A stretch of 32,000 nt of DNA from Candidatus Karelsulcia muelleri PSPU (GTDB lineage: Bacteria > Bacteroidota > Bacteroidia > Flavobacteriales > Blattabacteriaceae). Location: positions 253,353-285,352 of the forward strand of contig NZ_AP013293.1 of NCBI RefSeq assembly GCF_000829155.1, written 5' to 3'. The notes below the pieces were generated by a model. It was given only the letters and a program-made list of their open reading frames with translations. It was not told the origin of the DNA and ran no database searches. Shown here piece by piece: positions 1 to 32,000 of this stretch (positions are counted from its first letter, which is position 1; every line of letters begins with the position of its first letter). The position numbers and the translations under genes are program-made.

Positions 1-48
1 AGCTTCTCAAAAATTACCAGTAAAAACAAAATTTATAATTTCATATAA
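1..48 (+). CDS. possible 3' end of ribosomal protein L29 gene (partial; frame uncertain)
   Basis: rpmC normally sits immediately upstream of rpsQ. Frame 1 reads ...SFSKITSKNKIYNFI* (stop 46-48), loosely like the L29 C-terminal RRxIARIKT box. Frames 2 and 3 are also open into the window edge (stops at 59-61 and 19-21). Too short to decide. Confidence 0.2.
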   Translation, partial: SFSKITSKNKIYNFI

Positions 49-66
49 TTTAAATATATAAAATAT

Positions 67-327
67 ATGCAAATATCGAAAAATAGTAAAAAAAAAATAG
101 GATTTGTTATAAGTAATAAAATGAAAAAAACAATAATTATATCTGAAATTAATAAAAGAAAACATCCTTATTATAAAAAATGTATTTTAAATACAAAAAA
201 ATATTATGTTCATGATGAACATAATATTTCAAATAAAGGTGATTTAGTTAAAATTATTGAAACTAGACCTTTAAGTAAAAAAAAATGTTGGAGATTATTA
301 AAAATCATAAAAAAGTCTAATTATTAA
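67..327 (+). CDS. rpsQ: 30S ribosomal protein S17
   Basis: 86-aa ORF with S17-like core (..KTIIISEINKRKHPYYKK...YYVHDE...GDLVKIIETRPLSKKKCW). Lies directly upstream of rplN as in the conserved cluster. Confidence 0.93.
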   Translation: MQISKNSKKKIGFVISNKMKKTIIISEINKRKHPYYKKCILNTKKYYVHDEHNISNKGDLVKIIETRPLSKKKCWRLLKIIKKSNY

Positions 328-343
328 TAAAATATAATGTTAA

Positions 344-712
344 ATGTTACAACAAGAATCAATAATTAAAGTAGCAGATAATTCTGGAGCTAAAAAAGTT
401 TTATTAATAAGAGTTCTAGGAGGAACAAAAAAAAAATATGCTTATATAGGGGATAAAATAATAGTTTCTATAAAAGAAGCAATAGCAGGATCTAGTGTAA
501 AAAAAGGGCAAGTATATAAAGCTGTTGTCGTAAGAACAAGAAATAAAATAAGACGTAAAGATGGATCTTATATTAGTTTTGATGATAATGCTTGTGTATT
601 ATTAACTAATACAGGAGAAATTAAAGGTACACGTATTTTTGGACCAGTTTCTAGAGAATTAAGAGATAAAGAATATACTAAAATTATATCATTAGCTACA
701 GAAGTATTATGA
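344..712 (+). CDS. rplN: 50S ribosomal protein L14
   Basis: 122 aa. [18 protein letters not shown]...[11 protein letters not shown]...VVRTR is near-universal L14 sequence. The TGA stop overlaps the rplX ATG (ATGA). Confidence 0.97.
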
Positions 713-954
713 AAATAAAAATAAAAAAAGGTGATTATGTTATGATTTTAACAGGTGAAAATAAAACAAAAAAAGGAATTATAAAAAAAATAATTCCTAA
801 ATTAAATAAAGCAATTGTAAATAATATAAATTTTATAAAAAAACATGTTAAACCAATAAATATAATAAGTAAAGGTAAAATTATTGAAAAAGAAGCCCCT
901 ATTCATATATCTAATCTTTATTTATTAAATAAAAATAAACTAAAAAACCAATGA
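709..954 (+). CDS. rplX: 50S ribosomal protein L24 (shortened, 81 aa)
   Basis: KOW-type N-terminus ([19 protein letters not shown]) in the conserved slot between rplN and rplE. Shorter than the usual ~100 aa. Confidence 0.9.
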
Positions 955-1499
955 CTTATTGTCCAAGACCTAAATTTTTGTATAAAACAAAAATAATTAA
1001 TGAATTAATAAAAAAATTTAATTATAAATGTGTAATGCAAGTTCCAAAACTTACTAAAATAGTATTAAATCAAGGAATTAATATATCTGTTTTTGATAAA
1101 AAAACTAGAGCTAATGCTCTAAATAATATTAAAGCAATTACAGGTCAAAATGCTATTTATTGTTTATCCAAACGTGATGAATCTGGTTTTAAATTAAGAA
1201 AAGGAACTCCTATAAGTATTAAAGTAACTTTAAGAAGAAATATTATGTATGAATTTTTAGATAGATTAATTAACATAGCTCTACCTAGAGTTCGTGATTT
1301 TAAAGGAGTAAATAAAAAGAGTTTTGATGGAAAAGGAAATTATAATTTAGGAATTTTGGAACAAATGATATTTCCAGAAATAAGTTTTAATTATATAAAA
1401 ACCAATATTGGCATGAATATAACATTTGTTACTTCATCTAAAAATGATAAAGAAGCTAAATATTTATTACATTTATTCGGATTACCTTTTAAAAAATAA
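951..1499 (+). CDS. rplE: 50S ribosomal protein L5
   Basis: 182 aa. ..[20 protein letters not shown].. and ..LPRVRDFKG...[12 protein letters not shown] are L5 hallmarks. ATGA overlap with rplX. Confidence 0.96.
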
Positions 1500-1503
1500 A
1501 AAT

Positions 1504-1773
1504 ATGTCGAAAGAATCTATAAAAGCAAGACAAAAAAAACGAAAAATAATGGTATTAAAATATTTAAAAAAACGTGAATTATTAAAATTCAATAAAGATT
1601 ATGAAGGTTTACAAAAATTACCCAGAAATTCTTCTCCAGTACGTTTACATAATTTATGTTCTTTAACTGGAAGATCAAAAGGGTATATGAGAAAATTTGG
1701 AATATCCCGTATTGAATTTAGACGTTTAGCATCTCAAGGGTTTATCCCAGGTGTTGTTAAAGCCAGTTGGTAA
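1504..1773 (+). CDS. rpsN: 30S ribosomal protein S14 (long form)
   Basis: ORF-track entry 1426..1773 trimmed to ATG 1504 ([13 protein letters not shown]...). The upstream extension overlaps the rplE 3' end. The C-terminus ..[17 protein letters not shown] is the canonical S14 ending. Confidence 0.93.
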
Positions 1774-1788
1774 CTAAATAATAATATT

Positions 1789-2190
1789 ATGATTACAGAT
1801 AAAATAGCTGATTGTTTAACTAGAATTAGAAACGGATATTTATCAAAAAATTTGATAATTGAAATTCCATTTTCAAATTTAAAAAAAGACATAATTAATA
1901 TTTTATATAATCAAGGTTTTATATCAAGTTATAAAATAATAAAAATAAATAAATTTAAATTAATTATAAAAGTAGCTATGAAATATAATAAATATACAGG
2001 TATATCTGTAATAAAATGTATAAAAAGAATTAGTAAACCTAGTTTAAGAAAATATTGTAATTCTAAAAATATACCTCGTGTACTTAATGGATTAGGAATT
2101 GCAATTATATCGACTTCTAAAGGTGTTATGACTGATAAAAAAGCACGGGAAAAAAAAATTGGAGGAGAAATAATATGTTATATTTATTAA
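1789..2190 (+). CDS. rpsH: 30S ribosomal protein S8
   Basis: 133 aa with N-terminus [16 protein letters not shown] and C-terminus ..[11 protein letters not shown], typical of S8. Conserved position. Confidence 0.96.
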
Positions 2191-2204
2191 AATATTAATT
2201 ATCT

Positions 2205-2753
2205 ATGTCTAGAATTGGTAATATACCTGTGTTAATACCTAATAATGTTTTTGTAAAAAAAAAAAAAAAAATTATTTATATAAATGGACCTTTAGGAGAA
2301 TTAAGTCAAAAAATTATAGGTGATATTAATATTAAAATTAATACTAATTATATTATTTTAAAACTAAAATATAATGATAAAAAAAATAGAGCTTTACATG
2401 GATTATATCGTATGTTGATTTTTAATATGATAAAAGGTGTATTAAATGGATTTAAAAAAAAATTAGAATTAATAGGTATAGGATTTAAAGCCAATAAAAA
2501 TGGACAAATTTTAGATTTAAATATAGGATATTCTCATAATATAATAATAAAATTACCTAAAGAAATAATTTTAGAAGTAAAAATGGAAAAAAATAAAAAT
2601 CCTAAGATAATTTTAAAATCTTATGATAAACAATTATTAGGAATAGTTGCCGCAAAAATAAGGTCTTTAAGAAAACCTGAACCCTATAAAGGAAAGGGAA
2701 TTCGTTATATAAATGAATATGTTAGAAACAAAATAGGCAAATCAGCGAAATAA
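2205..2753 (+). CDS. rplF: 50S ribosomal protein L6
   Basis: 182 aa. MSRIGNIPVLIP... and ..KPEPYKGKGIRY are L6 motifs. Contains an in-frame A17 run (2255-2271). Confidence 0.95.
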   Translation: MSRIGNIPVLIPNNVFVKKKKKIIYINGPLGELSQKIIGDINIKINTNYIILKLKYNDKKNRALHGLYRMLIFNMIKGVLNGFKKKLELIGIGFKANKNGQILDLNIGYSHNIIIKLPKEIILEVKMEKNKNPKIILKSYDKQLLGIVAAKIRSLRKPEPYKGKGIRYINEYVRNKIGKSAK

Positions 2754-2763
2754 ATTAATTATT

Positions 2764-3093
2764 ATGAATAAAAAAAGAAGAAAAGATAAAATTATAAATA
2801 AAATATTTGGTTTTTTAGAAAAACCTAGAATATCAATATTTCTAAGTAATAAGCATATATATGCTCAAGTTATAGATGATTATAAAGGGCATACTTTAAT
2901 TTATACATCTTCAAAAGAAATAAGATATAAATTAAAAAAAGAAAAAAAATCTTTTATTATAGGTCAAATATTAGGAAATATAGTAAATTCTTATGGAATT
3001 ACTAAAATAGTATTTGATAGAAATGGATATATCTATCATGGAAGAGTAAAAGCTTTAGCCGAAGGCTTAAGAAATGTAGGATTACAATTTTAA
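2764..3093 (+). CDS. rplR: 50S ribosomal protein L18
   Basis: 109 aa. ..HIYAQVIDD... and FDRNGYIYHGRVKALAEGLRNVGLQF are canonical L18. Confidence 0.95.
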   Translation: MNKKRRKDKIINKIFGFLEKPRISIFLSNKHIYAQVIDDYKGHTLIYTSSKEIRYKLKKEKKSFIIGQILGNIVNSYGITKIVFDRNGYIYHGRVKALAEGLRNVGLQF

Positions 3094-3098
3094 TTGTT

Positions 3099-3611
3099 AT
3101 GAAAAAAAAAAAAAAAAAAATAAAAACTTTAGAATTAAAAGAAAAATTAGTTATGATTAATAGAGTTTGTAAAGTAACTAAAGGTAGAAGATATTTTAGT
3201 TTTACAGCTTTAGTAATAAAAGGAGATAGAAATGGAGTTGTAGGTTATGGTTTTGGAAAAGCAAAAGAAGCACCAGATGCAATATATAAAGCAGGTGAAA
3301 AAGCAAAAAAAAAATTATTAAAAATAAATATTATTAAAGGAGGTACAATACCTCATGAACAAGAAGCCAAACATGGGGGGGCTCGTGTGTTTATTTGTCC
3401 GGCCTCAGAAGGAACTGGGATAATTGCTGGTGGTGCGGTAAGATCTGTTTTAGAAGCTGTTGGCTTAAAAAATGTATTATCTAAATCAAAAGGATCTTCT
3501 AATAAACATAATTGTATAAAAGCTACAATTTTAGCTTTATCTAAAATAAGAACTGTCAATACTATAGCTCTAGAAAGAGGAATATCTATAAAAAAAATAT
3601 TAAAAGGATAA
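3099..3611 (+). CDS. rpsE: 30S ribosomal protein S5
   Basis: 170 aa. ..INRVCKVTKGRRYFSFTALVIKGDRNGVVGYGFGKAKEAPDAI.KA.. is the canonical S5 dsRBD. Begins with ATG followed by an A19 run (K6). Confidence 0.96.
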   Translation: MKKKKKKIKTLELKEKLVMINRVCKVTKGRRYFSFTALVIKGDRNGVVGYGFGKAKEAPDAIYKAGEKAKKKLLKINIIKGGTIPHEQEAKHGGARVFICPASEGTGIIAGGAVRSVLEAVGLKNVLSKSKGSSNKHNCIKATILALSKIRTVNTIALERGISIKKILKG

Positions 3612-3662
3612 AATTTGTTACAGTATATAACATTTATTATTAATAAAAATAAATTTAAATAA

Positions 3663-4112
3663 ATGATATTAAATAATTTAAATCCTAAATATGGTTCTGT
3701 AAAAAAAAACAAAAGATTAGGTAGAGGTCAAGGATCTGGAAAGGGGGGAACATGTACTAAAGGACATAAAGGAGCAAAAGCTCGTTCAGGAAATTTCAAA
3801 AAAATAGGTTTTGAAGGTGGTCAAATGCCTTTACAAAGAAGAATACCCAAATTTGGATTTAAAAAAAAAAATAAAACAAAATATTTTTTATTAAATTTAG
3901 ATACATTACAATATTTAATAAAGATTGGAACTATTACTAAAATAGTAAATAAAGAAATTTTATTAAAAAAAGGAATTTTAAATAAAAAAAAATTATTAAA
4001 AATTTTAGGTAGAGGAAAATTAAAATCTAAAATAGATATTACTGCTAATAAATTTAGTAAAACAGCATATGATGAAATTAAAAAGATGGGTGGAAAAATA
4101 ATATTATCATAA
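3663..4112 (+). CDS. rplO: 50S ribosomal protein L15
   Basis: 149 aa. ..[26 protein letters not shown].. is the L15 signature. Confidence 0.95.
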
Positions 4113-4114
4113 TT

Positions 4115-5422
4115 ATGAAATTTTTTTTTAGAAGATTAAAAAAAAAAAAAATATATAATACATTATTAATTATATTAATATATCGTTTGGGATCTTTTAT
4201 TACTTTACCTTTTATAAATAAAATTTATAAAAATGATGTTTTATTAAAAACAAATAATAGTTATAAAGTATTCATTAATATGTTAACTTCTTTAACAGGA
4301 GGTGCATGTAATAGAGCATCTATTTTTGCTTTAGGAATAACGCCTTATATATCAGCCTCAATATTTACACAATTAATGTGTTATATTTTTCCTTTTTTTT
4401 ATAAAATTCAACAAGATGGGGAAATAGGTAAAAAAAAATTAAATACTATTACTAGTATAGTAACTATAATAATATCCTTAATACAAGCACCTTTATATAT
4501 TTTAATACTTATTGAAAATAATCTTAAAGACAAGCCAGATTATTTGAATTTTATTTCAATTTATGGAAAAAATTTATTTTTGATTACATCAATAATATGT
4601 CTAACTACAGGAACATTTTTTACAATGTGGTTAGGAAAACAAATTAATAAAAAAGGAATAGGAAATGGAAATTCATTAATAATAATAAGTGGAATATTAT
4701 CTCGTTTTATAAATTCTCTGATATGTGAAATATTAAATCGTCTAAAATATAATTATTTTTCAGGTAGTTTAATATTATTATTTGAATTTTTTATTTGGGG
4801 TTTAATTATTGGTTTTTCTATAATTATAATTAATTTTGTTAAAAAAATATATATACATTATATAAATAATTTTTCTTTTAAAGAAAAAAATATAGAAGAA
4901 CTTTCTTTAAAAGATGATATTCAATATATTCCTTTAAAAGTCGTTTATTCAGGAGTTATGCCTATAATATTTTCACAAGGAATTTTATTTATAATAATAT
5001 TATTATTAAATAATATTAATATTAAAAGTGTTGTAATTGATAAAATTAAAAATATATATGGGTTATGGTATAATTTATTATATAGTATATTAATAATAAT
5101 TATTACGTATTTTTATACATTTTTATCTATTCCTGTTAATAAAATTTCAGATGATTTAAAACTCAATGGAGTTTATATTCCATCTATAAAACCAGGAAAA
5201 GAAACTTATATTTATTTAAAAAAAATTTTATTACAAATATCTTTTTTAGGATCAATATTATTAGCTATAATAGCTATATTACCGTCAATATTTCTATCTC
5301 TAGGAGGAGATAAAAATTTTTCTTTATTTTTTGGGGGAACTTCATTAATAATTCTAGTAGGAGTCTTATTAGAAATAAAAAAAACTGTAAATAGTAATTT
5401 ATTAAATTATAATAAATTTTAA
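4115..5422 (+). CDS. secY: preprotein translocase subunit SecY
   Basis: 435-aa polytopic membrane protein in the canonical slot after rplO. ..IFALGITPYISASIFTQL.. is the SecY TM2 signature. Confidence 0.93.
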   Translation: MKFFFRRLKKKKIYNTLLIILIYRLGSFITLPFINKIYKNDVLLKTNNSYKVFINMLTSLTGGACNRASIFALGITPYISASIFTQLMCYIFPFFYKIQQDGEIGKKKLNTITSIVTIIISLIQAPLYILILIENNLKDKPDYLNFISIYGKNLFLITSIICLTTGTFFTMWLGKQINKKGIGNGNSLIIISGILSRFINSLICEILNRLKYNYFSGSLILLFEFFIWGLIIGFSIIIINFVKKIYIHYINNFSFKEKNIEELSLKDDIQYIPLKVVYSGVMPIIFSQGILFIIILLLNNINIKSVVIDKIKNIYGLWYNLLYSILIIIITYFYTFLSIPVNKISDDLKLNGVYIPSIKPGKETYIYLKKILLQISFLGSILLAIIAILPSIFLSLGGDKNFSLFFGGTSLIILVGVLLEIKKTVNSNLLNYNKF

Positions 5423-5435
5423 TTAATTAAAAATT

Positions 5436-5651
5436 ATGGCCAAAGAACAACAGATTGAAGTAGATGGAATAGTTTTAAATGCATTACCTAATGCAATGTT
5501 TAAAGTAGAATTAGAAAATAAATGTATTGTAACTTGTCATATTACAGGTAAAATGCGAATGAATTATATTAAAATTTTACAAGGTGATAAAGTTCGTTTA
5601 CAAATGTCTTCTTACGATTTAAGTAAAGCTAGAATAATATATAGATATTAA
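5436..5651 (+). CDS. infA: translation initiation factor IF-1
   Basis: 71 aa. ..[37 protein letters not shown]...[12 protein letters not shown] is canonical IF-1. Confidence 0.97.
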
Positions 5652-5707
5652 AATTTTATAATTTAAATAATTATATATATTTATATTATAATTTAAATAT
5701 TAATTTT

Positions 5708-5824
5708 ATGAAAAAGGTAACATCTATAAAAAAAAGAAGTGAAAATTGTAAATTTGTTAAGCGTAAAGGTCGTTTAAGAATTATTAATAAATTAAATCCT
5801 AAATTTAAACAAAAACAAGGTTAA
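5708..5824 (+). CDS. rpmJ: 50S ribosomal protein L36 (38 aa; missing from the ORF track)
   Basis: Hand translation from ATG 5708 gives [38 protein letters not shown], with TAA at 5822-5824. The last A of that stop is the first A of the rpsM ATG (TAATG). It sits in the conserved infA-rpmJ-rpsM position. The single-Cys form resembles Bacteroidota L36 as I recall it. Confidence 0.9.
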
Positions 5825-6204
5825 TGGCTATAATTTCAGGAATAGATATTCCAAATAATAAAAGAGGATTAATAGCTCTTACTTATATATTTGGAATAGG
5901 TCTTAGTACATCTAAAAAAATATTTAAAAATACAGGTATTGATGAAAATTTGAAAGTTTCAAACTGGTCAGATGATAATCTAAATAAAATAAGAAAATAT
6001 ATATCTTCTAATCTAAAAATAGAAGGAGAATTAAAGTTTGAAATACAATTAGATATAAAAAGAATGATTGAAATTGGATGTTATAGAGGAATACGTCATA
6101 GAATAGGATTACCTGTTAGAGGTCAAAAAACTAAAAATAATTGTAGAACAAGGAAAGGTAAAAAAAAAACAGTTGCAAATAAAAAAAAAAAAATTAAATC
6201 ATAA
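5824..6204 (+). CDS. rpsM: 30S ribosomal protein S13
   Basis: 126 aa. [26 protein letters not shown].. is the canonical S13 N-terminus. The C-terminal K-tail is encoded by an A13 run. Confidence 0.96.
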
Positions 6205-6218
6205 TTAATTTAAAAAAA

Positions 6219-6581
6219 ATGGATAAAAAAAAAAATTCAGTTATAGGAGAAGTTCATATAAAATCAACATTTAATAATATTATAATAACATTAACAAATA
6301 AAAAAGGAGATGTTATTGCCTGGTCTTCAGCAGGAAAAATGGGATTTAAAGGTTCTAAAAAAAATACCCCATATGCTGCTCAAGTAGCTGCAGAAGATGT
6401 TGCTGAAAAAGGATTTAATGCTGGAATAAAAAAATTAGAGGTAATAATAAAGGGGCCAGGTGCTGGAAGAGATGCGGCTATTCGTGCATTAGTAAATAAA
6501 AATTTTAATATATTAGTAATAAAAGATATTACCCCTATTCCTCATAATGGGTGTAGACCTCCTAAAAAAAGAAGAATTTAA
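6219..6581 (+). CDS. rpsK: 30S ribosomal protein S11
   Basis: 120 aa. ..[25 protein letters not shown].. and ..[14 protein letters not shown] are S11 signatures. Confidence 0.96.
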
Positions 6582-6593
6582 ACAAAATAATAA

Positions 6594-7208
6594 ATGGCAA
6601 AATATATAGGACCAAAAACTAAAATTTCCCGTAAATTTGGAGAATTAATATATGGTAATTACAATAAAAGTTTTGAAAAAAAAAAATATCCACCTGGTCA
6701 ACATGGAAATAATAGTCGTAGAAATATAAAAAAATCATTTTATTCTATTCAATTATTAGAAAAACAAAAAGTTAAATATACTTATGGAATTTTAGAAAGA
6801 CAATTTAGAAAAATGTTTTATAAAGCTTCAAAAAAAAAAGGAATTAAAGGTGAAATACTTTTACAATTATGTGAATCTAGATTAGATAATATTGTTTATA
6901 GATTAAAATTATCACATTCTAGACCTGAAGCAAGACAATTAGTATCACATCGTCATATTACTGTTAATGGAAAAATTGTAAATATTCCTTCTTATAATTT
7001 AAAACCAGGAGATAAGATTTCTTTAAAAGAAAAATCTAAAAAACATAAAGCCATTATCTATGATTCTAATAGATTATTAGGCTCTCTAAAAAAATGGTTA
7101 AGTTGGGATAATAAGAAAATGATAGGTATCTTTAAATCAATTCCAAAAAGAAAACAAATTCCTGAAAAGATTAATGAAAACTTAATAGTAGAATTATATT
7201 CTAAATAA
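6594..7208 (+). CDS. rpsD: 30S ribosomal protein S4
   Basis: 204 aa. N-terminus [16 protein letters not shown] plus an S4 RNA-binding domain ([27 protein letters not shown]). Confidence 0.96.
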
Positions 7209-7220
7209 AATTAATTATAT

Positions 7221-8222
7221 ATGTTTTTTTCAAGTTTTACAAAAAATAAAAATTTAATAATATTAAAATTAACTCCTGAAGAAGGGTCTTTTAAAATAGA
7301 ACCATTATATCCTGGATGGGGGTTAACAATTGGAAATTCACTTAGAAGAGTACTTTTATCTTCTTTAGAAGGATATGCTATATCATCAGTTAAAATTGAA
7401 GGAGTAAATAATGAATATTCGACAATAAAAGGGGTAATAGAAGATATGACCGAGATTATTTTAAATCTTAAAAAGATACGTTTTAAAAAAAAAATAGAAG
7501 ATGAAGATTTCGAATCAGCAGAATTTAATATTATTATTAATAATAATAAAAAAGAAATAACTGCTGGTGATTTAGGTGAATTTATTAATTTATTTGAAAT
7601 TATAAATCCTTATTTAATTATTTTAAATAAAGAAAAATTAATTTCTTTAAAGATTACTCTTGTAATAAAAAGAGGGATAGGTTATATTCCTTCAGAAAAA
7701 AATCAAGATATGCCTAATATAATAGGAACAATTCCAATTGATACTATATTTACTCCTATAAAAAAAGTTAAATATAAAATCGATAATTGTAGTATCAATA
7801 CAAATCCATTTTATGAAAGTCTTATTTTAAAAATAAAAACTGATGGGTCTATAAATCCTCGAAAAGCATTAACTAGAGCTTCTAATCTATTAATAAGACA
7901 TTTTCAATGTCTGTCAAATGAAAAAATATTATTAGAATATAAAAAACCAAAGAAAAGAAATAAATATGATAAAAAAATTTTAAAAATGCGGAAACTTTTA
8001 AAATCTTCATTAGAAGAAGAAATAGATTATTTATCTGTAAGAACTTTAAATTGTTTAAAATCTGCTAAAATCTTTACATGGGGAGATTTAGTTAAATATA
8101 ATAAATCGGATTTATTGAAATTAAAAAATTTTGGAAGAAAATCTTTATCTGAATTAGATAAAAGAATGAAAAAATTAAATATATATTCTGGCATGGATAT
8201 TTCTATATATAAATTAAATTAA
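7221..8222 (+). CDS. rpoA: DNA-directed RNA polymerase alpha subunit
   Basis: 333 aa. The N-terminal domain has ..[21 protein letters not shown]... The C-terminal domain has ..[14 protein letters not shown]...GDL... Conserved position between rpsD and rplQ. Confidence 0.95.
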
Positions 8223-8224
8223 AT

Positions 8225-8599
8225 ATGAGACATAGAAAAAAAAATAATAATTTAGGAGTAATTAGTTCACATCGTAAATCAATGTTATCGAATATGGCTT
8301 CTTCTCTTATAAAGAGAAAGAGAATTATGACTACTTTAGCAAAAGCTAAAGCATTAAGAAAATATATTGAACCTTTACTTACGAAAAGTAAAAAAAATAC
8401 AATTCATTCTAGACGAAGAATATTTAAATATTTGAATGATAAGCAATCTGTTTTAGAACTTTTTTATAAGATATCATCAAAAATATATAATCGTCCTGGA
8501 GGTTATACAAGAATTATAAAAACGGGATTTCGTGTAGGTGATTCTTCAGAAACTGCAATGATTGAATTAGTTGATTATAATAATCAATATAAAAAATAA
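8225..8599 (+). CDS. rplQ: 50S ribosomal protein L17
   Basis: 124 aa. [25 protein letters not shown].. is the canonical L17 start. Last gene of the alpha operon. Confidence 0.95.
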
Positions 8600-8725
8600 T
8601 AATATGTTGTAAAAGTTTATTCTTTATTTGTGACTAATGTTGATATTATCCAAAAATAAATAAATTTCTAATTATATTCTTTTATATCGTATTTAATAAT
8701 CTTTAGGTAAGAAAAAAAAATAGTA

Positions 8726-9502
8726 TTATATATTTATAATTCCTTTATAAACAAAGTGAACTTCTCCCTTTAAAAAAATATTTTTATAATATTTAAGTAA
8801 TTTTTCAAACTTAACTTGTAAAGTACCTCCTAGGGTTTTTACTATAATTTTATTATATAATATTTTTTTAATATGATAAGCTGCAATGGCAGAAGCTGTA
8901 ACTCCTGTTCCACAGGAAAAAGTTTCATTTTCTACTCCACGTTCATAAGTTCTAACATATAAAATATTGTTCTTAATTTTAACAAAGTTAACATTTACTC
9001 CTGTTTTTCTATATTTTTTATTAAATCTAATTTTTTTACCTTCCTTATATACATTTATATTATTTATTTTATCTTTAAAAAGAATATGATGTGGGGATCC
9101 TGTATTTAGATATATATGTTCTGGATAAACTTTCACAAGTTCAACATTTTTCATATTTAATGAAACAATATTTTTTTTTATTGATGCAGAATGATATCCA
9201 TCTATTGATTTAAATAATGTATTAGTCTTATTTATAATTCCTATTTTTTTTGCAAAATGAACAGAACATCTTCCTCCATTTCCACACATACTTCCTTCTT
9301 TTCCATCAGAATTATAGTATTTCATATAAAAATCATATTTTTTATTTTTTTCAATTAAAATTAGACCATCAGCCCCAATTCCTAAATTTCTATTGCACAT
9401 ATTTTTAATTATTTTTTTATTTAAAAAAAATGATTTTTCAATATTATTAATTATAATAAAATCATTTCCTGTTGCTTGATATTTAAAAAAAATAATTTTC
9501 AT
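8726..9502 (-). CDS. dapF: diaminopimelate epimerase
   Basis: ORF-track entry trimmed to ATG 9502 (MKIIFFKYQATGNDFIII.., the usual DapF start). Both catalytic Cys motifs are present (..SDGKEGSMCGNGGRC.. and ..ERGVENETFSCGTGVTA..). Confidence 0.9.
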   Translation of the reverse strand: MKIIFFKYQATGNDFIIINNIEKSFFLNKKIIKNMCNRNLGIGADGLILIEKNKKYDFYMKYYNSDGKEGSMCGNGGRCSVHFAKKIGIINKTNTLFKSIDGYHSASIKKNIVSLNMKNVELVKVYPEHIYLNTGSPHHILFKDKINNINVYKEGKKIRFNKKYRKTGVNVNFVKIKNNILYVRTYERGVENETFSCGTGVTASAIAAYHIKKILYNKIIVKTLGGTLQVKFEKLLKYYKNIFLKGEVHFVYKGIINI

Positions 9503-9532
9503 AAATTTTTTTAAAAAAAATTTTACATATAA

Positions 9533-10453
9533 ATGTATAAAAAAATGTATGAATATCATAATCCTGTTTTATTGGATGAGACCTTGACTCTCTTAGTTAA
9601 AGAAATTGATGGAATTTATATAGATACAACTTTTGGTGGGGGGGGACATTCTTTTTCATTATTAAAAAAATTAAATAATAAAGGGAGGCTAATTGCTTTT
9701 GATCAAGATATATATTCTATAAAAAAAAATAATATAATTGATACAAGATTTAATCTTGTGAAAACCAATTATATATTTATAAAAAAAATATTAAAAATAT
9801 ATAATCTTAATAAAGTCTCTGGTATATTAGCTGATTTAGGAATTTCTTCTCATCAAATAAATACTCCAAAAAGAGGATTTTCAATTAGATCTAATAGTAT
9901 TTTAGATATGAGGATGGATACTTTTAATAAAATTAATGCAAAATATATAATAAATAATTATTCATATAATGAATTATATAATATATTTAAAATATATGGA
10001 GATATAAAAAATTATAAATTTTTAGCAAAATTAATTCTAAAACAAAGAAAAAAAAAATATATAAAATATACATTTGATTTAATTAATATATTAAAAGTTT
10101 TTTTTAAAAAAAAACTAGAAAATAAATTTTTATCAAAGATCTTTCAATCTTTACGAATAGAAGTAAATAATGAAATCAATGCATTAAAATATTTATTAAA
10201 TAATTCTTTATCTATATTAAAACCTGGAGGTAGAATTGCTGTTATATCTTATAATTCTATAGAAGATAGAATTGTTAAAAAATTTTTAAAAACTGGAAAT
10301 TTTAATGGAGTTGTTTCATATGATGGATATGGTAATAATATATCACCTTTAATTCTTTTAAAACCTAAAATAATTTTTTCTTCTAAAGAAGAAATTAAAA
10401 AAAATAATAGATCAAGAAGTGCTATATTAAGAATAGCAGAAAAAAAACTATAA
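9533..10453 (+). CDS. rsmH: 16S rRNA (cytosine1402-N4)-methyltransferase RsmH/MraW
   Basis: 306 aa. ..YHNPVLLDE.. and the SAM-binding motif ..DTTFGGGGHS.. are present, as is ..SYNSIEDRIVK... The start could be ATG 9533 or 9545. Confidence 0.9.
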   Translation: MYKKMYEYHNPVLLDETLTLLVKEIDGIYIDTTFGGGGHSFSLLKKLNNKGRLIAFDQDIYSIKKNNIIDTRFNLVKTNYIFIKKILKIYNLNKVSGILADLGISSHQINTPKRGFSIRSNSILDMRMDTFNKINAKYIINNYSYNELYNIFKIYGDIKNYKFLAKLILKQRKKKYIKYTFDLINILKVFFKKKLENKFLSKIFQSLRIEVNNEINALKYLLNNSLSILKPGGRIAVISYNSIEDRIVKKFLKTGNFNGVVSYDGYGNNISPLILLKPKIIFSSKEEIKKNNRSRSAILRIAEKKL

Positions 10454-10455
10454 TA

Positions 10456-10760
10456 AAGTAAACTTATAAGCCGGATTCTGTATTTATCATTTATCTGGGA
10501 AAAAAGTTACCTTTTTACTCTATCTGCCCACCCCCCGAATTAATAGTTAAAGGGAATACTACACTTTTTTTAAAAAGTATCCGGTATACATTGCATTTCA
10601 CAACACAGAGTTTACAATATTTCACTACAGCCTAACTGTACTTTATTTCTGTTGCACTATTCCTAATCTCACGATGGCCGGGAATTACCCGATGTGTTCC
10701 CCTAATGTGTCCGGACTTTCCTCATTATTTAATAATAAACGCGATAAAAAAGTCTACTTC
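10456..10760 (-). ncRNA. rnpB: RNase P RNA (bacterial type A, size-reduced, ~305 nt)
   Basis: A relatively GC-rich island with no ORF. The minus strand contains the universal P4/CR-I box GAGGAAAGUCCGGACAC (revcomp of 10707-10723). It also has GUGCAACAGAAA, and CCCAGAUAAAUGAUAAAUACAGAAUCCGGCUUAUAAG (CR-V; core is revcomp of 10463-10481). A P1 helix pairs AAGUAGAC (10759-10752) with GUUUACUU (10463-10456). Ends are approximate to a few nt. Confidence 0.9.
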
Positions 10761-10761
10761 T

Positions 10762-12300
10762 TTATAAAAAATTTTCTTTTATTATTCTTGGATAAACCCA
10801 TTTAAGTAAATTCATATAAGAATATAAACCTCCCTCAAAATGTTGGGGGATAGTAGGTTTATAATTTATATAAATATTTTCAGCATTAAATTTATTAGTA
10901 ATAGAAGATATTATGTATCTATCATTACAAAATATATATCCTGTAAAAAAAAAATTTGTTTTATTCACTAAATAAATAGTTTTTTCCCAATTAGAATCTT
11001 CATATATATAAACTGTTAAGACTGGGCCAAATATTTCATCTATCATACTTTCATAATATGGATTATTAGTTTCTATTACTGTTGGAGTAATAAAATAACC
11101 TTTTGAACTATCACATTTTCCACCAATAATAATATTACAATTATTATCATTCTTAGCTCTATATATATATCCTTTAATTTTATTAAAACTAATTTCATCA
11201 ATTACAGATGTAATAAAATTTGAAAAATTCCTAGGACTTCCTAGTTTCATAGAATGAATATTATTTATTAATAATTTTTTTATATTTTCTTTCCATAAAG
11301 ATTTTGGTATATAAGCTCTAGACACAGCAGACAATTTTTGTCCTTGATATTCAAAAGCTCCATATGAAAGTGCTATAGATACTTCTTTTGAATTAGAATT
11401 AGGATGTACCCATATAAAATTTTTTCCTCCTGTTTCTCCTACAATACGTGGAGAATATCTATATAAATCTATTTTTTTACTTATATTTTTAAATATTTTT
11501 TTAAAGACTTCTGTAGAGCCTGTAAAATTTATTCCTGCAAAATTTTTATGTTTTAATATAACATTTGATGTAGTTTTTACATTTGTTAATAACATATTAA
11601 TTACACCATCAGGCAATCCAGATTTTTTAAATATTTCCATTAAAACATTTGCAGAATATAATTGTTTATTAGATGGTTTCCATAATACAACATTTCCCAT
11701 AAGGGCCATACAAGCTGGTAAATATCCAGATATAGAAGTAAAATTAAATGGTGTTATTGCAACTACAAATCCTTTTAAAGGACGATAATATAAACTATTA
11801 AAAACTCCTCTACTATATAAATATTTCTTATTATATATTATATATGCATATTCTATATGAAATTTTAAAAGATCTATTAATTCACAAGCGGCATCTATTT
11901 CAGATTGAAAAATATTTTTCGATTGACCAATCATTGTAGCTGCATTAATTTTCATTCTATATGGACCAGAAATTAAATCAGCAGCTTTTAAAAATATAGA
12001 AGCTCTATCTGCCCAAGATAAATTTGACCAATTTTTATGGACTGATAAAGATGAATTAATTGCATTATTAATATCTTTTTCTGATCCTTCATGCCAATAT
12101 CCTATAATTTTTTTATTATCATGTGGAGGAGAAATAGGATGTTTTATTCCACTAAAAATTTTTTCATTTCCAATATATTGAGGAATATCTATTTTAGAAT
12201 TAAACATTTCATCATAAAGTCTTTTTAATTTTAAACGAGAAATAATATCATTATTATAATCATGTATTGGTTCATTAATAAAAAATTTTTTTTTATACAT
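10762..12300 (-). CDS. pruA: 1-pyrroline-5-carboxylate (L-glutamate gamma-semialdehyde) dehydrogenase homolog, catalytic Cys replaced by Leu
   Basis: 512 aa, collinear with the Bacteroidota-type P5CDH/ALDH family (..WADRASIFLKAADLISGPYR.KINAATM.GQSKN..Q.EIDAACELID.., ..AITPFNFT.., ..VGETGGKNF..). The nucleophile motif reads FEYQGQKLSAVSRAYIP instead of ..QGQKCSA... About 11 residues are missing from the C-terminal KPTGAVVG..PFGGAR.SGTNDKAGS segment. Confidence 0.85.
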   Translation of the reverse strand: MYKKKFFINEPIHDYNNDIISRLKLKRLYDEMFNSKIDIPQYIGNEKIFSGIKHPISPPHDNKKIIGYWHEGSEKDINNAINSSLSVHKNWSNLSWADRASIFLKAADLISGPYRMKINAATMIGQSKNIFQSEIDAACELIDLLKFHIEYAYIIYNKKYLYSRGVFNSLYYRPLKGFVVAITPFNFTSISGYLPACMALMGNVVLWKPSNKQLYSANVLMEIFKKSGLPDGVINMLLTNVKTTSNVILKHKNFAGINFTGSTEVFKKIFKNISKKIDLYRYSPRIVGETGGKNFIWVHPNSNSKEVSIALSYGAFEYQGQKLSAVSRAYIPKSLWKENIKKLLINNIHSMKLGSPRNFSNFITSVIDEISFNKIKGYIYRAKNDNNCNIIIGGKCDSSKGYFITPTVIETNNPYYESMIDEIFGPVLTVYIYEDSNWEKTIYLVNKTNFFFTGYIFCNDRYIISSITNKFNAENIYINYKPTIPQHFEGGLYSYMNLLKWVYPRIIKENFL

Positions 12301-12315
12301 AAAATTATTTTAAAT

Positions 12316-13950
12316 TTAATTTTTAGTAAAATTAAATATAATTTTTTTTCCAAAAGGTGTATAATATGGATTGTTAGAATTAAATAAATTTTTAATTAAA
12401 TATTTAATTTTTAAATTATTAATTTTTACTCCATTTTTAATAGAAAAATATTTACATATTTTTTTATAAAAAATCTCAAGATTTAAATCAAAATTTGATA
12501 TAATACTTTTTATAAAATTAGATATATTATATGACTCTAACATTAGAGGTATATATTTAACTAAAATAATATCTTTAATAAGATTAATTTCAAATCCTAA
12601 ATAATTTAATTTATTTATTATTTCTTTTATAGAAGAATAATTTTTATTAATAATTTTTATTTCGATTGGAAATCGAATTTTTTTTTTTTTTTTATATTTT
12701 TTATAATAAAAAAAATCATATAAAATTCTTTGATGAGCACGATTTTGATTGACTAATATGAGTTCAAATTTAATAAAGCCTAATAGATATTTATTATAAA
12801 TTTGAATCCATTTATATAAATAATATTTATTTACGTTTTCTAAAAAAAAATTAGAATTAAATTTTTTTTCTTTTAAAGATTCTTTTATATTTTTATATTT
12901 TTTATTAAAAAAAAAGATATAATTTTTATCAGTATCTTTTTTTTTTAAAAAAAATTTTTTAATATTATTAATTCCTAAATATTCTTTAATAAGAGTACTA
13001 ATTTTATTACATAAATATATTTCATCATAAAATTTTACTTTTGTTTTGTATGGACTAATATTAATATTAAATTTACTAGGATCCATCGTTAAAAAAATAA
13101 AATAAGAAGGATTATATTTTTTTTTTGTAAGACCTTCATAAGAATTTATAATAGCATTATGTAAATTTTTATTTTTTATAAATCGTTTATTTAAAAAAAT
13201 ATATTGTTTTTTTAAATTAAAATATTTAGTATTTGTTATGTAACCTTGTATTTTAACTAAGTTAGTCGTTTTTTTTATTTTAATTAAATATTTTTTTATT
13301 TTTTTACCAAAAATTTTTATTATACGTTTTTTATGTGAAGATTTTTTTAAAAAAAAAACAATTTTTTTATTATTTTTTAAAATAAAATTTATATCATTAT
13401 GACTTAATACAATTTTATAAAATTCATTAATAATATTTTTTAATTCTAAATTAGAAGATTTTAAAAATTTCCTTTTAACAGGAATATTATAAAATATATT
13501 CTTTATACATATGCTACACCCTTTATCCATGGAAATTGGTAATGGTTTATATTTTAATTTTCCATTTTCTATAATAAGCCTTATTCCTATATCTGATTCT
13601 ATATATCTTGTATCAATTTCTATCTGGGTAACAGAAGTAATATAAGATAAAGCTTCACCTCTAAATCCTTTAGTTGAAAGATTTAAAAGATCTTCTACTT
13701 TATTTATTTTTGACGTAGAATATCTCTCAAAACTTTTTATAGCATCATTTTTACTCATTCCTATACCATCATCTATAATATGTATTCTATCTTTACCTCC
13801 ATTTAATAATATTATTTTTATATTTTTTGCATAAGCATCTATAGAATTTTCTAAAATTTCTTTTAATATTGATGATGGGTTATGTATTACATCTCCAGAT
13901 GCTATTTTATTTGATACATTTTTTGATAATAATTTTATTACATCAGTCAT
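12316..13950 (-). CDS. mutL: DNA mismatch repair protein MutL (endonuclease motifs degenerate)
   Basis: ORF-track entry trimmed to ATG 13950 (MTDVIKLLSKNVSNKIASGDVI..). GHKL ATPase motifs are intact (EILENSIDA, DDGIGM, GFRGEAL). The C-terminal domain is recognisable, but DQHA..E....E reads NQNRAHQRILYD and CPHGRP reads TPFGKK. Confidence 0.88.
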   Translation of the reverse strand: MTDVIKLLSKNVSNKIASGDVIHNPSSILKEILENSIDAYAKNIKIILLNGGKDRIHIIDDGIGMSKNDAIKSFERYSTSKINKVEDLLNLSTKGFRGEALSYITSVTQIEIDTRYIESDIGIRLIIENGKLKYKPLPISMDKGCSICIKNIFYNIPVKRKFLKSSNLELKNIINEFYKIVLSHNDINFILKNNKKIVFFLKKSSHKKRIIKIFGKKIKKYLIKIKKTTNLVKIQGYITNTKYFNLKKQYIFLNKRFIKNKNLHNAIINSYEGLTKKKYNPSYFIFLTMDPSKFNINISPYKTKVKFYDEIYLCNKISTLIKEYLGINNIKKFFLKKKDTDKNYIFFFNKKYKNIKESLKEKKFNSNFFLENVNKYYLYKWIQIYNKYLLGFIKFELILVNQNRAHQRILYDFFYYKKYKKKKKIRFPIEIKIINKNYSSIKEIINKLNYLGFEINLIKDIILVKYIPLMLESYNISNFIKSIISNFDLNLEIFYKKICKYFSIKNGVKINNLKIKYLIKNLFNSNNPYYTPFGKKIIFNFTKN

Positions 13951-14028
13951 TTTATTATAGATTATAATTTTTAATATTGTTAGTAATTTATTTTTAAATA
14001 AATTATTTTTTATTATAATATATATATT

Positions 14029-15366
14029 GTGAAACTCTGGCAAAAAAATTTTGAAATTAATAAAAAAATAGAAATATTTACAGTAGGAAAAGATAGAAAT
14101 TTAGATTTATTTTTAGCACCTCATGATGTTATAGGGACATTAGCACATATAATAATGTTAGAAACAATAGGTCTATTAAACATTAACGAATTAAATTCTT
14201 TAATTAAAGAATTACATATTATTTATGATACAATTATATCTGGAAAATTTAAAATAGAGGATAATGTCGAAGATATACATTCTCAAATAGAATTAATATT
14301 AACTCAACGTTTAGGAGAAATCGGTAAAAAAATCCATAGTGGAAGATCTAGAAATGATCAAATTTTATTAGATATAAAATTATTTATTCGTAAAGAAATA
14401 CAAGAATTAGTTTTTTTAATTAAAAAATTATTTAATGTCTTAATATATTTAAGTAATCGTTATAAAAAAATATTAATTCCTGGTTATACACATTATCAAA
14501 TAGCTATGCCTTCTTCATTTGGTTTATGGTTCGCCTCTTATGCAGAAAGTCTTATAGACGATATATGTTTTTTAAAAAACGCTTATAATATTTCTAATAA
14601 AAATCCTTTAGGTTCAGCAGCTGGATTTGGATCATCTTTTTCATTAAATAGAAAACTTACAACAGATCTTTTAGGTTTTGAAGATTTAAATTATAATGTA
14701 GTATATGCACAAATGTGTAGAGGTAAAACAGAACGTATAGTTTCACAAGCTATTTCATCATTAGCTAGTACTATGAGTAAAATATCTCAAGATATATGTT
14801 TATATATGAGTCAGAATTTTAATTTTTTTTCATTACCTGATAATTTAACTACAGGATCTAGCATAATGCCACACAAAAAAAATCCAGATGTATTTGAATT
14901 AATAAGATCTAGATGTAATAAAATTATTTCTTTACCTAATCAAATATCAATTATAATAACTAATTTATCTTCAGGATATCATAGAGATTTACAAACTATT
15001 AAAGAAATTTTTTTACCAATATTTGATGAAATTAAAACAATAATATTAATATCTACATTTATGTTTAAAAAACTAATTATAAATAAAGAAATATTAAATG
15101 ATAAAAAATATAAATATTTGTTTAGTGTAGAAGTTGTTAATTCTTTAGTTAAAAAAGGTGTCTCATTTAGAGAAGCATATAAAAAAATTGGATTAGATAT
15201 CCAAAAAGGATGTTTTTATCCAATTACTGAGATAAAACATTCTCATGAAGGAAGTATAAGCAATTTATGTAATAAAAAACTTTCATATATAATGAAAAAT
15301 TCAATAAAACAATTTAAATTTGAAATTGTTAATAAAGCCATTAATAAATTATTAATTAATATATAA
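14029..15366 (+). CDS. argH: argininosuccinate lyase
   Basis: 445 aa with a GTG start (GTG AAA CTC TGG = MKLW, the usual ArgH N-terminus). The fumarate-lyase signature TGSSIMPHKKNPD and ..HSGRSRNDQ.. are present. Confidence 0.93.
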   Translation: MKLWQKNFEINKKIEIFTVGKDRNLDLFLAPHDVIGTLAHIIMLETIGLLNINELNSLIKELHIIYDTIISGKFKIEDNVEDIHSQIELILTQRLGEIGKKIHSGRSRNDQILLDIKLFIRKEIQELVFLIKKLFNVLIYLSNRYKKILIPGYTHYQIAMPSSFGLWFASYAESLIDDICFLKNAYNISNKNPLGSAAGFGSSFSLNRKLTTDLLGFEDLNYNVVYAQMCRGKTERIVSQAISSLASTMSKISQDICLYMSQNFNFFSLPDNLTTGSSIMPHKKNPDVFELIRSRCNKIISLPNQISIIITNLSSGYHRDLQTIKEIFLPIFDEIKTIILISTFMFKKLIINKEILNDKKYKYLFSVEVVNSLVKKGVSFREAYKKIGLDIQKGCFYPITEIKHSHEGSISNLCNKKLSYIMKNSIKQFKFEIVNKAINKLLINI

Positions 15367-15368
15367 TT

Positions 15369-16850
15369 TTATTTCATTTGAGGAAAAAATAAAACATCTT
15401 GTATACATTTGTTATTTGTTAATAACATTATTAACCTATCTATTCCAATTCCTATTCCTGCACATGGGGGCATTCCAAATTCTAAAGAACGTATAAAATT
15501 ACAATCTATTAACATAGCTTCATTATCTCCTTTATTATAGAGTTTAATTTGTTCTCTAAATCTTTTTAATTGATCAATAGGATTATTTAATTCAGAATAT
15601 GAATTTGCTATTTCATTTCCATTAATTATCAATTCAAACCTTTCAGTTAATCCTTTTTTACTTCTATGTATTTGAGTTAAAGGACTCATTTCTATTGGAT
15701 GATCCATAATAAATGTAGGATTAATATATTTTTTTTCACATTTTTCACTAAAAATTAGATCAATAATTTTACCTTTTCCCATACTATTATCTATTTTTAC
15801 ATTTATTTTTTTACATATTTTAATTATATTTTTTTCATCCATTCCATATAAATCATAGCCAGTATTTTCTTTAATTGAATCTAATATTGTTATTTTTTTA
15901 AATGGAATATTAAAATTTATAATATTATATCCAATTTTTATAAATTTTTTATCATGTATTTTTACACATAAAAATTCTAGCATTTTTTCTATAAAAATCA
16001 TCATCCAAAAATAATCTTTATAAGATACATATAATTCTAAAATAGTAAATTCTGTATTATGTATTTTATCTATACCTTCATTTCTAAAATTTCTAGAAAA
16101 TTCATAAACGGATTCTAATCCTCCTACAATTAATTTTTTTAAAAATAATTCATTTGAAATACGTAAATATAATGGTATATTTAGTGCATTATGATGAGTC
16201 ATAAATGGACGAGCGATAGCCCCTCCAGGGATTGATTGAAGTATAGGAGTTTCTACTTCTAAATATCCTTTTTTATTTAAAAAATTACGAATATATTGTA
16301 TTATTTTAGTTCGCTTTCTAAATATAGATTTTGTTTTATCATTAACTATTAAATCTAAATATCTCATACGATAACGTTGTTCAGACTCATAAAAAGAGTC
16401 ATGAACTTTTCCAGTTTCATCTTGTTTAACATGGGGTAAAACACGTAAACATTTAGATAATAATTTTATTTTTTTAGCATGTACAGTAGTCTTATTACTT
16501 TTAGTTTTAAATAAAAAACCTTTTATTCCTATAATATCTCCAATATCTAAAAGTTTTTTAAAAAAAAAATCATAATTTTTTATACTATCTCTTTTAAGAT
16601 AAATCTGTATTATTCCATGTTTATCTTTCATTTCTATAAATGAGGCTTTTCCCATTATTCTCATTCTAATAATACGTCCAGAAATAATTACATTTTTTCC
16701 ATATTCATAAAATTTAATCAAATATATTGATGTTGCATTTACATAATATTCTTCAGACGGATAAGGATTTATACCCAATTTTATAATTTCATAAAGTTTT
16801 TTTCTACGTATTATTTCTTGATCTGATAATTTTATAAAATTTTTATTCAT
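15369..16850 (-). CDS. lysS: lysine--tRNA ligase (class II)
   Basis: ORF-track entry trimmed to ATG 16850 (MNKNFIKLSDQEIIRRKK..). The 30 upstream codons read through the tRNA gene and are an artefact. OB-fold N-domain plus class II core (..FRNEGID..H..EFT..E.Y.., ..GMPPCAGIGIGIDRL.M). Confidence 0.93.
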   Translation of the reverse strand: MNKNFIKLSDQEIIRRKKLYEIIKLGINPYPSEEYYVNATSIYLIKFYEYGKNVIISGRIIRMRIMGKASFIEMKDKHGIIQIYLKRDSIKNYDFFFKKLLDIGDIIGIKGFLFKTKSNKTTVHAKKIKLLSKCLRVLPHVKQDETGKVHDSFYESEQRYRMRYLDLIVNDKTKSIFRKRTKIIQYIRNFLNKKGYLEVETPILQSIPGGAIARPFMTHHNALNIPLYLRISNELFLKKLIVGGLESVYEFSRNFRNEGIDKIHNTEFTILELYVSYKDYFWMMIFIEKMLEFLCVKIHDKKFIKIGYNIINFNIPFKKITILDSIKENTGYDLYGMDEKNIIKICKKINVKIDNSMGKGKIIDLIFSEKCEKKYINPTFIMDHPIEMSPLTQIHRSKKGLTERFELIINGNEIANSYSELNNPIDQLKRFREQIKLYNKGDNEAMLIDCNFIRSLEFGMPPCAGIGIGIDRLIMLLTNNKCIQDVLFFPQMK

Positions 16851-16881
16851 AAAATAATTTGAATGATAATATAAACAAAAG

Positions 16882-16955
16882 TGACCTCGAAGGGAGTTGA
16901 ACCCCCAACCTTCTGATCCGTAGTCAGATGCTCTATCCAATTAAGCTACGAGGCC
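16882..16955 (-). tRNA. tRNA-Arg (anticodon ACG)
   Basis: The minus strand reads GGCCTCGTAGCTTAATTGGATAGAGCATCTGACTACGGATCAGAAGGTTGGGGGTTCAACTCCCTTCGAGGTCA. It folds by hand into a cloverleaf: 7-bp acceptor, D stem GCTT/GAGC, anticodon stem TCTGA/TCAGA with loop CTACGGA, T stem GGGGG/CCCTT with loop TTCAACT. No encoded CCA. Confidence 0.93.
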
Positions 16956-17041
16956 TACTTTTTATTTAAAAAGTTTTATAAATTATATATATAATTTTTT
17001 TTTAAATAAATATATATATTATAAATATTTATTTAAAATAA

Positions 17042-18016
17042 ATGAAAAAAATTAATAATGATATATATTTAAAATGGTTTAAAGATATGTCATTTTGGAG
17101 AAAATTTGAAGATAAATGTAGGTCTTTATACTTAAAACAAAAAATAAGAGGATTTTTACATTTATACAATGGCCAAGAAGCTATACCTGCAGGTATTGTT
17201 CATGCTATGGATCTTAATAAAGATCAAATGATTACTGCTTATAGATGTCATATTTTACCTCTTGCTATGGGGGTAGACCCTAAAAATATTATGGCTGAAT
17301 TATTGGGGAAAAATACTGGAACTTCTTATGGAATGGGGGGGTCTATGCATATTTTTAGTAAAAAATATCGTTTTTATGGAGGTCATGGAATTGTTGGCGG
17401 ACAAATTCCTTTAGGAGCAGGAATTGCATTTGCTGATAAATATTTTTCTCGTGATGCTGTAACATTAACAATTATGGGTGATGGAGCTGTTAATCAAGGA
17501 TCACTTCATGAAACTTTTAATATGGCCATGATTTGGAAATTACCTGTTGTGTTTATATGCGAAAATAATAAATATGCAATGGGCACTTCCGTAAAAAGAA
17601 GTTCGAATATTAAAGAAATCTATAAAATAGGTTTTTCATATAAAATGCCATCTTTTTGTGTAGATGGAATGAATCCTATAAAAATATATGAACATGCTTA
17701 TAATGCCATCTCAAGAGCTAGAAATGGTAATGGTCCTACATTTTTAGATATTCGCACTTATAGATATAGAGGTCATTCTATGTCAGATTCAGAATCATAT
17801 AGGAGTAAAAAAGAAGTAAATGAATATAAAAATAGAGATCCTATTATTTTAATAAAGAAATATATTTTAGAAAAAAAATTAGTTACAGAAAAAAAATTAA
17901 ATTCATTTAAAGATGAAATTAATCAAAAAATTGATGAATGTGTTCAATTTGCAGAATTGTCAAATTATACAAATGTAAAAAAAATGTATAGTGTAGTTTA
18001 TAATAAAAAAAATTAA
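17042..18016 (+). CDS. pdhA: pyruvate dehydrogenase E1 component, alpha subunit
   Basis: 324 aa. ..LYNGQEAIPAG.., the ThDP-binding motif ..MGDGAVNQGSLHE..N.A..W.LPV.F.CENN.YAMGT.., and ..YRYRGHSMSD.. are present. Confidence 0.92.
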   Translation: MKKINNDIYLKWFKDMSFWRKFEDKCRSLYLKQKIRGFLHLYNGQEAIPAGIVHAMDLNKDQMITAYRCHILPLAMGVDPKNIMAELLGKNTGTSYGMGGSMHIFSKKYRFYGGHGIVGGQIPLGAGIAFADKYFSRDAVTLTIMGDGAVNQGSLHETFNMAMIWKLPVVFICENNKYAMGTSVKRSSNIKEIYKIGFSYKMPSFCVDGMNPIKIYEHAYNAISRARNGNGPTFLDIRTYRYRGHSMSDSESYRSKKEVNEYKNRDPIILIKKYILEKKLVTEKKLNSFKDEINQKIDECVQFAELSNYTNVKKMYSVVYNKKN

Positions 18017-18039
18017 TTAATTAATAAAATTAAAAAAAT

Positions 18040-19134
18040 ATGGCAGAAGTTATATTGATGCCTCGTTTAAGCGATACTATGGAAGAAGGTACTGTTGTCA
18101 AATGGCATAAAAATATAGGTGATCAAATTTTAGAAGGAGATATTTTAGCTGAAATCGAAACGGATAAAGCCATTCAGGAATTTGAAGCTGAATATAATTC
18201 GACATTACTTTATATTGGAATTAAAGAAGGAGAAAGTGCCCCAGTAAATAGTTTATTAGCTATTTTAGGTTCTGAACATGAAGATATTAGTTCTTTGCTA
18301 AAAGAAAGAAATGAAAAAAAAATTTTTGTTTCTCCTTTAGCTAAAAAAATTGCTTTTGATAAAGGAATCTCATTAGATCAGATTAAAGGCACTGGAAATA
18401 ATGGACGTATTATAAAAAAAGATATAGAAAAATATTATAAAAAAAATAAATTAAATTATAATGAAGTTGATCATTCTCATATGAGAAAAATAATTAGTAA
18501 AAGATTAATTAATTCTAAAATTGAATCACCTCATTATTCTTTATTTATAGAAATAATTATGGATAATTTAATTAAATTAAGAAACTCTCTTAATGAAAAA
18601 AAAAATTTAAATAAAATATCTTTTAATGATTTAATTGTGAAAGCTTCAGCTATAGCTATAAAAGAAAATACTAAAATAAATTCTTCTTGGACAGAAAAAA
18701 GTATATTATACCATAATAATATTAATATAGGTATAGCAGTAGCATTAGAAGATGGATTAATTGTTCCTGTAATTAATAATGTAGATAAAAAATCTTTAAG
18801 ACAAATATCTTTTGATATAAAAGAAAAAGTAATAAAAGCTAAAAAAAATAAACTACAATATAATGATTTAGAAGGTAGTACTTTTACTGTTTCCAATCTT
18901 GGAATGTTTGGTATAGATTCATTTACATCTATTATAAATCAACCTAATTCTTGTATTTTATCTGTAGGAAGTATAAAAAAAAAACCTATTATAAATAATG
19001 ATAAAATTGTAATAGGTAATACTACTAAATTCACATTAACATGTGATCATAGAATTATAGATGGTGCAGTAGGTAGTGATTATTTAAAAAGTTTAAAAAA
19101 CTTATTACAAAAGCCATTAAATATATTAATTTAA
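18040..19134 (+). CDS. pdhC: dihydrolipoamide acetyltransferase (PDH E2), single lipoyl domain
   Basis: 364 aa. Lipoyl domain with EIETDKA, E3/E1-binding domain (VSPLAKKIAFDKGISLDQIKGTGNNGRI.KKDIE), and catalytic domain with ..TCDHRIIDGAVG... Confidence 0.92.
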   Translation: MAEVILMPRLSDTMEEGTVVKWHKNIGDQILEGDILAEIETDKAIQEFEAEYNSTLLYIGIKEGESAPVNSLLAILGSEHEDISSLLKERNEKKIFVSPLAKKIAFDKGISLDQIKGTGNNGRIIKKDIEKYYKKNKLNYNEVDHSHMRKIISKRLINSKIESPHYSLFIEIIMDNLIKLRNSLNEKKNLNKISFNDLIVKASAIAIKENTKINSSWTEKSILYHNNINIGIAVALEDGLIVPVINNVDKKSLRQISFDIKEKVIKAKKNKLQYNDLEGSTFTVSNLGMFGIDSFTSIINQPNSCILSVGSIKKKPIINNDKIVIGNTTKFTLTCDHRIIDGAVGSDYLKSLKNLLQKPLNILI

Positions 19135-19859
19135 TTTTTTTTTATATATTTATAATATAATATTGGAATTATAAATATACTAATATTAGTTAAAGAAAAT
19201 AAAATTTTTACAATTTTACTTTGTAAAAAAGTAGTTAAATAATTATCTGGATAGTATATTTCATATATAGAAAATATTAATTTAAATCCTAATAAAATTA
19301 GAATAATAAATGCAGAGTTTTCTAAAGAAGAATATTTTTTTGTTAAATTTAAAATTTTTTTTGTACTAAATCTTATTATAAATAAACTTATAAAAATTCC
19401 TAAAAACATTAATAATGTATTATTAGAATAAGATATTCCTGCAAAAATGTTATCTATTGAAAATAAAATATCTATTATTTCTACATAAAAAATAGTTCTC
19501 CACATTTTAGGGATAAAATTTAAAATAAATATATTTTTTCTTAAAAAGAAAGGTTTTTTTTTATCTATAAAATGATTATATCCTAAATATATTAAATATA
19601 TTCCTCCAATTAATTTTAAATACCACATATTAATTATTACAGAAGCAAACATAAAAAAAAAAAATCTAAATAAATATGCTCCGTAAATTCCATATTTTAA
19701 CGTTTTTTCTCTATCTTCTTTATTAAGTTTATTAACAATAGTTGTTAATATGGCTGCATTATCTATAGATAATAGACAATCTATTAAGACTAAATTAAAA
19801 ATTATCGATATAGAATTGATAGGATTATATATAATTTCTTTTAAAAAATTATAATACAT
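19131..19859 (-). CDS. TerC-family integral membrane protein
   Basis: 242-aa multi-pass membrane protein with the paired TerC motifs ..LLSIDNAAIL.. and ..LFSIDNIFAG... Confidence 0.8.
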   Translation of the reverse strand: MYYNFLKEIIYNPINSISIIFNLVLIDCLLSIDNAAILTTIVNKLNKEDREKTLKYGIYGAYLFRFFFFMFASVIINMWYLKLIGGIYLIYLGYNHFIDKKKPFFLRKNIFILNFIPKMWRTIFYVEIIDILFSIDNIFAGISYSNNTLLMFLGIFISLFIIRFSTKKILNLTKKYSSLENSAFIILILLGFKLIFSIYEIYYPDNYLTTFLQSKIVKILFSLTNISIFIIPILYYKYIKKN

Positions 19860-19920
19860 GAATTATACGTTATATTAATATAATTATAATTAATAAATTT
19901 TTTTTTAAGTAAATCATTAA

Positions 19921-21925
<2,005 letters not shown>

Positions 21926-21932
21926 AAAAAAA

Positions 21933-22352
21933 TTAATTAAAATTTGGAATTTTATTAAAAAATAAAATTCTATTATTTTTTTTATCTATTTTAAATATTA
22001 AATAATTTATATAATTAGTAATTATTAAATAATTACTTTTAAGAAAAAAAAAATATTTAATGATTTGATCAAATACTTTTTGTGAAAAAATACATGAAGA
22101 TTTACATTCAATAAGAATATAAGGTTTTTTTTTATTATAAACTATAATATCTATACGTTTTTTTACCTTATTAAATATAAAATATTTCTCTACAAAAATA
22201 GAAGAGATATCATATCCTTTATTTATAATTAAATGATATAATATATTTTGTCTAATAAATTCTTCTTTAGTAAAAATATAATATTTATTTCTAATAATAC
22301 AATAAATATATGTATTATTATTATAATATTTATAATAAAAATTATATTTCAT
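21933..22352 (-). CDS. small HsdR_N-like / PD-(D/E)xK-fold protein of unknown function
   Basis: 139 aa. The pattern ..TKEEFIRQN.LYHLI..KGY....I.VEK......KKRIDIIVYNKKKPYILIECKSS.......FDQI.KY...L...YLIITN.. matches my memory of the 'type I restriction enzyme R protein N-terminal domain' family, widespread as a stand-alone protein in Bacteroidota. The D..ExK triad appears intact (D68, E82, K84). Confidence 0.7.
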   Translation of the reverse strand: MKYNFYYKYYNNNTYIYCIIRNKYYIFTKEEFIRQNILYHLIINKGYDISSIFVEKYFIFNKVKKRIDIIVYNKKKPYILIECKSSCIFSQKVFDQIIKYFFFLKSNYLIITNYINYLIFKIDKKNNRILFFNKIPNFN

Positions 22353-22360
22353 TTAAAAAA

Positions 22361-23318
22361 ATGTTCTTAACATATAAAAAAAAAATACTTCAAGATTTGA
22401 AGAATAAAAAAATAAAACCTATTTATTTTTTTATGGGAGAAGAAAGATATTTAATAGAAAATTTATCTAATTCAATTGAATTTTTTTTTTAAAAAAAAAA
22501 TTTTTAATAAAAAAATCATATATGGATATGATATAGATCTTAAAAATCTTATTTTTGTTGTAAAACAAATTCCTATACATATAGAAAATTTATACAATTT
22601 GATAATTGTAAAAGAAGCACAATATTTAGCATACAATATTGAAAATTTATATAAATTAATAATTAATAGTAATACTATTTTAATTATTTGTTATAATGAT
22701 AAAATTCTTGATAAGAACACAAAATTATATAATAAAATTAAAAATATTGGAACTATCTATAATAGTGTAAAATTAAAAAAAATAGAAATTTTTTATTTTA
22801 TTCAATATGAAATTGAAAAAATAGGATTTATTATTACTAATAATGCTATTAACCTTATAATAAAATATATAGGTAAAAATTTATATAAAATAAATAATGA
22901 AATAAAAAAAATTTTAATATTATTAAATGATAAAAAAAAAATAGATAAAAAATTTATAAAAAAAAATTTATTAAAAGATAATAATAAATATTCTAAATTA
23001 GAATTATATATAGTAAAAAAAGATTTATTTAAATCTTATAAAACAATTTTTAATTTAAAAAATGTAACAATTAGTATTGTATTAAATAGAATATATATTT
23101 TTTTTATTAAAATAATTAAATTTAATTTATTAAAATTAAATAATTTTAATTTTATTAAAAAAAAAAATATATATTTTAAAGCAATAAAAATTTATCCATT
23201 AAATAAAATAAAAAATATTATTTCATATATAAGAGAATCAGACACTAAAATAAAAAATTCTTCATTAAAAAATGAATATCTTATAAAAGAACTTTTGTCT
23301 AAAATATTTAATAATTAA
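22361..23318 (+). CDS. holA: DNA polymerase III delta subunit, interrupted by a +1 frameshift at 22490 (would be flagged pseudo by pipelines)
   Basis: ATG 22361 opens MFLTYKKKILQDLKNKKIKPIYFFMGEERYLIENLSNSIEFFF*, which looks like the delta N-terminal box. The remainder (..IYGYDIDLKNL....KQIP........LIIVKEAQYL... to 23318) is in the +1 frame (ORF track 22476..23318). The halves join across T10-A10. The sequence is very divergent, so the call rests on motif order, length (~320 aa joined) and the HsdR_N neighbour. Confidence 0.7.
22481..22505. repeat. homopolymer junction T10-A10-T5 at the holA frame break
   Basis: Read directly: gaa tttttttttt aaaaaaaaaa ttttt (T10 22481-22490, A10 22491-22500, T5 22501-22505). 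Confidence 0.95.
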
Positions 23319-23323
23319 TAAAT

Positions 23324-24253
23324 ATGGATAAAATCTATGATTGCATTATTATAGGATCAGGACCTGCTGGATATTCTTCTGCTATTTATATAGCTCGTGC
23401 AGATTTAAATCATATTTTATATACAGGTAATAAACCTGGTGGGCAACTTATAGAAACTAATGAAATAGAAAATTATCCTGGATTTCCTAAAGGAATAAAA
23501 GGTTATATTTTAATGAAAAAATTACAAAAACAAGCTGAAAGATTTGGCTCAAAAATAAAATTTAATTCTGTAAAAGATATAAATTTTTATAAAAAAAAAA
23601 CACATGAAATAATATTAGATAATAATGAAAAATTCAAAACTAAAACTATAATTATAGCAACAGGAGCATCTCCTAAATATCTAGATATAGATAATGAGAA
23701 ATCATTGATAGGACATGGAATATCTACATGTGCAACATGTGATGGATTTTTTTATAAAAAAACCAATGTGGCTATTATTGGAGGGGGGGATAAAGCTCTT
23801 GAAGAAGCTATTTATTTATCAAAAATATGTAATAAAATATATATTATAATTAGAAAAAATAAAATTAAAGCTTCTAAAATATTAGAAAATAAAATTTTAC
23901 AGATTAATAATATTAAATTATTATTTAATAATGAAGTTAAAAAAATAATAGGGTTAAAAACCCTAGAATATTTATTATGTAAAAATAATCTTTCTAATGA
24001 AGAAAAAAAAATAAATGTAAAAGCTATTTTTTTAGCTATAGGTAATAAACCTAATACTAATTTAGTAAAAAAAAAATTATATTTAGATTATAATGGTTAT
24101 ATAATAACAAAAAAAGGATCTACTAAAACCAATATACCTGGAGTATTTGCAGCAGGAGATGTTCAAGATCCAATATATAGGCAAGCTATTACATCAGCTG
24201 GTACAGGATGTATGGCCGCAATAGATGTGGAAAAATATTTAACTTTATTTTGA
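23324..24253 (+). CDS. trxB: thioredoxin-disulfide reductase
   Basis: 309 aa. FAD motif IIIGSGPAG, redox-active CATCDG, NADPH motif GGGDKALEEA and ..GVFAAGDV.D... TGA stop. Confidence 0.94.
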   Translation: MDKIYDCIIIGSGPAGYSSAIYIARADLNHILYTGNKPGGQLIETNEIENYPGFPKGIKGYILMKKLQKQAERFGSKIKFNSVKDINFYKKKTHEIILDNNEKFKTKTIIIATGASPKYLDIDNEKSLIGHGISTCATCDGFFYKKTNVAIIGGGDKALEEAIYLSKICNKIYIIIRKNKIKASKILENKILQINNIKLLFNNEVKKIIGLKTLEYLLCKNNLSNEEKKINVKAIFLAIGNKPNTNLVKKKLYLDYNGYIITKKGSTKTNIPGVFAAGDVQDPIYRQAITSAGTGCMAAIDVEKYLTLF

Positions 24254-24990
24254 ATAAAAAAATACTTATTATTTATGGTATAAACCCTTTATATGAAGCA
24301 ATAAAATATAAAAAAAAAATTTATAAAATATTTATAATAAAAAATATTTATAATAATAATTATAAATTAAAAAAAATAATAGAATTTTCTAAAAAAAAAA
24401 AAATTAAAATTATTGAAAAAATAAATTTTAAAAAATTCATTAAAAAAAATCATCAAGGAGTATTTGCCTTTATTAATCCTATAAAATTCTCTAAAATAGA
24501 AAATATTATACCTAATATTTTTTTTTCTGGAAAAATACCATTGTTATTAATTTTAGATAGTATAACAGATGTTAGAAATTTTGGTTCTATTGTTAGAACT
24601 TCAGCTTGTACTGGTGTAGATGCTATTATTATTCATAATTACAATATAGTAAATAGTGATTCTATAAAAACATCATCAGGTGGGCTTTTTAAAGTACCAA
24701 TCTGTAAAGAAAATAATATAATTAAAATTATTAAATTTTTAAAAAATTCTGGAATACAAGTTATAGCTGTCACAGAAAAAACAAATTATATATGCTATAA
24801 TATTAATTATAGAAATCCTACAGCTTTTATATTAGGAAATGAAGAAAAGGGAATATCAAAAAATTATTTATCAATTTGTAATAATACCGTTAAATTACCT
24901 TTATTAAAAAATTCTTTATCATCTTTAAATGTTTCAGTAGCTTGTGGGGCAATTTTATATGAAGCAATTAGACAAAGAAGTTTATATTAA
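24208..24990 (+). CDS. SpoU/TrmH-family RNA 2'-O-methyltransferase (RlmB-like)
   Basis: ..[11 protein letters not shown].. N-terminal substrate-binding domain plus SpoU motifs (..RNFGSIVRT.., ..LGNEEKGIS.., ..[13 protein letters not shown]). The true start is more likely TTG 24250 ([10 protein letters not shown].., a TTGA overlap with the trxB stop) than ATG 24208, which would overlap trxB by 46 nt. Confidence 0.85.
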
Positions 24991-25967
24991 AATTCTTTTT
25001 TAAATTGTTCTAAAAATCTTAAATCATTTTCAAAAAAAAATCTAATATCATTTAGATGATAAATCATTAATGAAATACGTTCTATTCCCATACCAAAAGC
25101 AAAACCTGAATATAGATCAGGATCTATATTAACATTTTTTAAAACTATAGGATCTACCATCCCACATCCAATGATTTCAAGCCATTTATTATTCCATAAT
25201 ATATCTAATTCTGCACTTGGTTCTGTAAATGGAAAATAAGATGGTCTTAATCTAGTTATAGATTTACCAAAAAAATTTTTAATAAAAAAATTAATAGTAT
25301 TTTTTAAATCTTTAAATGAGACTTTTTTATCTAAATATAATCCTTCGATTTGATGAAACATACAATGAGAATATGAAGAAATATTTTCATTTCTATACAC
25401 CCTACCTGGTGAAATTATTCTTATAGGAGGTTTATTTTTTTCCAGATACCTTATCTGGACTGAAGATGTATGTGTTCTTAATAATTTAGAACTTTTTTTA
25501 ATAAAAAAAGTATCTTGCATTTCTCTAGCAGGATGATTATATGGAAAATTTAATGCTGTAAAATTATACCAATCATCTTCTATTTCTGGGCCTTCACAAA
25601 TTTTAAATCCTATTTTATTAAAAATATTTATAATTCTATTTTTTATTATAGAAATAGGATGTCTAGATCCTAGATATTTTTTATTACCAGGTTTTGTTAA
25701 ATCCTCTATATTATTATTAATATTTTTTTTTTTTAAAAAAAAATTTTTATAATATAAAAAAATATTTTTAATATTTTTTTTAAATGTATTAAGTGATAAT
25801 CCTATATTTTGTTTTTCATAATTATTAATATATTTAAATTCTTTAAAAAAAGAATTTAATATTCCTTTTTTACCTAAATATTTTATTCTAAATATTTCTA
25901 ATTCTGAAGCAGAATTAATATTAATTTTAGATAATTTTTTGTTTAAATTTTTAATCTTTTTTAACAT
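24987..25967 (-). CDS. pheS: phenylalanine--tRNA ligase alpha subunit
   Basis: 326 aa. ..GSRHPI.., ..[21 protein letters not shown].., ..LRTHTS.VQ.R.., and class II motif 3 ..[11 protein letters not shown]... Its ATG overlaps the ilvA stop (TAATG on the minus strand). Confidence 0.93.
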
Positions 25968-27220
25968 TAAATAAGTATATCAAATAAATCTGGGTTATCA
26001 TTAATATATTGATAATGTATATTATATTGTTTCATTTTTTTTATCATTCCTGAAAAATTTTCTTTATCTGATAATTCTATTCCTATTACAGCTGGACCTT
26101 CTTCTTTAGAAGTTTTTTTAGAATATTGAAAATATGTAATATCATCATTAGTACCTAAAATAGTACTTACAAATTCTTTAAGTGCTCCAGCACGTTGAGG
26201 AAATCTCACTATAAAATAATGTTTTAATCCTTTATAGATCAAAGATCTTTTTCTAATTTCTTCTGTTCTAATAATATCATTATTTCCTCCACTTAATATA
26301 CAAACTACATTTTTATTTATGATTTTATCATAATAAATATCTAATGCTGATATAGATAAAGCACCAGCAGGTTCAGCGACTATTGCTTCTAAATTATATA
26401 AATCAAGTATTGTTGTACAAACTTTTCCTTCATGTAAAGGTTTTATATCAAATAATACTTTTTTACAAATATTAAAATTTAATAATCCTACTTTTTTTAC
26501 AGATGCACCATCTATAAATCTATCTATATTTTTTAATTCAATTACTTTATTTTCAATAAATGAAAAACTCATAGAAGGCGCTCCTTTCGGTTCTACACCT
26601 ATTATTTTAGTATATGGACTTATATGATAAAAATAACTTCCTACTCCAGAAGCTAATCCACCACCTCCAACAGGAAGAAAAATATAATCTACCTTATCTT
26701 TCATTTGTTGTAAAATTTCTAATCCTACTGTTCCTTGTCCTTCTATAATTTTTTTATCATCAAATGGATGTATAAATTTTTTTTTTTTACAAGATTTAAA
26801 TGCTTTATAATTACATTCATCAAATGTATCTCCTGTTAATATAATCTTAATATATTGTTTTCCAAACATTTTAACTCTATCTATTTTTTGTTTTGGAGTA
26901 GTTATAGGCATATATATTGTTCCATAAATTTTTAATTTATTACATGAATAGGCTACACCTTGTGCATGATTACCAGCACTTGCACATACAATACCATTTT
27001 TAAGATCATCATTTGATATACTTTTAATTTTATTGTATGCACCTCTAATTTTATATGATCTGACTATTTGTAAATCTTCTCTTTTTAAGAAAATATTACA
27101 TTTATATTTTTCTGATAAAATATTATTTTTTTGTAAAGGAGTATTATAAATTATATCTTTTAAGATATATTTTGCTTCTATTATATCTTTAACTGATGGA
27201 AAATATTCGTTTGAATTCAC
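25967..27220 (-). CDS. ilvA: threonine ammonia-lyase (biosynthetic threonine dehydratase), single ACT-like regulatory domain
   Basis: 417 aa. PLP-Lys motif ..[17 protein letters not shown].., ..[11 protein letters not shown].., ..GGGGL.SG.. and a C-terminal ACT-like domain. GTG 27220 is the only start candidate I see before the in-frame upstream TAA (27232-27230). Confidence 0.9.
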
Positions 27221-27236
27221 TTCTTTATTTTAAGAA

Positions 27237-27271
27237 TTAGGCTTAAATTAAGTTATTAAAAATAAGCCTAA
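27237..27271 (-). terminator. perfect 9-bp stem / 17-nt loop hairpin between ilvC and ilvA (terminator, attenuator or processing site; function unknown)
   Basis: TTAGGCTTA (27237-27245) is the exact reverse complement of TAAGCCTAA (27263-27271). This is the only GC-containing inverted repeat I found in an intergenic spacer. It lies 8 nt after the ilvC stop and 16 nt before the ilvA GTG. The trailing sequence UUCUUAAAAUAAAG is only a weak U-tract. Confidence 0.3.
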
Positions 27272-27279
27272 AATATTAA

Positions 27280-28314
27280 TTATGGTCTTAGTTTACGTAC
27301 TATTTTACCTGTTTTCCATAATTCACTTTCTTTTATTTCTTTTAATTCTTTTTTAAGATTTTTTCTATAATTTTTTTTACTATTTGATAGTATAGTTTTT
27401 TCAGCTTCTCTTCCTGAAGAAACTTCTTTATAAAGGTTGATAAATAGAGGTATATTAATATCTCTAAATGTTTTCCACCAATCTAAAGCCCCCCTTTGGG
27501 CAGTTGTAGAACAATTTTCATACATCCAATCCATTCCTTTTTCTGCTATTAAAGGCATAAGACTTTGTGTTAATTCTTCTACTGTTTCATTAAATGCTTC
27601 TGATGGAGAATGACCATTTTCTCTTAAAATTTTATATTGAGCAGAAAAAAGGCCTTGTATTGCTCCCATTAAAGAGCCTCTTTCTCCTGTTAAATCAGAA
27701 TAAACTTCTTTTTTAAATGTTGTTTCAAATAAAAAAGCTGATCCTATTCCCATTCCTATAGATAAAGCTCTTTTTTTTGCTTTTCCAGTATAATCTTGAT
27801 TAATAGCATAACTTGAATTAAGACCTTTTCCTTCTTTGAAAAGTCTTCTTAGACTAGTTCCTGAGCCTTTTGGAGCAACAAGAAATATATCTATATTTTT
27901 AGGAGTATAAATTTTTGTTTTTTTCTTAAAAGTTAATCCAAACCCATGTGAAAAGTATAAACCTTTTCCTGAAGACAAATATTTTTTTATTTTTGGCCAA
28001 ACTGCAATTTGCCCGGCGTCAGATAATAAAAACATTATTATTGTACTTTTTTCTACTCCTTCTTCTATAGAAAATAATGTTTTATTTTCTATCCAACCAT
28101 CTTTTAATGCATTATCCCATGACTTTGAGTTTTTTCTTTGTCCAACTATAACATTAAATTCATTATCACGTAAATTAAGTGCTTGTCCAGGACCTTGAAC
28201 GCCATAACCTAATACACATATAGTTTCATTTGAAAGAAATTTTCGAGCTTTTTTTAAAGAAAAATCTTTTCTTGTTATAATTTCTTCTTCAATTTTTCCA
28301 AATTTAAATTTCAT
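27280..28314 (-). CDS. ilvC: ketol-acid reductoisomerase
   Basis: 344 aa. Rossmann motif ..VLGYGVQGPGQALNLRDN.. and a KARI C-terminal knotted domain (..SHGF.., ..GERG.L.G..). Operon context. Confidence 0.92.
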   Translation of the reverse strand: MKFKFGKIEEEIITRKDFSLKKARKFLSNETICVLGYGVQGPGQALNLRDNEFNVIVGQRKNSKSWDNALKDGWIENKTLFSIEEGVEKSTIIMFLLSDAGQIAVWPKIKKYLSSGKGLYFSHGFGLTFKKKTKIYTPKNIDIFLVAPKGSGTSLRRLFKEGKGLNSSYAINQDYTGKAKKRALSIGMGIGSAFLFETTFKKEVYSDLTGERGSLMGAIQGLFSAQYKILRENGHSPSEAFNETVEELTQSLMPLIAEKGMDWMYENCSTTAQRGALDWWKTFRDINIPLFINLYKEVSSGREAEKTILSNSKKNYRKNLKKELKEIKESELWKTGKIVRKLRP

Positions 28315-28338
28315 AAAAATTATTTTTTGTATAAAATT

Positions 28339-28584
28339 TTATTTATAATAATAAAAAAAAATTTTATTTATTCCTATAATTTTTTTTATTGGTTTAATAA
28401 TTTTATAAACTTTTTTTGTTTTAATTTCAAATTTTATTATGTAAAAATAATTAGTAAATAATTTTTTTTCTAATAAAGAAATTTTCTTAAAATTAATATT
28501 TCTTCTATTTAAAGTTAGAAGAATTCTTATTAAAGAACCTATTAAATTATCTGAAATAAGAATAATATGTAATTTTTTATTCAT
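28339..28584 (-). CDS. ilvN: acetolactate synthase small (regulatory) subunit, reduced to a bare ACT domain (81 aa)
   Basis: ..HIILISDNLIGSLIRILLTLNRRNINFKKISL.. follows the ACT-domain pattern of IlvN/IlvH (V.N..G.L.R..GLF.RR..NI.S). It lies between ilvB and ilvC, and its ATG overlaps the ilvB 3' end by 8 nt. Confidence 0.7.
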   Translation of the reverse strand: MNKKLHIILISDNLIGSLIRILLTLNRRNINFKKISLLEKKLFTNYFYIIKFEIKTKKVYKIIKPIKKIIGINKIFFYYYK

Positions 28585-30274
28585 TAATTGATTTTAATCT
28601 AATCTTCTCTATAGAATTTCCAGGAGTAATCATCGGAAAAACCTTATATTCTTTTTCTATCATTATTTCAAGTATATATGTATTTTTGGTATTTAACAGA
28701 TCTTTAATATCTTGTTTTAAATATTTTCTATTAAGTATTTTTTTATACTTTATTCCATAAGAATAAAACATTTTAATAAAATCTGGATTTATAATTTTCG
28801 TAGAAGAATATCTTCTTTCAAAAAAAAATTCTTGCCATTGTCTCACCATTCCTAAATAATTATTATTTAATAATATAATTTTTATAGTAATATTATGCTG
28901 CATAATAGTTCCCAATTCTTGTAGAGTCATTTGAATTCCTCCATCTCCCACTATACATATTATTTGACAATTTTTTCCCCAAATTTTAGCTCCTATAGAG
29001 GCTGGTAAAGCAAATCCCATTGTTCCCAATCCACCAGAAGTAATTTGACTTTTTTTACAAGTAAAATTAAAATATCTAGAAGCAGACATTTGATGTTGTC
29101 CTACATCTGTTACTAAAACACTTTTTTTTTTTTTAAATAAATTAATATAATTAATAACTTCACCCATAGTGATACCTATATTATTAGTATAATAATCATT
29201 TTTTATTACTTTTTTTTCTTCTTTTTTTTTTAAAAAAAAAAAAAATTTTTTCCATTTTTTATTTTTTTTTATCTCTATTTTAGATAATAATAATTTTAAA
29301 ATTTTTTTACAATTTCCTAATAAAAATATATTTGTATTCATATTTTTATGAATTTCAGATTCATCTATATCTATATGAATAATATTAGATTTTTTAGCAT
29401 ATTTAGTTAGATCTCCTGTAACTCTATCATCAAAACGCATTCCTATTGCTATTATTACATCAGATTTATTAGTTAATATATTAGGTGCGTAATGCCCATG
29501 CATTCCTAACATGCCCATATTTAAAATATTTTCTGTTTTTAACGCACCTAATCCTAAAAGTGTACTAGCTGCAGGAATATTAGTTTTTTCTATAAATTCT
29601 TTTAATTCTTTTTCTGCATTAGCTAAAATAATTCCTTGCCCAATAATAATAAAAGGTTTACTAGAATTATTAATAATAGTAGCTGCTTTTTCTATTTTTT
29701 TTATATTTATTTTTTTTTTTTTTAAAAAAATATTCAAATATTTTTTATATTTGAAATTTGATAATTCTAATTGTGCATCCTTTGTAATATCTATTAAAAC
29801 TGGACCGGGTCTTCCAGATTGAGCTATAAAAAAACCTTTTGATAAAATATATGATATATCTTTAGCTTTTGTTACTTGATAATTCCATTTTGTAACAGGT
29901 ATTGAAATATCTATTATATCCGTTTCTTGAAAGGCATCAGTACCTAATAAATTAGATGAAACTTGTCCAGTAATGCATAGTATAGCTGTACTATCTATTA
30001 AAGAATCTGCTAAGCCAGTAATTAAATTTGTAGCTCCAGGACCTGAAGTAGTAAAACATACGCCTACTTTTCCACTAACTCTAGCATAACCTTGAGCGGC
30101 ATGTATAGCACCTTGTTCATGACGTGTTAAAATATGTGATATCTGTTTTATATAATAATATAATGCATCATATATCGGCATAATAGCTCCTCCAGGATAT
30201 CCAAATATATATTTAGTTTTTTCAAGAATAAGTGTTTTTATAATAATTTCTGATCCTTTAATATATTTATTCAT
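28577..30274 (-). CDS. ilvB: acetolactate synthase large (catalytic) subunit
   Basis: 565 aa. ..GYPGGAIMPIYDAL.., ..RHEQGA.HAA.GYARVSGK.GVC..TSGPGATNL.TG.. and the ThDP motif ..GDGGIQMTLQELGT...NN..LGMVRQWQ... Confidence 0.94.
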   Translation of the reverse strand: MNKYIKGSEIIIKTLILEKTKYIFGYPGGAIMPIYDALYYYIKQISHILTRHEQGAIHAAQGYARVSGKVGVCFTTSGPGATNLITGLADSLIDSTAILCITGQVSSNLLGTDAFQETDIIDISIPVTKWNYQVTKAKDISYILSKGFFIAQSGRPGPVLIDITKDAQLELSNFKYKKYLNIFLKKKKINIKKIEKAATIINNSSKPFIIIGQGIILANAEKELKEFIEKTNIPAASTLLGLGALKTENILNMGMLGMHGHYAPNILTNKSDVIIAIGMRFDDRVTGDLTKYAKKSNIIHIDIDESEIHKNMNTNIFLLGNCKKILKLLLSKIEIKKNKKWKKFFFFLKKKEEKKVIKNDYYTNNIGITMGEVINYINLFKKKKSVLVTDVGQHQMSASRYFNFTCKKSQITSGGLGTMGFALPASIGAKIWGKNCQIICIVGDGGIQMTLQELGTIMQHNITIKIILLNNNYLGMVRQWQEFFFERRYSSTKIINPDFIKMFYSYGIKYKKILNRKYLKQDIKDLLNTKNTYILEIMIEKEYKVFPMITPGNSIEKIRLKSINE

Positions 30275-30277
30275 AAT

Positions 30278-31960
30278 TTACAGTTTATCTGTTACACATC
30301 CATTAGAAGCAGATGATACAGTATTTGAATACTTATATAAATATCCTGAATTAACTTTTAAAAGGGGAGCTATAAATTTTTTTTTTCTAATTTTTATTTC
30401 TTTCTTTGTTATTTTTAATGTTAAAGTATTATTTATTGCATCAATTATTATAATATCTCCATTTTCTATTAAAGCAATTAATCCTCCATTTTGAGCTTCT
30501 GGAGTAATATGACCTACTACAAATCCATGAGATCCTCCTGAAAATCTTCCATCAGTTATTAAAGCAATTTTTTTTCCTAAATTAGCACCCATTATATAAG
30601 AAGTAGGTTTAAGCATTTCCGGCATTCCAGGACCTCCTTTAGGACCTACATATCTAATTACTATAACATCTCCTTTTTTTATTTTATTATTAATTATTGC
30701 TTCATTAGCAGAGTTTTCTGAATTAAAAACTTGTGCAAATCCTGAAAATAGATCACCTTCTTTTCCAGTAATTTTAGCAACCGCCCCTTCTGGAGCTAAA
30801 TTTCCATATAAAATTCGTATATGTCCATTTTTTTTTATAGGATTTAATAAAGGATATATAATTTTTTGATTAAAATCAATATCAGGTATTTTTTCTAAAT
30901 TTTTTTTTATTGTTTTTCCTGTAACAGTCATACAATCTCCTTCTATATATCCTTCTTTTAATAAATATTTTATAATTATAGGAATTCCTCCCATAGATTG
31001 TATATCTTCCATTAAAAAATCTCCACTTGGTTTTAAATTAGCTATAATTGGAACATTATTATTGATATTTTGAATATCATCTAATTTTAAATTTATATTA
31101 GCAGTTTTAGCTATAGCTAAAATATGTATTACTAAATTTGTTGATCCTCCTAATGCAATTGCTAGAGTAATAGCATTTTTTATAGATGTATTAGTAATAA
31201 TATCCAGTGGTTTAATATTTTTTTTAAAAATTTTTTTTATATAAAAACCTATATTAACACATTCTTTTTTTTTAAAGTTACTATTAGCTAATGATGAAGA
31301 TGAATATGGTATTGTAATTCCCATTGCTTCAATACAAGAAGCCATTGTATTAGCTGTATACATTCCTCCACAGGCTCCTGGTCCAGGACAAGCATGTTTA
31401 ATTATATTTTTATATTCTAATTCTGAAATTTTCCCTATATTTTTTTCTCCTAAAGCTTCAAAAGCTGAAACTATATTTAATTTTTTACCATTATAATATC
31501 CTGATGATATACTCCCTCCATATACTAATATGGAAGGTCTATTAATACGTAACATGGCCATAACTATTCCAGGTATATTTTTATCACATCCTGGAATACC
31601 TATTAATCCATCATAATGTTGAGCTTTAACAACACTTTCTATACTATCAGCTATTAATTCTCTTGAAGGTAAAGAATATCTCATTCCAGATGTTCCCATA
31701 GACATTCCATCACTAATACCTATAGTATTAAATTGAAAACCCACCATTCCATATTTTTTTACAGATGATTTAATATTATTACTAATAATATTTAAATGCA
31801 TATTACAAGGATTACCTTCATACCAATTACTAACTATGCCAACTTGAGCTTTATTAAAATCATCTTCTGTTAACCCCGTGGCATACAGCATTGCTTGTGC
31901 AGCAGGTAAAGTATTATTTTTAGTTAATTTAATACTAAATGGATTTATTATTTTTGCCAT
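30278..31960 (-). CDS. ilvD: dihydroxy-acid dehydratase
   Basis: 560 aa. Fe-S ligand contexts are present (..NPCNMHL.., ..PGCDKNIPG.., ..PGPGACGGMYTANTM..), as are ..LITDGRFSGGSHGFVVGHI.PEA... Confidence 0.95.
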   Translation of the reverse strand: MAKIINPFSIKLTKNNTLPAAQAMLYATGLTEDDFNKAQVGIVSNWYEGNPCNMHLNIISNNIKSSVKKYGMVGFQFNTIGISDGMSMGTSGMRYSLPSRELIADSIESVVKAQHYDGLIGIPGCDKNIPGIVMAMLRINRPSILVYGGSISSGYYNGKKLNIVSAFEALGEKNIGKISELEYKNIIKHACPGPGACGGMYTANTMASCIEAMGITIPYSSSSLANSNFKKKECVNIGFYIKKIFKKNIKPLDIITNTSIKNAITLAIALGGSTNLVIHILAIAKTANINLKLDDIQNINNNVPIIANLKPSGDFLMEDIQSMGGIPIIIKYLLKEGYIEGDCMTVTGKTIKKNLEKIPDIDFNQKIIYPLLNPIKKNGHIRILYGNLAPEGAVAKITGKEGDLFSGFAQVFNSENSANEAIINNKIKKGDVIVIRYVGPKGGPGMPEMLKPTSYIMGANLGKKIALITDGRFSGGSHGFVVGHITPEAQNGGLIALIENGDIIIIDAINNTLTLKITKKEIKIRKKKFIAPLLKVNSGYLYKYSNTVSSASNGCVTDKL

Positions 31961-32000
31961 TAAATTTGGATAAACATTTTTTAAAAAAAATTTTTTTTTA

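What the first reader, a model, noticed from the sequence alone, without database searches (positions are those of the whole stretch)
11326..11343. Full-length P5C dehydrogenase homolog with Leu in place of the catalytic cysteine
The 512-aa ALDH-superfamily protein (10762..12300, minus strand) is collinear with Bacteroidota-type 1-pyrroline-5-carboxylate dehydrogenase. It keeps the general-base box VGETGGKNF. The nucleophile motif F-E-[FY]-Q-G-Q-K-C-S-A, however, reads FEYQGQKLSA. Codon 323 is TTG (revcomp of 11332-11334 'caa'), flanked by AAA (Lys) and TCT GCT (Ser-Ala), so this is a substitution and not a frameshift.

The C-terminal segment is also shortened by roughly 11 residues: KPTIPQHFEGGLYSYMNLLKW against the usual KPTGAVVG.QPFGGAR.SGTNDKAGS..NLLRW. 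No ALDH is known to turn over substrate without this thiol.

An intact 1.5-kb frame in this stop-codon-rich sequence context argues for one of two things. Either inactivation was very recent, or the protein is retained as a pseudo-enzyme (a binding or structural role), or the locus is retained for another reason (see the rnpB finding).
Basis: partly seen in the sequence, partly recalled or inferred. Interest (0 to 1): 0.65.

Follow-up and report, generated by a model that had tools for sequence, protein, structure and literature searches.

The report
Dead P5C dehydrogenase kept by Sulcia
The insect symbiont Sulcia, which has a tiny genome, keeps a full-length glutamate-semialdehyde (P5C) dehydrogenase gene that lacks its essential catalytic cysteine; related strains show the loss is old, yet selection still protects the crippled protein, so it is a retained pseudo-enzyme and not a fresh or neutral pseudogene.

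Summary
ORF 10762..12300 (-) is a 512-aa ALDH4A1-type P5C/glutamate-semialdehyde dehydrogenase homolog. Its nucleophile codon reads TTG (Leu, 11332-11334). Twelve residues are deleted from the substrate 'anchor loop' region.

The window is Candidatus (Karel)sulcia muelleri of the spittlebug clade. No Sulcia examined keeps the cysteine:
- Five other spittlebug strains, including CARI, have Phe (TTT in the two whose DNA was read).
- Cicada strains have Ser (AGT in the two read) and have also lost the Glu base.
- Sharpshooter and leafhopper strains, including GWSS and DMIN, have in-frame deletions of both boxes.
- The 190-kb ALF type keeps only 196 residues.
- One MAG has a relic with stop codons.

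So inactivation is old, and probably happened in parallel from TGT.

The ORF is nevertheless under purifying selection:
- Omega is 0.17-0.28 within three clades, and omega=1 is rejected in each.
- Changes at codon positions 1+2 are 0.12 of the neutral expectation, against 1.09 for intergenic DNA.
- About 22 nonsense hits are expected under neutrality and none is seen.
- All 13 within-clade indels are in frame.

The family-specific conservation profile is flattened. Best reading: a catalytically dead protein that is still translated, with an unknown non-catalytic role, and that erodes in smaller Sulcia genomes. rnpB abuts its stop codon, but this cannot explain the amino-acid constraint.

The parts
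10762..12300 (-). 512-aa ALDH4A1/P5CDH-type ORF lacking the catalytic cysteine. It is identical to collection protein P0269, whose longest contig is 285,352 bp.
   Evidence: The AlphaFold model has TM 0.84-0.87 to P5CDH/ALDH4A1 structures.
11332..11334 (-). Leu323 codon TTG at the nucleophile position (Cys in the family).
   Evidence: Relatives read TTT (Phe), AGT (Ser) or have the codon deleted.
11326..11355 (-). Nucleophile loop FEYQGQKLSA (family consensus FEYQGQKCSA).
   Evidence: pLDDT is below 50 for residues 319-324 in the model.
11419..11442 (-). General-base box VGETGGKN, with Glu289 intact in the window.
   Evidence: Close relatives already carry G->V hits here (GGETGVK, GGETVGK). 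Cicada strains have E->K and leafhopper strains have it deleted.
11737..11754 (-). TPFNFT: the oxyanion-hole Asn186 and the aromatic-box Phe187. Both are retained.
   Evidence: Roles are taken from PMC12398946.
10813..10860 (-). KPTIPQHFEGGLYSYM: the shortened anchor-loop / C-terminal segment, with 4 + 8 residues deleted.
   Evidence: pLDDT is below 50 for residues 482-512.
10451..10760 (-). rnpB (RNase P RNA, class A). It starts 1 nt after the ALDH stop codon, on the same strand.
   Evidence: 154.7 bits, E = 3e-48. The same abutment is seen in L089, L002 and L092.
12316..14043 (-). mutL, directly upstream on the same strand (15-nt spacer). It erodes in parallel with the ALDH across Sulcia lineages.
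   Evidence: PMC3787670.
9533..10453 (+). rsmH, convergent with rnpB. The synteny argH/mutL/ALDH/rnpB/rsmH/dapF was used to recover orthologous loci.

Best explanation
The gene is the Sulcia ortholog of the Bacteroidota L-glutamate-gamma-semialdehyde (P5C) dehydrogenase. It has lost catalysis but not expression.

Shown:
- The thiol nucleophile is absent from every Sulcia lineage I could examine.
- The substrate anchor loop is deleted.
- The family-wide conservation profile has been partly erased.
- The reading frame and the amino-acid sequence are nevertheless held by purifying selection about as strong as on neighbouring housekeeping genes.

Inferred:
- The protein is still translated and folds as an ALDH.
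- In the spittlebug clade it probably still binds NAD(H), because all cofactor-contact motifs are intact.
- It cannot form the thiohemiacetal, so it does not oxidise glutamate semialdehyde.
- It is kept for a non-catalytic role of the folded protein (binding or structural).
- That role is progressively dispensable. In smaller Sulcia genomes the protein is whittled down by in-frame deletions, reduced to a 196-aa stub in the 190-kb genomes, and decayed to a relic with stop codons in one lineage.
- Loss of the Cys most likely happened in parallel, TGT->TTT in spittlebug Sulcia and TGT->AGT in cicada Sulcia, after the oxidation step had become useless to the symbiont.
For: Cys status across Sulcia:
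- Window: TTG (Leu).
- Five other spittlebug strains, including CARI: Phe (TTT in L001 and L095, the two whose DNA I read).
- All 15 listed members of the 80-member cicada cluster, including SMDSEM: Ser, and Glu->Lys in the base box. The Ser codon is AGT in L089 and L091, the two whose DNA I read.
- 7 sharpshooter/leafhopper strains, including GWSS and DMIN: in-frame deletions of both boxes.

Selection after the loss, within clades:
- GY94-F3x4 omega is 0.167 (LRT 21.5), 0.221 (15.6), 0.267 (8.6) and 0.283 (8.3). Neighbouring genes give 0.03-0.65.
- A neutral expectation built from 4-fold sites gives observed/expected changes at codon positions 1+2 of 0.12, 0.32 and 0.23 for the ALDH. The same model gives 1.09 for intergenic DNA and 0.10 for RNA genes.
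- Expected nonsense substitutions on the window-L001 path are 21.6, so P(no stop) = 4e-10.
- 13 of 13 within-clade indels are multiples of 3, against 3 of 13 in intergenic DNA. Fisher p = 1e-4.
- GC1/GC2/GC3 are 0.31/0.31/0.07, as in functional neighbours.

Loss of the ancestral regime:
- The window keeps 149 of 200 near-invariant family columns. Other Sulcia keep 104-113. Equally AT-rich symbiont homologs that still have Cys keep 193-194.
- The constraint gradient across conserved, middle and variable columns is 0.17 / 0.22 / 0.30 for the ALDH. For the DapF control it is 0.05 / 0.28 / 0.49.

Fold and chemistry:
- The fold is kept: pTM 0.79 and TM 0.84-0.87 to P5CDH structures. The low-confidence segments are exactly the catalytic loops, the oligomerisation hairpin and the C-terminus.
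- Cys->Ser disables the GSALDH activity of PutA (PMC12398946).
Against: - No non-catalytic function is identified. No expression or proteomic evidence was found.
- The protein can be lost. It is reduced to 196 aa in ALF-type Sulcia and is a relic with stop codons in L096.
- NAD-contact motifs are not conserved across clades: WKPS->WIPS in leafhopper strains and FTGST->FKGPI in cicada strains. A common NAD(H)-binding role is therefore doubtful.
- The truncated neighbour mutL also shows omega below 1 (0.24). Persistent constraint on eroding ORFs may be a general Sulcia property, for example the cost of misfolded or truncated products, rather than proof of a specific function.
- It is the most diverged protein of the locus between clades, at 60% identity to the cicada Sulcia ortholog.
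Confidence: 0.6

Rival explanations
1. Operon or leader constraint without a protein function. The ORF sits between mutL and the essential rnpB on one strand. It is transcribed and translated only because it is part of that transcript. Selection removes stops, frameshifts and destabilising replacements because these would cause polarity, transcript loss or toxic misfolded product. In-frame shrinkage is tolerated or favoured.
For: - rnpB starts 0-17 nt after the ORF stop in all four lineages checked, however much of the C-terminus is gone.
- No conserved promoter block lies upstream of rnpB.
- All indels are in frame, and the protein shrinks stepwise: 512 -> 455 -> 425 -> 403 -> 196 aa.
- The truncated mutL upstream behaves similarly.
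- Conservation is flattened relative to the family profile.
Against: - Polarity or cost arguments predict removal of nonsense and frameshift changes, but only weak selection on missense changes. Observed missense constraint (0.12 of neutral) equals that of rsmH, dapF and secY.
- Such weak effects are unlikely to be maintained under the strong drift of an endosymbiont (inference).
- A weak promoter-like match exists 20 nt upstream of rnpB, but such matches are no more frequent than in shuffles.
- Whether Sulcia has Rho was not testable here.
Confidence: 0.25
2. Neutral pseudogene or very recent inactivation. The ORF is intact only because too little time has passed.
For: - The catalytic Cys is absent, the anchor loop is deleted, and the score is below the NCBIfam cut-off.
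- The gene is fully degraded in some Sulcia lineages.
- NG86 dN/dS looked unremarkable, at 0.41-0.63.
Against: - The loss is shared by spittlebug strains that differ at the very codon, and by CARI.
- Omega = 1 is rejected in three clades.
- About 22 nonsense hits are expected and none is seen.
- Indels are 13 of 13 in frame.
- GC at codon positions 1 and 2 is 0.31, against 0.08 in intergenic DNA.
Confidence: 0.03
3. Still an enzyme with altered chemistry. For example, it might oxidise an aldehyde hydrate by direct hydride transfer, or run another NAD-dependent reaction that does not need the thiol.
For: In the window, Glu289, Asn186 and the WKPS, FTGST and EIFGP motifs are all intact. Purifying selection is strong in the spittlebug clade.
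Against: - The residue at the site drifts between Phe and Leu, and the GETGGK glycines are hit in sister strains.
- No candidate catalytic residue is common to the three clades.
- The substrate anchor loop is deleted.
- Cys->Ser abolishes GSALDH activity in PutA.
Confidence: 0.05
4. Sequencing or assembly error at the codon.
For: None beyond prior possibility.
Against: Six spittlebug-clade sequences all lack Cys, including two independent assemblies whose DNA was read. The flanking codons are identical.
Confidence: 0.01

Closest known systems
L-glutamate gamma-semialdehyde (P5C) dehydrogenase, ALDH4A1 type (TIGR01236; PDB 4IDM from M. tuberculosis, 3V9K mouse, 3V9G human)
   Same: The fold and collinear sequence match: 37-38% identity, TM 0.84-0.87, and E = 2e-112 by sequence. 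The oxyanion Asn, aromatic-box Phe, Glu base and NAD-contact motifs are present in the window.
   Different: There is no nucleophilic Cys. The anchor loop is shortened by 4 + 8 residues and the C-terminal tail is missing. The score is below the curated family cut-off. A quarter of the near-invariant family columns are changed.
[quoted passage not shown]
   Same: They are the same syntenic gene between mutL and rnpB. Woyke et al. 2010 list it among the most diverged GWSS/DMIN protein pairs (PMC2859065). The cluster look-up links them to the window protein's clades.
   Different: They are annotated as a (putative) enzyme or as 'aldehyde dehydrogenase family protein'. I found no paper that notes that every one of them lacks the catalytic Cys. 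The GWSS and DMIN versions have deleted both catalytic boxes, whereas the window version is nearly full-length.
Catalytically inactive ALDH-superfamily proteins (mammalian ALDH16A1, mollusc omega-crystallins, the C-terminal ALDH-like domain of long PutAs). Recalled from my own knowledge, not tested here.
   Same: An ALDH fold is retained without a working nucleophile and is kept for a non-catalytic role.
   Different: Those belong to other ALDH families and have known or proposed roles. Here the parent family is ALDH4/P5CDH, the host is a 0.19-0.29 Mb endosymbiont, no role is known, and the protein is visibly eroding in some lineages.
Gene erosion in reduced endosymbiont genomes (for example mutL in Sulcia-ALF, PMC3787670)
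   Same: Both show a lineage-specific gradient from full-length ORF to stub to relic. The erosion runs parallel to that of the adjacent mutL.
   Different: Ordinary erosion proceeds through stops and frameshifts at neutral rates. Here the frame and the sequence remain under selection long after catalytic death.

Membership tests
L-glutamate gamma-semialdehyde dehydrogenase (P5CDH, ALDH4A1 type, TIGR01236) | Sequence and fold homology over the full length | tested here: met
   TIGR01236 E = 2e-166 over residues 9-511. 4IDM E = 2e-112. Model TM 0.84-0.87.
L-glutamate gamma-semialdehyde dehydrogenase (P5CDH, ALDH4A1 type, TIGR01236) | Score at or above the curated equivalog cut-off | tested here: not met
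   554.6 bits against a cut-off of 613.6.
L-glutamate gamma-semialdehyde dehydrogenase (P5CDH, ALDH4A1 type, TIGR01236) | Catalytic cysteine nucleophile in F-E-Y-Q-G-Q-K-C-S-A | tested here: not met
   Leu323 (TTG). Cys is present in all 145 non-Sulcia homologs aligned.
L-glutamate gamma-semialdehyde dehydrogenase (P5CDH, ALDH4A1 type, TIGR01236) | General-base Glu (GETGGK) and oxyanion-hole Asn (PFNFT) | tested here: met
   VGETGGKN and TPFNFT are intact in the window. They are not intact in cicada or leafhopper Sulcia.
L-glutamate gamma-semialdehyde dehydrogenase (P5CDH, ALDH4A1 type, TIGR01236) | Anchor loop that binds the substrate alpha-carboxylate (KPTGAVVGQQPFGG...) | tested here: not met
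   The window reads KPT--I--PQHFEGGLY--------SY, with 4 + 8 residues deleted. The loop's role is taken from PMC12398946.
L-glutamate gamma-semialdehyde dehydrogenase (P5CDH, ALDH4A1 type, TIGR01236) | NAD+-dependent oxidation of GSA/P5C to glutamate | not testable with these tools
   This needs an assay of the recombinant protein.
L-glutamate gamma-semialdehyde dehydrogenase (P5CDH, ALDH4A1 type, TIGR01236) | Pathway context: a proline dehydrogenase or another P5C source in the genome | not tested
   No Pro_dh-type gene occurs among the genes of the 32-kb window or the fetched loci. The whole genome could not be searched.
ALDH-superfamily pseudoenzyme (inactive homolog retained by selection) | ALDH fold with the nucleophile missing | tested here: met
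ALDH-superfamily pseudoenzyme (inactive homolog retained by selection) | Purifying selection that persists after loss of the catalytic residue | tested here: met
   Omega is 0.17-0.28 with LRT 8.3-21.5 within three Cys-less clades. Observed/expected changes are 0.12-0.32. Indels are all in frame.
ALDH-superfamily pseudoenzyme (inactive homolog retained by selection) | A demonstrated non-catalytic function, or at least expression as protein | not testable with these tools
   No proteomic or transcript evidence was found in the papers searched.
Neutral pseudogene | Stops or frameshifts, omega near 1, and composition relaxed toward intergenic values | tested here: not met
   The ORF is intact. 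P(no stop | neutral) = 4e-10. Omega = 1 is rejected. GC1/GC2 are 0.31 against 0.08 for intergenic DNA. By contrast the relic in L096 does carry stops.

The most novel reading that the evidence does not exclude
The P5CDH homolog had a second, non-catalytic function already in the ancestor of Cicadomorpha-associated Sulcia. When oxidation of glutamate semialdehyde became useless, spittlebug, cicada and leafhopper Sulcia each lost the catalytic machinery in a different way: Cys->Phe/Leu, Cys->Ser plus Glu->Lys, and in-frame deletions. All three kept the protein under selection over long evolutionary time. If so, one of the smallest bacterial genomes carries a bona fide essential pseudo-enzyme derived from ALDH4. 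Its role might be linked to the co-oriented mutL-ALDH-rnpB unit or to NAD(H) or partner binding.
Probability: 0.3. Interest if true: 0.7.

Novelty: new member of a known kind. Interest (0 to 1): 0.5.

Why it matters
Genomes of 0.19-0.29 Mb are thought to keep only what the symbiosis needs. A 1.5-kb gene for a dead enzyme that is still protected by selection is therefore unexpected. It implies one of two things. Either Sulcia has an unrecognised non-catalytic function that metabolic reconstructions miss, since they count this gene as 'P5C dehydrogenase'. Or gene death in these genomes is a long, selected, in-frame shrinking process rather than a quick collapse.

The case also gives a practical warning. 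[quoted passage not shown]

Finally, the series spittlebug -> cicada -> sharpshooter -> Deltocephalinae -> relic is a natural time course of enzyme decay that can be studied experimentally.

Tried and rejected
- The genome-contig scan with the window protein returned only free-living Bacteroidota (80 loci at 48-52% identity).
- Two homolog searches with the ALDH found only three Sulcia clusters, because eroded orthologs score below the thousands of intact P5CDHs. I recovered the orthologous loci through the neighbour DapF and synteny instead.
- Nei-Gojobori dN/dS (0.41-0.63) made the gene look only weakly constrained. It is unreliable here, because the substitution spectrum is about 85% A<->C / G<->T and GC3 is 7%. 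I replaced it with ML codon models and a 4-fold-site neutral model, which I validated on intergenic DNA.
- The raw count of variable sites against family conservation looked flat, as for a pseudogene. After correcting for mutational opportunity a weak gradient remains.
- Literature searches for Sulcia plus P5CDH, aldehyde dehydrogenase, pseudoenzyme or proteomics found only the gene's name in a table.
- The promoter scan was uninformative: 34 sites against 43 expected in shuffles.
- Alignment of the sequence upstream of rnpB across lineages showed no shared promoter block.
- Host and strain identity could not be verified.
Full report
**1. Observation**

ORF 10762..12300 (-) encodes 512 aa. The minus-strand sequence at 11355..11326 reads FEYQGQK-L-SA, with TTG at 11334..11332.

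- The protein matches TIGR01236 (L-glutamate gamma-semialdehyde dehydrogenase) over its whole length: E = 2e-166 and 554.6 bits, below the curated cut-off of 613.6.
- It matches Pfam Aldedh.
- Its best solved relatives are M. tuberculosis P5CDH and mammalian ALDH4A1.
- An AlphaFold model (pTM 0.79) superposes on those structures with TM 0.84-0.87.
- The Glu box VGETGGKN, the oxyanion/aromatic-box motif TPFNFT, and the WKPS, FTGST and EIFGP motifs are intact.
- Relative to 145 Cys-bearing homologs, the C-terminal KPTGAVVGQQPFGG.R.SGTNDKAGS segment has lost 4 + 8 residues, and the last ~10 residues are missing.
- That segment contains the anchor loop that holds the substrate carboxylate. Cys->Ser alone disables the homologous GSALDH site of PutA (PMC12398946).

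**2. Organism and orthologs**

The window is ~21% GC. Its proteins are those of Candidatus (Karel)sulcia muelleri.

- The window protein is identical to collection entry P0269, whose longest contig is 285,352 bp.
- Direct homolog searches found few Sulcia orthologs, and a genome scan found none.
- I therefore used the conserved order argH / mutL / ALDH / rnpB / rsmH / dapF to fetch the locus from other lineages.
- I then read the 90% clusters of the orthologs.

The survey gave the following.

| Lineage | ORF length | State at the Cys site | Other changes |
|---|---|---|---|
| Spittlebug clade: window plus five others, including strain CARI | 512-523 aa | Phe in all five others (TTT in the two with DNA); window TTG (Leu) | All share the C-terminal deletions. 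Two strains carry different Gly->Val hits inside GETGGK. |
| Cicada clade: an 80-member cluster including SMDSEM | 446-459 aa | Ser in all 15 listed (AGT in the two with DNA) | GETGGK -> GKTIGK, FTGST -> FKGPI, C-terminus truncated |
| Sharpshooter/leafhopper clade: GWSS, DMIN and others | 403-426 aa | KCSA removed by in-frame deletion | In-frame deletions also remove the Glu box (22 aa) and a 14-aa hairpin; C-terminus truncated |
| 190-kb ALF-type genomes | 196-aa ORF (residues 19-237 only) | Region absent | See |
| One MAG (L096) | None | Relic only | Recognisable 3' relic with stop codons in front of rnpB |

No Sulcia has the cysteine. TGT->TTT and TGT->AGT are single steps, whereas TTT<->AGT needs two. 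Parallel loss from an ancestral Cys is therefore the most parsimonious history, by one step. The different fates of the Glu box and the different truncation points in each clade agree with this.

**3. Is the dead gene drifting?**

No. Within each clade every member already lacks the Cys, so within-clade comparisons measure selection after catalytic death.

- Pairwise ML codon models (GY94, F3x4) give omega = 0.167 (window-L001, LRT against omega=1 of 21.5), 0.221 (window-L095, 15.6), 0.267 (two cicada strains, 8.6) and 0.283 (two leafhopper strains, 8.3). These lie inside the range of neighbouring genes, 0.03-0.65.
- The substitution spectrum is unusual. About 85% of changes are A<->C / G<->T, and roughly a third of G/C 4-fold sites differ at 97% overall identity.
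- Because of this I built a neutral expectation from the 4-fold sites of neighbouring genes.
- That model predicts intergenic divergence correctly (69 observed, 63.5 expected, ratio 1.09). It gives 0.10 for RNA genes and 0.21 for all CDS.
- For the ALDH, codon positions 1+2 show 16 changes against 131 expected (0.12). The other two clades give 0.32 and 0.23. These values are comparable to rsmH, dapF and secY.
- Under neutrality the path between the window and its 97%-identical relative should have produced ~22 nonsense substitutions, so P(none) = 4e-10.
- All 13 indels that separate close relatives inside the ORF are multiples of three, against 3 of 13 in intergenic DNA.
- GC1/GC2/GC3 are 0.31/0.31/0.07, against 0.08 for intergenic DNA.

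'Very recent inactivation' and 'neutral pseudogene' are rejected.

**4. What kind of constraint remains?**

- The window keeps only 149 of the 200 family columns that are at least 97% conserved. Other Sulcia keep 104-113.
- Equally AT-rich symbiont homologs that still have Cys keep 193-194.
- Recent replacements hit formerly invariant positions, many of them in the Glu loop, the Cys loop and the anchor region.
- After correcting for mutational opportunity, the ALDH constraint runs 0.17 / 0.22 / 0.30 across conserved, middle and variable family columns. The DapF control in the same genomes runs 0.05 / 0.28 / 0.49.

The enzyme-specific profile is thus largely flattened, but every class of site is still protected. 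This is what is expected of a folded protein whose active site no longer matters.

The AlphaFold low-confidence segments are residues 158-171, 280-292, 319-324 and 482-512. These are the pieces deleted in the more reduced lineages. The alignment behind the model was shallow (18 sequences), so this agreement is only suggestive.

**5. Context**

- rnpB (RF00010, 154.7 bits) lies at 10451..10760 (-), 1 nt after the ALDH stop codon.
- mutL ends 15 nt upstream of the ALDH start, on the same strand.
- In cicada, leafhopper and ALF-type Sulcia, rnpB likewise begins 0-17 nt after whatever is left of the ORF.
- I found no conserved promoter block upstream of rnpB. The consensus promoter scan is uninformative in this AT-rich DNA.
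- mutL erodes in step with the ALDH: 575 -> 542 -> 365 aa, and then a 135-bp relic in ALF (PMC3787670).

A rival reading follows from this. The ORF may be kept open only because it is part of a mutL-ALDH-rnpB transcript, with stops, frameshifts or misfolding products being costly. That reading explains the in-frame shrinkage and the abutment. It does not explain missense constraint as strong as on essential genes. I give it 0.25.

**6. Mechanism, with shown and inferred steps marked**

Shown:
- The gene has no nucleophile and a shortened anchor loop.
- The loss is old and widespread.
- Purifying selection and frame maintenance persist after the loss.
- The family-specific constraint profile is flattened.
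- The gene is lost in a lineage-specific way in the smallest genomes.

Inferred:
- The product is translated, folds as an ALDH and cannot oxidise glutamate semialdehyde.
- In the spittlebug clade it may still bind NAD(H).
- It serves a non-catalytic role that becomes dispensable as genomes shrink further.

Not known: what that role is, and whether the protein is actually made.

**7. Comparison and novelty**

- By descent the gene is a member of the ALDH4/P5CDH family. As an enzyme it fails three defining features: the Cys, the anchor loop and the curated score.
- It works like, and is best filed with, the inactive ALDH-superfamily homologs. I recall ALDH16A1, omega-crystallins and the PutA C-terminal domain from my own knowledge.
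- The only paper hit lists the gene among the most diverged GWSS/DMIN pairs, without comment (PMC2859065).
- I found no report that all of them lack the catalytic Cys or that they remain under selection.

I rate it a new member of a known kind. It is of moderate interest to specialists in symbiont genome evolution and pseudoenzymes, and of practical relevance for metabolic reconstructions of Sulcia.

Noticed in passing
window 10451-10760 (-): rnpB (RNase P RNA class A, 154.7 bits) is wedged between the ALDH stop codon (1-nt spacer) and the convergent rsmH, whose stop it overlaps by 3 nt. The same tight ALDH-rnpB abutment holds in cicada, leafhopper and ALF-type Sulcia.
   Followed up: partly
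window 1100-22292 compared with L001: The substitution spectrum between 97%-identical spittlebug Sulcia strains is ~85% A<->C / G<->T transversions (4-fold sites: AC 47, GT 39, AT 11, CT 3, AG 2). About one third of G/C 4-fold sites differ, and kappa is far below 1. This is the signature expected of 8-oxoG-type damage. The leafhopper pair L002/L088 has a more even spectrum.
   Followed up: partly
window 12316-14043 (-): Only the N-terminal ~335 residues of mutL match the MutL model well, and its GC1/GC2 are ~0.20. It is truncated to 365 aa in sharpshooter/leafhopper Sulcia and is a 135-bp relic in Sulcia-ALF. Even the truncated form still shows omega of 0.24.
   Followed up: partly
window 21933-22352 (-): This 139-aa ORF has an HSDR_N_2 domain in relatives and no NCBIfam hit. 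Its GC1/GC2 are 0.16/0.14. Its ortholog pair L002/L088 evolves at the neutral expectation (obs/exp 0.95). It looks like a truly decaying ORF and is a useful contrast to the ALDH.
   Followed up: partly
window 15369-16940 (-) and 16881-16955 (-): The mechanical lysS ORF (523 aa, TTG start) overlaps tRNA-Arg(ACG). The real start must lie downstream, since relatives are 493-499 aa. The pairwise omega for this gene was the highest of the locus (0.65, not significantly below 1).
   Followed up: no
window 8600-8725 vs L001 13594-13971: The rplQ-dapF spacer differs by ~250 nt between two 97%-identical strains. This is the largest indel in the 21 kb compared.
   Followed up: no
L084 / L085 (Logan SRR21069255, SRR21069266): An unidentified, very AT-rich Bacteroidota symbiont encodes an intact, Cys-bearing P5CDH (P0003, 61% identical to the window protein) in a non-Sulcia gene context. 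The run accessions are numerically close to that of the Sulcia-bearing run SRR21069227.
   Followed up: no
L088 10001-11212 vs L002 10001-11278: Nine separate deletions, all of 6 or 12 nt, distinguish two 97%-identical leafhopper-clade ALDH ORFs. This is an unusually regular deletion size. The cicada pair shows three 6-nt indels and the spittlebug strains one.
   Followed up: no

Follow-up and report, generated by a model that had tools for sequence, protein, structure and literature searches.

A mutL gene lies on the reverse strand of the 32,000-nucleotide stretch of DNA analysed here (the window). Its start is the ATG at 13950; the listed open reading frame (ORF) reaches further, to a TTG at 14043, and the homologues all begin with MTDVIK. 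The Pfam domains HATPase_c_3, DNA_mis_repair and MutL_C were each detected above threshold. The predicted protein shares 66-68% identity with full-length MutL proteins of Karelsulcia muelleri, and the gene neighbours agree with those of Sulcia genomes, the shared Karelsulcia order being lysS, argH, mutL, aldehyde dehydrogenase, RNase P RNA, rsmH and dapF. This ORF represents the mutL orthologue of a Karelsulcia (Sulcia)-like endosymbiont belonging to the Bacteroidota. The protein is shorter (544 aa) than those of free-living bacteria (580-625 aa), and its linker is about half as long as that of free-living relatives. No mutS, mutH, dam, dnaN or UvrD-type helicase gene was found within the 32-kb window. 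Bacteroidota homologues are labelled "endonuclease MutL" at NCBI, which is a family name and reflects no activity test. The gene and its domains are as follows.

12316..13950, reverse strand: mutL coding sequence, 544 codons plus the TAA stop (12316-12318); TIGR00585 (mutl), 355 bits
12961..13950, reverse strand: GHKL ATPase and transducer domain, residues 1-330
12817..12960, reverse strand: disordered linker, residues 331-378 (pLDDT <50; dN/dS ~1)
12319..12816, reverse strand: C-terminal dimerisation/regulatory domain (by homology), residues 379-544

The N-terminal domain scored E 1e-11 with HATPase_c_3 and E 7e-24 with DNA_mis_repair (Pfam). Its modelled fold resembles the N-terminal domains of B. 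subtilis and E. coli MutL (9N2K, 1B63; target-normalised TM 0.87-0.90). The following motifs were located in it.

13834-13860, reverse strand: EILENSIDA motif
13756-13773, reverse strand: DDGIGM motif
13648-13668, reverse strand: GFRGEAL motif
13510-13524, reverse strand: KGCSI, motif IV with Thr changed to Cys
13036-13056, reverse strand: lysine loop with K302

Residues E31, N35, D60, G62, G64, R97, G98 and K302 correspond to E. coli E29, N33, D58, G60, G62, R95, G96 and K307, the last pair being the lysine of the transducer domain that touches the gamma-phosphate. The GHKL ATPase motifs had originally been predicted to be intact, and indeed all the aligned catalytic residues are kept; the sole change, Thr143 (E. 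coli numbering) to Cys in motif IV, is also present in the other Karelsulcia MutLs compared.

C-terminal domain and nuclease metal site

Pfam MutL_C matched the C-terminal domain with 43.8 bits (cutoff 25). Since the fold search with the full-length model gave matches to N-terminal domains only, the C-terminal domain was modelled separately with AlphaFold (pLDDT 89.5, pTM 0.84). With this model, Foldseek retrieved 3GAB (E 2e-10), 3NCV (TM 0.73-0.77) and 1X9Z (TM 0.71), with TM values of 0.65-0.77 overall, and the MLH1 C-terminal domains 3RBN and 4E4W (chain A) with lower scores. The domain is confidently predicted to fold as a MutL C-terminal domain.

The best sequence match of the C-terminal domain alone was also 3GAB (phmmer, E 3e-4). 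In the phmmer alignment with the B. subtilis MutL C-terminal domain (3GAB/3KDK), IIDQHAAQERIKYEYF stood opposite LVNQNRAHQRILYDFF and CPHGRP opposite TPFGKK, while with Aquifex 5B42 ACR..CPHGRP stood opposite CKY..TPFGKK. A MAFFT alignment with 80 relatives gave the same motif columns as phmmer. The ACR register differs by 4 columns between phmmer/B. subtilis and MAFFT/Aquifex; the Aquifex/MAFFT register was used, and neither of the two puts a Cys in the ligand column. A misassignment of the motifs through a wrong alignment was ruled out, as three sequence alignments and the structure-based match agree. The original prediction had named the presence of the true DQHA and CPHGRP residues elsewhere in the protein as a test; no such residues emerged, and both sequence and fold alignments fix the motifs where it had placed them.

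12715..12750, reverse strand: helix equivalent to DQHA(X)2E(X)4E, reading NQNRAHQRILYD, residues 401-412
12430..12459, reverse strand: ACR-equivalent ICKYFSIKNG, residues 498-507; the ligand Cys is Lys, with a Cys one residue earlier
12343..12360, reverse strand: CPHGRP-equivalent TPFGKK, residues 531-536

At the DNA level, the reverse complement of 12715-12750 is AAT CAA AAT CGT GCT CAT CAA AGA ATT TTA TAT GAT (N401 to D412) and that of 12343-12360 is ACA CCT TTT GGA AAA AAA (T531 to K536), in agreement with the motif readings N-Q-N-R-A-H-Q-R-I-L-Y-D and T-P-F-G-K-K made beforehand. In the helix, Q402, A405 and H406 are invariant among relatives and R408, I409, L410 and Y411 nearly so; P532 of TPFGKK is invariant as well.

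The metal ligands reported for endonuclease-type MutL (Pillon et al. 2010) are His464, Glu468, Cys573, Cys604 and His606 (B. subtilis numbering). The window MutL has domain order, motif I Gln, helix position and the P-x-G turn of motif V in common with endonuclease-type MutLs (3GAB/3KDK, 3NCV, 5B42), but its residues at the five ligand positions are N, Q, K, T and F (H464N, E468Q, C573K, C604T, H606F). In addition, the catalytic Arg608 is replaced by Lys and Asp462 by Asn, the Glu473 position holds D, and the position of motif VI (FxR) is gone through a premature stop. All three motifs of the endonuclease subclass, namely DQHA(X)2E(X)4E, the ACR/SCK Cys and C(P/N)HGRP, are missing from the window MutL.

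The DQHA.., ACR and CPHGRP motifs bind the M1 and M2 metals, and CPHGRP supplies the catalytic Arg, whose change to Lys abolished in vivo complementation in T. thermophilus; the Asp of DQHA does not coordinate metal (PMC10366529). The earlier statement that every metal-ligand residue had been lost is therefore right for the five ligands, all of which are replaced, with the correction that the DQHA Asp is not one of them. Its corollary, that the protein should be unable to incise, is supported by the five replacements and the Arg-to-Lys change: as far as sequence can tell, nicking through the known two-metal mechanism is almost certainly beyond the window MutL. Because the five ligands and the catalytic Arg are replaced, a nick-independent role is the sensible reading.

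Metal-site residues in free-living Bacteroidota and comparison with known MutL systems

The survey comprised 80 free-living Bacteroidota MutLs from Flavobacteriales, Cytophagales, Chitinophagales, Sphingobacteriales and Bacteroidales. They came from one contig scan, which returned Bacteroidota-like loci only. Two of these loci bear off-phylum labels, probably through binning errors: L066 (a Hyphomicrobiales MAG) and L075 (Christensenellaceae). Cys573, the Cys of ACR, was present in none of the 80 proteins (49 have K and 13 have R), and at the Cys604 position Ser predominated (58 proteins), followed by Thr (12) and Cys (4). His606 was found once, His464 in 13 and Glu468 in 41 of the 80. Across the phylum, positions 464, 573 and 606 showed 11, 10 and 14 different residues, respectively. 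Neither DQHA..E....E nor C[PN]HGRP matched any of the 117 closest full-length homologues, and the window's octet NQNRAHQR was shared exactly by 12 further homologues as long as those of free-living bacteria.

These counts contradict the premise of the original prediction that Bacteroidota depend on the MutL nick. Its view of the metal-site loss as a recent inactivation accompanying AT drift must also be abandoned, as the free-living relatives share the substitutions, an outcome that it had itself named as telling against it. The metal-site state is common to the 80 free-living MutLs; it is therefore inherited and gives no sign of recent symbiont decay. The best reading is that the two-metal nuclease site would have been lost before the sampled Bacteroidota orders diverged. 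Judged from residues alone, Bacteroidota MutL would not nick. Asp462, Glu468 and Glu473 are kept in many Bacteroidota outside Flavobacteriales, and a weak or differently coordinated metal site may exist there; this is much less likely for the window MutL, which reads N, Q and D at these positions. A full-text literature search of partial coverage found no discussion of nuclease motifs of Bacteroidota MutL or of mismatch-repair phenotypes; the pattern may already be published.

The partners of E. coli MutL are MutH and Dam, and MutH is, as far as is known, confined to some Gammaproteobacteria. E. coli-type MutL (1X9Z, 1B63, 6E8E) and the window MutL both possess a full GHKL catalytic set and the same C-terminal fold (TM 0.71), and the metal-ligand residues are absent from both. 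The clamp motif QxxL[FI]P is the only C-terminal motif retained in free-living Bacteroidota, as in E. coli; the window MutL, which resembles the E. coli type in the absence of nuclease motifs, has lost the clamp motif in addition. Unlike that of E. coli, the Bacteroidota C-terminal domain appears to be derived from the endonuclease type: Q..AH.R.LYE and xPxGK are kept, and in both the sequence search and Foldseek the lowest E-values were obtained with MutL of B. subtilis and N. gonorrhoeae, ahead of E. coli. The C-terminal domains of eukaryotic MLH1 and PMS1 (MutLbeta) also lack DQHA(X)2E(X)4E and belong to non-catalytic partners (PMC2965676). MLH1 and PMS1 act in heterodimers in which the other subunit, PMS2/PMS1(yeast)/MLH3, supplies the nuclease, whereas bacterial MutL is a homodimer and would thus have no catalytic subunit here.

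Selection and lineage-specific erosion in Karelsulcia

Pairwise dN/dS (NG86) was 0.55 for mutL versus 0.24 for argH and 0.32 for lysS, and 0.85 for the C-terminal domain versus 0.36 for the N-terminal domain (~0.33-0.37); such values are unreliable at ~16-21% GC, where dS is compressed, and the neighbouring P5CDH gene also gave 0.85. A faster, symbiont-specific decay of the C-terminal domain, suggested by 0.85 versus 0.36, was considered and dropped: the window and Sulcia proteins have identities of 0.78 (N-terminal) and 0.61 (C-terminal), and free-living pairs with N-terminal identities of 0.75-0.80 show the same relation, with C-terminal identities of 0.55±0.05. Counted per ~544 codons, the five other frames hold 23-91 stops, the two shifted sense frames having 67 and 91. 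When neutral AT-biased evolution was simulated, the probability that the C-terminal domain remained free of stops was 0.08 at 5% divergence and below 0.005 at 10%. The observation of a 544-codon frame standing open amid frequent out-of-frame stops was thus borne out, and neutral simulation cannot hold it open. On the best reading the window mutL is not dead; selection on it is relaxed but still holds the frame open.

Two lineage-specific changes were found.

12667..12684, reverse strand: degenerate beta-clamp motif KKIRFP (for QxxLFP), residues 423-428
12301..12315, reverse strand: relic of former C-terminal codons past the present stop, reading I-stop-N-N-F

The clamp motif is kept in ~95% of the 80 free-living relatives overall, with Q in 79 and L/M/I in 77 of them; K at the first or R at the fourth position occurs in none. 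In the window MutL the substitutions are Q487K and I490R (B. subtilis numbering), and an in-frame A16 run (12678-12693) overlaps the motif. The relic lines up codon by codon with ...KEKIKKLFIK of other Sulcia, an AAA to TAA change having made the stop. This nonsense change cost the window MutL about 9 C-terminal residues, including the near-invariant C-terminal Phe. The real lineage-specific erosion in this gene is outside the metal site. In the non-nicking E. coli MutL, loss of the clamp motif caused only a mild mutator phenotype (PMC6511837).

The metal-site residues of other Karelsulcia MutLs (CP001605 SMDSEM, CP029017, CP000770 GWSS) are the same except for D in place of the window's N. 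Unlike the other full-length Sulcia MutLs, the window MutL keeps a segment of ~14 residues with an FP remnant, which they have deleted, and lacks the C-terminal tail. In Sulcia-GWSS, the closest relative, the C-terminal domain is a pseudogene, and in another lineage it is deleted. GWSS and one other Sulcia lineage have an open N-terminal-only ORF of 364-367 aa, whose dN/dS of ~0.37-0.39 equals that of the N-terminal domain of full-length genes, this pairwise value including the time before truncation. In leafhopper Sulcia, mutL is a pseudogene and mutS is kept (PMC3787670, PMC7952229), mutL being a 135-bp relic (PMC3787670). Throughout Sulcia mutS is retained, 1-bp indels are very few even without mutL, and mutH is listed for Sulcia-CARI (PMC7952229).

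Proposed role of the window MutL and rival explanations

Taken together, these features suggest that the window MutL is probably a non-nicking, ATP-driven matchmaker of a kind ancestral to the phylum, under relaxed selection in the symbiont. Its C-terminal domain would keep the dimerisation/regulatory fold and the helix backbone Q..AH.R[IV]LY[ED], the two-metal site having been lost early. By analogy with E. coli MutL, it likely acts as an ATP-driven clamp on mismatch-activated MutS, with no cutting of its own, and this clamp would license downstream excision. Pre-existing 3'/5' ends at the replication fork, or another nuclease, might provide the strand break. The beta-clamp contact and the final ~9 residues would have been lost through changes in this lineage, sister Sulcia lineages being already without the C-terminal domain. 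The original prediction had offered, as one option, an ATPase/clamp-binding half retained for a nick-independent role; the nick-independent role is supported and the clamp binding is not, the motif being reduced to KKIRFP.

The other option offered there, that the nuclease site was lost during genome reduction and that mutL is a pseudogene in waiting, is unlikely. It draws on the raised dN/dS (0.85 in the C-terminal domain, ~1 in the linker), the nonsense loss of the last ~9 residues, the lost clamp motif, the C-terminal pseudogene of GWSS with the deletion in another lineage, and the 135-bp leafhopper relic (PMC3787670). However, the metal-ligand substitutions are common to all 80 free-living relatives and thus not recent, neutrality could not have kept the frame open against 67-91 stops in the shifted frames, the C-terminal domain has diverged no more, relative to the N-terminal domain, than is usual in the phylum, and the C-terminal model reaches a pLDDT of 89.5. 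The description of the gene as on its way out thus applies to the trimmed C-terminus, the clamp motif, the raised dN/dS and the C-terminal losses in sister lineages, and not to the metal site.

Bacteroidota MutL might instead still be an endonuclease through other residues, for example Asp/His462, Gln463, His467, Arg469, Glu473 and Lys608 with a single Mg2+ or Mn2+, which we regard as decidedly unlikely. The active-site helix is indeed among the most conserved C-terminal parts, but its A, H, R and Y/E are structural in canonical MutLs and partly kept in E. coli (AER), and positions 464, 573 and 606 are highly variable, the opposite of how a catalytic site behaves. The clamp motif, an activator of nicking in B. 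subtilis, is kept in ~95% of free-living Bacteroidota; non-nicking E. coli MutL keeps it too, QxLLxP being the only C-terminal motif it shares (PMC2965676). Sporadic GATC methylation in the Bacteroides fragilis group speaks against a universal Dam/MutH-type system, and no universal methyl-directed repair is evident in Bacteroides (PMC10333322). The NCBI name "endonuclease MutL" would fit, though it is a family label. The window MutL itself is without Asp462, Glu468 and the clamp motif. It is very improbable that MutL serves a non-repair function through its N-terminal ATPase, such as modulation of recombination or non-excising sensing of mismatches or indels with MutS, the C-terminal domain being dispensable. 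Two Sulcia lineages do keep an open N-terminal-only ORF with dN/dS of ~0.37-0.39, and Sulcia retains mutS everywhere with few 1-bp indels even without mutL (PMC7952229). Against this putative role, the C-terminal domain is still maintained in the window, and the dN/dS of the N-terminal-only genes averages over pre-truncation time.

For the window, the absence of the nuclease residues is thus no signal of symbiont decay, and mutL is best recorded as intact but relaxed; what is informative is the lost clamp motif and the trimmed C-terminus. The name "DNA mismatch repair endonuclease MutL" covers all Bacteroidota MutLs, and yet the nuclease-defining residues are missing in all 80 sampled. If biochemistry were to confirm this, the textbook division into MutH-dependent and MutL-nicking systems would omit a major phylum that includes dominant gut genera and many insect symbionts, and explanations of the unusually low mutation rate of Sulcia would be affected. 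A phylum-wide MutS-MutL repair with neither the two-metal nuclease of MutL nor, as far as is known, MutH/Dam is conceivable, if on balance doubtful. If true, incision or strand choice would proceed by undescribed means, which could be replication-associated ends reached through the strongly conserved MutL clamp motif or a partner nuclease, and the symbiont MutL would be a minimal version of the Bacteroidota repair system.

Downstream sequence was sufficient at 64 free-living loci; in 44 of them, mutL is followed by two rhomboid genes and then an Exo_endo_phos gene, which is a candidate lead for a partner nuclease. Its product weakly resembles ExoIII/APE1 (E ~1e-9 to 1e-3, below cutoffs) and matched VanJ too. 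Several N-terminal membrane helices are predicted in it, which makes it a candidate membrane-anchored protein.

The mutL gene and its endonuclease site

The gene under study was placed as follows.

12316-13950, minus strand: mutL, 544 residues, matching TIGR00585 (355 bits) and the Pfam families HATPase_c_3, DNA_mis_repair and MutL_C

An upstream TTG start at 14043 would give an extension that was found in no homologue. The product is 66-68% identical to full-length MutLs of other Sulcia (Karelsulcia muelleri) and 33-45% identical to those of free-living Flavobacteriia, and the gene falls within the Bacteroidota MutL group as an ordinary member, being the Sulcia orthologue in divergent form.

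In MutL endonucleases, the catalytic metals M1 and M2 are held by three motifs, DQHA.., ACR and CPHGRP. The Asp that opens DQHA is no metal ligand; CPHGRP contributes a catalytic Arg, whose change to Lys fails complementation in Thermus (PMC10366529). The DNA reading of the two motifs on which the original prediction of a lost metal site rested was exactly reproduced, and their placement was borne out by two phmmer comparisons, a MAFFT alignment and AlphaFold fold matches. In the phmmer search against the C-terminal domain of B. subtilis MutL (3GAB/3KDK), IIDQHAAQERIKYEYF was paired with LVNQNRAHQRILYDFF and CPHGRP with TPFGKK; against that of Aquifex (5B42), LACRISVKAG...CPHGRP was paired with ICKYFSIKNG...TPFGKK. 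The MAFFT alignment of 80 relatives, B. subtilis and E. coli gave identical motif columns. Residues 376-544 were modelled with a pLDDT of 89.5 and a pTM of 0.84, and the model matched 3GAB (E 2e-10), N. gonorrhoeae MutL 3NCV (TM 0.73-0.77) and E. coli 1X9Z (TM 0.71). In B. subtilis numbering, which for the individual ligand residues we take to be that of Pillon et al. 2010, the substitutions are D462N, H464N, E468Q, C573K, C604T, H606F, R608K and E473D. The MutL of the window is thus without metal ligands. It fails on all the defining features of the MutL-endonuclease subclass that were tested, and should therefore be kept out of that subclass even though its database name places it there.

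The ATPase motifs had been described as intact. All ATPase residues are indeed present, except that GHKL motif IV (13510-13524, minus strand) reads KGCSI, with Cys at Thr143 (E. coli numbering). This Cys is common to the window and the five other Sulcia MutLs aligned; E. coli and the free-living relatives compared have Thr.

Free-living Bacteroidota were surveyed with patterns for the N-terminal part of MutL, applied to one genome of each species, so that retrieval was independent of the C-terminal motifs in question. The scan yielded 80 loci, spread over Flavobacteriales, Cytophagales, Chitinophagales/Saprospirales, Sphingobacteriales and Bacteroidales, from which MutL was extracted and the motif columns were tabulated.

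Residues at the endonuclease motif columns in 80 free-living Bacteroidota MutLs (B. subtilis numbering)
Asp462: Asp 51, His 19, Asn 5
His464 (DQHA): His 13/80
Glu468: Glu 41/80; Gln 30/80, mostly Flavobacteriales
Cys573 (ACR): Cys 0/80; Lys 49, Arg 13
Cys604 (CPHGRP): Cys 4/80; Ser 58, Thr 12
His606 (CPHGRP): His 1/80
Arg608: Arg 13/80; Lys 56/80

The complete ligand set occurred in 0/80 of these proteins, and neither DQHA..E....E nor C[PN]HGRP matched any of the 117 closest full-length database homologues. The exact octet of the window, NQNRAHQR, is found in 12 further proteins whose length is that of free-living MutLs. The helix backbone is kept (Q463 80/80, A466 79/80, H467 76/80, R469 79/80, E473 75/80), as is the P-x-G turn of motif V across the Bacteroidota MutLs sampled. 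A loss specific to the symbiont is contradicted by this same absence in free-living relatives (80 MutLs, five order groups), the finding named beforehand as telling against it. The alignments place the loss of the metal site before the divergence of the sampled orders. Two loci bear foreign taxon labels (L066, a Hyphomicrobiales MAG, and L075, Christensenellaceae); their MutL and neighbouring genes are typical of Bacteroidota, and the labels probably reflect faulty binning or contamination of the assemblies from which they come.

Selection and erosion in Sulcia

The mutL frame had been noted as open despite frequent out-of-frame stops, and this holds: the other five frames contain 23-91 stops per ~544 codons, the two shifted sense frames having 67 and 91. 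Of all single-base changes to the C-terminal domain, about 7% would create a stop. In neutral simulations with the gene's own composition, the probability that the domain stayed free of stops was 0.08 at 5% divergence and <0.005 at 10%; the divergence observed from other Sulcia (dN 0.28, dS 0.33) is well beyond these levels.

NG86 dN/dS against four Sulcia genomes was 0.55 for mutL (N-terminal domain 0.36, linker ~1, C-terminal domain 0.85), compared with 0.24 for argH, 0.32 for lysS and about 0.85, equal to the mutL C-terminal domain, for the neighbouring P5C dehydrogenase gene, all ratios being inflated by compressed dS at the window's base composition. How C-terminal divergence scales with N-terminal divergence was judged a better control. 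Free-living pairs with an N-terminal identity of 0.75-0.80 have a C-terminal identity of 0.55+-0.05; the window and other Sulcia have 0.78 and 0.61, and therefore show no excess C-terminal decay. By this measure the C-terminal domain decays no faster than the N-terminal domain predicts. As a whole, mutL evolves faster than core genes. Recent inactivation, the first reading offered for this gene, is a weak explanation for the gene as a whole, and for the metal site it is contradicted.

Other changes show erosion specific to this lineage, apart from the phylum-wide state of the metal site. The beta-clamp motif of the window MutL is KKIRFP, with Lys for Gln and Arg for the bulky hydrophobic residue. 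These two residues are conserved in every clamp- and PCNA-binding motif (PMC6511837), and neither replacement was found in any of the 80 free-living sequences. An in-frame A16 run (12678-12693, codons 420-425), likely a hotspot for replication or transcription slippage, encodes the lysines that replace the start of the motif, and in other full-length Sulcia MutLs this segment is deleted outright. The 15 bases past the mutL stop (12301-12315, minus strand) read I-stop-N-N-F and can still be matched, one codon after another, to the KIKKLF with which MutL of other Sulcia ends. A nonsense change from AAA to TAA cost the protein ~9 residues, including a near-invariant Phe. The same tail carries an independent frameshift in one other Sulcia. 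In the closest relative by N-terminal domain, Sulcia-GWSS (CP000770; 85% identity, dS 0.20), the mutL ORF ends at residue 367 and is followed by 460 bp (L087:5105-5567) of frame-broken C-terminal domain remnant (tblastn, 45%/161 aa against the window domain), and in a further lineage the domain is deleted, leaving a 55-bp gap (L089:5096-5149). A 135-bp relic is what is reported to be left of mutL in leafhopper Sulcia, mutS being kept everywhere (PMC3787670, PMC7952229).

Proposed role of the non-cutting MutL

With its ATPase and transducer domain intact, a dimerisation/regulatory domain predicted to be well folded and no metal ligands, the window MutL probably serves, as E. coli MutL does, as a matchmaker that cuts no DNA itself; it would couple MutS to excision at strand breaks that are produced or located in some other way. 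The E. coli type would be the nearest in mode of action; the window MutL differs in that its descent from MutL endonucleases is still visible and in that it is not known to have a MutH context. The clamp motif, the sole C-terminal motif that the non-nicking E. coli MutL shares (PMC2965676), is strongly conserved in free-living Bacteroidota (Q 79/80, L/M/I 77/80, F 76/80, P 79/80). This suggests that in the phylum the mechanism includes the use of replication-associated ends, oriented by the clamp. In the window symbiont even clamp contact appears lost, which would fit a reduced role. Against a Dam/MutH-type solution common to all speaks the sporadic occurrence of GATC methylation within the Bacteroides fragilis group (PMC10333322). 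mutH has been listed among the genes retained by Sulcia-CARI (Waneka et al. 2020, PMC7952229); if true, this would change the reading of a non-nicking MutL.

Bacteroidota MutL might instead hold a cryptic alternative nuclease site, but few columns of the alignment vary as much as the ligand positions, which is unlike a catalytic site. That function is borne by the N-terminal domain alone is suggested by the lineages that keep just this domain, whose ORFs have dN/dS ~0.37-0.39, the same as full-length genes; in the window MutL, however, the C-terminal domain is still maintained.

Genes around mutL

The window (GC ~21%) carries ribosomal protein genes, secY, rpoA, rplQ, dapF, rsmH, RNase P RNA, P5C dehydrogenase, mutL, argH, lysS, tRNA-Arg, pdhA/C, pfkA, gapA, holA, trxB, rlmB, pheS and ilvA/C/B/D, and the complete Sulcia genomes have the same order around mutL. 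In free-living Bacteroidota (e.g. L055:7863-10713, downstream of mutL), mutL is followed by two rhomboid-family genes on the same strand (69/75 loci with enough flank) and then by a membrane-anchored Exo_endo_phos gene (44/64 loci) that resembles VanJ and, weakly, ExoIII; a small gene of ~95-134 aa, with no Pfam hit, directly adjoins mutL upstream in 54/80 loci. No such gene adjoins mutL in the window, nor does one in the Sulcia loci examined.

The RNase P RNA that separates rsmH from the P5C dehydrogenase gene (10451-10760, minus strand, 155 bits) is complete and of the bacterial class A type. The P5C (L-glutamate gamma-semialdehyde) dehydrogenase (10762-12300, minus strand) has 512 aa, compared with 413-457 aa in other Sulcia, and scores under the NCBIfam cutoff (555 vs 614 bits). 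The mechanical lysS ORF (15369-16955, minus strand) has a TTG start and overlaps tRNA-Arg(ACG) (16881-16955); the model match begins only at residue ~40, and the true start is probably an internal Met downstream of the tRNA. A 139-aa ORF (21933-22352, minus strand) with no NCBIfam match sits where the GC content of the window is lowest (~15%). A homologue of holA, for DNA polymerase III delta (22476-23315, plus strand), is borderline at 79.3 bits against an NCBIfam cutoff of 80, and suggests that this lineage retains clamp-loader parts gone from leafhopper Sulcia.

Follow-up and report, generated by a model that had tools for sequence, protein, structure and literature searches.

Genes that carry a frameshift and are rescued by slippage are already known in insect symbionts. 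Wernegreen et al. (2010) are said to have described ‘ancient frameshifts maintained by selection’ in Blochmannia, and the genome paper of Blochmannia vafer reportedly also raises slippage-rescued frameshifts. Slippage by RNA polymerase on A/T runs of at least 9 nt is established. At long poly(A) runs in the cell-wall genes of Buchnera aphidicola and in hisH of Blochmannia, it corrects the frame in 12–50% of transcripts (Tamas et al. 2008, summarised in PMC5009743). Transcription indel rates in Buchnera climb exponentially with run length (PMC5574713), and the frequency of homopolymer indels in Sulcia increases with run length (PMC7952229). Two further recoded genes bear comparison: prfB (RF2), with its programmed +1 ribosomal shift at CUU UGA C, and the clamp-loader gene dnaX, which in E. 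coli uses a −1 ribosomal shift at A AAA AAG and in Thermus thermophilus RNA polymerase slippage on A9 (PMC5009743). Within the genus Sulcia, leafhopper strains (ALF/MSEV) lack holA, holB, dnaN and dnaX (PMC5533117, PMC7952229), and among three Sulcia from Pyrops planthoppers, holA has become a pseudogene in two (PMC10333215).

Here we describe a frame break in holA, the gene for the delta subunit of DNA polymerase III, in Candidatus Karelsulcia (Sulcia) muelleri PSPU, which lives as a symbiont in the spittlebug Philaenus spumarius. The host clade (Sulcia) and the gene (holA) are what is new; a full-text literature search for Sulcia with transcriptional slippage, or for holA with a frameshift, returned no report of this case. 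The locus resembles the Buchnera and Blochmannia genes in that the organism is an AT-rich, reduced obligate symbiont, the break lies in an A/T homopolymer of at least 10 nt, the break is common to related lineages with the flanking ORF open, and the tract derives from Lys and Phe codons under AT bias. It differs in that Sulcia belongs to the Bacteroidota, a U-run abuts an A-run, and the sign of the required correction differs between sister lineages.

The window (the whole stretch of DNA analysed, 32,000 nucleotides) holds holA as two overlapping ORFs on the forward strand (Table 1). The first, MFLTYKKKILQDLKNKKIKPIYFFMGEERYLIENLSNSIEFFF*, is closed by a TAA at 22490–22492 that sits on the T10/A10 junction, where the sequence reads GAA TTT TTT TTT TAA AAA AAA ATT; the A10 run occupies 22491–22500 and the T5 run 22501–22505. 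Read in the +1 frame, the sequence stays open for 280 codons, from 22476 up to a stop at 23316–23318, and genuine delta coding within this frame starts at around 22491. Removal of one T yields ..SIEFFFKKKIFNKK.. and a fused protein of 318 amino acids. An earlier note on this DNA had placed the ATG, the stop, the junction and the end of the +1 frame at exactly these positions, and had proposed that loss of one U would restore a full-length delta of ~320 amino acids; both the coordinates and the size are borne out.

Table 1. Features of the holA locus in PSPU (positions within the window) and composition of the tract between the invariant GAA and AAT codons in the spittlebug-type genomes
Feature	Position	Strand	Remarks
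Whole holA (DNA polymerase III delta) locus	22361..23318	+	Two overlapping ORFs, frames 0 and +1; identified by profile, AF2/Foldseek and synteny
N-terminal ORF, 43 codons + UAA, from ATG 22361	22361..22492	+	Helix 1, core strand beta1 (IYFFMG), helix 29–43
T10 run (U10 in mRNA)	22481..22490	+	Only run where a 1-nt deletion restores the PSPU frame
UUU UAA, last Phe codon and 0-frame stop	22487..22492	+	Possible +1 ribosomal slip site; only in PSPU, OZ183483 and CARI
A10 + T5	22491..22505	+	With T10, makes up the variable 25 nt that separate GAA from AAT
+1-frame ORF, 280 codons from TTG 22476	22476..23318	+	GenBank ‘DNA polymerase III subunit delta’ BAO66425.1
Tract, PSPU			T10 A10 T5; 25 nt
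Tract, OZ183483			T10 A13 T2; 25 nt
Tract, OZ032149			T9 C A12 T4; 26 nt
Tract, SRR21069227			T11 A13 T2; 26 nt
Tract, CARI			T10 A12 T4; 26 nt

Long A/T runs are commonplace in this DNA, which has a GC content of 21.6%. The exact T10A10 sequence was unexpected from dinucleotide composition (0 occurrences in 100 shuffles); the window holds 37 other A/T runs of at least 10 nt, up to A19, all in frame within 36 other ORFs, and a second such junction (T10A14) lies in frame within ilvB. What sets holA apart is its broken frame rather than its tract. The earlier note had also stated that every other gene in the window keeps an intact frame, which was borne out on the continuous ORF map and for ten ORFs compared with NCBIfam.

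Several lines of evidence identify the split gene as holA, in agreement with the earlier reading. Against the NCBIfam model TIGR01128 (holA), the fused protein scored 92.7 bits (cutoff 80) over model positions 1–316, whereas the C-terminal fragment alone (identical to the GenBank protein of PSPU) scored 79.3 bits, just below the cutoff, over positions 31–316; judged against the family, the reading frame is thus truly broken. Pfam PF06144 gave no match to the divergent PSPU fused protein at E ≤ 1, and is precomputed on most full-length Sulcia orthologues. The AF2 model of the fused protein (22 homologues) has a mean pLDDT of 82, and of 91–93 over the first 40 residues, and its best Foldseek match in the PDB is the delta subunit of B. 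subtilis (3zh9; E = 9.7e-13, TM 0.63), followed by that of E. coli (1jqj_C and 1jr3_D). According to this model, the fused protein has the three-domain, AAA+-like clamp-loader fold of delta. The gene order (gapA, an HSDR_N gene, holA, trxB, trmH and pheS) is shared with holA of other Sulcia. The N-terminal fragment holds the KPIYFxMGEE motif and the family-invariant residues K19, Y22, F23, M25, G26, E27, E28, I32, L35 and E40. The AF2 model places the junction where helix 29–43 ends and in a surface loop (44–46), ahead of strand 47–54, a region of variable length among orthologues. The homologue search gave only one protein from the 285,352-bp PSPU contig and no second holA among its matches.

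To place the break among relatives, we compared all five spittlebug-type genomes that were found, in six assemblies: PSPU; the separate NCBI chromosome assemblies OZ183483.1 and OZ032149.1; SRR21069227 (a Logan/Illumina assembly of a public run) and CARI (Sulcia from Clastoptera arizonana), in which 454 homopolymer errors were corrected with Illumina reads (PMC2953269). The second PSPU assembly, GCA_002855775.2, is identical over 6.2 kb including the tract. In the homologue search, four close clusters, all truncated (280 or 241 amino acids), stood apart from more than 20 intact Sulcia proteins of 307–323 amino acids that are 53–58% identical and carry FF(F/L)KKK at the tract position. A search with the 43-residue N-terminal fragment found one cluster of four members, all from the same spittlebug-type genomes, and no further strains. 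Scans of a contig collection with an exact 46-mer and with the C-terminal fragment gave no match; that collection evidently contains no genome of the spittlebug-type clade.

The tract consists of T9–T11 followed by A10–A13 across the five genomes, and the boundaries between runs shift within each length class while the total stays at 25 or 26 nt. As neither length is a multiple of three, holA is out of frame in all five genomes. This alignment of the orthologous locus, which the earlier note had suggested, thus shows both the break and the tract conserved in five of five spittlebug-type Sulcia. In the nearest intact outgroup, L005, the same position reads GAA TTT TTT TTT AAA GAA AAA AAA (EFFFKEKK), with T9 and in frame, and cicada Sulcia have ELFLKKKEK. 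The tract therefore represents codons for Phe-Phe-(Phe/Leu)-Lys-Lys-Lys in AT-biased form, and the spittlebug clade carries the derived, broken state. We conclude that the break is genuine, evolutionarily old and conserved in spittlebug Sulcia, and that both halves of the ORF have been maintained.

The corrections that would restore the frame are not the same throughout the clade. In the 25-nt genomes (PSPU and OZ183483), only a change in the U-run works, with U9 giving ..EFFFKKK.. and U12 giving ..EFFFFKKK..; loss of an A provides no rescue, because the UAA stays in place. The 26-nt lineages (CARI, OZ032149 and SRR21069227) need one additional nucleotide, which in CARI must be a U, or else a −1 shift by the ribosome. 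The two sub-clades thus call for corrections of opposite sign. The T10A10 palindrome of PSPU is absent from its relatives, and the UUU-UAA slippery stop to which the earlier note had drawn attention, although present in PSPU, is not the conserved feature: it occurs in only three of the five, with no stop codon at the junction in OZ032149 or SRR21069227. What the spittlebug-type genomes share in these alignments is the long U/A homopolymer, not a single prfB-like +1 site.

The reading that we favour, with a probability of about one in two, is that non-programmed slippage at the U/A run, chiefly that of RNA polymerase, rescues an old frameshift, and that the gene is still used. The break would have arisen through a change of length in Phe-Phe-Phe-Lys-Lys-Lys codons that were ancestrally GAA TTT TTT TTT AAA. 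A fraction of expression events would then slip on the U10/A10 homopolymer and produce an in-frame delta of ~318 amino acids. RNA polymerase is the likeliest to slip, as an rU:dA or rA:dT hybrid may realign on runs of at least 9 nt and so give rise to mixed transcripts, of which those with U9 or U12 in PSPU, and U11 in CARI, would be in frame. The junction of the restored delta would read ..NSIEFFFKKKIF.., ..FFFFKKK.. or ..FFLKKK.., with ..FFFLKKKNF.. predicted for the U11 transcripts of CARI, and one residue more or less at this point (FFLKKK, FFFKKK or FFFFKKK) should be tolerated, as the loop is length-variable among orthologues. Ribosomal slippage could contribute (+1 at UUU-UAA in PSPU and −1 on the U/A run in the 26-nt lineages), as could heterogeneity of tract length among genome copies. 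Slippage itself, the level at which it acts and a working product are all inferred.

Two properties of slippage suit the comparative data. It yields both insertions and deletions and so accommodates both phases of the tract, and the opposite corrections needed by the 25- and 26-nt phases fit unspecific slippage rather than one dedicated ribosomal site. The precedent of transcriptional slippage that the earlier note had invoked is apt. Insertions predominate at homopolymers in Buchnera transcriptomes, in which no frame-restoring event was found genome-wide (PMC5574713). PSPU needs a deletion or a +2 insertion, which, given these insertion-dominated data, counts against slippage.

The strongest rival is that spittlebug holA is a pseudogene, disabled by the tract indel, that owes its intact look to the extremely slow evolution of Sulcia, with replication proceeding without delta, as it must in leafhopper Sulcia. 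The earlier note had taken holA to be normally indispensable for clamp loading, a premise that is weak in this genus, in which the gene has been lost from leafhopper strains and has decayed in Pyrops; its own alternative of a dead gene therefore has a real prior. The leafhopper and Pyrops losses concern the same genus and the same gene, and indicate that delta can become dispensable during genome reduction. They differ from the present case in that holA is gone or visibly degraded there, and in leafhoppers dnaN, dnaX and holB are missing too, whereas spittlebug holA has a single conserved lesion and is otherwise intact. In CARI, holA, dnaN, dnaX and holB are counted as retained (PMC7952229); the last three would be pointless without delta.

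The substitutions in holA bear most directly on this question. On a four-taxon tree we counted ~60–64 substitutions in the gene, ~41 of them on terminal branches, and zero stops in either half. A random substitution in holA creates a stop with a probability of 0.07 (uniform model) or 0.126 (observed spectrum), so that 4–8 stops are expected under neutrality, and the probability of finding none is 0.0002–0.01 for all substitutions, or 0.004–0.05 for the terminal branches alone (simple arithmetic from the per-substitution probabilities). Conversely, divergence within the spittlebug clade is low (dS ~0.02–0.06), and few disabling hits are for that reason expected in any one lineage. Indels point in the same direction as the absence of stops: a 6.7-kb four-way alignment contains five (unequal locus ends aside), and those within holA are the tract and one in-frame indel of 6 nt. 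Eight other A/T runs of at least 8 nt within holA have no frameshifting indel, and no further disabling mutation (stop, frameshift, or loss of the start or of conserved residues) was found in the five lineages.

The N-terminal half, with its invariant motif, is preserved too. Its ATG is kept, pairs of spittlebug lineages differ by 0–2 nucleotides over the first 120 nt, and the consensus residue is kept in 88% of highly conserved columns. Variable sites favour the less conserved columns, a modest to weak tendency that is significant against the Sulcia profile (p = 0.011) and not against the Flavobacterium profile (p = 0.13) or for the top-conserved columns (0.21), with another p of 0.08 and a non-significant Fisher test. 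In the frameshifted clade the dN of holA is ~2-fold that of pheS and trxB, compared with ~3-fold in cicada Sulcia, in which holA is intact; there was therefore no acceleration after the break.

A dN/dS of ~1 would by itself speak for decay. Nei–Gojobori estimates for holA are ~1.0–1.6 in the spittlebug clade versus 1.5–3.1 in cicada Sulcia with an intact gene, and we rejected dN/dS as a test of pseudogene status because the intact control is equally high, the synonymous counts are tiny (1–8) and the method is biased at 20% GC. In favour of a pseudogene, all five lineages are still out of frame while the tract itself drifts: none has reverted to an in-frame length although the tract is evidently mutable, which is odd if full expression mattered. 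Taken together, we regard loss of function as quite possible, and as less likely than rescue by slippage. Were it correct, the lesion would represent the first step of a clamp-loader loss that has been completed in leafhopper Sulcia.

Another reading is a dedicated, programmed +1 shift on unedited mRNA, in line with the ribosomal slip that the earlier note had offered as an alternative with prfB as a precedent: tRNA-Phe would slip from UUU 22487–89 to UUU 22488–90 while a slowly read UAA occupies the A site. The PSPU site at 22487–22492 has the elements of prfB, namely a slippery UUU in the P site, an in-frame stop in the A site and a perfect re-pairing of the P-site tRNA on the UUU of the +1 frame, so that UUU UAA A is a plausible shift site. 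T10 with UAA recurs in OZ183483 and CARI, and release factors may be scarce in so reduced a symbiont. Neither the site nor the direction is conserved among relatives that share the break, however: OZ032149 and SRR21069227 lack the stop, and the three 26-nt genomes need the opposite correction, including CARI, which has the UAA and requires −1 (or +2) rather than +1. The comparison therefore does not support a prfB-like +1 site conserved across the clade, and the specific +1 mechanism cannot be the shared solution. Nor does holA have the upstream Shine–Dalgarno stimulator or the autoregulatory logic of prfB; the sequence ahead of the PSPU shift site, AAUUCAAUUGAA, contains no purine-rich, SD-like element. 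Predicted RNA folds around and downstream of the tract are no better than those of shuffled sequences (z ~ −0.7). Homopolymers of at least 10 nt are, in contrast, classical substrates of RNA polymerase slippage. We therefore consider a programmed +1 shift improbable.

A comparison with dnaX, a clamp-loader gene with slippage on an A-rich run of the kind proposed for holA, leads to a similar point. A AAA AAA heptamers suitable for a −1 shift are possible in the A-runs of holA, but no stimulatory hairpin of the dnaX type was found downstream (z ~ −0.7). Moreover, the ORF of dnaX is intact and its recoding yields gamma, an additional functional product that is shorter, whereas holA would need recoding for its sole functional product.

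It is also conceivable that what is being maintained is the out-of-frame state. Recoding of holA would then have been obligatory since before the split of the Clastoptera-type (CARI) and Philaenus-type (PSPU) lineages and would keep delta low, and the tract would have switched between a need for −1 and a need for +1 without passing through, or staying at, an in-frame length. The opposite phases of sister lineages, and a total length that is constant in each while the run boundaries shift, leave some room for this idea, to which we give little credence.

Far less probable is a split protein, in which translation of the 280-residue C-terminal fragment would start independently at TTG 22476 and the 43-residue peptide might or might not bind to it non-covalently. 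In PSPU and OZ183483 this TTG belongs to the C frame, GenBank annotates the 280-residue product, and the split point falls between secondary-structure elements. The fragment would nevertheless be without beta1 and the KPIYFxMGEE motif, and the TTG is accounted for by S-I-E codons that are conserved in the N frame. All three 26-nt lineages have the TTG outside the C frame and reach a first canonical start (also TTG) 31 codons downstream, at a cost of ~79 residues that include core strands and invariant residues. For these lineages we rejected independent initiation of the C-terminal fragment, as the C frame has no canonical start for 31 codons. With no usable start in the C frame, the 26-nt lineages could therefore not make a useful C-terminal product with an intact domain I other than by recoding.

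The weakest reading, a true tract of T9A10 that is in frame and was misread by sequencing or assembly (the ‘simple assembly error’ of the earlier note), draws on the error-proneness of homopolymers of at least 10 nt on several platforms and on the tract being the sole disrupted site in the window, but is effectively excluded by conservation across independent assemblies, as five genomes in six assemblies, produced with different technologies, all show a broken frame at the tract, CARI among them with its homopolymers explicitly corrected, while 37 equal or longer runs in the window stay in frame.

If spittlebug holA is expressed by slippage, this type of rescue would extend from the Gammaproteobacteria (Buchnera and Blochmannia) to a symbiont from the Bacteroidota and to a core replication gene, and sister lineages that need corrections of opposite sign would argue for unspecific polymerase slippage over a dedicated signal. 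The public annotations of the locus are inconsistent: it appears as a 280-residue ‘delta subunit’ in PSPU, as a 241-residue ‘conserved hypothetical protein’ in CARI, and elsewhere as hypothetical proteins of 43 or 58 residues. Comparisons of replication gene content among Sulcia consequently treat holA inconsistently.

The homopolymeric tract in which the holA reading frame breaks has a constant total length within each sub-clade of these Sulcia, and the boundaries between its runs shift (alignment A2: the window compared with the OZ183483, OZ032149, SRR21069227 and Clastoptera arizonana (CARI) loci). Apparent substitutions in the tract amount to around 7 per 25 nt, and the rest of these genomes differ by around 2–5%. 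The pattern resembles a conversion of run boundaries through transient misalignment, which we infer to be dislocation mutagenesis, or else compensated insertions and deletions. Among the window, OZ183483, OZ032149 and SRR21069227, transversions predominate among the substitutions in holA, the two-state variable sites being A/C (15), A/T (15), G/T (14), A/G (4) and C/T (2).

Very long homopolymers also occur in essential genes of the window, all of them in frame. If RNA polymerase slips at the U10/A10 of holA, a sizeable fraction of out-of-frame transcripts must come from the essential genes that contain such runs.

Homopolymer tracts and neighbouring genes (window positions unless stated)
Feature	Position	Strand	Remarks
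T10A10T5	22481-22505		holA tract of the window, 25 nt; A2
T10A13T2			holA tract of a relative, 25 nt; A2
T10A12T4, T11A13T2, T9CA12T4			holA tracts of relatives, 26 nt; A2
A17	2255-2271		
A19	3102-3120		start of rpsE
A14	4138-4151		
T16	12678-12693		in mutL (minus strand)
T10A14	29222-29245		in ilvB
HSDR_N_2 protein	21933-22352	minus	139 aa; full domain, E = 3e-29
trxB (thioredoxin reductase)	23324-24253		directly downstream of holA
Small ORF	28339-28584	minus	81 aa; shares 8 nt with the end of ilvB, which encodes the large subunit of acetolactate synthase

The gene that adjoins holA divergently in all Sulcia loci fetched encodes an HSDR_N_2 domain, the PD-(D/E)XK-like N terminus of the type I restriction enzyme R protein. 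Its omega is around 0.6–1.4 (Nei–Gojobori), a figure with very few substitutions behind it.

On the other side of holA, adjacency to trxB is shared by PSPU, OZ183483, OZ032149, SRR21069227 and two cicada Sulcia. The gene is missing from the position after holA in CARI (L010 3726-3775), in the lineage of the nearest outgroup with an intact holA (L005 3861-3870) and in another relative (L007 3972-4039), which points to repeated, lineage-by-lineage loss. The longest ORF of the next gene, trmH-like (SpoU), overlaps trxB by 46 nt (24208-24253); the start annotated in relatives lies at the equivalent of about 24250, and the true start is therefore probably downstream of the longest-ORF start.

The small ORF beside ilvB had no match in an NCBIfam search at 1e-5, and might represent a reduced form of the small subunit, ilvN/ilvH. 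In the second PSPU assembly (GCA_002855775.2), pheS carries an extra 225 nt that repeats adjacent sequence (window 25576-25660 versus L001 6101-6550, the locus from that assembly), and is called at 401 amino acids, compared with 326 in the window and all other relatives; the addition is probably a misassembly or a duplication in that assembly.
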